A DNA stretch of 64,000 bases, taken from assembly GCF_963506605.1 (NCBI RefSeq), contig NC_083281.1:37572001-37636000 (forward strand). The letters are read 5' to 3'. Origin of the DNA: Zootoca vivipara. Its lineage: Eukaryota. Shown one piece after another: positions 1 to 64,000 of the stretch. Position 1 is the stretch's first letter. The number at the start of each line of letters is the position of its first letter. The translations under genes were made by a program, and so were the position numbers. The notes under the pieces are model-generated. The model did no database searches and was not told the origin of the DNA. It was given only the letters and a program-made list of their open reading frames with translations.

Positions 1-388
1 AATCCAACACCTCAAACCCTCTTCTACTTTCTCAGCTTCCCTTCCCTCCTCGCAAGTGTCACCTCCTGGCCACACCCTCCTAACAGCCCGCCTCACCCTC
101 TGCCTCCCTCCAGTCCACGCCCCCTCCGCGCCCGCCCCCAACCCTTTACCTCACAGACTTGGGCCCCTTCGAGACTTGGGCCCCACCTCTACCAGCAGCC
201 CGCCGCTTACGCAGAGACCGGCCCACCCTCCTCCTCTCCCCATATAGAAGCCCCCTCGGCGAAGAGACCCTTCCCTCAAGGACGGTCCTGATTCTAATTG
301 CTCCCCCCCCCTCCCGCTCACCTCTTTCCTCTTGTCTCTTTCTACCCGGCTTCCAACTGAAGAGGATTCAGTCAGTTCTCGAGCTCAC

Positions 389-545
389 CAGACGGCTCCG
401 GAACTTCCGCCGCCGCCGCCAGCGCGCGCGAGGGGGGCGGGTCCGCCCAAGCTTCGGCCCCGCCGGAAGTGTCGCGCGCCGCTCTATCTCGCTGGAAAGA
501 ACGGAGTCCGGAAGAGGAGCCTCAAAGGGCGCGGCCATCTTGGTT
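389..545 (-). promoter_or_regulatory. CpG-island promoter and non-coding first exon of a minus-strand gene leaving the window to the left (LYPLA2 expected by synteny)
   Basis: CpG-rich; minus-strand donor CTG|GTGAGC (GT at 388-387); GC boxes 433-448; ETS/GABP CCGGAAG at 463 and 508; YY1 GCCATCTT at 534-541. No coding sequence is visible, so the identity rests only on the human order RPL11-ELOA-PITHD1-LYPLA2. Confidence 0.6.
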
Positions 546-1364
546 GGCCTAATTAAAGGTCCGCGGGGTTCTTCGCGCCGGTGTCATAAATTAAATGGCT
601 CAGTATTTTCATATGGCTTTTTGCTGTTATTATTTGCAATAGCAGCTCTTTTTTTTGGTGGGTCTTGGTAATGGGGATAATAGCATTTGACGCTATGGCC
701 AATTCATACCGGTAATTATTATGGTAGACAGCAGCGTTGGCGTTGTTGATTATTTTTGCGCTCTTGATATCAGCGGTTAGTCTTAATAACGTCACACATA
801 CTGTACTTAATGGTAGCACGTGCCTGCTAACTGTACAGAGTTAGCAGGATAAGTTTTGCCTGACTTGATTTTTAAAGTCTGATCAGGTGACCATACTGAG
901 CATACCAGGTTAGAGGGCGAGTCCTTCCTGTGAATTTAACATCCCACACCTATTAGCAATGGGTATGCCCGCGAAAGACAGATTAGGATCTGCTGGTACA
1001 ACCGTAGATCGGCAATGACCACTTCTTCTTTTAATTGGGTTTTATCATGTCATTTGTATATCACAAAAATAGCATAATAAATGTGGAAAAATATCTACTT
1101 GTTTCATTATTAGTGGTCAATGTACTGTACAAGTTCTTGGTTTATGAATTGGTTTAAACAATTAGGAAAAAGAGGAGAGGGGAAAAGGAAAAAAAGGGAG
1201 AGGGGAGGGAGAATCGGTAAGGACTTCTGACACAATTGTTCAACAGTAACAAGATTACTTATTTTCATCTATGTGCTGAGATGAAAAAAGCTAATTGGTA
1301 GTGGGTGGTGGGTGTTAATCAGTATGGGATTTTAGGGAGGGGTAGTGCCTCAGGTGGGGGACGT

Positions 1365-1725
1365 GTAGTTTGTCCACCTTTGGTCCCCACCCTGAACTCA
1401 GCTTTTACATATTATAGCTGCTAGAAGCTGTCAGCATGCGACTGGTCATGCCCTGGGAACAGTTCCCACTCAAACCCTTGTTGAGTTAGGGACTTCCTCT
1501 GCATGTGAAGACAGGCTCCAGTGGATTGAGCGGATGAGACCAAAAGTAGGTCCAATGGTCAATAAGGCAGTTTCTACATGTGCAGTAGAGGGAAGTGAGG
1601 GGTAGATGGGGTTCATTAACCTGGGAAGGTAGCCCATCTAGAAGGAAAACACTGATCCTAAACCTCTGCTGCGTTGCGGGATATCTTCAGGAGAAGAAAA
1701 GGCTAAGAAGTAAATCCTACTCAAA
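1365..1725 (+). mobile_element. Degenerate non-LTR retroelement fragment, resembles an RTE-type 5' UTR
   Basis: Contains GGTAGCCCATCTAGAAGGAAAACACTGATCCTAAACC, similar to a motif I recall from RTE 5' UTRs; no ORF; boundaries approximate. Confidence 0.35.
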
Positions 1726-2424
1726 TTGATTGATTGATGGTAAAGTGACATTTGCAAGGAAACATACACAGGATTGTGCTATTATTCCTGCGGTTCAATG
1801 GGGAATAATCTGTTATAAGGGTTTAAGGCTGAGCCTTAGTTAAGAACTGGCTAGTAGCATGTTGGACTAGAACTAAGGAGATCAGGGTTCAAATTCCCAC
1901 TCATCCATGAAGATCACTGATCTTGAACTAAACATTTTCTCTTGGCCTAGCCTACTGGAGAGAGGGGAAACCACGTACACCACCTCGAGCTCCTTGAAGG
2001 AAAGGTGGAATATAAATAATGTGATGATAGGGAGGTTTTTAAGCAGAGGTTGGATGGCCATCTGTCATGGATGCTTTAGCTGAGATTCCTGCAATGTGGG
2101 GGGGAAATATCTTTTTTTAAATCTACTGTTGTCAACAAAACTCTAAAGCTGACAGTAGTCCATAAATCTCAACCCTTCCGTACTATTTTATTTCCCCATT
2201 GCCTTGCTTATGGACTTCCGAGAGGCATTTGGTTGGCCACTGTGAGAACCAAAAACTGGACTAGCTAGGCCTTTAATCTGATCCAGCAGGACTCTTCTTG
2301 TGCTCTTTGTACTCCTCCACATTTATTTTGTACCAGTCAATTGTGTTAGGCACTATGGAGATTTCCTGCTTAGAGGGTTAAAAAGAAATGATATAAGCAA
2401 GGGACATACACATTTGTTGCCATG

Positions 2425-2430
2425 TTTATT
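2425..2430 (-). terminator. Candidate PITHD1 polyadenylation signal (AATAAA)
   Basis: TTTATT on + strand about 670 nt downstream of the PITHD1 stop. Confidence 0.5.
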
Positions 2431-3096
2431 AGAAAAAATTAAGCCACATTGGTTAGAAAGTTAAGCCCAGGAGAGAGAAACATCCCTCTTCAGGTTTTAG
2501 ATGCACAGTTGAAGCTGTTGCATTTCGGCAAGCAACTTACTGGATGATATTCATGGAGAAGCATGCAGTACTTTGTACTCTGGAGTACAACCAAATGAAT
2601 ACTGCCATGTACAATTCACATTAACATGAAATTAGCCAACAACTCATCTAGAACACCAACTTATCCCCCTGTATACAGTACATTCAAGAGGCAGAACAGA
2701 ATCCCAGATGGTACAACACTCCCAGACCAAGTCTCCCACCAGCCTCACACCTTTATGTATGCCAGCAGTAGAAGCAGCAACTGAACAGGAAGATCACTGA
2801 CTGAAAAAAAAAACTTCTGCCCTGACAGATACAACATAGTTGAGACAACTGCGTTACAGGCAGGCAAAGGCCAATATTTTCAAAACCTCCTACTCAATAT
2901 TTGTAAGATCTCAAGCCATGATTGTCCTTAGCAATGGTACAATTATTGCTACCTAATTGCCAGCATTTGGTGCCCTGCTTTACCAAAGCAGCCACACCCA
3001 CACCCACACAAGAATGAATGCTACAATGCTCCTTATAGCCTCAAGTGTTTGACAGTCTTCCAAGCCTCCACAGCAGTCTGGTGGTGCACAAGCCAC

Positions 3097-3198
3097 TTAG
3101 GAAATGAAGTTCGTCTCCGGTATGATCTGATCAATTTTGTGGTCAGCTGGGTTCGCTGCTGCTTCGTAGTTGCAGATGGTCACTTCATGTCGATGAGG
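3097..3198 (-). CDS. PITHD1: PITHD1 coding exon 6 (last)
   Basis: tttcctgtacag|CCTCATCGA; PHRHEVTICNYEAAANPADHKIDQIIPETNFIS*; TAA at 3099-3097. Confidence 0.95.
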   Translation of the reverse strand, partial: PHRHEVTICNYEAAANPADHKIDQIIPETNFIS

Positions 3199-6100
3199 CT
3201 GTACAGGAAAGACAAAAGACTTCCTAAGATGCAACACAGTAAAGTTGAGAATTGCTGAAAGCCAGAGCAGTCCTTTGATCCCATTTCCATTTAGCAGCAC
3301 CTTCTCTTCCACCATACATTTTCCCTAGAATACTTACCATGCAGATTCCTAGAGTAACCTGTGTTTGCTTTGATGAGTTTTAAGATGATGGTAACCTACC
3401 CCTTTGGGGATGCAGTGATGTCTCTTTTCATGTCTTGTCCCCTCAAAGTCTAGCATGCATTATCACTCAGTTATGGCAGGATTGACAAGACAAGTCAGTG
3501 GCTGCTTTAACTTGGCAGGGCTCTGCACTAGGGAAAACCAGCAAAACAGCAAAAACTGCTTTGTTTACAATCATACCCCAATTTGGAGCAGCAGGTGGGA
3601 TTGAAGACAGGCAGCCCATTTAAGGAATCTCTGCTTTAGATCCTAGGACAGATCTTCCACATAATCAAAACACATCCTGCACAGAGAGCCTGGGACCAGA
3701 TTTGTAGCAATCAATTGGCAGGTATATAAAAGTGGCATGTCTGCAAACAGCCACTCATTGAGTCATCTATGAGACATAAGATGCATCAACATGCGACAAG
3801 GCAGGAAAGCTTCTTCTTTTTTTACAGAAGGGTGGCTCCCTTATACAATGTGCTAAAAGTAACAAGTAACCTTCAGGAAGTCAAGCAAGCTCAACGGGAT
3901 AGCAGCTTTTGTGGACTCATCTGCATGGCTTAGGTATATTTCATACTCCTCAACATTACCACAGCAAATAGCACTAAGAACCATAAGGGGTGGGCACCTA
4001 CTAGAATGCAATAGTTGCATTTAAACCTTGTTAATGTTTTACGAACATGAGTTTGACCAAACTACGGGAGGCAGTGCAAGACAGGAGTGCCTGGCGTGCT
4101 ATGGTCCATGGGGTCACGAAGAGTCGGACACGACTAAACAACAACAACAATGTTTTACTATGGATGTGCCTTAAGCACAGACTTTCATATGCTCTTTACC
4201 ACTAGCCACTAACAACAGCAGACAACAGCTAGGAGTCATTTAAATATACAACATCCAAGGTTGTCACATTGATTTTGCACCTACCCTGGAGTCTCTGCTC
4301 AGACAGAATTCCATACAGAATTGTGTGTAATTTGACTTGTCCCCTGCTATTATAAACTCTCCAGTGATGACGGATGGTATAGAATTTTTTATAAATAAGT
4401 AATGGTATCCTTGGTGGCCTTTCCTGCTGGCACAAGATCTATCTTTGTTTGCTTCCCTTCCCTTCCCCACACCCCACATCCCTTTTTCCTTTTTTATTGT
4501 GTCTACTGATCTAGAAGCACATGGGCAGGGACTGTCTTGTTTTTCTATCTCTATTGATAATTTATACAAATTTAAGAAGCTCTGCATGGCCCTCTTTCCT
4601 CATAACTGCACACTTTTTCCATTTGTCATCTTGGCCCCTTACTTCTGTCCATTCTCCCCTCAGGCCTATGTAAAAGATCTTCGTTGTCTCAGCACCAAAG
4701 TTCTTGGAGATGTGGATAGACAGATGATAAACATTTGAGAAGCGAGCAATTCTGAAACAAAAAAGAAATTTGGTGTTCTGAATATACAATTCTCAGTACA
4801 GACACACAAGAGATTGCATTCTGGTCTCTGGAGTAGTAATAATCACATAGGGATAGAAAAACAGTTTTTTGGGGTCACTGTCTCTGTCAATTCCAGACCA
4901 AGACACAAGGTCTGGAACTGGCAAAGGTCTGGAACTGACACAAGGTCTAGAACTGGAAAGGGATCACCTTAACTTCCCGGATTGCAGCAGCAGTTAGAGC
5001 ATTTTTGGCTGTTTCAGCAAACCGACCAGGGCACACTTGTCACTGGTGCTATCTTTCTTTTCTGGAAGAGACCTACCACTGCCTGATCCATTACTGAAAT
5101 ACTCCTCTATCAGATGCTGGCCCTTAAGGCCACTCAAATTCAATTTAACTGCCATGGCTCCTTATGCTCTACAAATTATAGTTCAAAGGAGAAGGTCCTG
5201 ACATCTGGTACATGGAGAACTATCAGAGAGATGGTGCTGAGGCACAGGTTGAATATTTGCTCCAGTTTCAAAACAAGGGAGTTCTGCACATCCCCAGTGA
5301 GAGCTGAGCAATGACTTACTTTGTAGGATATTCCAGTTCTCCAGTAACATCACGATTCAGGCTGAACATCTGATCTGGTTCTCTGGCAGTATCACCAAAA
5401 GACATGTGAGGAATGTTCTTAAAGCTGAAATAAAGACAAGACAACAGCAAAGGTCAGCCTGCACAAATTCAAAGTTTCCTTATACAGTATATCCCAATCA
5501 CTGTAGTAATTTGGCTTTGTACTGTGAAACATAGCCCAACTGCTAGGAGCACCACACAAACGGAGAAATCAGAAGACAAAAATAAGTTATTTTTCACATC
5601 CTGGTGCCCTCCAATTGTTTGGGACTGCTATGGCCATCATTCCCATGCAGCACGGCCAAAGGTCAGGAGTGGCAAGAGCTGTAACCCACCACCACCAGGA
5701 AGGAACCAGGTTGGAGAAGGCTGGCTTAAGACATGCTCTAAGTCTATCTAATGCAAAGGCAGCCCGATAATGTGCTTTTGAGCTGCACATGTTTTTGAGC
5801 TACAACTCCCATTAGCCACCACAACCAGCATGGCCAAAAATCAGGCATGATGGAAACAGTAGTTTGTCAACATCTGGAGGGCACTATAATGGTTAAAAGT
5901 TAAAGGGACCCCTGACCATTAGGTACAGTCATGACTGACTTTGGGGTTGCGGCACTCATCTTGCGTTATTGGCCGAGGGAGCCGGCGAACAGTTTCCAGG
6001 TCATGTGGCCAGCATGACTAAGCCACTTCTGGTGAACCAGAGCAGCACACGGAAACACCGTTTACCTTCCTGCCGGAGTGGTACCTATTTATCTGCTTGC

Positions 6101-9100
6101 ACTTTGGCGTGCTTTCGAACTGCTGGGTGGGCAGGAGCAGGGACCGAACAATGGGAGCTCACCCCGTTGCAGGGATTCGAACCGTCGACATTCTGATCGG
6201 CAAGCCCTAGGCTCTGTGGTTTAACCCTCAGCGCCACCCGCGTCCCACTACAATGGTTACCCCTGCTCTATTCCATTGGTCCTCCACTGGTGGGTTGGGA
6301 TCCACTGCTGGGTCACAGATTGATCTAAGGTGGGTCACAACAGCTGAAATACCACCCTGAAAGTACAGTGGAACCTCGGTTTATGAACACCTCAGTTTAC
6401 GAATTTTCGGTTTACGAACGCCGCGGACCCATCTGGAACGGATTAATTCACTTTCCATTACTTTCAATGGGAAAGTTCGCTTCAGTTTATGAACGGACTT
6501 CCGGAACCAATTACACCCATGCTTTGGGTTAAGTACGCTTCAGGTTGAGTACTCTGCAGACCCATCTGGAATGGATTAATCCACTTTCCATTACTTTCAA
6601 TGGGAAAGTTCGCTTCAGTTTATGAACGCTTCAGTTTATGAACAGACTTCCAGAACCAATTGTGTTCATAAACCGAGGTACCACTGTACAGGTAATTCTC
6701 ATCTTATGTCAGGGCTAGGTTCCAGGGATCCATGCATATACACAAAAATAAATAAAGTCATGAACCCCCAGAGTCAGCTCCCCTGCGAGATCCAGCGCTA
6801 CTTGCCCACCTTTGGGAAGGAGGCAGGAGGACTCTAGGAACCTGCCACAGCCCTCATGCCTCATTCCCAAAGCCCAGTGCCTCACTTATCTGGCTCTGGG
6901 AAGGTGGTGCAAGGGCTCTGGGATGCTTCCAGGGCCCTTGCACTGCTTACCCAAAGCATGGTAAGCCCGCAACAGCAGGTTTGCACAGGTGGGGGGAATA
7001 AATAAATGGAGAGTGGATTTCCTCCGCTCTCCATTTACTTAATCATTTCCCTTACCCACCCACGCAAAGCTATGATAGTGTAATTAAAATAAGCATAGAT
7101 GTGAGTTACCTATATGTAGTAAAAAAAAGAGAGAGAGATACGTCCTCAAATGTATACTTGAGTTGAAGGTAAGTCCCAGGTCTGAAAAAGTTGAAGACTA
7201 CAGTATTGCCCTAATGTACTGCATAGAAAAGGAAACTGCTCCTCCTATTGAAAAAGAAAGGAGCTACAACTCATGGATCTCTGAGTAACTGGGCTGGTAG
7301 ATCAGTAGTACCAACATTGCTACAGTACCTAAGGGAAATATTGATTTATTAAATGTTAGCAATTTAAGAATCTTCAACCACATCCCCAATCCATCAACTC
7401 CCTGTTCCTTTGTGACTCTGCCCTCAAACCACCACAGATGACAGAATGGCAAGCTACTCACAAAGCTCCTGCACCCAACTGCTAAGGGTACCAACCTGCA
7501 AATGCCACAACAGCAAAGCCAAATGCCAATTTGCCTAGAGCACACAGCCAAAACAACAATATCCCACTGCAGCACTAAATATGGCTCTCATGATTTTACA
7601 GCAGGCATCCCCAAACTTCGGCCCTCCAGATGTTTTGGACTACAATTCCCATCTTCCCCGACCACTGGTCCTGTTAGCTAGGGATCATGGGAGTTGTAGG
7701 CCAAAACATCTGGAGGGCCGCAGTTTGGGGATGCCTGTTCTACAGTTTCAGTTTTCACAGTTGCACACAGGAGTGTAAAAACGTGCACTCTTCCTGATAA
7801 ATGTGAGGGATCTATATATGGTTTCTAGGGGTCCCAGAAGTCATATCATAAGCTTTTATTTGTATGGCCCTATTTTTATGGGCTCCACCTAAGAACTAGC
7901 ATCCTGTTCAGAGGCGACAAAGGTGCTAAGAGGGAAACCTTAAGTACAGTATGTGCTACCAAGGTGAGATGGGAGTGGAAGAAGGCTAGCCAAGTGGCAA
8001 GATGGTTAGAAGCAAGTGGGACAAAGCAGACACCCAAGGAAAGAAGGAACTGAAGAATGGGAGGCACTCAGGAGAAAGTAGGACTGGGGAAGAGGGACCA
8101 TTCAGCAGTGGCAGAAAAGCAAAGGAGGAGCATGTATTAGTATAGAAGCCAGATCTTGACAAATTCTGCCAATTATAGCTTCTGCTATCACTGCTGTATG
8201 ATGACCTGGAAGTTATGAGAGTAAAGAAAGTTCTTCAGTCAAAGAATTTGAGCATGGGCAATTTCAAATTAATTGAACTTGACTGTTTACTGCAAGCTAC
8301 ACAGTGACCAGTATTGACTAGAATAATGGAAGAGCTGAAGCAAAAAATAAGAATAACCACTCAGTTATCGTCTTGGTAGGATTAGGCATTCATAGCACAA
8401 TAGTTCCACCACAAAATATATCCCCCTTCAGCACCACTTACAGTCGCATTTCCGATGGGTGTGTATTGTCATCCTCTCCCATCACAATGATCCCTTTTAG
8501 TTTCACATTGCCAGTAAAACTGCAACAAGAGACAGATTGCTGGTTTTCCAAGTACAGTAGATTTAAAGCATTTTTTTAACAATCCAGAAGATTCCTAGGT
8601 GGTGTATTAAAGTGTAACATAAAACTATCTGTACTCATAAGATTAAAATCTTGCAGTAAGAATGTCACACCTTCAACATTGTCCGATGACTCTTCAGAAC
8701 ATTGGAAGGGCTGTGGGTTGCCATCTTTACCACCAGTCATACTGCCGCCCAGTCTACCTGCAGCTCCTTCTGCACTCCCCTCTCTCAATGGAAGAGTCTG
8801 AAACTTCTATTATGGCATCAGAAGCTGCAGAGTGCCATAAACACTTCACATATCCCTAACATATCACTCTTTTTGTGGATTTTTAATTGCAACCTGCTTT
8901 GAGAGTCAGTCTTTCCTGAAGATCAGGTAGAAACAAAAATAAAATTATAGTAGCCACCTTCCAAAACTACCTCTTACAGCTTGACTGCTCTGGATTTCAA
9001 GTTACATTTCAAGAGTGACGAAAAAACAGCACTGAACATGGACAGACGTGAATGTCAATATATCATTTACTCATGCAAAATAGGTACTTACGGAATATTA

Positions 9101-12100
9101 AACAAAAGCTCTTCATCATCATCACTTTCTACAAACTAAAAGAAACATAAAACTCAATTTAATATAAGGAAATTTATATCCAGTGAATAAAAATGTTGTC
9201 CTGCATGCTTCTGTATATGCATTCAATTTGTTCAATGGCACCTTGAGAACACCAGAGGTTACTTTTGGGTTGTAATTTATAAAGAACAAGTTCCTAGCCA
9301 TCACAGCTAAGAAGAAAAGTCTGGAAACATGTAGGCTGGGCAGTAGCAACATAAACTGAAAGAAAGCCTTGCAAATAAATGCACATATGTTACCTCAGTC
9401 CACACATTTCAGCAACCTACACAAAGTTATGCTGTGTATTCATTTTCTCCTTGAAAAATTGAGGAGGAATCTGCTTCCACTCTGCAAGGCCACCCTCTTG
9501 GATTGCCTGGAAGCAATAATGATCCATCCCAGGGCAGGTGGCTATTTCTAAGCCTGGGGGAAGAGGCCTCTTATGCCTCCCAGAACTAATGCGCTGTGAC
9601 TCACAGACCACACCTGCTGCCAGCCTAACCCTACTCTCCATGCCCATACCATTCTATGTGACTTCAGAACCTGACTTCTAAGTGCACAGACAGAAAATAT
9701 ATAATTTGCCTTAATTCATCTCAGTTGCAGAATGCAGTAATTTTCTAGGCACAGAATTCTGGACATCTAGGCAAACACATACAAATCCAAGTCTGTCGGG
9801 ACAGAATGGACTGGACATTTGCATCTGCATGTAATTCTTGGACTGATCTGGCAGAAATACCAGCTTGTGAAGAGACGCTGTGAACCTACACAGGGGAATC
9901 CTGGACATAAAACCACACAGAAATATATTGTTTGATTTATCTCACTTGTTGGAAGAACTCAGAGGCTGTGGGAAATACCGGTAACGAGGATTAACATCAG
10001 AATGACTTATGAGAACCATCGGAAATGAATATGAGAAGCAGTAGAAGTATGAGATGATCAGATCCCCTCCGACCTCAGAGCATGAAGTCTCCCCGAAAAA
10101 ATTATAATTTGGCATAATATTTGGATTGTTTAATTATTGAATAATTTGTATAATTCAGAATATATGATGTGATTTGATTGGAATGTTAAAATGGAAAATG
10201 TAAAAAATATTATTTGTTAAAAAACCAACAAATCCAAGTCTGTCTTCTTTCAAACCTCTTTGCAATTTAAATCCAAAACAGGCAAGTACAACTTTAGCTC
10301 AACTACCTATAGAACAGTCCTGTAACATAGTGTGCACTGGTAATCTATCAGGAGACATAAGCAATAGTGCCAGATGGCACAGCCACCTCTCTGGCCCTTT
10401 CCAGTTAATACACAAACTGACTGGACCAGGTGGTGTAACAAGAACTGTCCCTTCACAGTCTATGTATTACGTACATTGACAGACAGTACTGGCAACCAAT
10501 AAGTTTTTGCTTCTAAAAGTAGGGCTGTCTTATCTCTCTCTGACCTGAAAAGTACACTGGACATCCTCAATACTTTAGTCTCATATGTTCAAGTTCTAAG
10601 GGGAAAATGGCATCATGCTTCACATTACTGTTCCCATCCTAAATATACTGTACGCCTTCTGAAGTACTTTATATATTTATATTGGAGAGTTAACTTTCAT
10701 AGTAAGCATGCAGACTCCCGTCAATCTTATTTGCCATATTAAATTTGTGAGCACTCATAAGAAGAGCTGCTGGATCAGGCCAATAACCCATGTAGTCCAG
10801 CATCCTGTTCTCACAGTAGAGAACAAGATGCCTGTGGGAAACTCACAAGTAGGACCCAAGAACAAAAGCACTCTCCCTTCCTGCAGTTTCCAGGAGGCAG
10901 AGCATAGCCATCATGGCTAGTAGCCACTGATAGCTTTATCTCCATAAAATTGTCCCATCCTCTTTTAAAACCATCCAAGTTGGAGGCCATTACCACCTCC
11001 TGTGGGAGCAAGTTCCAGACATTAACTATGTGCTGCATGGAAAAAGAACTTTATTTGTCCTGAATCTTCCAACATACAACTTCACTCGGTGTCCATGAGT
11101 TCTAGTGCTTTGACAGAAGAAAATGTTTTTTTCCCCTATCCACTTCCTGCATGCCATGCATAATTTTATAAACTTCTATCATGTCACCTCTCACTCACCT
11201 TTTCTCTAAACTACAAAATCCTGAGTGCTGCAAACCATACGTTTTCCAGGTAAAACTTTAGTTTTTGTTTTCTAAGTATTTCAGTTTATACTGTTAAGAA
11301 GCCACCTTCAGATAGCTTACCTAAGAGGCAGCTTACAAATATCTTAAGTAAGCCTTGTTTCTACGACAACAAAATAAGCACCGTTACCTCTCTGGAAAAT
11401 GCTTAGGATTTTTTTTTAAGTTTCCATTTCATAACTGAGTTATAATTTGTATGTGGAAAAATACCTTTCTGCGCAGTTACCACATGCATCCAATAATAAT
11501 GAATGGGCGGGTTAGTGCCTGGGCGTTTGACACACACCCTTGACCCTCCCTCTGCCCCTCCCCATAACCAGCACCTTCTCTGCTTCGGTATCTACGCCAG
11601 GAATGGGGAGCCCTGTGGCCCTCCAGATGTTGCTGGACTCCCAACTCTCATCAGACTCCGCCCAATGGCCAATGATAGGGATGCATGGGTGCTGACAGGG
11701 GGAGAAGCAGGTGCCCCCCTATCAAGTAAATGAAAAAAAAATTCTTAACTAACTGAACAATTGCGTCGCAGACAACTCGATTCTGACCCCCTAACCTAAA
11801 GCCTGCCCCTTCCCCCAAAATAAATCCTGGATGCACCCATGCAGGGATATCTGGAGTTGTACTTCAGCAACATGGGGTCTAGTGTAGCAACTTGTGTTGG
11901 TGCCTTGCACCAACGCCCTCCAGGTGTTGTCGAGCTACAACTCCCCGACATAACCCATGGCGAGGCCTGGTAGGAGTTGCAGTTCAGCAGCACCGAAACG
12001 GCCACAAGCTCTCTCTCCCCCCCCCCCAACCCCGCGGGAGGCGAGAGAGAAAGAAAGGAGGGCAGACCTTCTGGCGGTCCCCGCGGTCTTCCCAGGCGCG

Positions 12101-12265
12101 GAAGACGAGAGCCCCGCTGCCTTCCCTCCGCTCGTTCAGGCACTCCAGGCGCTCGCGGTCGATGCGCAGGTAAAGGCCCCAGGCCTGGCCGCGCCGCTCG
12201 GGAGGCTCCTCGTGGTCGTCGCTATGGCAACAGCTGCCCCCGCCGTGACTGTGCCCGTGAGACAT
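3097..12265 (-). CDS. PITHD1: PITH domain-containing protein 1, spliced gene span, 211 aa
   Basis: Exons 12265-12068, 9135-9092, 8519-8442, 5424-5320, 4751-4643, 3198-3097 sum to 636 nt; all GT-AG and phase-compatible; protein MSHGHSHGGG...FVESDDDEELLFNIPFTGNVKLKG...HEVTICNYEAAANPADHKIDQIIPETNFIS matches vertebrate PITHD1. Confidence 0.97.
4043..4148 (+). mobile_element. BovB/RTE LINE 3' end, 5'-truncated
   Basis: GTCCATGGGGTCACGAAGAGTCGGACACGACT plus (CAA)n tail; 10-bp TSD AATGTTTTAC at 4033-4042 and 4149-4158. Confidence 0.85.
4643..4751 (-). CDS. PITHD1: PITHD1 coding exon 5
   Basis: ttgtttcag|AATTGCT...ACAGAA|gtaagg; IARFSNVYHLSIHISKNFGAETTKIFYIGLRGEWTE. Confidence 0.95.
4903..4955. repeat. 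Three tandem copies of a ~17-18 bp unit (ACACAAGGTCTGGAACTG)
   Basis: acacaaggtctggaactg / gcaaaggtctggaactg / acacaaggtctagaactg in PITHD1 intron 4. Confidence 0.8.
5320..5424 (-). CDS. PITHD1: PITHD1 coding exon 4
   Basis: tttcag|CTTTAAGAAC...CCTACAAA|gtaagt; FKNIPHMSFGDTAREPDQMFSLNRDVTGELEYPTK. Confidence 0.95.
5895..6245 (-). mobile_element. Sauria SINE (Squam1 type), full length
   Basis: Minus-strand head GGACGCGGGTGGCGCTG with B box GGTTCGAATCCC; tail ...CAGGGGTCCCTTTAAC; 13-bp TSD CACTA(T/C)AATGGTT at 5882-5894 and 6246-6258. Confidence 0.9.
6366..6686. mobile_element. Tc1/mariner (Tigger-like) MITE
   Basis: 24-bp TIR CAGTGG(A/T)ACCTCGGTTTATGAACA with 1 mismatch; TA on both sides; internal ~70-bp direct duplication; related copy at 49603-49790. 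Confidence 0.9.
6689..7112. mobile_element. Older Tc1/mariner-like MITE directly abutting the previous one
   Basis: Degenerate TIRs CAGGTAATTCTCATCTTATG and CATAGATGTGAGTTACCTA; TA flanks. Confidence 0.55.
7602..7737. mobile_element. Palindromic 136-bp hAT MITE
   Basis: TIR CAGGCATCCCCAAACT; near-palindromic throughout; 8-bp TSD TT(T/C)TACAG. Confidence 0.9.
8442..8519 (-). CDS. PITHD1: PITHD1 coding exon 3
   Basis: ttgttgcag|TTTTACT...ATGCGACT|gtaagt; FTGNVKLKGIIVMGEDDNTHPSEMRL. Confidence 0.95.
9092..9135 (-). CDS. PITHD1: PITHD1 coding exon 2
   Basis: ttttag|TTTGTAGAA...ATTCC|gtaagt; FVESDDDEELLFNIP. Confidence 0.95.
9798..10227 (+). mobile_element. 5'-truncated retroposed insertion (probably an L1-like 3' end)
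   Basis: Perfect 17-bp TSD ACAAATCCAAGTCTGTC at 9781-9797 and 10228-10244; A-rich 3' end. Confidence 0.75.
10757..11235 (-). mobile_element. CR1 LINE 3' fragment
   Basis: Minus-strand translation VNVWNLLPQEVVMASNLDGFKRGWDNFME resembles the CR1 ORF2 C-terminus, followed by a CR1-type 3' UTR. Confidence 0.8.
12068..12265 (-). CDS. PITHD1: PITHD1 coding exon 1
   Basis: GCCATGTCT start in CpG island; MSHGHSHGGGSCCHSDDHEEPPERRGQAWGLYLRIDRERLECLNERREGSGALVFRAWEDRGDRQK|gtctgc. Confidence 0.95.
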
Positions 12266-12279
12266 GGCCGAGCGCGAGG

Positions 12280-12480
12280 CGACGTCTCCCCCCCCCGCAC
12301 GCTCCGTTCCCCGCAGCAATAGCAGCAAACACGCAGCCACACGCACTGAGCAGAGGGAAAGAACCCGGATGTCAACAATGGCAGAGCATGCGCAATGCCG
12401 CCTTCAAAGGCATCTTCCGGCCCTGTGAGAAATGAGGCCGGCCTCCGTTGACTGCTCCCGCGTCTCTTGAAACACGGTGC
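12280..12480 (-). promoter_or_regulatory. PITHD1 CpG-island promoter
   Basis: NRF1-type GCATGCGCA 12386-12394; ETS-like CCGGATGT 12365-12372 and CCGGAAGA (minus) 12413-12420. Confidence 0.65.
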
Positions 12481-12538
12481 CTGTTTGTCAGAGAGCTAGA
12501 AAAAGTAGAGTGTCCCCGCACAGCCTGAACTTCTAGTC

Positions 12539-12674
12539 CAGGCTTCCTCAAACTCCGCCCTCCAGATGTTTTGAGACTACAATTCCCATCATCCCTGACC
12601 ACTGGTCCTGCTAGCTAGGGATCATGGGAGTTGTAGGCCAAAAACATCTGGAGGGCCGAGGTTGATGGAGCCTG
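12539..12674. mobile_element. Palindromic 136-bp hAT MITE (variant TIR)
   Basis: Left end CAGGCTTCCTCAAACT, more degenerate right end; perfect 8-bp TSD TTCTAGTC. Confidence 0.9.
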
Positions 12675-12999
12675 TTCTAGTCCAACCGCTTGCAATGAAA
12701 AAATATGCTGGTAGCCCATATGGGGATCAAACCTGCGACCTTGGCATGATCAGCACCACGCCCTAATCACCTGAGCATTTATCATTAATGTTATTGTTAT
12801 TAGTTACGCACTCTTCACTCCAAGGACCCAGGGTGAGTTACAATATAAAAAAAGTTCAAAACATCTTACAATCCCAACAGCAAGAGGAGTCTTAAAACGT
12901 ACAAACATCAAGTGTCAGTAAGCAACTGAGGTGTGACATTTGTGTGCCATTACTTAGTCATAGGCAGTGTCTCCTGAAACCAGGTCACACACTTTAGAC

Positions 13000-13181
13000 C
13001 AGAGCTTTCCAAACTTTTCATGTTGGTCGGAGACACTTTTTAGACATGCATCATTTCGCAACACAGTAATTCAGTTTTACTAGCAAACCAGAGGTTAAAT
13101 TAACCCCTTTCCAGCCCCAGGAGGAGCGCAGGGAGTGTTCGTGCGACACACTAATGTGCCGTGACAGTTTGGAAAGCTCTG
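13000..13181. mobile_element. hAT-type non-autonomous element
   Basis: Perfect 16-bp TIR CAGAGCTTTCCAAACT; imperfect 8-bp TSD CTTTAGAC/CTTTACAT. Confidence 0.8.
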
Positions 13182-13446
13182 CTTTACATGTAGACATGAT
13201 AGAATTGCCACATGCCACAACCAAGACACACCTGCAGGTTGTGATCTTTAACTCAGTAGTCCACCAGCCATGCTTTCATGGCATTTACAAGGGCCCTGTG
13301 GACACATTTGGAAATTATTGCCTTGTGGCAAGCATGGGTGATCTGTGGCCTTCCAAATGTTGTAGGACTCCCAAGTCCCAGTAAGCAAAATATACACCTC
13401 AACAAACAACGTGGAACAGACAGACACAAATGTCCAGTGTTTGGCT

Positions 13447-13452
13447 TTTATT
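13447..13452 (-). terminator. Candidate ELOA polyadenylation signal (AATAAA), implying a ~3.15-kb 3' UTR
   Basis: TTTATT on +; GT-rich downstream sequence on the minus strand; marks the edge of the repeat-poor block 13430-16598. Confidence 0.65.
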
Positions 13453-16400
13453 GAGACACAATTTTCTTCCTTTCATATAACTTATCTAGTTAAAATATTC
13501 ATCTCCATATAGTTACCACAAAAAAGTAAAATAGAAAACTGTTATTTACAGCTGTGGGAAACAAAAGACAAATGCAATTCAGCATTACCTTTTCCTTGTA
13601 GTATGCAAAAAAAAAGGAAGGAAGGAAGGGGAGGAAGGGCACTTTCATTCAATTCCTTTGCATGTAGAATAGCTCTGAAAATTGTACCCATTTTAAAATG
13701 TGTGGTAAGCCCAAAGAAGAATCAGAATTGGAGTCATTTTACTCTGCACAAGATTGTTTGTGTATCACCCAGGCACTGAAAAGCTTTTTTTAAAAAGCTT
13801 TTTAAGCCAACTGATCTAGCATCTGGCTGGAGAAAAAGCCCACCTGTGAAATAGAGGGGTATGACAATGTGCTAGTTCATTCTCCATTGGGTCCGCTTTT
13901 CCTATTTGAGAAAATTTGTTCCAGTATCACTGAGCTAGATGTCACAATATTTTGCACTGCAACTTTCATCGGACAATGCCACCTAACTAGTCCGTAATAC
14001 TGATAAGACAGCTGAAGTCTCAGATTAGACACAAAGGGTGGAATATACTCGATGGTTCAGTTTCAGTGGTGGAATACACCCGATGGTATACTGATAGCAG
14101 CAGCAAGTATCATCCAGACACTCATCTCTACCAACAAGATGGCAATAGCAACGGTCAGAAATTGAGGGGCAAACCCTGATCTCAGAGAACTAGCTCATCC
14201 AACTGCCCATTTTTCAGTCAAGCAAGCCTGATATCACATCATTCTGGTCCAGTGGCTGCCACAGTACACTATGGAGCTTTCTCCTACACCAAGGCTGTTG
14301 CAGACTAATGATATCAACCACTGCAAGGTGGGAGGGGCTACAGCCAGCTGACCATTTCAAACACACAATTCCTCAGATGCTTCCTTGGCTAGGAAAAACA
14401 GGGAAACCACCCACATTTCCTTTACTCTTTGTGGCTAACAGAAGGGATTTTTTCCAGGGTCAAATGCTCTTTCCTCAGTGATTGATAATTCTTCAATTCC
14501 CCCCCCCCCATCCACACCACCGATCCCAATTATTACAAGGAGAAAATACATTAAGTACAACAGTTGGCAGAAGATTTATCTATATAATAAACTAAATTAA
14601 TACAGCAAAATGAAGTACAGCAAAAAGCAAAAAGGAGCATGATTTTCTTTTCTTTTTTTCAACATCACAACACACCTTGAAATGCTACACGATGTCTTTA
14701 AAGCTTCTGGGGAACTTTAATCAGCTCCAAACAGAATGAGAGAGACCGAGAGTCCCGTTTTCGAACACCATCATCATTAAAATTTTCATGTGTGTGTGTA
14801 TGTGTGCACGTGTATAAAATTGGAACTTTGAGGGACATTGGGGTGCTTTTTTCAGCTTGAGCAGAGAGAACATCAAGAGGGTTTTCAAACCCTGCATGGC
14901 ACACACTTCATAGGTCCCATCTAGCCCCAAGCATTGAGGAATTAGCAGCAGGGTTTTTTAAAGGTAGCAGGGCTTCTTCAGCTGCTGCAATTCGGTTAAC
15001 ATCACCGAGTGTCAGTCAAACTGTGGAACATCCTTGCAAGGCCTGAAGAAAGAGATTCCCATCTCCCACTTTCACGTGATCAGAAAAGGGCTAGGCTCCT
15101 TCACAAACCCCCTAGCCGAACTTCATGCAGCCTTGGCAACAAGAAAAACACACCGTCAAGTCTCCCAAAACTGATTCAGACCTGCCCAACCAACAACCCC
15201 CATCTCCATCAGCATAAATAATAGTTAAAGCCTGTGCTCCCTCCAGCTGCTGAAAAAGCAGGCCCCCAAAAGTACAGCTGCCTCAAACTCCTCAGACAGA
15301 CAAGAAAGGTGTAACTCCCAGTGGATTTTCTCCCTTCGCCTCTTGCATGGGGAAAATACAAGTCCAGATTCTACTCAGTTGCACAAGCTGCCGCTTCAAG
15401 GTAGACAAAACACCTGCATCTTTTGCCTGGAGCTCCTTCTAAGATTAGGTGCCATCCAAGATTCTTGGGCGAAAGAAGTTTCATCATCTTCCCATCTAGA
15501 AGCTCAATGTGAAAATGAAGACAGGCGGTAAAGCTACTCCATGCATCTCTCCCAAAGTTCCTTGCAGGGAACTGATTAAAGTGCCAGTTGTTGTCATCAT
15601 TTTTTTAAAAAGTCAGAAAAACAGTCTGACCAAAAACTGGAAGTGGGTATTAGAATAACAACAACACCCCTAAACCCACCAAGAGAGGTGTTAGGAACAG
15701 GGACACAAAACTTTAAACATCACTATTCATTTTTAAAAATAAAATTGGCTTTCAAATCAGAGATCAGTCTCAAATTCAGCAGATTGCTTTAAATTTAGAT
15801 TTCTGCAACCTGCCATTTTCTCTCCTCTCCTGAGGCTCCTCCTCTCAGATCCTGTGCTGTTTTTCCTATGAGTTTAAAAGGAAGAGGAAGAAGTGGAAGA
15901 GCTTTATCATGTGTTTTTTTTTGCCAAATGAAGAGAAGGGAGAAATGGCAGGGGGCAGGGACTGTTTTGTGTCCATATGTAGAAAGGCCTAATCAACACA
16001 TATCTGGCATGAGAGTTTTAGGGATAAGAGGGAAAATGGGGGTTTAAGAATTGAGAGGATAAGAACGTGCTGCGCCAGGGCTGATTTGATAGAGGGCTGG
16101 CAAAACCATGGGGTGGATCTAGGGCTCTGGGGTTCCAAATGGGGTTTGAGAAACAGCAGCGGCTGCCACAGTCACAAGTAAAGGCCTTTGTTCGTAACAG
16201 TACCAGCAAAAAAGAACTCTCCAAACTGGATGCTAGGAGAGATCAAGATCCATACATATTGGGACTGAGAAAAGAACACTGTAGGTAGAGGAAGAAGGTA
16301 TTCCTTTCCATTCTGGAGTTCAGAGAAAGAGACTGAAGGAAGAGCAACAGTTTGTGGACCTTCTTATCTCAGCAAGTGCCAAGACTTCACATTTTAAAAA

Positions 16401-16598
16401 ACGCTGGGTGAACAGACCAGGTTGTGGGAGCAGAGGAAGGAACTGGAGGGCTGCTTTGAACAATACTGTGCTGTTGGTCTTAAAATTGGGCTTGGGGGGA
16501 TTCTTAGCCACCCCAACCCCTCCCTGTTTTCCCATTAAGCACTGCTTCCATCAAAAGAGGAGGAGAATAATTTCCTTCTCGCTCAGGCATGGGTGTCT

Positions 16599-16660
16599 TT
16601 ATCTCCGAGAAAATCGGTTTTTGAACTCTTTAATCGTCTTCGCCATCATAGGTGCAATCT
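16599..16660 (-). CDS. ELOA: ELOA coding exon 11 (last)
   Basis: tttgtttcag|AGATTGCA; [19 protein letters not shown]. Confidence 0.95.
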
Positions 16661-19600
16661 CTGAAACAAAACAATAAAGACAGAGAGAAAAGGGAAGTTG
16701 AGACCATCTCGTGCAATTAGTGCCTGTGGAATACAGAGCCCCCAAATTGATGTGTAAAATAAGATTCTAGCCCTTTAAATCAAGATGCCCTATAGCTCCA
16801 GCATTGTTCCCGGGCTGTATTACAATGTATACGAAGAGCTACGAGTTCAAGCAGAGCATAACCCCTGGAGAAAGCTGCATTCCCACATTTGCCTTACTTA
16901 CTCTTCACAGGAGGCTTCCTGGAGTCATAGCCAGCAGAGGAGGCACTGCCCAGGGACGGCCCTGAGTGGCCGCTGCTAGTGCTGGGTCCATCGTAGGACT
17001 GTTCCTCTTCTGTGTGAACGGTGCTGCTTTTAACAGGCGTGAAGTACACTGGTTTGATCCTAGACAGAGAGAAAAGACACAAGGGTTGGCTACAGATTGC
17101 TCTGTGTGCACCCAAGAAATCACACTGCTGCCGGAATAAGTGAGGCAATTTCAATCACTCTGAGTTGAAGCTGAGTTGAAGCTGGAAGAATGTAGAAGAG
17201 AGGGTGTCAGTTTAGAATCAGGGAGAGTGGAATCTCTCTCTTTCTCAGCCTAACATCCCTCACAGGGAGGTTGCAAGGATTTAAGAAAAAAAGCACATGA
17301 GACTAACAATGAATGGAAGAGAAGATATTTTAGTACCACTGCTAAATCTGAACTGTCTTAAGCAAACTTCTCCAACCTAGCACCCTCCAGATGTTTTGTA
17401 ATACAACTCCAATCAGCCCCAACCATCATACTTGCTATGTGAAAGCAACTGCTAGACCAAAAAACAATCAAAACTGTACACTTCAGCCTCACGGACACTT
17501 GCTCCCTCTCCCTACAAATTGTCTCCTGTTAGTCTGGGTCCTGCCTAGGCTCAAGGAATCATCCGCTTCTGCAAACATCATAGCAGCCACGATGGGCCAA
17601 AATGGAGGACAGGAATGAGAAGTACACATCTTGTAAGCTGCTTGGAACTTTTCCTGAATCACAGTGACAATGGCACCTTAAGAACAAGGAAGAGCCCTCC
17701 CTGCTGGATCAGAGAATAGCAGTCATCTTGCCCAGCATCTTGTTTGCACAGTGGCCAACCCAAAGCCCTAAAACAGGACCTGAGGGCAACAGCAACACTT
17801 CCCACTTGTGAATATTTGGTGACCAGAACCCAAGACAGTTAAAAGACAATGCCATACCCAGTAAGATGCTAAGGAGAACTACAACGGAATCTCAGAGAAT
17901 GTGGAATTGTAACTTTATTGGACTGTATGAGGAAAATGCTGGAATGTGTCAAAGTGAGCTGCCAGAAACCCGGAATTCCAGTTACACTTTCCCCTAGTTA
18001 GATTACAGACACCTCACATCCTATAGAAGTTCTCTTATGTAAGTAATAGACTGGATGTGAAAAAAATGGAAAATTCTGGTCCAGTTCTTGAGCAAGCTAG
18101 ATGTGCAAAGATACTTTTCTCTCTCTTACCATTAGTCCTCCTTCACACACTCTTTCCTAGCTGAAAAAAAGATCCTAGCCTATGGCCCTGGCTGGGTGAT
18201 TATGGACTTTGTTTCAAAATGCAAGGGAACTTACATGTTAGGACATATTCTGTGAATGACGCATTGTTTATCAATAAACCAACTGATTCGTTTCAGTTAA
18301 AGTCTTGAGTGTGTGGTCTTTATCAGTAGTTGAGCTTTACTCCCTGAACCACTGGTTGATAAAGTACAAATCGGGAATCAGATTATATCACCAAATTAAC
18401 ACCCCTAGGTCCTCTCCTCCTCAATATTACAAAAAAAGAGTGACTATGTGGTTTCAGGCTCACTTGATTTTCTCTGGGACCGCAGCTCCTCCAGTCCCAA
18501 ATTTTGCTTGCCGTCTCAGCACATCCCGGGGCGGCTTGGCCACTGAATTGACGAAAGCCATCTTGGCTACTCTGCCTAAAATGGTGAGCAAATAGAGAAG
18601 GATCAGGTTAAACAAAAGGCGCTTTGCAAGGAAAACCCATATATCCACCCCCTCTCCCTGCTCATGGCCTCAAGTCGCTCATGGAGCAGGGGGAGGCTTT
18701 CTCCCAACATCAAGCACATGGCTTGCATCCTCTCTGATGAAAGCTTCCTCCTGCTGCACCTTTTCCTCCATGAAATTCCAGAATGATCCCAGTGATAGCA
18801 TCTTCCCTCTGACAATATGCAATACACATACAGGCCATTTCACCGCTAACTGCCAAGAGCAACTCAAGCATGCATGATTAGACTCACAGTCTTTTAGGAC
18901 AGGGGGCACTTGACATCTAGGACATGGCTACGGCCCCTTTAAAAGAACCAACTCTAGGTAATATTCAGCAGGCAAAGTTTCCTCCCCCCCCCAATCACTG
19001 CAACACTGGAGATGGGAAAAAGTTATTTCTTTGGAAATCTGCAGATTAAAGGAACAGGGGCCCCAATCCCAGATGGAGTGCAGCAACCCTACTCTGTAGA
19101 ACAAGGTAGTGCTGCCAACATTTCTGCCGGTTATTGTAGTCGTTCCTTCAACAGCAGCTTGATTTGTGGATGTAGGCAAGCAATAACATTTCACTCCATG
19201 CCGTGAGAAGTTTCTTGTTTTAAAAAGATACAGGAGAGAGCCAGAGCACTTCACTGGTTAGTTAATAACCTTAGAGCAGGCATCCCCAAACTGTGGCCCT
19301 CCAGATGTTTTGGCCTACAACTCCCATGATCCCTAACTAACAGGACCAGTGGTCAGGGATGATGGGAATTGTAGTCCAAAACATCTGGAGGGCCGAAGTT
19401 TGGGGATGCCTGCCTTAGAGAGTCAGCTGTGAAAGGGCTACAGGACAGATTCTCATTTCCTAGAATGGAGCCAAACCCCTCAGACACCTCGTGTTATCAA
19501 GTACAGCCATGCCTCTGAAGGAGCTCTGACTGAAGACCCAAACATATCATATCTTGTTTGTCCTTGTTCTTCTGCCTTTAACAAACACCTGCCTGGCACA

Positions 19601-22600
19601 AGGAAGTTAAATAAGTGAAGATCCCATTAGGGCTGCCATATGCCTGGAATTTCCTTGTAAACAGCGCCTGGGCAGAAATTGCTTAAATGTCCTGGAAAAT
19701 GCGGACATATGGCAACCCATGTCGGAAGTGTAGGTTTTGGCAAATTTCCTTAAAAATAGCTCAAAACTTTTTTATTTTTTTGAGATTTTGTAAAAAAAAA
19801 AAATGTGTCTGGATTTTCACTTTCTGAAATATAGCAACCCTACATTACACATCAGACCGGTGCTGACTCTCTTTTCAGCACCTACTCAATACTTTCCTTT
19901 TTAAACAAACCTTTTATGTAGAGATTTTTACTCCAGTGTGTACCTGTACTGGGTTCAAATTTGTGTTTATATATGAAATTGTTTAAATCATTTTTTTTAA
20001 ATCTATGAAATGATTTTATAGAGGTTTTACTAGTTGATTTTTTAAAATTGCTAAAACATTTAAATATGTTTCACAGGAAACAATTCACAAATGAAAGTAA
20101 ATAAACCAGATGTTTCCTTCTCATTGTTTCCAGGCTTGATGCTAAATTTCTGTCCACCTAAGCTACTGCTGAAGTCAGAAGAGCAGGACTATTTAAAAAA
20201 AAAGGTTGGCCGTTCTCATTTACACTTCCTTTCAGTTTCATAAGCAAATGGCTAGCATTTCCCCCTCAAATCCCAGGTCTTCACATTCTACCTTTGGGTT
20301 TATTGGCATGAGCCGACTGGATGTTTTTGGTCAACATCAGCAGCCGTTGCTCGCGGGCATCGTGCAGGCGCAAGTACATCTCCCGCCACGACTCGAACTC
20401 CTCTGGCTTCTCCTTCTTGAAGTCGCGAATGCAGTGATTGTGCCACAATTGATCTGTGTCTTCGATTAAAACCTGCAGGCCATGAGCAGAGAAAAGGCTT
20501 GAGCCCAGCAAATGGGAAAGACAGAAGGCAAAACATTGGACAAACACTGCAGGGGATTAAATTAATTCTCTACACATCCACTTGGAACTGCTTTTCTAAA
20601 GGCAGGCTTCTTAAAGGCAGAGCTCTCTGCAATGCTCTTGAGAGACCACTTGTACCACCTGCCTCCTGGTTGTCTGGGGAGGCAGCATTTCATTCCCCCT
20701 TGGAGCATAAATTAAAGGGCTCTTGAGTGTGTTTTTTCACTCTCCAAAAACATGTGACACCTCTCTCTTTTTTCACCTCTGTTTATACCCCCGAGGCTCA
20801 TTTAGCGCAGCAACAGCTGCTGACCAACCTGCACTGCAATAACCAGGATCTAATTCCCTCTATTGAGCACAACTCAGAATGAAAAAAAGCAGCATCCACT
20901 CCATCGCAGTCTAGGGAACCCTAATCCAGCTGTACTCTAAGAGATTCTGCCTTGTAGGAAGGTAGCAAAATCCACATGTACTATGAAAGCAGCTCACCCC
21001 AAACTAATGCCTTCCTGATGCTTTGGGTTACAATTTCTACCAGCCACATCCAGCACTGCCAGCAGTCAGGGATGATGGTAGTGGCACTCCAAAACTTCTG
21101 GAGGGCACCAGATTGGGTAAATCTGTATTAAGGTTTCTCATCAAAACACAACTGGTATGACATTTAACAAAGTGCTTGCTGACTTAAGGAGGAAACACAC
21201 ACGCACCCTGAATAAATCTGTGCTGCCTTTTTTTAAAAAGCCATCAAAAAGAAAAAACCCCAAGAGGCTGATCAATTTTGTAATTCAAAATCTGAATTAG
21301 GAAGCCTAAACGGCTAGAACTTCAAGTTTCACATCAGAATTTGATCTCAGCGCCAGAAATGCTGGCCAGCATTCCCCAACCTTAAACTATGAGTTCCGAA
21401 TTAAAATGTTACTATTCAGCAAAGATGTAGTTCAACTGCCCCTTTTCCTGAAAAGCAATCAGGCTCATTGTATTCAATATTGTACATAAACGTTAAGTAG
21501 TTAATGATTTACACCCTTAGTAAGGTTGGTAAAGCAAAGGAAGGTGTGTCTTTGGAGTAAGTCAGATAATTCTCATATGGGTGAAATCAGTTGCATCCTG
21601 TCCACCTAGGACACTTTGGCCAATGTTGAGCAAACACAACAACATAATGGTTAAGAGCAGCCTTCTGGCTCCAGCTGAGGACAGGAACGGCAGCTAGATT
21701 TATAGCTCAGTAGTTTTTTAAGCTTTTAAATTTAGTTTTAAACTTAGTTTTGCCTTTTTAAACCGTTTTAAACCAAACTATTTTTGCATGTTGGAAAAGC
21801 AGGAAACAGAAGACTGTGGCTAACTGCAATTAACAGAGTTTTTGTCTTGTCAGCTTTCCTGTGGGAGCTTCAGATGAGTAAGCATTTTATAGATAAGACA
21901 CAACAGCTGCCCTATCAATCTTGACCATGGAGCACGGTGATACTGAAGGAGACCTGACTCCCTCTCCCCCTTACCCCATGGGAAAGTATTTGCTCTCCCT
22001 TCTCGACTCCAAGGCTGCCTTTCCTAAGAGAGTGGCTGGGAACCCATGCAAAGAACACTGTGAGCAGCCTTCTTCAACCTGGGACAACCAAAATGTTACC
22101 AGACTAAAACTCCAGAAATGCCTGACTGTGCTGTGCTGGCTGGAATTGATGGAGTTGGGAGTCCCAGTCTTCTGGAGGACAGCAGGTTGAGGAAGGCTGG
22201 GGTTTGAGTGTCAGAGTGGGACTGGGAAGACCTGGGTTCAAATCTCTCATGAGTCTAACCTACTTCACTGGGTTGTTGTGAGGTCAAATGGGAGGGGGGG
22301 AGAGAGAAGTGAGCCACTTACATTGGCCTGAGTTCATTGGAAGAAAGACCCAGATAAAGGAAAGAATTAATCATACCATATATACTAATATTGGTGGGGA
22401 GAGAAATGAGCATGCTCTGTAACATGGAATGCTGACCCTGCAAGTTTGGCTGAAGGAGAAAGGAATATCCTACAGATGGACATGACTTACTGGCTGGCAC
22501 CTGAACAGGAACATTCTGTGCTGCAAAAATTCGTTGCAGATCTCAATAAACAGAACCCAGGGTGCAAAACTACACAGAGAGGAAGGAGCAGTCTTGTTTC

Positions 22601-25600
22601 CTAATGCATGGGATAACCAGGGGCAGGTTCAAATCACCCTTTTCTGCCCCCAATGTAAGTAAATGGGGCTACATTTGATTACTGCAGAAGGCAGTAAGTA
22701 CTGGCAGCTGGGGGCATGGCTGCAATAAGGAAGTGGAAGCTAGTGCCCATTGGGACCAGTAGGGCAGAAGGCAGGGAGAACAACAGTAGGTGAAGCCAGA
22801 GCCACCGGCATACAGAGCCAAGTGATTCTTGTTTTGTCTCCATCTTCCTCTCTGCTGAGCTCTATAAGGGCAACACTGAGGCTTAGGAGAACTGGCAGCT
22901 AGTGCTACCCTAAATGGGTTGCAAGTGGGGGCTGTATGAAGGCAGGCAGAGGCTGATGAGGCAGCATGACACTTCCCCTAAGAGACCAGACTCCACTAAC
23001 ACACACTAATCACAGCCGGTAATGGAACAGCAGCAACAACAGATGCAAACACTTCTTGCCCCCGCCTCTCCCACACCATTTCATAACACTCACGTGATTG
23101 CAGTCCTCAATGCGGTACAGTTGCTCCGGGGTACATCTCTCCAAGACAGGCTCCAGCACAGAGAAAGGGACGCCGCCTACCTCATAGATTGCTGTAAGAG
23201 TGAAGGGGACCCATCAGGTCCATGAAAACACTGATTTGACTCGCTGTAGAGCACAGGCCACGGTAGCACCTTCTGAAACTCAGGGAGGTGTCAGAAGGCC
23301 ACAGCTATTGTGCTGGCTGGGGCTGGTGGGAGCTGCATTTCAAAAACATCTGAAGGGCTGGCAAAGGCAGAAACAGATCATAACAAATGTTCCCCGCAGG
23401 ACATTACCCAACTGGGGAGGGGGCAGTAAGCAGAAGCAAGACCTAGACTGCTTTGAACTTAACCAGTCACAGAGCCCATTGGTAGCAATGGACAGATATG
23501 TAGAAAGGGGTGCTTGAAACTGGCGTAGAGGAGCACACATATCAGGAGTGTTTGCCAGGAGAGTGGGGTGTGAATATTCTCCCAGTGGGGCTTTGAGAAT
23601 ATTTCTTTGTTAGCCGGAGGCTAACAAAGAAAGTGAACAAAAAAAAAGGTCATGGAGAGAAGCAGCAGCAAACGTCCTACTTCTATTTCAAACCACTATT
23701 TAGCACAGGGATGGGGAACCAAGAGGCCTCCAGGTGTTGTTATCGAGTCCAGTTCCCAACTAGCCTCAAGGGTGATGGGAGTTGTAGTCCATCAACATCT
23801 GAAGGACCACAAGTTCCCCATCGCTGAATGAGGAGGAGAATCTTGATATAGACGCAGGAAGGGGGGGGAGCTAGAGCAACAGACAGAGAGAACTTTCAAT
23901 AAATAAAGTGAAAGTTGCTGTTGGTCATGACTCTATGGATACAAATAAGGACGTTCCTGTAGCCCTGCATGTCTCTGGTGAAAGCCACATAAGGCTGGCA
24001 TTGGCAATTTAGAGTGGCAGCTACTGCAAGCCAATAGGAGCACAAGAAATTGCTTTAGATTGAGTCAGAACAGATCTGGGAGAGCAGGGTTCATATCCCC
24101 ACTTGTCCATGCAGCTCACTGAGCTCCTTGGAGGAAAGATGGGATATATAAATGAAAAATATATGCTGTATAGACAGGGGTCTCCAGCATTTCAGCCAGG
24201 AAATAACCATGGTTGCATTGAGGTGGGGCAGAAGGAAGGCACGGGTAAGGAGCTGTGGAGGAGGTCTAAGCAGCCCTCCCCTCCCCCACTATAAATACTC
24301 AGCCAACATGGGGAGCCAGAAATGGCAGTTTTCCTCAGCCAGCCAGAGGCCCGAAGCTCCTCCCTGCAAAACCCACCCCTTCATGTTAAAGGAGCCCATC
24401 TGCCAAATACTCACAGTCAATATTATTGCTGAGTACCCTGATGCATTGCTCATACAGAGACATCATCTTTGGGAGGTAGGCAGTCTTTGAGCCTGAGTAC
24501 ACCTGCATCTTGGAATTCAGCCTGCGTCCTGTGAAGCCAGCCTCGTCTTCCTCTGTGGGTGAGGACAGTACTGAGGGACAGGAGGAAAGTGAGATAAAAG
24601 CAGAGAAACAAGTCACTGTCAGTTCTCAGGATCCAGTACAGAGTTTAGGTAAATATTACACAAAGCTCAGATGGCTTGCTGAGTCCTTCCCAAGAAGACC
24701 TGCTGTCTCATTGCAGCAGGTCAAAGATCTGCCTCGGATACCACTCCATCTCCAGCCCTGGTCCCAAAGCTGCCACTGGGAAGCTGACAGCTCTTGAATC
24801 AGGAACTCAGGTATGCTGATGAACCTGGGAGATTCCACATAGCGATCGCCATGATTTATTACAGGGATGGGAAACCAGTGGTGTTCTAGATGTCGGTAGA
24901 CTGCATTTCCCATCAGCCTCTGCTGGCATGGTCAGCGGTCTGGAATTATGGGAGCTGCAGTACAGCAACATCTGGAGGGCCACTGGTTTTCTAGGAGTCG
25001 GCAAACCATCATCCATTAATTTGTCCAGTTCTTTTTTAATAGGCATGGCTCCCCTAACATGACAATGAACTGTTTTTATATTAATTCATTTTAAATTGAT
25101 GGAACACATGCCATTCTGATCCCAAGAGGTGGTTTATAAGTTCTCTTAATTACTACTATATTACTACACAACTGTGAATTATTATTATCCTATGATTTCA
25201 GTGGGTTGGTGTGAAGAATATACAAAGCTGCCTCATACCTAGACAAACCAGTGGCCGATCTAGCTCAGTGCTAGATTGGCAGCGGCTCTCCAGCGTTTCA
25301 GACAACAGTCTTTTCCAAGCCCTACCTGAAGATGCCACAGATTGCATTGAGAACCTTCTGCATGCAAAACATATTCTCTACCACTGAGTTCCAGCCCTTC
25401 TTCCACTAATATCATAATGACTAAAATGACTGAGAAGCAAAGAGCTTTTGAATGATGGTTCTCTATACCAGGCATCCAAAAGCAACACAGAAAACAAGGA
25501 GCATGCTGCACAGCAAAATACTGACAGAAGTGGAAATAAGCCTCGCATGAACCAAATCACGGATCAATGAAGTGAAATCCATGCCTGCATTTCAAAGACA

Positions 25601-28600
25601 AACAGAGGTCAAGAATTGATCTCCAAGCATGTTGAGAGGGGCATACCTTTCCCACAAGATCCTGATTACTTAAATTTTGAGTCAATCTATTTCTCAATCC
25701 AGCAGGCATATCGGAGGACTAAGGTCCAAGGTACTTGAGTGCACCTTTCTCTAACATATCAAGGGTAGTGAACGTGTGGTGCTCCAGATGCTGTGTGACT
25801 TAAACTTCCATCAGCCCCAGCCAGCATGGCCAACGCTCAAGGTTTATGGGAGCTGGGAATCCAATATCTGGAGTGCCACACATTCTCCACCCCTACTGTA
25901 CATTAAGATCTTCACATGACTCCATTCTCTACACCCTTTGAGAGTGACTCAGGGCAGTGCCTTTCCAGCAATGGCACCCAGGTGTGAAACATCCTTCCCC
26001 AGGAGGACTGCATGCTGAGCTCTTTAGAGGCCTTGAGGGAAGAGCTATGGGGAATTTCCATTCCAAGAGCCTTTGGAAGGTAAGATTCCTCCAATAATCT
26101 CTGTACAGTATTGAGCATTTTCAGCACCTGCTTTTCACATTCTAATAGGGGTTTCATTGTTGATGGTTTTAAAAGACTGGAGCTGTCCCACTAGTCTTAG
26201 AAAGGATTCTCCCAAGCAGATTCCATCCTGTTCTTAGCTCAGAAGTTACCTTTCCTTTTTGGCTGGAGAAGGGGCATCGATTCAATTGTAGGAAGAGGGC
26301 GGTAGTTGGCCTGGATTGGGGGCAAGGGGATGTCAGGAAGCGTTGGCACCACGTCAATGATCATCTGGAATAGAGGAGAAAATAAAGTGTTTAAGTTTAG
26401 GCAACTCTGCAAAATAAAGTTCATGAAAGTGTTGCTAATCCACAAGAATATTTACTAGCTTTTCTTCTCACACACAGTCATTTGTGGCCCATGGATGTCC
26501 TGAAGGAAGATGGCTGGTGGGCAGGAGTGGAGAGAGAGGAGATAAAAAGAGGCAGCAAATCTCTTTCAGTTTGCAAACACTTGTCTGCCTGGTTGTCTAA
26601 AGGCAGTTCTCTCTGCCCTCCAAATAGAAGCAACCATACTGAATCACACCACTGGTCCATTTAGCTCAGTATTGTCTACACTGACTGGCAGCAGCCTGTA
26701 AAGGGTGTGGCCTGGGGCCTGAGGGAAGGTTCCAAGGCCAAATAGAGAGCCCGGGAGGGCCACATTTGGCCCTGAGGCTCCCTACCCTTGGTCTATACCA
26801 GGCACCCCCAAACTGCGGCCCTCCAGATGTTTTGGCCTACAACTCCCATGATCCCTAGCTAACAGGATCAATGGTCAGGGATGATGGGAGTTGTAGTCCA
26901 AAACATCTGGAGGGCCGAAGTTTGGGGATGCCTGGTCTATACTAACTTATCAGCAGCTCTTCAGAGTTTCAGACACAAGGGTTATTTTTCTTTACATCAC
27001 CTACTACTCAATCCATTTAACTGGAGATGGCAGGAACTGAACCAGGGATTCTCAGCATGCAAAGCACATTAACTACCAGTGACCTACGATCCCTCCCTTC
27101 CGCCGCTATAAATGAGAGCAAATACAATCACATACACTTAGTCTTCTTTTCAGTTCAAGTTGAGGCCAAATGAAGTTGTTTATTTATTTCCAATATTTAT
27201 ATACCAGCTATTGACTGAGTGGTTTACAAGTAAAAATCATAAACATAAAATACAGTATGAAAAGAAAATCTAACACAGAATAAAACCAGCAACAGAGATT
27301 GACATCAGTGCAACACGTATTTTAAAGTAAAAGTGCAGTACAGTGGTGCCTCGCTTAACGAATGCCCTGCTTAACGAAATTTCCGCTTAACGAAAGGATT
27401 TTTTGAGCGGAGGTTGCCTCGCTACACAAATTCGTTTTATGAAAAATTTGTCTAGCGAATCGCGGTTTCCCATAGGAATGCATTGAAATTCAATTAATGC
27501 GTTCCTATGGGCAAATAATAATAAAAAAAATTCAATGCATTCCTATGGGATTTGCTAGACGAATTTTTCGTTATAAGAAAAGACCCGTGGAATGAATTAA
27601 ATTCTTCTAGCGAGGCACCACTGTAAAATGTTTTGTTGGAAATTTTATTCAAAGGAAAGATACAGCAAGTCCTACCCAGACATGTATTTCACTGCCAGTG
27701 CTGCCACTCAAGGGGATCTCACGGGAGGCATTTTTATTCCGCAGTGCTCTGCCCAGCCCCCAGGACCTCATGCCATGCCAGTTCATGCACTCCAAACACC
27801 TGAAGCTGTCACTGTTAAGCAGTGTCAATTTTAGTTCATTGCCCAACAGGTTGGCTTGCTCTGGTCTCTGTGGATTAGTGCCTGGAGAATATAGTGGCCC
27901 CAAGAATACAGAAGTTAAGCAAGCTTTACACAATGTTGATGAGCCATTTTCAGGGTGAGGGAGGTGGCACTGTGCAGGCAGGGCTGGGGAATCTGTAGCC
28001 TTCCAGATGTTGTTGGACCACAACTCTCATCATCCTTGCCATTGGCCATATTTGCTGGGGCTGCTGGGAATTGTAGTTCAGCAACGTCTGGAGGGCCAAA
28101 GGTTCCCCACACATGCAATTATCCACTAACCATGGATCATCATTACATGTGATTAAGTCCGGGATGAAGACAAGGCAGATCCCATTTCCATGGATATTCT
28201 TCCTTATTCTCATAGCACTGTTCCCTGAAGAAGTTCTATCCTCCTTCTGATTTACCAAAGCTAGCTTGCCCCTAAGTGTGCTGAAGTTAGATCAGGCACC
28301 AAACTGCATTCCCTAAGCAGAGAGCAGTTCTTTCTCATTAATTCAGAATTTGGGGAGTTCAGAATTCACAGGAGCAGAGGTGTCACAAGCCCTGCACCAC
28401 TTGCAATTATGCTGCAAAGGAGAAATCAAATCTCCAACAGTTGCGTTTTAGTAAGTTTATCAGAGGCTAGAGTCACCTTTTAAAAAAAGACATAGGGAAC
28501 TTAGGGAGCTGCCTTATACTGAGTCAGACCAATGACCATGGGCCTATCTAGCTTGGCATTGTCTACACTGACTGGCAGCAACTATCCAGGGTCCCAGGCA

Positions 28601-31600
28601 AGAGTTCTTCTCTGCATTACTTAGAGGTGCTGAGGATTGAACCCGGGACCTTCTGGGTTCAAGGCAGAAGCTCTGCCACTGAGCTGAGGCCGCTCCTACA
28701 GCTAAATAGAAATAAAAAGAGGCAAGCTACACCTTTTAATAAAACATCAAGAATAAAGTAAAATACAGCCTCTGATAAGTGTGCAAATGTTCAAGATGTA
28801 ATTACACAGCACTGCTTCCTACCACATTATTTTTGCTGCATTTGCAGCACCAGTGACTTCTCTAGGGTGCAAGCCTGGGCAGTATGTATGGAGGTCCTGG
28901 GCTGCCCGGAAGGTACTAGACCACAAAGATAAGAGAGACCATATTTCACAAACAGATGGAGCACACACAGAACCACCCCAAGATAAATGGTCTCCCCTCT
29001 TCTCCTCATTAATAAGGTGAGGGTGTATGTAATCCCTTGGGAGACTGTCTCTGGACAAGTCTCGTTGAAATGAACAGCAGCACCCTAGAATGCTACTCCA
29101 GTTCCCTTCACCCCGCCTTGCACCCTGGAGAACTTCCTCCAGAGCTGCCATGCCATGAGGCAGGTCCACCTCTTTGCTGCCTTTGTGGATGCTCTCTACC
29201 TGCCATCTCCCCTTTCCTTATTGGAAAAGGCACTTATGAGCAAGGGGAGAAGGTGCAATGGACCCCCAAAACATTGGGCTCACCTTTTTTGCTTTGGAAG
29301 CCCCCGACTGCTTCTTCTCGCTGGCCTGCTTGTGTGTCTTCCTGCTCGCGTCAGAGCTCTTGGTGCTGGACTTGGAACCATTCTGCTTGCCGTGCCCTTT
29401 GTCTTTGTCCGGGACGGGAGCTGTGGGCTTCACCACGTTCTTCTTCTTCTTCTTCTGCGGCTGGTCATAACTCAGGTAGGACTCGAAGGACATCTTCGGC
29501 TTCTCATACTCATCCTCTGCGTCTCCCTCCCCATCGTTTGGAGGAGAGAAGTTGGCTGGTCTCTTGTTTGACTCGGAGGCCCTGGCTTTGCCCTCCAAGT
29601 TTTTGGAGCTGCCCGAAGCCTTCTTCTCCTTGCTCTTGTTGGAGGAATCGCCCTCTGGCTTGCGCTTCTCCCGATCTCCAGGCAAGGCCTCCAGGCTGCT
29701 CAGCTTCACCTTCTCTGGCTTGACTCTCTCAGAGTCCTGGTGCTTTTGCTTCCTCAAGTGGTTGTCCAGCGTTTCCTCCAAGTCCACGTGTGGCTTCTCC
29801 TTCTTGCTACTGCTGCCGCCTTCTCTCTTCTTCTCTCGCTTGGTGCTGTCCAAGGCCTTCAGCCTCTCCTTGCTCCCCCCCAACATAGAAGAGTCTCGCA
29901 GGGGCTCTTTGGAGGAAGCCTTTAGCAGCCTCTCTGGGCTAAAAGCAGGCCCTTTCTCCTCCCCCTTGGCATCCAGCCGCAGCTTCTCCTTGTGAGAAGA
30001 CTTGTGCTCTTTGCTCCGACTCAAGCTGGCTTTCTCCTGGGAGTCACTGAAGCTCCTACTCTGGCTTCCCTCTTGCCTGTCCTGAAAGCCATGGCCCTTA
30101 TTGGACTTCCGATTAAGGGACTTCTGCTCCCTTTCCTGGTCCTCAGCTCTACAGAGGTCCATGTACAGGTCCTGAGGGCTATCACTAGGCTCGGGCGAGG
30201 CCGCGTGTCCATAGTCAGAGCATTCCTGGTCGGAGGAGAGAGCCGGGGACTCTCTGCCCCACGTCCTGTCCTCTGGAACACCATAGCTCAACGTCTCATG
30301 GGCTTTTTCGGGCTCATAATATCTCTTGGGCTTTTTCGCTCCATTGTCTGGCTCGTACGACTGGCTGCAGGAAGGCTGGTACGCCTCTGTGTAGTCCTGG
30401 TCGGCCTCTTCATCCTCTTTGGGGGAAGGTTCCCGTTGCCGTTTCCTAGAGATGCTTCGGTCATAGCTGCGCTCTACAGGTTCGAGGTTAGGCCTTGGCA
30501 AAATAGAAAAGGAAAGTAGTAGTAGATCAGAAAAACCTGACATAGAAGCATTAAGTTACTTCTGAGGTTGGCCTCCCTTCCTTTACTGAGGTAGAAAAAG
30601 AATCCAGCCAAGACTGTTGACTTCAGTGCCTCTGCAACAAAGGTGGGGAACCTCCAGCCCTCCAAGCACTGCTAGAGTATGACTCCCATCAGCCCCAGCC
30701 AACATAGCCAAGGGTGATGGGAGTCCAACAGCATTGGGATTTTTTGAGGCCAAGTTTCTAGTCCTTATAGCAATAAATGGAGCTTGCACATTTCCACGTG
30801 TGTCTATGAAATATCCCTGCACTCAAGAAGCACAACATATCTTTTCCTTTACCTTGACAGTTCCTTATTTACTTTCTCATATGCCAACAGTCCAAGTACA
30901 GAATATGTCATTTGAAATAATGCTGAAGAAGACAAAATGCAAGTGAACATGTTTGCTTAAACTGGTGTTCTACAGTCATCATTCAAAAGAGCCCAAAAAA
31001 TTGGCACCCAGGTTCCATGATCACATACAACGCAAGGGAAAAGGCAGCACAGATGGTGCAACTCTCTGGGGTTTGAGTTACAGTTACAGTCTCACTCTCA
31101 CACATTTAATCACTGCCCTCCTTGAGCATAAGGGAGGGAAGGTCAGCCAACTTTGCCTTTGTTTCCAGCAGTTCTCAGTGCCTGTTCTTTGTTCAGCAGC
31201 AGCAGCAGCAGCAGCAGCAGCTAGGCCAGTAATTCTTACTGCTAGGAGAAAGCAGTCAATGAGCCACGATAAAAATAAATAAAATAATTAAAGACTCCAA
31301 GGAGCCCAAAGGAGCCACCACATGGAAGAAGTCTCCTGCTGCTATCTCTACATGAAAATGCCCATGCCAGCTCTCAGCCACTCTCTCCTGGAGGTGGGCT
31401 ATTCCTGCAGTGACCCAATTCTGGACTGGGAACAACAGATTATTTGATTGCACACAATGCAGATTCAACAGATTACATGGCCTCTGAGGAAGATACCTAC
31501 TATCCCTCTGGGTAAGTCTCACTTCCTGCTATGCAGCATCACTTAGAGGTGGACAATTCTGCTGCCTGCCTCTGGAATGGGTACAATCAGACCATTCAAG

Positions 31601-32006
31601 CATTCCTGGTGGGGAGATACAACCCACTGTGTCCTTCCAATCAGGAGACACGCCCAGATCACCAATTCCTGCAGAAATACAGTGGTGCCTCACTTAACGA
31701 ATGCCCTGCTTAACGAAATTTCTGCTTAACGAAAGGATTTTTCAAGCGGAGGTTGCCTCGCTAGATGAATTCGTTTTATGAAAAATTCGTCTAGCAAATC
31801 ACGGTTTCCCATAGGAATGCATTGAAATTCAATTAATGCGTTCCTATGGGCAAAAAAAAAATTCAAAGAAAATTCAATGCATTCCTATAGGATTCGCTAG
31901 ACGAATTTTTCGTTATAAGAAAAGACCCGTGGAACGAATTAAATTCGTCTAGCGAGGCACCACTGTACTAGTAATGGGAGGGTTGCTATTCTGAGGGAAG
32001 ATATCC

Positions 32007-32053
<47 letters not shown>

Positions 32054-35000
32054 CCTGCCTTCCAACTAAAAGCATATTTGCACTGAAGTTCTCTAAAACA
32101 AACCAAAGCTTTCCTGTAAAAGTGGCATGTATGTTTAATTACAATGCCGGCAAAGGAATTAGATGAACGATCAAAAGGGAGAGAAACACCAGAATGGACA
32201 AACTTTTCATGGTGTGGGGGAAATGGACAGAGAGACATTCCTCTCTCCCAGTCTCCCAGTTCTAGAACCCAGGGCCATGCAAAGGAGCCAAATGATGGAA
32301 GAGTCAGGACAGGGAAAAAGAAGTCCTTCTTCACACAGCACAAAGTTAAAAGCACGGAATTCATGACTACAAGATGTAGTGAGGGCCAACTTGAATGGTT
32401 TTAAAAAGCATTCAGACAAATTCATTGAAGATAAAGCTGTCAGTGGCTATGCACAACCTTCCAGTATTGAAGGCAGTATGCTTCTGACATTGCTGGAAAG
32501 TTCAAGGGTGAAATGCATTGCTGCACTCAGGTTCTTCTTGCATCTGATTGGCCACCTCAAAAACAGGATGCTGTGCTAGAGTGGCCTAATCTAACAGGCC
32601 CCTTCTAACCTTCCTAATGCTTACAGAGAAGGACAAGGCAGATCAGAGATGAACCAGAATCCCCTGTGCTATGGAACAAAGGAAGCTGCCTTGTACCAAG
32701 TTCATATTGTCTCTACACAGAATGGGTGATATTCAAGCAGTAGACCCATGGAAATGAATAAACCTAAGTTAGTCATGCCTATTAATTTCTATGAGTCTAC
32801 TTTGAGTAGGACTAACATTGGCTATAACCCAAAGTTAGCACCTCTCCAGGGTTTCCAATAAAGAAGGTCCTTTCCCAGGGCTACCTGGAGATGCCAGAGA
32901 TTGAGCCAAGAAACTCTACACCCTAAGAATGTGCTGTACCACCAAGTACCCCAAAACAGCAGGGATTCCTGGACTCTATCCCACATTGCTTTGGGCTTAC
33001 TTGCTTGGTCCCTACCTAGTCAGCCACAACCAACGCAAGAAACCTGGGAATCCTTCAAATTATTCTGAGGCATAAAATGACTTCAGCTGATGAATTACAA
33101 GTCCCCAGGTGTCATCTGGTATAAAAGGTCATCAAATAACAGAATTAGGGGATAAGTCTGGCTTACCGTTCCACTTCCTGTGGGACTGGCACTAGCTTTT
33201 TCCACCTTGCCACCAAATTCTTGGCAAAATCTCCAACCTGTTCGTGTTTCCGTAAACCGTTCACAGTTTTCCCCACTCCAGTCTCCTGCAGAAGGGATAC
33301 AGAAAACCTCAAGTTTTGACCATCATTGATTGCCAATGTGTATTTCTTTTAGGTTTGTATATATCCAGTCTCACCCTGGAGGATAACATGACGAATCCCC
33401 CCCAAGTACAATAAAATAAAGCTCGTTTATTTTTACCCCACCTTTCACTCTCAAAAGGGAGCCCAAAACAGTTAACGCAACCAACTAAAAAACCCACTAA
33501 AAATAAAATATGAAAGAGTCCTTTGCTTGGTTCTCAATTTGGGAGAAATTACTGAGATATTGTGAGAATCCTTGAGATTAAGAATGATGCGAAGGGTCAG
33601 ACAAAAAGCCACCGGAGCTCATTTTGGCTTCCATCTCTTTAATCCTAAAGGTGGTGCATACCCTCAAGTGATGCACTGCATATCTGGGAATAAGAAGTGC
33701 TGTTATGAAAAGAGGTCTTACCAGAAGGATATCAACCGTAATAGGCAACTCTGAAAGCCGCTTCAAACTCTTCATCAGCTGCAGAAACAAAAACGAAAAG
33801 GGAGTGAGGCGTCCACCAATCAAAGGGAGTTCTGTTTTGCAGCAGCAAAGCAGGAAGGGCACAAGAAAACAAATCCATCCAGCTTTTATGATGGCAGCCA
33901 CGCAGAGCAAGATTAAGTCCTGCTGAACAAGAATACTCACACCTTTTGTGGACAAATGATGCAGAACAAGGAATCCTGAAGATGCAGCAAAAGGCAGCCC
34001 CATTGCAGCTCTCCTCCTCTCATTTGAATTACTGGCGCACAAGAAGCTTCCTAGAATCTCATAAGGCAGGTGGCACTCTGACTCTAACCCTCCACTGCTG
34101 TGGCTTGTCTGCAAAGGCAGCATGGCCAGGACCAGAAGCTGGCAGAGTCAAGGAGTTGCCAACCCCAGACCTGTTTAGGTGGTCCGGCTGCTACAGCTAG
34201 TGCAAAATACAGTTGCTCAGCTGGTGGGAAGGACCATGTGTCACTCATCCCAAATGCGCTGCACGGCTGCCCAGGAGCTACCTGGCCCAATTCAAGATGT
34301 CTGTGCTAGCATAAAAAGCCCTAACTGGCTGAGGACCCAGGAATCTAAAAGAGCACCTTTCCACAATATCAACCATTTCGGAGCCTATGATTGGCAGTTG
34401 TGACCTTGGTGGTAGTATCACCATTAGATGCTGCCCGGTTGCCACTGACTCATGGCAGGGCCTTTTTGGTGGTGGTTCTCCAATTTGTGGAATGTCCCAC
34501 CTGGTGAGGCATGCCCATCTCCCCGCATTATTAAGTTTCAGGAAAAGTTTTAGCACATTCCTGTTCAAGCAGGCATCTGGTGGCTGAAAGATACTGTTCT
34601 TGGCAACCTTGAAATTGTTAGCCATAAGGACATGCAACTTTTTTTAAAAAAGTTTATCTATGCTCTTATTTTTTTATTTAATCCACCTTCTACCACAAGG
34701 TCCCAGGAAAGGTAGCAACAATAAATTAATACAATTAAAAGTCAAATAAAAGTTACAGCTATAAAACAAGAAAGGGGGGGGGGCGACCAGTTTCTTATGT
34801 ACAGAACTTTTTTTTAAAAATCCACATAAAAAACAGTTCCAATATGGTCACAGGTTGGGATAAAGATCTAAACTTAAAAGAGTTGCTGAAAGAAGAATGT
34901 CTTCAGTAGGCGCCAAAAAGTCAACATAGTCGGTGCCTGTGTTAGTATGTACTGGAAGGAATTCTATCATGCTCAATAGACCTCCTAATAAGACAGTATC

Positions 35001-38000
35001 CACAGGTGGCCCTCTCCTGCAGAACCCAGTGATTGGTTGGGTATAGAAGGGGCGAGACTATCTTTTAAGTACCCTGGTCCCAAGCTGTATAGGGCTTTGC
35101 AGTTAAGCTTGCTGGCAAATTGGCAACCAGAGCAATTCTTTCAGCAGCAGCGAAACATGGTGGTGAGAGCTTGCCCCAAATAGTCAACTTGCCAATTTCT
35201 GTACCAGCTGCAGCTTCTGGGCCAACCTCAAGGACAGTATCCATTGCTGGTGGAGTCTCTTATGGGTTGTTTCTTTTTTTACTTATCTTTAAGTGTGTTG
35301 TTTTGCTGCTTGGTTGTTTGCCACCATGGCTCCTTTCGGAGTAAGGGTGAGATGGAAATTAAATAAATAAATCAGAGGCCTACTGAGGGCTGCACCATCT
35401 CGAATCAAGCACTATCTATCATGGATGCTCTCTTGCATTGCAGCGGGTTAGGCTAGATGACCCTTGGTACACATGCTGCCATATGGCACAACTAGTTGCC
35501 TGTATGACGAGACCTTGGCCAAACATCTGCACCCATTCAGAAAGTCAACAAAACAGGGAAAAGGCCACACACTCCTTAGCATTTGCCTGGATATTACGGA
35601 CCACCCTGATGTCTCACATGGTAACAGGTACACTATGCCAAGTTGCCATTTTGGGCAATCAGTACTGTCAGGGGGACTCCCTACAGGGAGCCTTCCCCCA
35701 TCATCCTGACCAGCACTTCGTCCAGTGCTAGCAGCAGGTCAGGGGGAAGCAGAATGGAGGAGGGAAGGCTCAGCGAGGCATCAGAGCCCCTGCACCACTC
35801 TGACCAACAAGTGCAGGAGGGACGGCTCAGGGAAGCGTCGGAGCCCAGGCACTGCCCCAGCCGGCCAGGGGAAGAAGGGGCACTGCTCCTTCCAGCACCC
35901 GAATTGAGGCACGCGCCCAAACACAGGGCTACGGGGCGGCGTTTCGGGGTGCCCAGGTTAGTATGTTGGCCCCGAAGCCGGCGGACACCATTGCCGGGTT
36001 CTGAGAGTGACTAGGAGGTCATGTTTTCTGCTATCTCTGCACTGTAAATAGTATGCACAATAAAACCTTTAAAGACACAATGGACTGGAGCGTCTTTACT
36101 CGGGAGTAGCCACAACAACTCCCTGACAAGTACCCACCCCCTAATGAGTAGGTCTCTAGGACCTTCAAATTTTTATTAAAGCAGGAGCCAATATTTTATA
36201 GGGCAGACACCAGATTCTACCTATGCATTCCATTTCCAACCCCCCCTCACAAATACACACAGCAGATGACACAAAAAGCATACTTATGGACATGCAGATT
36301 AATAAGAATTAAGCTTGGGGGGGCGTTGGAACTCTCCTTTTCACAGCTATGAATTTCTTTTTTATAAATGGTTGCAAGAACAAGGCACTTTTTAAAAAAT
36401 AACATTTTACATATAAATCAAAAAGCATTTCTGACCTGGTCTGAAACCCCAAGCCTGTAGTACTGTAGTTCCCAGAATTCCAAAGGAGCGGGCCCATCTG
36501 ATTTTAAGGGATTTCTAGGTAAAAATGCAACTCACATTGCTCCACAGCTGAGCAAACCTAAAACCCGTAAAATACAGGAAGCACTTCTAGATACAAAGTT
36601 GATTTCACTTCGTTGTTTGATGCTGTGCACCAGAGATATGGTGCTTTCCCTCTAGCACTTAATGTGCTCCAGTACATGGAGTGCAATGCATCTTATCTCT
36701 CCCGTAACCTTATTTTAAATCAGTTCAATGCAAAGACATGATGAGGTATTCAGCAGACACCAAAGTTATATTGATTTGCCAGAATAACCCTCTTTTATGA
36801 GCCCAGGAAAAAGAAATACAGCCCTTTCCTCTAAATTATTCACAGAGCCACTCACCATATCCCATGCCTGCCCCCCACGCGCTTTACATCCCCCCTCAGC
36901 ACATACCGGTAATGAAAATCACTTAGCTTGGCCTAGTTGCCTCTTTGCACACTTTAACCGTTTTGGGGATGCGTGTAAACATGATGGTTTTTTTCTTTAA
37001 AAAATGTTTAGGAGTACTCTCATTTTCCTACTCATATTGAAATACTGCCCCTCAATGAAGCCAAACTTAGATTCACAAAATGTTTAGGGATATGCGTACC
37101 CCTGCGTACACCCCTCCCCAAAAGAAAAAAAGCACTGGTTAAAATTAATAAGGATATAGAGTAGTCTACTTTTTGGTCAGCACATCTAAAGTAGTTGCTG
37201 GGTGGTTTTGATTCCACATTTGTGCAAAGGGATTTATAAAATCTTGAAGACTGCCTTGCTTCAGATATCTCCAATATCCCCCTGGATGTGGGAGTAAACC
37301 CAACAACCTCCCCGCTTTCTTCTTTACACTGCACATATGATGATTTTATTTGACAGATCAACCCTTACGTAGGTCCACAGCGACAACCCCCACCACCACC
37401 ACCATTCATCAGCATACACTGAAAAGGGGGTTCAAGGAACACACTAGAAACGGGGCTTGAGATCGGAGCCCTCATTGCAACCACCCCGGTTCAGAGTTCA
37501 ACCGGGTGTCGTGGGGCGGCGCGGGGAGGGGGGAGGCATAGAATAACTTAAGACACGTTAAGGTACATGCCCTTGGAAACGGAGCTCTGCTGACTGCCAC
37601 CCCACTTCGGAAAAAGAGACTTTGGATCTCCTGGTCTTTCCATCTTCCCGGTGTGAAAAAGTCAAAGCCTGCCCCAAATTCATAATTTTAGTAGGGGGTG
37701 GGATCCCTTGCTCCAGATCACCTGGATCCATACTAGGGAGCCACCCCGCCACATCCCACCGACCTCCTCCGAGTCGCCCCCCCACCTCCTTCTCAAAGAC
37801 CCCTCCCCAGTTCTCGTCTCCTTTACTGTGTGGCCCTTACAAGCGGGCCCCCCTCTTTGTCCACCCAGTTAGCCAGAGTTCCCCAAAGCACTTGGCTACC
37901 AGAGGACCCACCCCCCCACCTTTGCTTCGCCCTTCCCTTCAGGGGGTCCTTTACCTTCTTGGGCTCCGAACTGCCCGTGAGCCGCGACTGCAGCTTCCCT

Positions 38001-38026
38001 ACAACTTCTAGCACCGACTCCGCCAT
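16599..38026 (-). CDS. ELOA: Elongin A (TCEB3), spliced gene span, 779 aa
   Basis: Exons 38026-37955, 33778-33722, 33285-33167, 30493-29284, 26364-26250, 24570-24415, 23191-23094, 20472-20292, 18575-18464, 17059-16902, 16660-16599 sum to 2340 nt; TFIIS-N domain ([23 protein letters not shown]), BC box ([10 protein letters not shown]), C-terminus [20 protein letters not shown]. Confidence 0.97.
16902..17059 (-). CDS. ELOA: ELOA coding exon 10
   Basis: tctgtctag|GATCAAA...GTGAAGA|gtaagt; IKPVYFTP...YDGPSTSS...YDSRKPPVK. Confidence 0.93.
18464..18575 (-). CDS. ELOA: ELOA coding exon 9
   Basis: ttttag|GCAGA...ATCAA|gtgagc; [36 protein letters not shown]. Confidence 0.95.
19277..19412. mobile_element. 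Palindromic 136-bp hAT MITE
   Basis: TIR CAGGCATCCCCAAACT; perfect TSD CCTTAGAG. Confidence 0.9.
19629..19841. mobile_element. Short TIR element (AGGGCTGCCATAT...ATATAGCAACCCT)
   Basis: Imperfect 13-bp terminal inverted repeat; no ORF. Confidence 0.5.
20292..20472 (-). CDS. ELOA: ELOA coding exon 8
   Basis: ctgcag|GTTTTA...AAAG|gtagaa; [44 protein letters not shown]...NKPK. Confidence 0.95.
23094..23191 (-). CDS. ELOA: ELOA coding exon 7
   Basis: cttacag|CAATC...AATCAC|gtgagt; [32 protein letters not shown]. Confidence 0.95.
24415..24570 (-). CDS. ELOA: ELOA coding exon 6 (BC box)
   Basis: ccctcag|TACTG...GACT|gtgagt; [51 protein letters not shown]. Confidence 0.95.
26250..26364 (-). CDS. 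ELOA: ELOA coding exon 5
   Basis: ttccag|ATGATC...AAAG|gtaact; [38 protein letters not shown]. Confidence 0.93.
26799..26934. mobile_element. Palindromic 136-bp hAT MITE
   Basis: TIR CAGGCA(C/T)CCCCAAACT; perfect TSD GTCTATAC; inserted among older repeat fragments. Confidence 0.9.
27341..27623. mobile_element. Tc1/mariner (Tigger-like) MITE, copy 1
   Basis: TA|CAGTGGTGCCTCGCT...AGCGAGGCACCACTG|TA; near-identical to 31680-31965. Confidence 0.9.
28492..28697 (-). mobile_element. Squam3-type tRNA-derived SINE
   Basis: Minus-strand tRNA-like head (AGCTCAGTGGCAGAGC...GGTTCAATCC) and body homologous to 43958-44151. Confidence 0.75.
29284..30493 (-). CDS. ELOA: ELOA coding exon 4 (large, K/E/S-rich linker)
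   Basis: ttttgccaag|GCCTAAC...AAAAAG|gtgagc; 1210 nt; contains the conserved [18 protein letters not shown]. Confidence 0.95.
31194..31221. repeat. (CAG)n microsatellite, ~9 units
   Basis: Direct reading; intronic. Confidence 0.9.
31680..31965. mobile_element. Tc1/mariner (Tigger-like) MITE, copy 2
   Basis: TA|CAGTGGTGCCTC...GAGGCACCACTG|TA; same orientation as 27341-27623. Confidence 0.9.
32008..32052. repeat. (TA)n microsatellite
   Basis: About 22 TA units. Confidence 0.95.
32175..32620 (+). mobile_element. CR1 LINE 3' fragment
   Basis: Translation SRTQGH...[16 protein letters not shown]...[13 protein letters not shown] resembles the CR1 ORF2 C-terminus. Confidence 0.75.
33167..33285 (-). 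CDS. ELOA: ELOA coding exon 3
   Basis: ctgcag|GAGACT...GAACG|gtaagc; [39 protein letters not shown]. Confidence 0.95.
33722..33778 (-). CDS. ELOA: ELOA coding exon 2
   Basis: ttctgcag|CTGATG...CTTCTG|gtaaga; [19 protein letters not shown]. Confidence 0.95.
34030..34590 (+). mobile_element. Degenerate L2 LINE 3' fragment
   Basis: [12 protein letters not shown] resembles the L2 ORF2 LQLVQNAAARLL motif; frameshifted; boundaries approximate. Confidence 0.6.
35666..36128 (+). mobile_element. Solo LTR (463 bp), Gypsy/ERV type
   Basis: TGTCAGGG...CCCTGACA termini; 5-bp TSD AGTAC at 35661-35665 and 36129-36133; AATAAA at 36059-36064; internal ~30-bp direct repeat. Confidence 0.85.
37955..38026 (-). 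CDS. ELOA: ELOA coding exon 1
   Basis: AAAATGGCG start; [24 protein letters not shown]|gtaaag; in-frame TGA upstream at 38074-38072. Confidence 0.93.
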
Positions 38027-38400
38027 TTTTACTGCTGGCGAGGCCTCTCCTCGGCGGAAGTGGCTGCTGCTTCACTGTCTACCCAGGAGGACTCGGGGCT
38101 TCCCTCCTTCCGAACCTTTACTCCCTCGCTTCCTTTTTTCCCGCGCCGCCATGTTTGCTCCGGGCAAAAAAGAAGACTGGTCAAAAGAAGGGGCAGTAAG
38201 CCGTTCTCTTCCATAGGTCGGCTCCGCCATCTTAGAGACTGGCAAATTGCTTCGCAACCGAGAAAGGTAGAGAGGGACAAAAATCGCCATCTCGGATCAG
38301 GGCGAAGCTCGAAAAACAGCTGAAGGGATAACTGGTTGGAACCCTCTCATCTTGGAGAAGGGCAAGAAGTTTCCTTGCTGAGGTGCAGCCGCCATCTTGC
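38021..38400 (-). promoter_or_regulatory. ELOA CpG-rich promoter/5' UTR with five co-oriented YY1-type motifs
   Basis: CGCCATNT(T/C) at 38021, 38147, 38225, 38285, 38390; ETS CGGAAGT near 38055. Confidence 0.7.
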
Positions 38401-39623
38401 GTGCTGGCAATAACCTACTCTCCTCATATGTTCGAATCGGTTACTGAGGTGTTTGTGTTTTTTCACATGTAGTATGATTAGAATACGCCAGGATTCTCAG
38501 CTTTACTGAGCAAATACGGTAGCTCAAATAAGGAAATTGCTATAAAAGATACTTTTAATGGGGTGGTGTTTGTTTTAAAAGTCTTTTTTCCACTGCAATT
38601 TGTGGGAAATGCTTCCGGGAATCTCCATCTGTTATCAACTGAGAATTTGTTGCATATTAGCCTTTTCTCCATCCTAATCCATTCTTGGGGATCCCTCTCC
38701 CTCCAAAGCATCAGGAGCAAACAAAACTGTCTCTGCAGGGCCAGAACCATTCAGGGAGCTCTCAGCATAGTGCTGCCAATGGGGCCCTACAAAACCCCCA
38801 GCTCTCTCTCTCTCACACACACACCCGCATGGCAGCAATAGACCTCATTTCCTATTCAAAAGTGGAACTGCCACCCATAAGTCTGTTCTTAACCTGAAAT
38901 TGTTCTTAATCCGAGGTACCACTTTAGCTAATGGGGGCCTACCGCTGCCACCGTGCAATTTCTATTCTCATCCTGAAGCAAAGTTCTTAACCTGAGGTAC
39001 TATTTCTGGGTTAGCGAAGTCTGTAACCTGAAGCGTACCACTGTAAGGAGAGAGCAAGATTGGTTACTCCTCTTTAAACAAGAGTGCTTTTCCTTGGCAG
39101 GGAGGAATGTGTGACCTTCCAACTCTTGTCTATGGAAGACCCTCCCAAGTGTCGCTATTTTCCAGGGATGTCCCTGATTTACAGTCATCCCGGTTTCTGA
39201 TTTGATCCCGGAATGTCCTGATTTTCCTTAGGATGCCCCGATTTTCATTGGAGAAATGTTGGAGGGTATGGAATTATCCAGCCCCTGAGCTGTCTGAAGG
39301 CAACCCTTTATAGGGAAGTTTTTTTCATGTTTCATGTTTCGTTATGATTATTATATGTTGGAAGCTGTCCAGAGTGCTGGGGAAACCCAATAGGATATGT
39401 GGAGTATAAATAGTACAATTATCATTATGGAATGGGATGTCCCTATTTTCATTGGAGAAATGTTGGAGGGTATGCTATGTCTGATTATGGGAGAGTCCAA
39501 CAATGGAGAGCCACAGGGTCCTCATTCTTGATTTGCCTCTTATTTCAGCTTTCCCCAACCTAATACCCTCCAAATGATTTGGGCTAACATTTCCATCAAC
39601 CCAACCAGCATGGCCAAATGTCA

Positions 39624-40008
39624 GGGACACGGGTGGTGCTGTGGTCTAAACCACTGAGCCTCTTGGGCTTGCCAGTTGGAAGGTTGGCAGTTCGAATCCC
39701 CACGATGGGATGAGCTCCCGTTGCTCTGTCCCAGCTCCTGCCAACCTAGCAGTTCAAAAGCACACCAGTGCAAGTAGATAAATAGGTACCGCTGCAGCGG
39801 GAAGGTAAACGGCGTTTTCGTGCACTCTGGTTTCCATCACGGTGTTCCGTTGCACCAGAAGTGGTTTAGTCGTGCTGGCCACATGACCTGGAAAGCTGTC
39901 TGTGGTCCAATGTCGGCTCCCTTAGCCTGAAAGCGAAATGAACGCCGCAACCCCATAGTCGCCTTTGACTGGACTTAACCGTCCAGGGATCCTTTATCTT
40001 TTTACCTT
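39624..40008 (+). mobile_element. Sauria SINE (Squam1 type)
   Basis: GGGACACGGGTGGTGCTGTGG head, GTTCGAATCCC B box, AGATAAATAGGTACC core, TTTACCTT tail. Confidence 0.88.
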
Positions 40009-40750
40009 ATAAGACAGGCAAATCTAAAACGTATTGAGGGCTATAGGTAGGTTCCTCATCCCTGATTTTACCTCTTACTTCTGATGCAAAATTAATTTAC
40101 AGAACTCACCATCACAAGATGTGGTGATGAATCTGTGTTCTGATCCAGTGGGACACTTCTTATGAACTGAGCTTTGTTCATGATAAAATTATGAGAAGCA
40201 GGGCCCTCTATTTCCCCCCTGCCCCGCCCAGGATGAGCCTCTTGCTTTTTAAATAAATGATGATGTGCGGTGCCACTGCTACCTAAGAACATAAGATGAA
40301 CCTGCAGGATCAGGCAAAAGGCTCAACTAGTCCAGCATCTTGTTTTCACAATGGCTGACCCACTGTCTGTGGAAAGCCTGCAAGCTGGACATGAGTGCAA
40401 CAGCACTCGGCCCACCTGCCCAAGGCATGTGGCCATTCTTCCCTACTAAGTGGATGTGTGTACTCAAGGGCATCAGCAGCACAGTGCCAAGGGCTCCCCA
40501 AAGTCTGGCACCAGAATTCTTCCCACCATGTCATTTTGCTGAATATGTAGTTCAAGCATGCATAACCAATCCTTCCAACAGACGAAGGCTATGTACACAC
40601 CCCACATGACTTTCTCCAAAGAATCCTGGGAAGTGTAGTTTGTTAAGGGGTGCTGGGAATTGTAGTTCTGTGAGAGGTAAACTGAAGTTCCTCGTATTCT
40701 TGTGGGGGGAGCTATGTGCTTTAAGGGGTCTCTAACCTTTAGCTTTAGTG

Positions 40751-41402
40751 CAGTGATGGCGAACCTATGACACGCGTGTCAGACGTGACACGCAGAGCTT
40801 GTCTCCGCTGTTAAAACCCATTGTCTCCACTGTTAAAACCGATCCTTTTTTGTTGTTGCTGGTAGCCAGAGATTGGTTTTTTAACCCTTTCTGTGCTGGT
40901 TTTTTCTGGCACTTTGGCAGGCGATGATTGTGTGTAACAGCGTTCATTTTTTAAGACGTTCTGTGCTGGGTTTTTTGGCGCTTTGGCAGACTATGTCAGT
41001 GCTGCGTGTTAGTTCCAGCGAAGGTATTATTCGTCATTTATTTCTGTTCTCTTCCCCCCCCCAAAAAAAGCGCAGCAGCTTTGGGGCATCCCCCTAAAAA
41101 AGCAAAGTAACTTTTATGCCCCCCCAAAAAAACCTCCAAAACTTTGGTCAGCAGCTCCCCCTAATAAGCTCAACAACTCTGGGCACTTTGTGATAAATAA
41201 GGGTTTTTTTGTTTGGTTTGGTTAAATAATTGGTTTTTGGTTTATTAAATATGGTTATATATTACAATTATACATTTTTGTTATTTAAACTATAAATATC
41301 ATGAATTTATGGGTTTTTTTCTCGAAGTGACACACCACCCGAGTTATGCTCAGTTTTTTGGCGAATTTTGACACACCAAGCTCAAAAGGTTGCCCATCAC
41401 TG
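40751..41402. mobile_element. Non-autonomous hAT transposon, hAT1 (Myotis_hAT1)-like
   Basis: TIR CAGTGATGG(CG/GC)AACCT; subterminal TGACAC repeats; perfect 8-bp TSD CTTTAGTG at 40743-40750 and 41403-41410. Confidence 0.88.
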
Positions 41403-41479
41403 CTTTAGTGTGTGCACAGCCAAAGGTGATAGGTCAGTTGTTATTATTTATTATTTTATAATAGTCATCACCCCCACAT

Positions 41480-42155
41480 TAACAAATAGCAGCTGAGACA
41501 GAGAATGGTGGCTTGCCCAAGACCACTGAATGCAGACCCACTTGGAGCCCAAACATTCATTTGGAGTCCTATGTCTTTCCTTTTTTTTACCACATACTTG
41601 TACGGCAGTAGTGTGTCACTCCTATCAAGCTGGATGCAACTGGCGAGTTGATAAGGGTCGTCAGCTGGCCAGGCTGAATTGGGAAAGGAGGAGGAGGGAC
41701 AGGGTAGCTGCTACATTTTGGACGTCTGCCTGAGTTCCCGAGTGCCTCTTAGCTTGTGCAGAGTCCAGGCATTGGTTGCTATACCCTCCACTGGATCAGT
41801 CTCTTGACACCAAGGTAGGGAGCAAAGGTCCTTCTGTCTGTCTGTCTGTCCTGAACCAACCAGCTTGCCCTTTTCTACTTTAATATTTGCAGAGTGGTTT
41901 ACGGGTCACTTGCGCTCTTAAAAAGTTGGGTGCAGATGGAACAAAGTGAGTCCTTCTTAAGAGAAAGAAACACTAGCTGTGTGAGTGACTGGAATGTGGG
42001 AAAAAACAAGAGGAGAAGGCTTAGATTTCCGTTGCCTAAAACCTACAATTTTTCATGATTTCAGGGTGGGGGAACAAAATACAAATTCAAGCTGTTTATC
42101 GACACGCCAAAAAGTAAATATGACCCAAAATTGCCATAGCAGTATTTTAGCTAAG
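41480..42155 (+). promoter_or_regulatory. Possible muscle-type promoter and non-coding first exon of the KLHL31-like gene
   Basis: CAGCTG E-boxes at 41490 and 41662; MEF2-like GTATTTTTAG at 42142-42151; strong donor AA|GTGAGT at 41946. The coding exon has an acceptor 17 nt before its ATG, so an upstream exon is expected. Confidence 0.3.
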
Positions 42156-43957
42156 CTAGAGGTGGGCAGAAAAAAATAGATTGGAGGGGAAGGTCTCGTA
42201 ATGGGCATTTTCTGGTTCTTAGGATTCCTGCAAAGAATGCTGGACTCAGTGGTCTTTGGCTTGATCTAGCAAGACACTTCTTTATGTTCTAAGTAAACGT
42301 ATCATTTAGCATGCACAGTATCACCTGACACTGATTACTTATGCCGTAACTGTTAAGAGATACTGAGTCTACTGAGTCTGCACTCTCGCTTTATAATTTT
42401 AACACATGTTGGTGGCCATGAGTGAGGGATTCTAAGCAGCAGCAGAGGGAGGGAGGACTGCAACACGTAAAACGGATTATTCTAACCCTGATCTAATCTA
42501 TCTGTGGGGCTTAAAAATGGTCAACAAAGGTAATGTCCAAAAAGGCAGCAGGTGGAGGGAGAAGGAATATAGATATAGAACAGTTAAGGATGTCCTGAGA
42601 CGGGTAAATACAGTGCTCTGAAAACTCAAAGCAGGAGATAAATGCTAGTTTTATTTTATTAAAACATGAACAGAATAAAAATCCAGATTCCAAACACAGT
42701 GGTACAATAGGTTTTGTACTGTGTGTTGTGTGTACAGAATGACATTTAGTCAACAAAGCAGTAACTTTGCACATAATTCTGCTATTGTTAGGCATTTACA
42801 CTGGCAAATTGAGTTGGATGTGCTGGATCCAGATTAATGGCATGTTCCTATACTCAGAAGTAAGTCTCATTGAGTTCAGCGGGTTTATTCTCCAGGTAAG
42901 GGGCACAGGGTTGCAGTTTAAGTCTGCAAGTCAATCACACTTAGGTCCCATTGACTTAAACTTTTCATATTGATTTAAGTGAGACCAAAGTGCCACTTGA
43001 TTAGTCTCGATCCAAGCCTATATTCTGCAGTGTAATTCAAGGGTGCATTTGCTTTCAGAAAGTGACATTTTCAATTGGGCTTTGCTGTTATTTTGGCTGG
43101 AAACTTCAATAGAGAGTTAGAAAGGAGAGGGGGAATCCCTGGGAAATGGGAATGACGGCTCATGTAAGCATTTCCTAGAAGGCAGGAATCAGCACCCATC
43201 TCCACACAAATGCTTAGGCAAGCCATGTGGTTTGTGCAACAGTGAATGGTATGTCACCTAGTAGCCCCATAGATAAGCCTGCAATGAACTTCACATAGTT
43301 GTTGATGCTGCTGTTGCTGTTTTTGATAGTTATTGTATCACAGTGTTTCCAAAAAATTTGTTATCTGGATTGCAGTTAGCTTGTTTTTTGGCTTATATTG
43401 GAGGCACACACTTCACTCACTCACACTAAAAATATGGATCCATTTTAGAACGATAATAAGAGCTCTGTTAGATCAGAGCAAGGGTCCATCTAGGTCAGAT
43501 TCCTGTTTCATACACTGGCCAGACAAATGCTGACAAGCAAAACATGGAAGCAAGAATCCTCACCTGTCATTTGCCCCCGCACTGGCAGCTGTTATTCATT
43601 AATGGGTAGACTGTACCTAGATGGGGAGGTTCTCTTCAGCTGCCATAGCTCATACCTTAGGGCTCGATTGTGCCATCTCCATGAATGTAATTAATGTTCT
43701 ATGATATAAGCACATAAGAGCAGTCCTGCTGGATCAGATCAAGGAACCACCTGGTCCAGAATGTTTTATACATCACCAGCCAGATGTACACCTGTAATGC
43801 AGGACCCCGTCAGGAAAAAGTGCATCCCTATTCCTCCCAATTGCTGCTCAATGGGCACAGAGTAGTGGAGGCATCCAATGTAATGGCTCAAGCTGGAATC
43901 CTTGGCACACTTACCTGGGAGTAAATACCACTGAACTCAACTTATTTTTAAGTAGAA

Positions 43958-44151
43958 GGGGAAGGGATGTCGCTCAGCAGTAGAGCATCTGCTTTGCATG
44001 GAGAAGGTCCCAGGTTCAGTCCATGGCATCTCCAGGTAAGGCTGAGAGTGTCCCTTGTCTGAAACTGTGGAGAGCCACTGCCAGTCAGTACAGATAATGT
44101 TTAGCTAGATGGACCAATGGTCTGATTCAGTATAAGGTGGCTTTCCTATGT
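43958..44151 (+). mobile_element. Squam3-type tRNA-derived SINE
   Basis: tRNA-like head GCTCAGCAGTAGAGCATCTGCTTTGCATG...GGTTCAGTCC followed by SINE body; no acceptor stem. Confidence 0.8.
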
Positions 44152-47129
44152 ACATATCAGATTGTACCACATATTTTTCAAAACACACATTACAGTGCAA
44201 TTGTAGATGGGTCTACTCAGAAGTGTTTTTAAAAAACAGCCTATTGAGTTCAATGGGGCTTACTCCCTGGAAAGTGCCTTAGCATTGCAGTCTCAGACCC
44301 TGCTTGTGGCACACCAGCACATCCCAGTTTCGGACTCGCATTGCCTTTACAGATTTTGCACACCATTTTTGTCCCCAGACCGAAGTACAACCATCACAAA
44401 ACAATCAATTTAGGAACAAGCAACCCCACTAGGAAAAGTGTGTGGGGAGGAGGGAACCAGTAGCATCATAAATACAACTATGGGAAACAGACAGCATGGG
44501 AAGCATGTCTAAATAAGTCTGCTTGGGACATTTTCCTAAAGGCTGGGAGGGAAGAGGCAGGGAAGAATTTCCAGAGCCTAGGCACACCTCTGGAAAGGTC
44601 CTGTTATATGTACTGTCCAATTGCACATCAGATGGTGGTAAGATGTAGAGGAAAGCCTCTTCAGAAAGTCTTCGCTGGTGAGCAGAGTCCTGTGGAGGGA
44701 GCAAGGTAAGGGGTCCTTCAGATATCACAAACCCAAGATGTATACTTAGAACTGGGCTTCAAAAATACACTGAGGGCCACCTTTACCTTTACCAAGTAGA
44801 TATAGAGTCTGTGAATAAAGAGTCTGTGGCAGTAGCAGAGTATAGTTGTCCAACAGTCTTCAGAGTCAGCCCCATGCAGAGGATGTTGCAGTAGTCCAGC
44901 CTACATGTAATCAAAGCATGTGTAATCGTGGCTTGATCTGCCTTCTCCAAGAAGGGTCACAGCTAGCACCTTAGTCACAGATGCACAAAGCACACTTTGT
45001 GGCCACTGTAACAACCTGCCCTCCAGAGGTAGGGCTGGGTCTAGAGACACTGTCAGACTGAAAGCCTGATCTTTCAGAGGGCGTGCTACTCCATCCAGAT
45101 CCTTAACGCCTACAGATGTCTGCAGATCAAGTTCCTGTTAAAGGCACAGGTACAAAGGCTGATAAAAGAGTTGGCAACCCTAGCCTAGGACTTTGCTTCC
45201 TCCCCATCCTGTTCTAAGAATTGCCAATTGCTTAACCCTCCAGAAATCTGATCTTTATGTCCAGCTCTGAGAGATGCAAGACAGAGAGGCACTTTGGCTA
45301 TTTCTGGCATGTAACAAACAGGTTTGTCACCCAGGAGGTCAGATCTCCTTCCCTTCCCCCCCCCCCAGCGGAGGGAAGGGAAGGTGGACAGAAACAGCTG
45401 AGAAACATTAGCAATGAGCCATCCTGCCTGTGGAGGGTCAGAATCTGTATGCACGCTCAGTTCAGATATCAAATGCAGTCATGTAGCATGTCGCGTCATG
45501 AAGTCCACACGTGGCAAGCCTTGATGGAAGGAATTATTACAGAAGGGTACACCAACCTTTTCTCTGTGTTGTGGAAGATAAGGTGTCTGTCTTGCCCAGA
45601 GACACAGACTGTGCTTTTAGTTACACGCAACAGCCTAAACCATATCCTCTATTCTCCCACGATGGGTTTCTGCAAAAAGAACTGTACAGAGCTGGAGTAG
45701 CTAAGTAGCTGAAAGTTTGAGCAGTGAGGGAACAACTCCCTGGTTCAAATCACACCACAGCTATGAGCTCCCTTGGTTGACCTGGGCCAAGCTACTATTT
45801 TAAAGCCTCAGGCCCACCCTGCCAGCTTTGTGCTAGGATAGTAATAATACTGGCCCACTTTACAGGAACATAGGAGGCTGCCTTCTACCCAGTCAAACCA
45901 ATGGTCCAGCCAGCTCAGTATTGTCTGAAAAGGTGGGCCTTTTCAGCCTAAAGGCCACGTTCCCTTCCTGGGAACTTTTCAGGAGGCCACAAATCAGTGA
46001 AAACTAGTCTGGTGGGTCGCTTGGTTAGAGTGTCAGACTACCAGGTTTTGATCTCCCTCGGCCATGGAGCCCCCAGGGTGACTCTGAGTCAGTCACTGCC
46101 TCTCAGCCTAACCTACCTCACAGGGTTGTTGTGAGGATAAAAGGAGGAGGGGGATGGCTATGTATGCCACCTTGAGAGCCTTGGAGGGAAAGGTGGGATA
46201 TAAATGCAGCAAATAAAATACCAGTGGGGGGTGTGGGCAGAGGCAAAAGTGGTCAGAACAAAATTTTAGCTTTGTAAAACAGGCTAGTTTATCCATACAT
46301 CCACAACCCCCCCCTCTAGCCCCCATCCAAGTAAGTAAGAGGCATTCACAGAAGTCAAAGAAATTCCAGCATGGGTGCAGCCAGGATTTTTTTTTGGGGG
46401 GGCGGACATTTGTTGTGAGGTGGCAGAACTGATATGATTAGTCAGTAAATTAAGTATTTCTATTGTTTTACTTGATCTGGGGGGGGGAGTTCCCCATAGG
46501 CATAGCCAGGGGGGCAGGGAGGGGCTGCTGCCCACCCTAAATCAATAAATTAAAAATAAGTACATAGCAAACTGAGGTTCTGCGCCCCTTAAGAAAAGGC
46601 CTGCCCCCCTCAATAAAAATCCTGGCTACACCCATCGAGCTCTCCCACCCCACCCCACCCCCTGGCTATGCCCATGAATTCCGGCTAGGCAAAAACACCC
46701 AAGGAGAGTACGAAGTAGGGCGGTTTGAGAGGTGTGGCCTGGGGGAGAGAGGGTGTGGCTAAGAAAGGGTTGTGGCCTTGAGGCAGTCCCAAGGGCCTTA
46801 GAGAAACTGTGGGGTAGAATGCATTTGGCCCCTAGATTAGGGTCACATCTAAAGGCAATTCCAGTTGACCGTAGAGGCATAGCAAACCTTTGGCCCTCCA
46901 GATGTTACTGAACTACAACTCCCATTGCCCCTGGCAATTGGCCATGCATCCTGGGGCTGATAGGAATTGTAGTTCAGCAACATCTGGAGGGCCCCAGGTT
47001 CTCCACTCATCTCTTTCAAATTCCTCCAACCGTTTTGTGCAGGAGGCCAATATATATATGTCACCTATGATATTCCTTTACAAAGCAGCGTTATCCTTAA
47101 TACGCCTTACAGGCCACGCTTCCGCTCCA

Positions 47130-48319
47130 ATGGCACCCAAGAAGAAAGCCCCAAAGAAGAGCAAGCCGTCAAAGATGGAGACGTCTACGAATGTCACCAT
47201 GGTAGAGGACTCTTCTCTTGACATTGACCACCATCAGCAACTCGACGGCTTGTTTGAAAATGGTTCAGGTGGCTTCCTCTGCACTGCCACAGAAGTCACA
47301 AATCCTAGCCATGGAACCAGTGTTCTGGAGGAGATGAGCCTCATGCACCAGGAGCGTTTCCTCTGTGACCTCACTATCGTCACAAAAACAAAATCCTTCA
47401 GCGTTCACAAGTTGGTCATGTCTTCCTGCAGCGAATTTTTCAGAAGCCTGCTGAAAAAAGACCCAAACCTTCAACAAGTGGACCTCAAAGATGCCTCCTC
47501 CTTAGGCTTGGCTACTGCCATTGCCTACACCTACACCGGAAAGCTGAACCTTTCTCTGTACACCATTGGGAGCACCATTTCCATAGCCAGCCGCCTGAGG
47601 ATGTATGCTCTGCTCAACATGTGCACAGACTTCCTCATCCAGGAGATGAATGTGGAAAACTGGATGTACATCGCCAACCTGGCAGACACATACAACCTCA
47701 GCCAGGCGAAGGATGCTGCAAGGAAGTTCATCCGAGAATGCTTCCTGGAGTTCTCCGACACTGAACAGTTCATGAAACTCACCTTCGATCAGCTCAACGA
47801 ACTGCTGATGGACGACAACCTTCAGTTCCCCAATGAGGTGGTGGTCTTTCAGATCGTCATGAAATGGATCGAGTTTGATCCCAAGCGGATCAAACATGCC
47901 GCCGACCTCCTGAACAATGTCCGGTTTGGCACGATCCCAGCTCACGACTTGATCAACTACATCCAGCCTGTGCCGTGCATGATGCAGAACCCGGAATGCC
48001 ACAAGCTCCTGGTAGACGCTATGAATTACCACTTGTTGCCTTATCAGCAAAATGACCTCCAGTCCAGAAGGACCAAGATTCGAGGAAGCCGTAAAGTGTT
48101 GCTCATGGTTGGGGGCCGCCCGTGCTCAGCCGAGAAAGCTCTTAGCAAAGATGTAAGCTACAGAGATCAAGAAGGAAACTGGAATAAGCTAACAGAGATG
48201 CCCACCAAATGTTTTAACCAGTGTGTTGTGGTGATGGATGGATTCCTCTACGTGGCTGGTGGAGAGGATCAAACTGATGCCCGGAACCAGGCAAAGCATG
48301 CAGTTAACAACCTGTGCAG
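47130..48319 (+). CDS. KLHL31-like coding exon 1 (BTB, BACK, first Kelch repeats)
   Basis: Acceptor ccttacag| at 47112; ATG 47130; donor TGCAG|gtaacg, phase 2. Confidence 0.92.
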
Positions 48320-50870
48320 GTAACGGGGAGGTTGCATCTTGAGTGACACTGTCTAAATAGGGTGCCCAAGCAGGGGTCTTCCTCATGCCTGAAATCCATG
48401 TTGGGGAACTCCAATTCCTATTATCCCCAGCCATCATGGACAATGGTTTGGGGAGCTGTATTCCAGCAACATCTGAAGAGGCCAGCAGTTTCCCAGCCCT
48501 GGATATACTGGGGGTCACCTGCCAGAGGCACAAGTAGGCAGAACAACAAATGTGAATTTTACCAACTGTAGACTAGTTTCTGTACTCCCAGCCCTCTCTA
48601 TCCCCCGTCTAGGCAAGCAAGAGGCATTGTCAAAACTCAAATACACATTCCAGCCAGTGGGGAAAAAAATCAAAGACTGTATGAAGGGCAGGTGAGAGGT
48701 GTGGCCTGGGGAGAGTCCCACGGGCCAAGTAGAGAGACCTAGTGGGTTGTATGTGGCCCCTGGGGCTGAGGTTCCCCACACCTGATGTATAAACTGCCTC
48801 ACAGGGCAGAGAAAAAGAACCTCAATTTAAAAATAGCATCACAAAATAAAAATCACATATAGGTAGGTAGGTAGACAGATACAGTACTGTAGATCTGAAT
48901 ATCAGTATCGATCTCTAAATGCTTGTGTAAAAAGCCGTATTTTAAGTTGGCTTCTTAAGGACAGTCCTGTAGATGTCTTACATATTATAAGAGGGAAGGC
49001 ATTCTAAAGTTGGGGGAGGGGGGTCACCACCGAAAAGGTCCTTTTCAGGGCAAACAGCTAGCAAGGCTTGAAGGGTTTTGGGGTGGTGAGGTGGACTGAG
49101 GTGTATGGAGGAAAAGGCTATCCCTGGCTGCTAGTGCTGCATGCTGCCTCCACTGTTGGAGGGAAGATGCCTCTGAAGACCAGTTTCTGGGAATCACAAG
49201 TGGGGAGAGTTGCTGGTGCACTCAGGTCCTGCTTACACTTTCTCCATAGGCATCTGGTTGGCCACTGAGAACAGGCTGCTGAACTAGATGGGCATTTGGG
49301 CTGATTCAGCAGCCAGGCTCTTCTCATATTATGTTCCTTTGGACAGAGGAAAGTACTTATTTCTAACCCTGATTTTTATTGAGGACAGAAGCCTAAGGCA
49401 TGTCACAAAAAATTATTTCATGGGCGAGAGAGACATTTTAATAGACATCCGTTTGAGCCAAAAAATCAAGGGGCACAACAGGCAGAGGAACTTTAGATGT
49501 GTTTTGAGGCAGTATGTTTTTCCCCCAGGGGCACCTAGAAAAAAGGGAATGTTCTCCATGACTCTGGGCTTAGTGGACTTATGGCCCTGCTGCACTTATT
49601 TACAGTCATACCTCGGTTTAAGTACGCCTCGGTTTGAGTATTTTCAGTTTAAGTACTCCGTGGACCCGTCTGGAACGGATTAATCCACTTTCCATTACTT
49701 TCAATGGGAAAGTTCGCTTCAGGTTAAGTACGCTTCAGGTTAAGTACAGACTTCCGGAACCAATTGTGTTTGTAAACCGAGATACCACTGTATTTAGAAA
49801 ATGTATAACCTGTGACCCCTTAAGTAAACAGCCCTCAAGTTTGCTAGGGGCCCCATCTGAGGAGTGGGACCCCAAACTGTTACTTGAGGCCTCACTAGGC
49901 AAACTCAGACCCCCTGCTTCAACCACACATAAGAAGCCAACACAGCAACACCTGTGGAGCCTGCTGGATAAGCCCAGTGGTCCATTAAGTACAGCGTCCT
50001 CTTCTCACAGTGGCCAAGCAGATGCCTGTGGGAAACCCACAAGCAGGCCCCAAGCACAGCTTCCAACTATGGAGGCAGAGCAGAGCATAGCCATCACACT
50101 CAATGGCGACAATGACAAACTCTCTTCCCCTCTGCAGGTATGATCCCCGTTTCGGCACCTGGCTGCACTTGGCCAGCATGTCACACAGAAGAACTCACTT
50201 CAGCCTCAGTGCCTTCAATGGGAACCTCTATGCCATCGGGGGACGTAATGCCAAGGGGACCCTAGTCTCTCTTGAATGCTACATCCCTTCAGCCAACACC
50301 TGGCAAGCCAAAGCAAACATGGACTTGCCCCGCTGCTGCCATGCCAGCGTGGTCATCGATGGCAAGATCCTGGTGACGGGCGGCTACGTCAACAACGCCT
50401 ACTCCCGTACCGTTTGCAGCTATGACCCCGCCACAGATTCATGGCGAGATGGTGCATGGCTGAGCAGCCCCCGAGGCTGGCACTGCGCTGCCACCTTAGT
50501 AGATCGTGCCTACGTCCTGGGCGGCAGCCAGTTGGGTCCCAGGGGGGAGAGGGTGGACGTCATCCCTGTGGAGTGCTACAACCCTTCCACGAACCAGTGG
50601 AGCTACATGGCCCCCCTGCCCACCGGCTTGAGCATGGCGGGGGTGGCCACCCTCGGTGGGCAAATCTTGCTTGTCGGTGGTTGGAATGAGAGTGGGAAAA
50701 AGTATCAGAAGAGCATCCACGCCTACAATCCGGACCTGAACGAATGGACAGAGGAAGGAGAACTTTCTGAAGGTACCGTGGGGGTCTCCTGCTGCACCAT
50801 TGCCCTTCCGCACTCAAGCACCAGGGGCTCCAGAGCCAGCTCAGCTGCTTCAGCAACAGTCAGCATTTAA
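47130..50870 (+). CDS. Kelch-like protein 31-like (BTB-BACK-Kelch, CUL3 adaptor family), spliced gene span, 640 aa
   Basis: Exons 47130-48319 and 50138-50870 sum to 1923 nt; MAPKKK... start, BTB ([28 protein letters not shown]), BACK, Kelch repeats, C-terminal ...[13 protein letters not shown]. Colinear with human KLHL31 as recalled, but in a different syntenic block, so treated as a paralog. Confidence 0.93.
49603..49790. mobile_element. Tc1/mariner MITE (same family as 6366-6686)
   Basis: TA|CAGTCATACCTCGGTTTA...TAAACCGAGATACCACTG|TA. Confidence 0.85.
50138..50870 (+). CDS. KLHL31-like coding exon 2 (Kelch repeats)
   Basis: cccctctgcag|GTATGATCCC; [14 protein letters not shown]...GWHCAATL...VSI*; TAA 50868-50870. 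Confidence 0.93.
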
Positions 50871-52810
50871 GGGTGAGAGGATGGTTGTATGGAATGGAGG
50901 AAAGAGTCAGAACTGCCCTCAGCTGGCACGATCAGGGGGTTCACAAGAACGTTGAAATACTTCTTTAAAAATCTCATTAAAAATCTCTTTTGCCAGCTTC
51001 CAGGAGATAAATATTCTACCTGTAGAGCAGGTGTGGGCAGCTCTTGGTCCTCTATATGTTGCAGAAATACAAACCTCATCATCCCTGGCCACTGGCCATG
51101 CTCGCTGAGGCTGATGGGAATTGTAGTTCAGCAACACTTCCAAGGCCAAAGGTCCTCCAAACTTGCTTTAGACAATTAGCAGTGTCTTACTGCAACATGG
51201 GAGGCTAACCTGCAGCCTTCTAGATGTTATTGGACAACCCCCACCCTTGACTATTGGGGTTAATGGCATGCAAGTGCATCTGGAGGGCCACAAATTAGTT
51301 ACCCATGCACTACAGCTTCCCTCACAGAAAAATAAGTAACAGGGCTGAATACAGCATCTCCTTCCCATGGTTTTACTTTAACAACACTTTTAAAGCACAA
51401 TTTCTGGTCCCTCAAGCGAAACCGGAAGATGTCATTTGAGCTGAAATATATCGCGCCCCCCCCCCCAGCCTTCAGCTTCTACCCCCAAATATCACCACCA
51501 GTTTTTTAAAAGAAAGGTGTGACCCTTAAGGCCTACCTTGAATGAACTGCGTCACTGAGATATAGGATTCCCCAGGTCTAAATTAAAAATCTGAAGAACA
51601 CTTTACAAATTTGTGTTGTGTCGTCTCTGGTGTGGAGGAACTTTGAAATGGCATCCAGTGTGTTCTGTCAACCAATGACTCTCTTGAAATGAAGTTTTCA
51701 AGGAAGGGATTTAGGCTGCAAATCCTGCACACTCATACCTGGCTTCAACACTGCCCATTCAGGCCCTTGCAGTTTTATAGCCTCCCCATCCCCGGAGTAC
51801 CACCCGTAAGAACAAAAGGGTTTCTCATCAAACCTTTTACATTAATAATTTCTCTTTCACACCATGCCTCAAGGAAGTACGTTGCTAGGGGACAAAATAA
51901 TTATGAGAGGCAAATGAAGCTTAGTTAATTGCAGGGTGGTTGACAGCACTTTTCCCCACCACCCTGGGCAAGGAGGGCACGTGTGCTTGGAAGTGTTTGT
52001 ACTGAGCTGAATCAAACTCAGGGGATTGTACAATTGTGGTGACAGCGGTTATCCATTACCAATGAAGGCACAATATTTTCCTGTTTTCACACAGGCCTGC
52101 CTCATGTTTTATACCAGGTCCATCTAACCCAATAGTATCTACTAAGTAAGGATGCAACAACAGGAAATTTGTGGATTTCTTTTAAAAATTTCTACAGGTA
52201 GCAGTGAAAACTGGAAGGAAAACATCCCTCCCCTTGGCAGTCCGGGCCGGCTCTAGGGGTAGGCTGGGTGGCACGGGGCTGGCAGGGGGGTGCCATGCTG
52301 CGCGCTGCGCCTGCCCACCAGGGCGGGGGCGCCAGAGCGATCTCCGCACCACGGCGCCAGACATGCTTGAGATGGCCCTGTTGGCAGTCCTTATCTGGAT
52401 CACCTCCCATTGCTACTTGGCAGTTTAAATAGGTGGAAATCCCTGCACTGTGTAATTTTGATGCCAACATTTGTCCTGCAAAATCTCTGATAGGTCTTTC
52501 CAGAATTGTTTCCCTATGATGCATTTAGTTGGAGAGTTCTACACTCAACCTCAGCCTTCTGTGTCCATAGTTAGGTACTCTGCCACTCAGCTACAGCCCC
52601 TTCAATTACCTAAAAAAATAAACCTGACATAGCAGCTCACTTTTGCCTGTCCCCACCTTGACCAATAGAGGTGGTATGTTCAGCTCCCTGTTATCACTGC
52701 ACACAAGTATCACTGTAGCAAGCCTTCAGCTGTCTCCACTAAGTGCACATACAGCATGCTGAAAGCAATCCTCCATGGGCCCTTCCTCTCATCTACCCAT
52801 TTGGCTCCTA

Positions 52811-53088
52811 AAAGGTAAAGGGACCCCTGACCATTAGGTCCAGTCGTGACCGACTCTGGGGTTGCGGCACTCATCTTGCATTATTGGCTGAGGGAGCCAG
52901 CATACAGCTTCCAGGTTATGTGGCCAGCATGACAAAGCCGCTTCTGGCGAACCAGAGCAGCACACGGAAACACTGTTTACCTTCCCACTGTAGACCTATT
53001 TATCTACTTGCACTTTGACGTGCTTTCAAACTGCTAGGTTGGCAGGAGCTAGGCTCTGTGGTTTAACCCACAGCACCACCTGCGTCCC
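52811..53088 (-). mobile_element. Sauria SINE with internal deletion of the B-box region
   Basis: Homologous to 5895-6245 but lacks ~65 bp containing GGTTCGAATCCC; TSD ATTTGGCTCCTA at 52799-52810 and 53089-53100. Confidence 0.88.
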
Positions 53089-54218
53089 ATTTGGCTCCTA
53101 GATTAGAGCAATTATTTCTATTAGAACGGCTTTGGGCTAGCTCCATTTGGGGAGAGGAAAGCCACTCATTTTGTGTGTGTCTTTGGATGGCACAACTTGT
53201 GAAGACTCAGAATATATTTCTCCTTCATGCTATCACCTGTGCTATATGCTTTTCAAGGAGCGCTACTAATTTGATCTCAGGAAACGTCTGGCTGGCTGTC
53301 CCAGCCAAGAAAGCCAATGGAGTTTTTACAACCCACCCAAAACTAAAAGAAACACCCACAATACTCCAGCTGTCTATCAAATATTGAATACAGATTAGAA
53401 CTGGAGAAAGAGGATTAGTAATAGAATATGCTAAAAGGCAGTCTGAGCAAAGACTCTGCTCCACTCCACAAAGAGAATACGAATTGAATTTCTTACAGAA
53501 TTCCATTTGTTACTAATGTCAAACAGAGCACGATCTGAAGGCATGTGGTGCAGCAGCAACGTTGAAGCTAACTAGGTCTACTGTCAGTGCTTGGACGCAA
53601 GAGGATGGGAGCCCTCTATATGCCACTTTGGTTCCTTAGAAGAAAAAGGTTAAGATAAAATTGGTGGCTGGATGTCAAAATAATGTGGAGCATTTTCCTA
53701 GTACAGGAAAGGAATTATCACCCATACTGTTATCTAAGGAGGTACAAGATCTTCCAAAGCAGAGTAAGGACATGTAATGTTAGCAATGAGACAGCGGCTA
53801 CTGGGATCACCTGTGTCTTTGATGGCCAGTGGCATAGGCTGGGGAAACTAGGCTCTCCATGGCCAAGCCAACCACAGGCTACACCTCCAAGCTATTTTTG
53901 TAAGAGCGAAAGAGAAAGCAGAAACAGAAATATTGCCACTTTCACCCCACCCTCTGTACTTGTGGAGCGTCTCTGTCCTGTTTCCTATCTACCTCCACCC
54001 TGCCAAATGATAGGCTTCAGGAACCATTTGAAATCATGTTGTATGTCTACTGTTGCTTGACACAGTCCTCCTCCTATAGCAGCTTTTGCCATGCCTCCGG
54101 ATTAGGCAGACAATAGCTGCTGAGACACAACATGGAAAGGACAAACATACTGATCCAGATATAGTGGCTCAGCAAAGGATGAATGACCACAAAATACACA
54201 AGTTAAATGGTGGAAAAA

Positions 54219-54224
54219 TTTATT
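54219..54224 (-). terminator. RPL11 polyadenylation signal (AATAAA)
   Basis: TTTATT on + about 24 nt after the stop; a short 3' UTR is typical of ribosomal protein mRNAs. Confidence 0.8.
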
Positions 54225-54247
54225 GACTTTTTTATACTGGAAACTTT

Positions 54248-61291
<7,044 letters not shown>

Positions 61292-61340
61292 CTTGGAGGC
61301 GTGGAAGAGATCGCGATAGCCCCGGAACGGGATCTTAAAC
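61292..61340 (-). promoter_or_regulatory. RPL11 TCT/5'-TOP initiator
   Basis: Minus-strand ATCTCTTCCAC (CTCTTCC at 61309-61303) shortly before the ATG; YY1 motif overlaps the start codon. Confidence 0.75.
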
Positions 61341-61403
61341 GCCTAAACTGCGCTGGACTGCCACAGAGAAGGGGAGCTAGAAGGCTTGCTTGAAGGGGAC
61401 GTT

Positions 61404-61418
61404 GCTGCCCTCTGGAGG
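61404..61418 (-). promoter_or_regulatory. CTCF-like motif upstream of RPL11
   Basis: Minus-strand CCTCCAGAGGGCAGC fits the CCASYAGRKGGCRS core with one mismatch. Confidence 0.5.
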
Positions 61419-63253
61419 CTGGAGGGTGGAACGGCACGCGATCCCCATCAAGGGATAACGACGCTGTGTTAATCTGCCGCTAGACTAGGGCGGTCGCTTA
61501 CAGATCGCCCCCCCCCCCAAATGACACGGATTTGCATGAAAATTGTATCTGCTGTTTTATATGTGCAGATGCAAACCTATTTGAATAAGATTTGCTTTCA
61601 GTACTTTATATGTGCAGGTGGAAATTTAGACATCATTACTATACTTTCAATAGAAATGTGATACATCTCACTGCAGAAGAGAAGACTGTCATAGAATCAT
61701 AGAATTGTAGAGTTGGAAGGAACCCCAAGGGTCATCTAGTCCAACCCCCTGCCATGCAGGAATCTCAACAACCAGGCAACCATTGTATCTGCTCAGTATG
61801 CTGTCGAGGTGCTGCTACGGTAGCTGTGGATGGGCAACTTCCAGGCCCCTCCAGCTCTCCCTTGTTAGGGTTATTTATTGTTAAACTGAACAATTTAATT
61901 ATCCTTAGGACTGAACAGCCTTTCAACCTGAGAAGTCCTTTAAACAGAAGACTGTCCTCTGTAAAGTCCAACATGTGACTACCCTACACAAAACTGTGGT
62001 TTTTGGCTGTAATAGAGTAAGGATTGTTTTCAACAAAAGCCACATTCACTCCATACATTAAAAGCAGTATCATACCACTTTAAACAAACATGGATTCCCG
62101 CAAAGAATTCTGGGAGCTGTAGGTTGTTACTAATGCTGAGAGTTGTTGGGAGACCTCTAGTCCCCTCCTAGAGCTACAATTTTCATAGTGATTTAAAAAC
62201 GCTGTTTCACAGGAAACTCTGAGAAGCCAATTAAGAGGATGCAGTATTGGAGTACTAAGCAGGTGTCTTGTCAGCAGTCTAGCTGCAGTATCCTCTGATT
62301 TAATAGACATTCTCCCCCTCTCGAGGAATTTTAGCTGTGCAATGAGGGAATAGACTAAGACCAAAGAGACTTGGGTTCAAATCTCCACTCCACTGTGAAG
62401 CTTCCTGGATGTGCTTGTGCCACATAAAAAGGTAATAAATAAGACAAACACATAAATAAACTTTAGGAAATCTATTTATTATATTTTTCTCTGGTTTTTA
62501 AATAAACAAAGTCCATCCACCAGAACACCAACACAGCTCACCAATAAACAAAACAATGAGGGAAATGAAACACAAACTATTTTCATCCCAGACCAAACTA
62601 GGCAATCCATTTCTAGCTGAAGTAATACCCAGGCAAGCAAAAGGTGGGGATACTGTGCCAGCCTTCCTTCCCCAACCTGATGCCCTCTAGATGTTTTAGA
62701 CTATAACTCCCATCAGCCCTGGCAAGCATGATCCTGAGGCTGATGCAAACATGCCTGTGTTGCCTGGGACTAATGGGATTGTGTTGCCGTCCAAACATCT
62801 GGAGGGCACCAGATTGGGAAAGGCTGAATGCCAAAGCAGTACATTATCAAATCCTGTATATTGTGACTGAGAAGACCAAGCAACTTGGAGCCACAGATGT
62901 AGCTTTAACTAGGTGTTATGGGCATAAATACACAGGGAAATTAATTTTCAGGACAGAGCACCAACCCACAAATCAACATTTTTGGAGAAGCAATTTCCCA
63001 ATTAAACAGAATACAAAAGGGGTAATGCTCAAAAGGGGTAATGGAATTGGCCTGTTTTATATTAGGAATAAGGCCATCTATCTACATTCCTCTGGTATAT
63101 TATTTCACCATATACTCACATATTTTGTCTTCCTCATATGGTCAAATCATCAAGGGATAAATGTGTAACAGGAATATTGAGGATCATTGCATGTGCTACC
63201 ACTGTTACCATATAATCTATATCTCTGATGAAAGTCAGGAGTGCTTGAGATGC

Positions 63254-63281
63254 TAATAATAATAATAATAATAATAATAAT
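63254..63281. repeat. (AAT)n microsatellite
   Basis: About 9 units, direct reading. Confidence 0.9.
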
Positions 63282-63610
63282 CCTTCCATGGGAAAAATGT
63301 GCAAGAGAAAGATCCCCACAGATTTTGCAAGAAGTACCAAGAGGAGGAGCTGACAATCATCTGCTATCCTGCTCACAGATCTCTTGTCTTACCTAAACTC
63401 CATGTGGATTTTCCAGCCCAGTGACACATCTTCCCACACAAATTCCATCCTGTAAAACACTGCCTCTAAAGCACTGCTGTGGATTACATCAAAATGTTGC
63501 TAGGTAGGTCAGGATGAGATGGCTATGATTGGCCATTAACAAAGATATTCTAAAACACATTTTCTCTCAGTTCAGAAAACCAAACAGTGGAAGCTGATAA
63601 CCCTACATTT

Positions 63611-64000
63611 TTAAGTTGCAGTTTGTGGGAGAACAACTGACACTAAAACTATCAGGCCAAAGGTAATCATGAGAGGCCAAGTCATATCAGGATTTACAAT
63701 CTGGGCAGAACAGCGTCTCTTGCGGGACACAGTGAACGACTTCATCGTTCCTTCCTTCTCCTTCAGCTGCACCCATAAGAATTTCAGCTTTGTGGGTGGG
63801 AAGAACTTTGCCCCAAACAGGTTGCATTTGGGTAGGAAGAAGTGGGTCAGGTGAGCAGTGGCCACCTTGTGGATGAAATTGGCCAAGACCCTCTCGAAAC
63901 ACTGAGGAACTTCAGAAGGCTTCCAGTCTTTATTGGCCTTCCACTCCCACAGGGTGTGCAGGAAGGACGTCCGACTGTGGTAGGAACTCAGATGAGCCAA
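63611..64000 (-). CDS. cGAS/Mab-21-family nucleotidyltransferase-like protein, C-terminal part (5' truncated by window), with hydrophobic C-terminal tail
   Basis: Frame open from the window edge: LSSYHSRTSFLH...W...CF...F...T..L..FFLP..NLF...FL..Q has the same spacing as human cGAS SSYHVKTAFFH...W...CF...F...T..L..YFIP..NLF...FL..Q; TAA at 63613-63611. Confidence 0.8.
   Translation of the reverse strand: MAHLSSYHSRTSFLHTLWEWKANKDWKPSEVPQCFERVLANFIHKVATAHLTHFFLPKCNLFGAKFFPPTKLKFLWVQLKEKEGTMKSFTVSRKRRCSAQIVNPDMTWPLMITFGLIVLVSVVLPQTAT

Follow-up and report, generated by a model that had tools for sequence, protein, structure and literature searches.

Our picture of cGAS–STING signalling comes almost wholly from therian mammals, which have one cGAS each. 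The canonical protein is characterised by a basic, disordered N-terminus, by the lysine K254 (human cGAS numbering here and below), by the acidic residues D227 and D319, and by a zinc thumb. In nucleotidyltransferases of the cGAS/OAS type a third metal-binding Asp is required for catalysis. Sequence motifs have been published that delimit the cGLR active site as h[QT]GS X8-20 [DE]h[DE]h X50-90 h[DE]h (PMC9980059). Not all proteins with a Mab-21 fold conform to such a motif, and MAB21L1 and MAB21L2 share the fold but have no complete active site (PMC9980059). A second group of relatives is known from fish, where cGASb makes minimal or no cGAMP: the killifish protein yields no measurable product and the zebrafish protein a minimal amount (PMC13694710). 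For the grass carp protein, cGASL or cGASb, binding to STING (MITA), competition with cGASa and a reduction of interferon have been reported (PMC7582293, PMC11264591).

The locus described here belongs to a lizard, Zootoca vivipara. The window, by which we mean the whole stretch of 64,000 nucleotides that was analysed (contig NC_083281.1, positions 37,572,001 to 37,636,000 of the forward strand), contains the end of a gene that resembles the fish cGASL/cGASb genes in lineage and build, and departs from them in its active site. The features that matter for the argument are as follows, in coordinates of the window.

63614..64000, minus strand: coding sequence of the last exon, for residues 390-518 of P0071, a cGAS-like protein of 518 aa (translation; 129/129 identity to P0071)
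63611..63613, minus strand: stop codon TAA (translation)
63764..64000, minus strand: C-terminal two thirds of the Mab-21_C (HhH/H2TH-like) domain, including Y396/H397 (Pfam PF20266, ungapped cGAS alignment and residue table)
63713..63724, minus strand: basic cluster RKRR (residues 482-485), separated by 11 residues from the hydrophobic segment that follows (translation)
63629..63679, minus strand: predicted tail-anchor membrane segment W497-L513 (WPLMITFGLIVLVSVVL), followed by the five residues PQTAT (Kyte-Doolittle, AlphaFold helix, orthologs)
61874..63610, minus strand: putative 3' UTR, up to the last of four candidate poly(A) signals (pattern scan)
62475-62480, 62299-62304, 61894-61899 and 61874-61879, minus strand: poly(A) signals, the first ones 1.1-1.7 kb past the stop (pattern scan)
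55567..59006, minus strand: RPL11 coding exons 2-5, on the same strand as the cGAS-like gene and downstream of it (tblastn with the RPL11 part of P0061/P0002; ORFs)
59006-58821, 57740-57606, 57559-57359 and 55677-55567, minus strand: the individual RPL11 exons (tblastn)

The exon extends past the right edge of the window, and its frame runs from 64000 to 63614 through 129 sense codons with no internal stop, while the two remaining minus-strand frames at 63611-64000 contain many stops. The encoded peptide matches the Pfam profile Mab-21_C (PF20266) with E 3.3e-14 and 53 bits against a cut-off of 24. In a HMMER search of all PDB sequences its residues 5-78 align without a gap to residues 274-347 of mouse cGAS (E 1.6e-9), and every match at E<=1 is a cGAS; a Protein Atlas search returned generic Mab-21_C clusters only, with scores below 0.9. 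A sequence-only reading of this DNA had already described a stop-free frame of 129 codons entering from the right edge on the minus strand, and the translation, closed by the TAA at 63613-63611, agrees with it. The same reading had named a set of human cGAS anchors and matched them without a gap over about 74 residues, which is the extent of the HMMER alignment; SSYH (with Y436/H437), Arg at K439, W, CF, FFLP and NLF are all found in the peptide. Its assignment to the cGAS family, for which it had suggested a Mab-21 profile search, is upheld by the Mab-21_C match and by PDB sequence and top fold matches that are exclusively cGAS, and its placement of the gene directly upstream of RPL11 by the same-strand RPL11 exons that run from 59006 downwards.

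Gene structure, splice sites and frame upstream of the window are taken from P0071 (518 aa), a database protein of this genome. An exhaustive HMMER search with the fragment led to a 528-aa Anolis protein, named "cyclic GMP-AMP synthase-like" by NCBI and 71% identical to the fragment over its residues 1-128, and a search with the Anolis protein led in turn to P0071. The C-terminal 129 residues of P0071 are identical to the window translation at 129 of 129 positions (tblastn; BLASTP), the sole mismatch in BLASTP being a TTG that the tool renders as Met. P0071 contains both halves of the family signature, Mab-21 (PF03281) at residues 177-350 with E 7e-20 and Mab-21_C (PF20266) at residues 367-468 with E 2e-17. 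In an AlphaFold model built from a 43-row alignment the N-terminal 108 residues are disordered, the core reaches pLDDT values above 90 and a terminal helix spans residues 493-515. The best 50 PDB matches that Foldseek returned for this model are all cGAS, with TM scores of 0.81-0.86 (on target), E values of about 1e-26 and sequence identities of 26-30%, so that P0071 is predicted to share the bilobal fold of canonical human and mouse cGAS.

To separate orthologs from paralogs, named vertebrate cGAS and cGAS-like proteins were placed in a maximum-likelihood tree (49 rows, 457 columns, LG+C20); the tree is unrooted, there being no lamprey protein, invertebrate cGLR or MB21D2 among the proteins retrieved. 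It has one dominant split, between a clade A and a clade B, with support of 100/100, and the same split was recovered in two quick trees. Clade A comprises proteins of a shark (Chiloscyllium), paddlefish, amphibians, mammals, a bird, turtles and squamates (Rhineura, Elgaria, tegu and geckos) together with teleost "cgasa"; the amphibian proteins that are named "cGAS-like" all fall here. Clade B, with 26 rows in the careful tree, comprises proteins of another shark (Mustelus), coelacanth, lungfish, sturgeon, teleosts, crocodile and turtles, and the squamate "cGAS-like" proteins including P0071. Rhineura has one protein in clade A and one in clade B, and Pelodiscus has one in clade A and two in clade B; for this reason the window gene is, by its sequence relationships, a second cGAS-family gene, a paralog distinct from canonical CGAS and not a relocated copy of it, which is what the sequence-only reading had proposed. 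Because cartilaginous fish, ray-finned fish and tetrapods occur in both clades of this unrooted tree, the duplication would be older than their common ancestor. The fish proteins introduced above belong to the same lineage as the window gene by virtue of grass carp cGASL (P0257), which lies in clade B at 100/100 and is the only one of them placed in the tree, zebrafish and killifish cGASb being assigned to clade B only by length and naming.

Within clade B, the squamate proteins and one Pelodiscus protein (P0079) form a sub-group, B2, with support of 100/100, and the remaining turtle and crocodilian proteins make up B1. A tree constrained to unite every turtle row of clade B in a single clade is rejected (log-likelihood lower by 105, p-AU 0.0003), with the proviso that this group was chosen after inspection of the tree and that long branches are involved; the squamate stem itself is long, at 0.4-0.5 changes per site. 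The B1 proteins (e.g. Chrysemys P0003) are the nearest sauropsid relatives of the window gene in clade B. They have in common with it the loss of R236 and K254, but unlike the window protein they keep the acidic triad and the zinc thumb, and the turtle B1 models have no hydrophobic tail whereas the crocodile model has one. In a separate quick tree a platypus "cGAS-like" protein, P0269 (XP_028936041, 504 aa), falls among the amniote clade B proteins beside B2 with an SH-aLRT of 95, although its end branch of 1.5 makes the precise placement unsafe; its membership of clade B implies that the lineage has not been lost in all mammals. No bird, therian or amphibian protein of clade B is among the matches listed, an absence that is provisional.

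The active site is where the squamate proteins part company with the rest of the family. In a table of about 85 sequences in human cGAS numbering, E225, D227, D319, H390, C396, C397 and C404 are kept in nearly every row. About 75 rows besides the squamate copies keep the triad, the exceptions being one caecilian protein (D227E) and a few alignment gaps, and outside squamate B2 zinc-ligand changes are single events, C397R in Pelodiscus B2 and H390Q in one gecko. Squamate B2 proteins, by comparison, carry D227E in all ten cases, D319N or D319S in all nine that have the position (one Podarcis isoform has a gap) and C397R or C397Y in all nine with that position present. Two lacertid proteins, the one from the window among them, have additionally changed H390 to N and C396 to Y, and in snakes and Sceloporus S213 is changed as well. 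In P0071 the triad E-D-D is replaced by E-E-N, and the zinc thumb H(X5)CC(X6)C is broken, the equivalents of H390, C396, C397 and C404 being N, Y, R and C. Set against the cGLR motif, the first part reads PGS (T211P) where [QT]GS is expected, the second, EFEV, agrees with [DE]h[DE]h, and the third reads LNL where h[DE]h is expected. The equivalents of G212/S213, E225, R376, S378, Y436 and H437 are kept as in canonical cGAS, the last two corresponding to Y396/H397 of P0071. Since Pelodiscus B2 keeps E-D-D, loss of the triad falls on the stem branch of squamates. In platypus P0269, which does have a hydrophobic C-terminal tail, D227S and D319R are found, the GS motif is missing and zinc-thumb ligands are lost; here the triad has disappeared separately from squamates.

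The surfaces that contact DNA have changed as well. Squamate B2 proteins have lost R236, K285, K350, R353 and K394 and have less basic cores. K254 is kept in 37 of the 40 clade A rows and in no clade B row, being Leu in P0071, and the net charge of the N-terminus lies between about -9 and +9 in clade B compared with +10 to +48 in clade A (with crocodilian exceptions at +14 and +28); in P0071 it is +1 over 119 residues. The window protein is accordingly without the basic N-terminus, K254, D227, D319 and zinc thumb that define canonical cGAS, and adds a predicted tail anchor. The sequence-only reading, for which the triad and the thumb lay outside the window, had entertained a nucleic-acid sensor and pointed to the GS motif, the acidic residues and the Zn-thumb as the places to look. 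What P0071 presents there is PGS, E-E-N and N/Y/R/C, with three of the four thumb ligands changed and basic DNA-contact residues gone; no competent site was found, and the sensor proposal is not borne out.

The W497-L513 region has a mean Kyte-Doolittle value of 2.26 over 18 residues and coincides with the terminal helix of the model, and the preceding RKRR cluster reappears as SRKR or SRKK in the lizard and Pelodiscus orthologs. A near-identical membrane segment is present in Rhineura, Podarcis, Anolis and Pelodiscus B2; the lizard segment reads DMTWPLMIT.GL and that of Pelodiscus B2 DMSWPLMITVGL, so what is conserved is the sequence and not just its hydrophobicity. By a criterion derived from the present data set (a Kyte-Doolittle mean of 2.0-3.2 over 18 residues), a hydrophobic C-terminal segment marks nearly every row of clade B and no row of clade A. 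It was found in clade B members from shark, sturgeon, teleosts, coelacanth, crocodile, Pelodiscus, platypus and lizards, and is absent from the turtle B1 and lungfish models. The N-terminus of P0071 is polar and charged and has no signal peptide. A single C-terminal hydrophobic segment without a signal peptide is the arrangement expected of a tail-anchored protein, with most of the chain predicted to lie on the cytosolic side. P0071, whose segment is no more than about 30 residues away from the C-terminus, is on this evidence a predicted tail-anchored membrane protein. Three colubroid snake orthologs, P0074 (Crotalus), P0078 (Pantherophis) and P0080 (Erythrolamprus), are without the hydrophobic tail, which python and lizards keep. 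The colubroid protein may be soluble, or the colubroid models may miss the true end; if the tail has indeed been lost in these snakes, the anchor would not be indispensable everywhere.

How such a protein might work can be sketched from these features and from its fish relatives. Intact open reading frames of about 500 codons are found in lacertid, amphisbaenian, iguanian and snake orthologs, with identities of 50-68% when compared with the Anolis protein and as high as 77% when compared with the window protein. That these frames have stayed intact across squamates despite the loss of the site is taken as a sign of purifying selection. The predicted tail anchor would insert post-translationally into an internal membrane, either the ER or the mitochondrial outer membrane, leaving the core in the cytosol. 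With no third metal-binding Asp the core would form no phosphodiester bond, and most likely the squamate protein cannot make a cyclic dinucleotide. With the zinc thumb and key basic contacts lost, it is unlikely to bind DNA, or to dimerise on it, as cGAS does. What would be left is a protein tethered to a membrane and serving as scaffold or decoy; by binding a signalling partner, STING or MAVS for instance, it would modulate interferon signalling. The fish cGASL/cGASb proteins have the same build, with a short non-basic N-terminus, a Mab-21 core and a C-terminal hydrophobic tail, and by analogy with them the lizard protein is probably a regulator of STING/MAVS signalling. Of the two roles that the sequence-only reading had offered, nucleic-acid sensor or regulator of STING signalling, it is the second that fits better, again by that analogy, while the first does not. 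The analogy has a limit: in the fish proteins the E-D-D triad and the zinc thumb are complete and the core is strongly basic (net charge +16 to +24), against E-E-N, a broken thumb and a reduced set of DNA-contact residues in the window protein, and because the triad of grass carp cGASL is intact its biology may not carry over to the lizard. On balance we think it fairly probable that the locus carries an intact clade B cGAS-paralog gene whose product is a tail-anchored pseudoenzyme, likely making no cyclic dinucleotide and acting as a scaffold or decoy that tunes interferon.

The residues that survive in the site could also be read as those of a working enzyme, that is, an active cGAS-like receptor which responds to nucleic acid, or to some other ligand, by producing a nucleotide second messenger. 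The cGAS fold is retained according to Foldseek, the equivalents of G212/S213, E225, R376, S378 and Y436/H437 are all in place in the Zootoca vivipara protein, its sister protein Pelodiscus B2 has E-D-D, and a Glu at the second acidic position is permitted by the [DE]h[DE]h of the cGLR motif (PMC9980059). However, Asn or Ser replaces the third acid wherever a squamate copy has the position, contrary to h[DE]h, T211 has become Pro, three of the four zinc-thumb ligands and many basic DNA-contact residues are lost, and fish cGASb, with its site intact, already shows minimal or no cGAMP synthesis (PMC13694710); an active receptor is very improbable. The degraded catalytic and zinc sites would also suit a silent or decaying gene whose frame in Zootoca vivipara is merely unbroken so far, as would the zero reads in three RNA-seq runs and the long squamate stem branch (0.4-0.5 changes per site). 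But the same substitutions and a frame of about 500 codons recur in lacertids, Rhineura, iguanians and snakes, which is not expected of neutral sequence, the last exon has neither a premature stop nor a frameshift, and the membrane segment hardly differs between lizards and a turtle. The RNA sample was also shallow and of unspecified tissue. We regard decay as quite unlikely, if somewhat less so than an active enzyme.

A lost active site is compatible with other kinds of function too, and the analogy with fish cGASL would mislead if the protein were a membrane-anchored Mab-21 pseudoenzyme with a non-immune role, for instance a developmental or structural one like that of MAB21L1/L2. The loss parallels MAB21L1/2/3, which have no predicted functional site (PMC9980059), and we found no immune data in the literature for any sauropsid copy. 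On the other side, the window protein lies inside the cGAS/cGASL lineage and not with MAB21L, and its nearest studied relatives, fish cGASL/cGASb, are interferon regulators. PDB sequence matches at E<=1 and the top fold matches are all cGAS, with no MAB21L structure among them, so MAB21L1 and MAB21L2 are not its nearest relatives and an affinity to MAB21L, TMEM102 or ITPRIP is unlikely. To our knowledge no tail anchor has been described for MAB21L1 or MAB21L2. A non-immune role is hence doubtful, though it is the most plausible of the alternatives considered here. That the gene is simply the sole CGAS ortholog of Zootoca vivipara, moved beside RPL11, is ruled out for practical purposes, its probability being negligible: it lies in clade B at 100/100, apart from the canonical cGAS of Rhineura, Elgaria, tegu and geckos, and Rhineura, a close relative of the lacertids, has both genes.

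The gene is already present in public annotation. The orthologs in Anolis, Sceloporus, Rhineura, Podarcis and snakes bear the NCBI label "cyclic GMP-AMP synthase-like", and fish members of the lineage have been the subject of studies. In the open literature we found no paper on sauropsid or monotreme cGAS-like genes, none on a tail-anchored cGAS, a transmembrane fish cGASb or the tail anchor as a trait of the lineage, and none on active-site loss in squamate cGAS-like proteins. Reptiles have kept a second cGAS lineage with a predicted membrane anchor, one known from fish studies only as a negative regulator of a puzzling sort. In squamates nature has run the experiment: the chemistry of the enzyme appears to be gone and the protein and its anchor are kept, so that any scaffold or decoy role could be separated from catalysis. 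"cGAS-like" annotations in reptiles should meanwhile not be taken for extra DNA sensors. A wider scenario can be offered tentatively, and is as a whole less likely to be right than wrong: a tail-anchored second cGAS lineage may have existed since before the split of sharks and bony fish, been kept in sauropsids and platypus and lost in therians and birds, and become an obligate pseudoenzyme in squamates and independently in platypus, its conserved membrane segment contacting a signalling protein of the membrane, STING or MAVS for example, and setting the threshold of cytosolic nucleic-acid sensing.

Expression, which the sequence-only reading had wished to see checked, has been probed at low depth. 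Three RNA-seq runs from the same species and of unspecified tissue, each covered to about 7.5 million reads or some 6% of the run, gave no reads on the exon or on the 1.7 kb that follow it; across 61843-64000 coverage is zero apart from repeat-derived reads. A small run of uncertain kind, X6, yielded an exact 175-base contig over 63605-63779, which may be DNA. Partial, repeat-like matches account for the reads at 62653-62814 and again at 61681-61842. In the latter interval RNA-seq coverage is very deep and consists of partly fitting reads that run into unlike sequence and carry numerous variant letters, a pattern typical of a dispersed repeat with transcripts from many loci and not of a local transcript. 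Between 62706 and 62808 the RNA reads, and a contig as well, step back by 103 bases at a joint that holds five extra letters; the joint recurs in all four runs and hints that a tandem duplication, or a variant of a repeat, sets these sequences apart from the assembly. A simple repeat at 63245-63289 in the putative 3' UTR, read as poly-Ile or poly-Leu in ORFs at 63134-63376, was skipped in read mapping.

Downstream, a G+C-rich stretch at about 60500-61500 is likely the RPL11 promoter. Two rattlesnake models, P0002 (Crotalus horridus) and P0061 (Crotalus adamanteus), have cGAS-like exons fused to RPL11 exons, and one of the fused Crotalus models bears the name "60S ribosomal protein L11". They look like read-through annotation errors, and they imply that the head-to-tail order of the cGAS-like gene and RPL11 is common to snakes and Zootoca vivipara. 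On the plus strand at 46890-50870, two long open frames, one for a BTB-BACK segment (46890-48323) and one for at least four Kelch repeats (50103-50870), appear to be parts of a single gene of the KLHL type, divided by an intron of about 1.8 kb; a KLHL gene beside human RPL11 is not known to us. At 43963-44034, also on the plus strand, there is an Rfam tRNA match of 37.7 bits (gathering score 29), which may represent either a tRNA gene or a repeat of tRNA origin. Lastly, a teleost model outside the tree, P0130 of Scortum barcoo (1020 aa), joins Mab-21 and elongation-factor Tu domains, and would fit a cGAS gene beside an eEF1A gene, the neighbourhood that the sequence-only reading gives for canonical CGAS.

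What the first reader, a model, noticed from the sequence alone, without database searches (positions are those of the whole stretch)
63611..63730. The cGAS-like protein ends in a tail-anchor-like membrane segment instead of the normal cGAS terminus
Seen: past the point where human cGAS ends, the frame continues ~35 residues. It has a basic cluster RKRR (63724-63713), then a 17-residue uncharged hydrophobic run WPLMITFGLIVLVSVVL (63679-63629), then only PQTAT-stop. The positions matching the human NN motif (N513/N514, the SPSB3 degron) are G-T. Known: a single C-terminal TM helix with basic residues before it and a very short tail is the tail-anchored topology with a cytosolic catalytic domain; canonical cGAS is soluble and STING is an ER membrane protein. 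Inference: a membrane-tethered cGAS-like enzyme that could signal locally at the ER or another organelle, or act as a decoy. The lack of basic residues after the helix favours ER/secretory over mitochondrial targeting.
Basis: partly seen in the sequence, partly recalled or inferred. Interest (0 to 1): 0.8.

Follow-up and report, generated by a model that had tools for sequence, protein, structure and literature searches.

The report
Tail-anchored cGAS paralogue of a lizard
The lizard's second cGAS-type gene really ends in a membrane anchor, and that anchor marks an old copy of the DNA sensor cGAS found from sharks to platypus; in lizards and snakes this copy has lost a key catalytic residue, so it is more likely a membrane-bound regulator than an enzyme.

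Summary
Window 63611-64000 (minus strand) is the end of a Mab-21/cGAS-fold gene. Its protein runs about 36 residues past the canonical cGAS terminus: RKRR, a 17-20-residue uncharged hydrophobic run, then PQTAT and a stop.

The tail is not a lizard oddity. On a tree of 183 proteins, each cut before its tail, one clade of 93 (support 96) holds 75 of the 76 hydrophobic tails. That clade spans sharks, sturgeons, teleosts (the fish cGASb/cGASL type), coelacanth, platypus, crocodile, turtles and squamates. Canonical cGAS has no such tail.

Between lizards and turtles the tail is the best conserved segment of the protein: 74% identity, against 64-70% for the catalytic core.

The "enzyme" reading is weak for this species. 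All squamate copies have N or S where human cGAS has D319, the third metal-binding acid. The lizard's zinc thumb has also lost its His and first Cys pair. A tethered regulator or decoy is more likely.

No open-access paper mentions the anchor; the subscription fish papers could not be read.

The parts
63611..64000 (-). Last 129 codons plus stop of the cGAS-like gene. The exon runs off the window end. It equals residues 390-518 of the database gene model P0063.
   Evidence: ORF list. tblastn of P0063 gives 100% identity over 64000-63614.
63764..64000 (-). C-terminal part of the Mab-21_C (HhH/H2TH-like) domain of the cGAS fold.
   Evidence: Pfam PF20266, E 3.3e-14, residues 1-79 of the piece. 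cGAS chains are the best PDB matches. AlphaFold2 core pLDDT is about 90, and Foldseek puts cGAS on top with TM-score 0.83-0.85.
63746..63751 (-).
   Evidence: MAFFT alignment A2, printed.
63686..63745 (-). Linker MKSFTVSRKRRCSAQIVNPD containing the basic cluster RKRR (63724-63713). The motif TVSRK[RK] is shared with turtles.
   Evidence: The AlphaFold2 model places residues 485-498 at pLDDT below 50.
63626..63685 (-). Predicted membrane helix MTWPLMITFGLIVLVSVVLP.
   Evidence: Kyte-Doolittle 19-residue maximum 2.24, against 1.04 for the best segment elsewhere in the protein. Modelled as a helix at residues 499-512. 74% identity across squamates and turtles.
63611..63625 (-). Four residues after the helix (QTAT, net charge 0) and the TAA stop (63613-63611).
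57600..59006 (-). Context only: two RPL11 coding exons (59006-58809 and 57740-57600) on the same strand, about 4.6 kb downstream of the stop.
   Evidence: tblastn with the RPL11 part of the fused Crotalus horridus gene model P0002.

Best explanation
The stretch encodes the C-terminus of a tail-anchored paralogue of cGAS. This is the vertebrate 'cGAS-like' lineage, which includes fish cGASb/cGASL, and not the canonical DNA sensor.

Shown:
- The protein (518 aa in the database model) has a disordered basic N-terminus, a cGAS-fold core, a short flexible linker with a basic cluster, one hydrophobic helix and four further residues.
- This hydrophobic tail is found throughout the paralogue clade, from sharks to platypus, and canonical cGAS lacks it.
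- In squamates the third metal-binding acid of the active site is Asn or Ser. In this lizard the zinc thumb has also lost its His and first Cys pair.

Inferred:
- The helix is inserted into a membrane after translation, leaving the cGAS-fold domain in the cytosol. The most likely membrane is the ER, because the helix is fairly hydrophobic and nothing charged follows it.
- Being catalytically crippled, the lizard protein acts as a membrane-tethered regulator, scaffold or decoy of the STING pathway rather than as a cGAMP synthase. This would be in line with reports that fish cGASb binds STING and dampens interferon induction.

My odds: a real membrane anchor 0.8; not a working synthase in this species 0.7; ER as the target membrane 0.5; STING-pathway regulator 0.4.
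For: - The sequence and coordinates are confirmed.
- Fold: Mab-21_C domain with cGAS as nearest solved kin; the AlphaFold2 core matches cGAS structures at TM-score 0.83-0.85.
- There is one hydrophobic segment, at the extreme C-terminus, and no other above Kyte-Doolittle 1.04. It is modelled as a helix after a low-confidence linker.
- The tail motif DM[ST]WPLMIT.GL..LVS..L is shared by lacertids, Anolis, Sceloporus, Phrynosoma, Rhineura, a python and four turtles.
- The tail is the best conserved segment: 74% identity, against 64-70% for the core, 47% for the linker and 32% for the N-terminus.
- All 22 tails examined have a 15-30-residue stretch free of D/E/K/R/Q/N/H, at most 6 residues after it, and a net charge of 0 to +1 there.
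- Trees: a 100* split between the paralogue clade and canonical cGAS. On 183 rows cut before the tail, a clade of 93 (support 96) holds 75 of 76 tails.
- Active site: the triad reads E/E/N in the window protein and N or S at the third site in all eight squamates with a residue there. It reads E/D/D in crocodile, the second turtle paralogue, shark, lungfish, most fish and canonical cGAS. The zinc-thumb region here reads NLN..AY..KCC.
- Fish literature: killifish cGASb made no measurable cGAMP in HEK293T cells (PMC13694710). Grass carp cGASb/cGASL binds STING and lowers the interferon response, as cited in PMC11264591, PMC7582293 and PMC9945316.
Against: - There is no transcript evidence. Three RNA-seq runs of the source species, with about 6% of each read, gave zero reads on 63349-64000.
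- No dedicated TM predictor was available, and there is no localisation data for any member.
- The hydrophobic core is short (17-20 residues) and holds Pro, Thr, Gly and Ser. The AlphaFold2 confidence for the helix is only 50-57.
- Loss of activity is inferred from residue identity alone. An Asn at a metal site sometimes retains partial function.
- Colubroid snakes, lungfish and one turtle paralogue lack the tail in their gene models, so it is dispensable in some lineages.
- The link to STING rests on fish over-expression studies that I could read only second-hand.
Confidence: 0.7

Rival explanations
1. It is an active membrane-tethered synthase. The anchored protein would sense a ligand at a membrane and make cGAMP or another cyclic dinucleotide next to STING.
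For: The GS motif and the first two acidic residues (E-F-E) are kept, and the fold is intact with high model confidence. Other members of the clade (crocodile, shark, sturgeon, teleosts) keep the full E/D/D triad and the zinc thumb together with the anchor, so this reading may well be right for them.
Against: In this lizard and in all squamates sampled, the third metal-binding acid is N or S. The lizard's zinc thumb lacks its His and first Cys pair, and snakes also have S213 changed to D. Even fish cGASb, with an intact triad, gave no measurable 2'3'-cGAMP in cells (PMC13694710).
Confidence: 0.12
2. The anchor is real, but it targets the mitochondrial outer membrane, peroxisomes or another organelle rather than the ER.
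For: The helix is short, of only moderate hydrophobicity (GRAVY about 2.0) and contains Pro, Gly, Thr and Ser. Such features occur in mitochondrial tail anchors (general knowledge). Grass carp cGASL was reported to act on MAVS, a mitochondrial tail-anchored protein (title cited in PMC9945316).
Against: There is no positive charge after the helix in the lizard, and at most +1 in any of the 22 tails. Mitochondrial and peroxisomal anchors usually carry basic residues there (general knowledge, not tested here).
Confidence: 0.2
3. The tail is not part of a functioning product in this species. Either the gene is silent or decaying, or the mature mRNA ends or splices before the tail, for example at the ATT|GTAAAT site near 63697.
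For: No RNA reads fell on the exon in three runs. The catalytic site and zinc thumb are degenerate. Colubroid snakes have lost the tail.
Against: The database model for this genome has an intact 518-codon frame. The residues across the putative donor (QIVNP here, LIVNP in Podarcis and Rhineura) and the whole tail are conserved as protein in lizards and turtles, more strongly than the core. Gene models of at least ten species read through. Zero reads in a 6% sample of unstimulated tissue is weak evidence.
Confidence: 0.08
4. The hydrophobic tail is not a membrane span. It would instead be a soluble hydrophobic element, such as a C-terminal degron or a helix that folds back on the domain to inhibit it.
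For: AlphaFold2 confidence for the helix is low (50-57), and no membrane data exist.
Against: The model does not pack the helix against the core. Across the clade the sequence of the tail changes completely between fish, shark, platypus and reptiles, while its length, hydrophobicity, position at the very end and lack of charge are kept. That is the pattern of a membrane span rather than a specific protein-binding motif.
Confidence: 0.05

Closest known systems
Fish cGASb / cGASL (zebrafish, grass carp, killifish)
   Same: It belongs to the same paralogue clade as teleost proteins of the cGASb size and type. These also end in a hydrophobic tail. They are reported to have little or no cGAMP synthase activity and to bind STING as negative regulators (PMC13694710, PMC11264591, PMC7582293).
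   Different: Fish proteins keep the full catalytic triad and zinc thumb; the lizard protein does not. The tail sequences are unrelated apart from their hydrophobicity. I did not confirm that the named zebrafish, grass carp or killifish proteins themselves are among my hits. No paper I could read mentions the anchor.
Canonical cGAS (human, mouse, turtle, Xenopus, fish cGASa)
   Same: Same Mab-21 nucleotidyltransferase fold (Foldseek E 1e-26, TM-score 0.83-0.85, 26-30% identity). It also has a disordered basic N-terminus.
   Different: It sits in a separate clade with 100* support. Canonical cGAS ends in ..NNxFPxF with no hydrophobic tail: 0 real cases among 90. Here NN is GT, the third catalytic Asp is Asn and the zinc thumb is eroded.
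Tail-anchored innate-immunity proteins MAVS and TREX1
   Same: A cytosolic functional domain held on an organelle membrane by a single C-terminal helix. TREX1 and MAVS are described as tail-anchored in PMC11904002 and PMC11348129.
   Different: The folds and functions are unrelated. This is an architectural analogy only.
Prenylated OAS1 p46 isoform
   Same: From my own knowledge, not checked here: a nucleotidyltransferase of the same OAS/cGAS superfamily that is placed on endomembranes by a C-terminal lipid anchor. It shows that membrane placement can define what such a sensor sees.
   Different: It uses a CaaX lipid anchor, not a transmembrane helix. It is an active dsRNA sensor and belongs to a different family branch.

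Membership tests
cGAS / cGLR (Mab-21 nucleotidyltransferases) | Mab-21 NTase core plus the Mab-21_C domain, i.e. the cGAS fold | tested here: met
   Pfam PF20266 on the window piece. PF03281 and PF20266 are precomputed for the full model P0063. Foldseek puts cGAS structures on top, with TM-score 0.83-0.85.
cGAS / cGLR (Mab-21 nucleotidyltransferases) | Active-site motif h[QT]GS ... [DE]h[DE]h ... h[DE]h, as used to define cGLRs in bioRxiv 10.1101/2023.02.22.529553 | tested here: not met
   GS and E-F-E are present, but the third acid is Asn (SLNLV). All eight squamates with a residue there have N or S.
cGAS / cGLR (Mab-21 nucleotidyltransferases) | Zinc thumb H..CC..C of DNA-sensing cGAS | tested here: not met
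   The window protein reads NLNSRSQAYRQHHKTKCCRKDC where canonical cGAS has NHG..KTCCE....KCCRK.C.
Canonical cGAS orthologue group | Groups with cGAS of other vertebrates on a tree, and ends in ..NNxFPxF | tested here: not met
   It falls in the other clade, with a 100* split and clade support 96. The terminus differs.
Vertebrate cGAS-like paralogue clade (includes fish cGASb/cGASL-type proteins) | Groups with these proteins on a tree built without the tail | tested here: met
   The window protein lies inside the clade of 93 rows. Its nearest rows are Rhineura, Phrynosoma and Sceloporus, and the turtles form the sister group to the squamates.
Vertebrate cGAS-like paralogue clade (includes fish cGASb/cGASL-type proteins) | Conserved gene neighbourhood | tested here: inconclusive
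   RPL11 lies downstream in the window. A rattlesnake gene model fuses the two genes (P0002).
Tail-anchored membrane proteins | A single hydrophobic span within about 30 residues of the C-terminus | tested here: met
   A 20-residue stretch free of D/E/K/R/Q/N/H, followed by 4 residues. Kyte-Doolittle 19-residue maximum is 2.24, above the classical 1.6 threshold.
Tail-anchored membrane proteins | No N-terminal signal peptide and no other membrane span | tested here: met
   The N-terminus MPVRNGEKMEKRSQSKKRGR.. is highly charged. The best non-tail 19-residue window scores only 1.04. This rests on hydropathy alone; no SignalP or DeepTMHMM was available.
Tail-anchored membrane proteins | Post-translational insertion, with the N-terminal domain in the cytosol | not testable with these tools
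   This needs localisation, carbonate extraction and protease protection experiments.

The most novel reading that the evidence does not exclude
Jawed vertebrates ancestrally carried two cGAS genes: the soluble DNA sensor, and a second one anchored by its tail in the ER membrane beside STING. Therian mammals lost the second gene. Its transmembrane helix is more conserved than its catalytic core between lizards and turtles, with fixed Thr, Gly and Ser positions. That helix may make a specific contact inside the membrane, for example with the STING transmembrane domain. In squamates the protein would then have become a catalytically dead, membrane-resident brake or scaffold of STING signalling.
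Probability: 0.3. Interest if true: 0.8.

Novelty: new variant of a known kind. Interest (0 to 1): 0.62.

Why it matters
cGAS is treated as a soluble cytosolic and nuclear sensor, and work on vertebrate cGLRs has focused on mammals, which lack this gene. A second cGAS lineage that has kept a membrane anchor in sharks, ray-finned fish, coelacanth, platypus, crocodile, turtles and lizards would have three consequences:
- Where the protein sits would become part of how this branch works.
- It would offer a simple explanation for why fish cGASb behaves as a STING-binding regulator.
- It would provide natural comparisons: anchored and catalytically intact (crocodile, shark, fish), anchored and catalytically dead (lizards), and both lost (colubroid snakes).

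The gene itself is already in the databases as 'cGAS-like'. The new content is the clade-wide anchor and the dead active site in squamates. Fish papers I could not read may already have noted a TM segment in passing.

Tried and rejected
- **RNA evidence.** I laid three raw-read RNA runs of the source species and one contig run on 61501-64000. The exon got zero RNA reads; only two repeats (61669-61836 and 62677-62844) were covered. The contig run X6 covers coding and non-coding parts alike at depth 2-3, so it is probably DNA. Expression, the 3' end and the suspected donor near 63697 all stay untested.
- **Genomic DNA of relatives.** That ruled out exon structures, dN/dS, synteny outside squamates, a check of whether the second turtle paralogue has a missed TM exon, and a check of the presumed frameshift in colubroid snakes.
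- **Literature.** No open paper mentions a membrane anchor on cGASb, cGASL or any vertebrate cGLR. Liu et al. 2020 (FASEB J) is not held.
- **A chance read-on was rejected.** About 1% of random ORF ends in the window look like this, but 75 of 93 clade members share the feature.
- **A GPI-anchor signal was rejected.** There is no N-terminal signal peptide.
- **The one 'TM' hit inside canonical cGAS was rejected.** P0004, from a gecko, is flagged LOW QUALITY by its source and has a Cys-rich, frameshift-like end.
- **Length limit.** The 129-aa piece could not be used with the search for homologous proteins. I used the whole-library HMMER search first and then the full-length proteins it returned.

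Full report
**What is in the window**

On the minus strand an open frame runs from the window edge at 64000 to a TAA at 63613-63611. It translates to 129 residues ending ...FTVSRKRRCSAQIVNPDMTWPLMITFGLIVLVSVVLPQTAT.

The first 79 residues match Pfam Mab-21_C (E 3.3e-14). The closest solved proteins are mouse, human and pig cGAS, at about 35% identity (E 1.6e-9).

A database gene model of 518 aa (P0063) matches 64000-63614 at 100% for its residues 390-518. It is listed without a source, which is how the tool marks a protein encoded by the window itself. The rest of the gene lies beyond the window.

Its nearest named relatives are 'cGAS-like' proteins of Podarcis, so the genome is a lacertid lizard.

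RPL11 exons lie on the same strand about 4.6 kb downstream.

**Is the tail more than chance?**

About 1% of stop-terminated open stretches in the six frames of the window end in a comparable hydrophobic run (7-11 of 901). One instance alone would therefore be weak evidence. Conservation settles the question.

A whole-library HMMER search with the 129-aa piece and three word-indexed searches returned 214 proteins. The motif DM[ST]WPLMIT.GL..LVS..L followed by 4-6 residues is present in:
- lacertids, Anolis, Sceloporus, Phrynosoma, the amphisbaenian Rhineura and a python;
- the turtles Pelodiscus, Mauremys, Trachemys and Caretta.

Across these ten proteins, mean identity to the window protein by segment is:

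| Segment (residues) | Identity |
|---|---|
| Tail 494-513 | 74% |
| NTase core | 64% |
| Mab-21_C | 70% |
| Linker | 47% |
| N-terminus | 32% |

Against the four turtles alone, the tail is 71% identical and the core 60-61%. The tail is the best conserved part of the protein.

**The tail belongs to a whole clade**

More distant relatives have tails of unrelated sequence but the same design. These are crocodile, platypus, coelacanth, the sharks Mustelus and Heptranchias, sturgeons, and about fifty teleosts of 440-560 aa. In all 22 tails measured, a stretch of 15-30 residues free of D/E/K/R/Q/N/H is followed by at most six residues with a net charge of 0 to +1.

An IQ-TREE of 67 proteins splits them, with 100* support, into canonical cGAS and a second clade that contains the window protein.

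A FastTree of 183 proteins, each cut just after the conserved HFF.P..NLF motif so that the tail could not influence the tree, gives a clade of 93 with support 96. That clade holds 75 of the 76 hydrophobic tails. The single outside case is a gecko entry flagged LOW QUALITY by its source.

Inside the clade, 18 models lack a tail:
- three colubroid snakes, which end ..TWPHWAALSCSP where python continues ..TWPHMIPLGLLGLLSVVLPNTAV; this is consistent with a shared frameshift, which I could not check;
- nine models of a second turtle paralogue, which stop at ..AFAAHEE exactly where crocodile continues into a linker and a TM tail; this could be a real loss or a missed exon;
- the lungfish;
- five teleost models with odd or truncated ends.

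The anchor is therefore the ancestral mark of an old gnathostome paralogue of cGAS. No therian mammal or bird sequence appeared in the clade in my sampling. That is an observation from limited searches and does not show that the gene is absent from those groups.

**Architecture**

P0063 has no other hydrophobic segment. The best 19-residue Kyte-Doolittle window outside the tail scores 1.04, against 2.24 in the tail. Its N-terminus is highly charged, so a signal peptide is very unlikely.

AlphaFold2, run with a 60-sequence alignment, gives the following:
- a confident core at residues 130-485, with pLDDT about 90;
- a low-confidence linker at 485-498;
- a free helix at 499-512, with pLDDT 50-57.

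The core matches cGAS crystal structures with TM-score 0.83-0.85.

One C-terminal span, basic residues before it, almost nothing after it and no signal peptide: this is the tail-anchored design. Zero charge after the helix and GRAVY of about 2.0 fit ER targeting better than mitochondrial or peroxisomal targeting. That rests on general knowledge of tail-anchor sorting and was not tested here.

**Enzyme or not**

The residues aligned to human G212/S213, E225, D227 and D319 are as follows:
- G-S, E, D, D in canonical cGAS, and in crocodile, the second turtle paralogue, shark, lungfish and most fish of the paralogue clade.
- G-S, E, E, N in the window protein.
- N or S at the D319 position in all eight squamates that have a residue there. 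Snakes also have S213 changed to D.
- Platypus reads A-S, E, S, R.

The zinc thumb (NHG..KTCCE....KCCRK.C) reads NLNSRSQAYRQHHKTKCCRKDC in the lizard, so the His and the first Cys pair are gone.

The lizard protein therefore fails the active-site motif used to define cGLRs (bioRxiv 10.1101/2023.02.22.529553). It very likely makes no cyclic dinucleotide and probably does not bind DNA the way cGAS does.

This fits the fish literature. Killifish cGASb produced no measurable cGAMP and no immune gene induction in human cells (PMC13694710). Grass carp cGASb/cGASL is reported to bind STING, compete with cGASa and lower interferon induction (cited in PMC11264591, PMC7582293, PMC9945316).

I did not verify that those named fish proteins are among my hits. 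The link is by clade, size and source naming.

**Most likely mechanism**

The shown and inferred steps are listed under Best explanation. In short, the protein is a cGAS-fold domain held on the cytosolic face of a membrane, most likely the ER. There it would act as a non-catalytic regulator, scaffold or decoy close to STING.

Between lizards and turtles the helix is conserved in sequence and not only in hydrophobicity, including Thr502, Gly504 and Ser510. This suggests a specific contact inside the membrane, but that is speculation.

**What remains open**

Expression in this species is unknown. Three RNA-seq runs of the source species, with about 6% of each read, gave no reads on the exon. The residues spanning that site are conserved as protein in Podarcis and Rhineura, and the frame and tail are conserved far beyond, which argues against splicing out.

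**Novelty**

The gene is annotated in many genomes as 'cyclic GMP-AMP synthase-like' or, wrongly, as cGAS. The fish paralogue has been studied.

In ten full-text searches I found no open paper that mentions a membrane anchor on any vertebrate cGAS paralogue. The large cGLR survey mentions transmembrane domains only for STING.

The three primary fish papers are not held, and they may show a TM box in a domain figure.

I therefore rate this a new variant of a known kind, of moderate to good interest. The anchor across the clade, the catalytically dead squamate branch and the loss in colubroid snakes are testable and, as far as I could see, undescribed.

Noticed in passing
window 57600-59006 (-): RPL11 coding exons (59006-58809 and 57740-57600) lie on the same strand, downstream of the cGAS-like gene. 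A Crotalus horridus gene model (P0002) fuses the two genes, which looks like an annotation artefact and shows the neighbourhood is shared with snakes.
   Followed up: partly
window 61669-61836: A short stretch with very high depth in all RNA runs and in the contig run, with many variant letters and loose ends on both sides. It behaves like a high-copy interspersed repeat (SINE-like) that is transcribed from many loci.
   Followed up: no
window 62706-62808: Reads and one contig join 62808 back to 62706 with 5 extra letters (TCACG or TCATG), in three RNA runs and in X6. Either a tandem or rearranged copy of this roughly 100-base element exists elsewhere, or it is a back-spliced or duplicated form. 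In the RNA run with by far the most reads here (X20) the depth is on one strand only.
   Followed up: no
window 63245-63289: An (ATT)n microsatellite of about 10 units lies in the presumed 3' flank of the gene. The reads tool skipped it as a repeat.
   Followed up: no
proteins P0066, P0070, P0072 (colubroid snakes) versus P0064 (python): Viperid, colubrid and dipsadid models all end ..TWPH/TRPH + 8-9 residues ..SCSP, without the hydrophobic run that python keeps. This suggests one frameshift in the colubroid ancestor, on top of an S213-to-D change in the GS motif that python shares.
   Followed up: partly
proteins P0003, P0075-P0079, P0092, P0113, P0117 (turtles) versus P0074 (crocodile): Turtles carry two paralogues of this clade on different chromosomes. 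One has the lizard-type tail. The other has an intact catalytic triad and zinc thumb, but its models stop at ..AFAAHEE, exactly where the crocodile orthologue continues into a linker and a TM tail. The last exon may have been missed by annotation.
   Followed up: no
protein P0085 (platypus): A monotreme keeps a member of the anchored clade (504 aa) with a hydrophobic tail but a degenerate active site (A-S, E, S, R). It sits on a very long branch. No therian sequence appeared in the clade.
   Followed up: partly
proteins P0067-P0069 (Podarcis isoform X3, 436 aa): These predicted isoforms skip the segment from about DWQMRLEKKK to ..RHNK, which is part of the NTase core and includes the third catalytic position, but they keep the Mab-21_C domain and the tail.
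   Followed up: no
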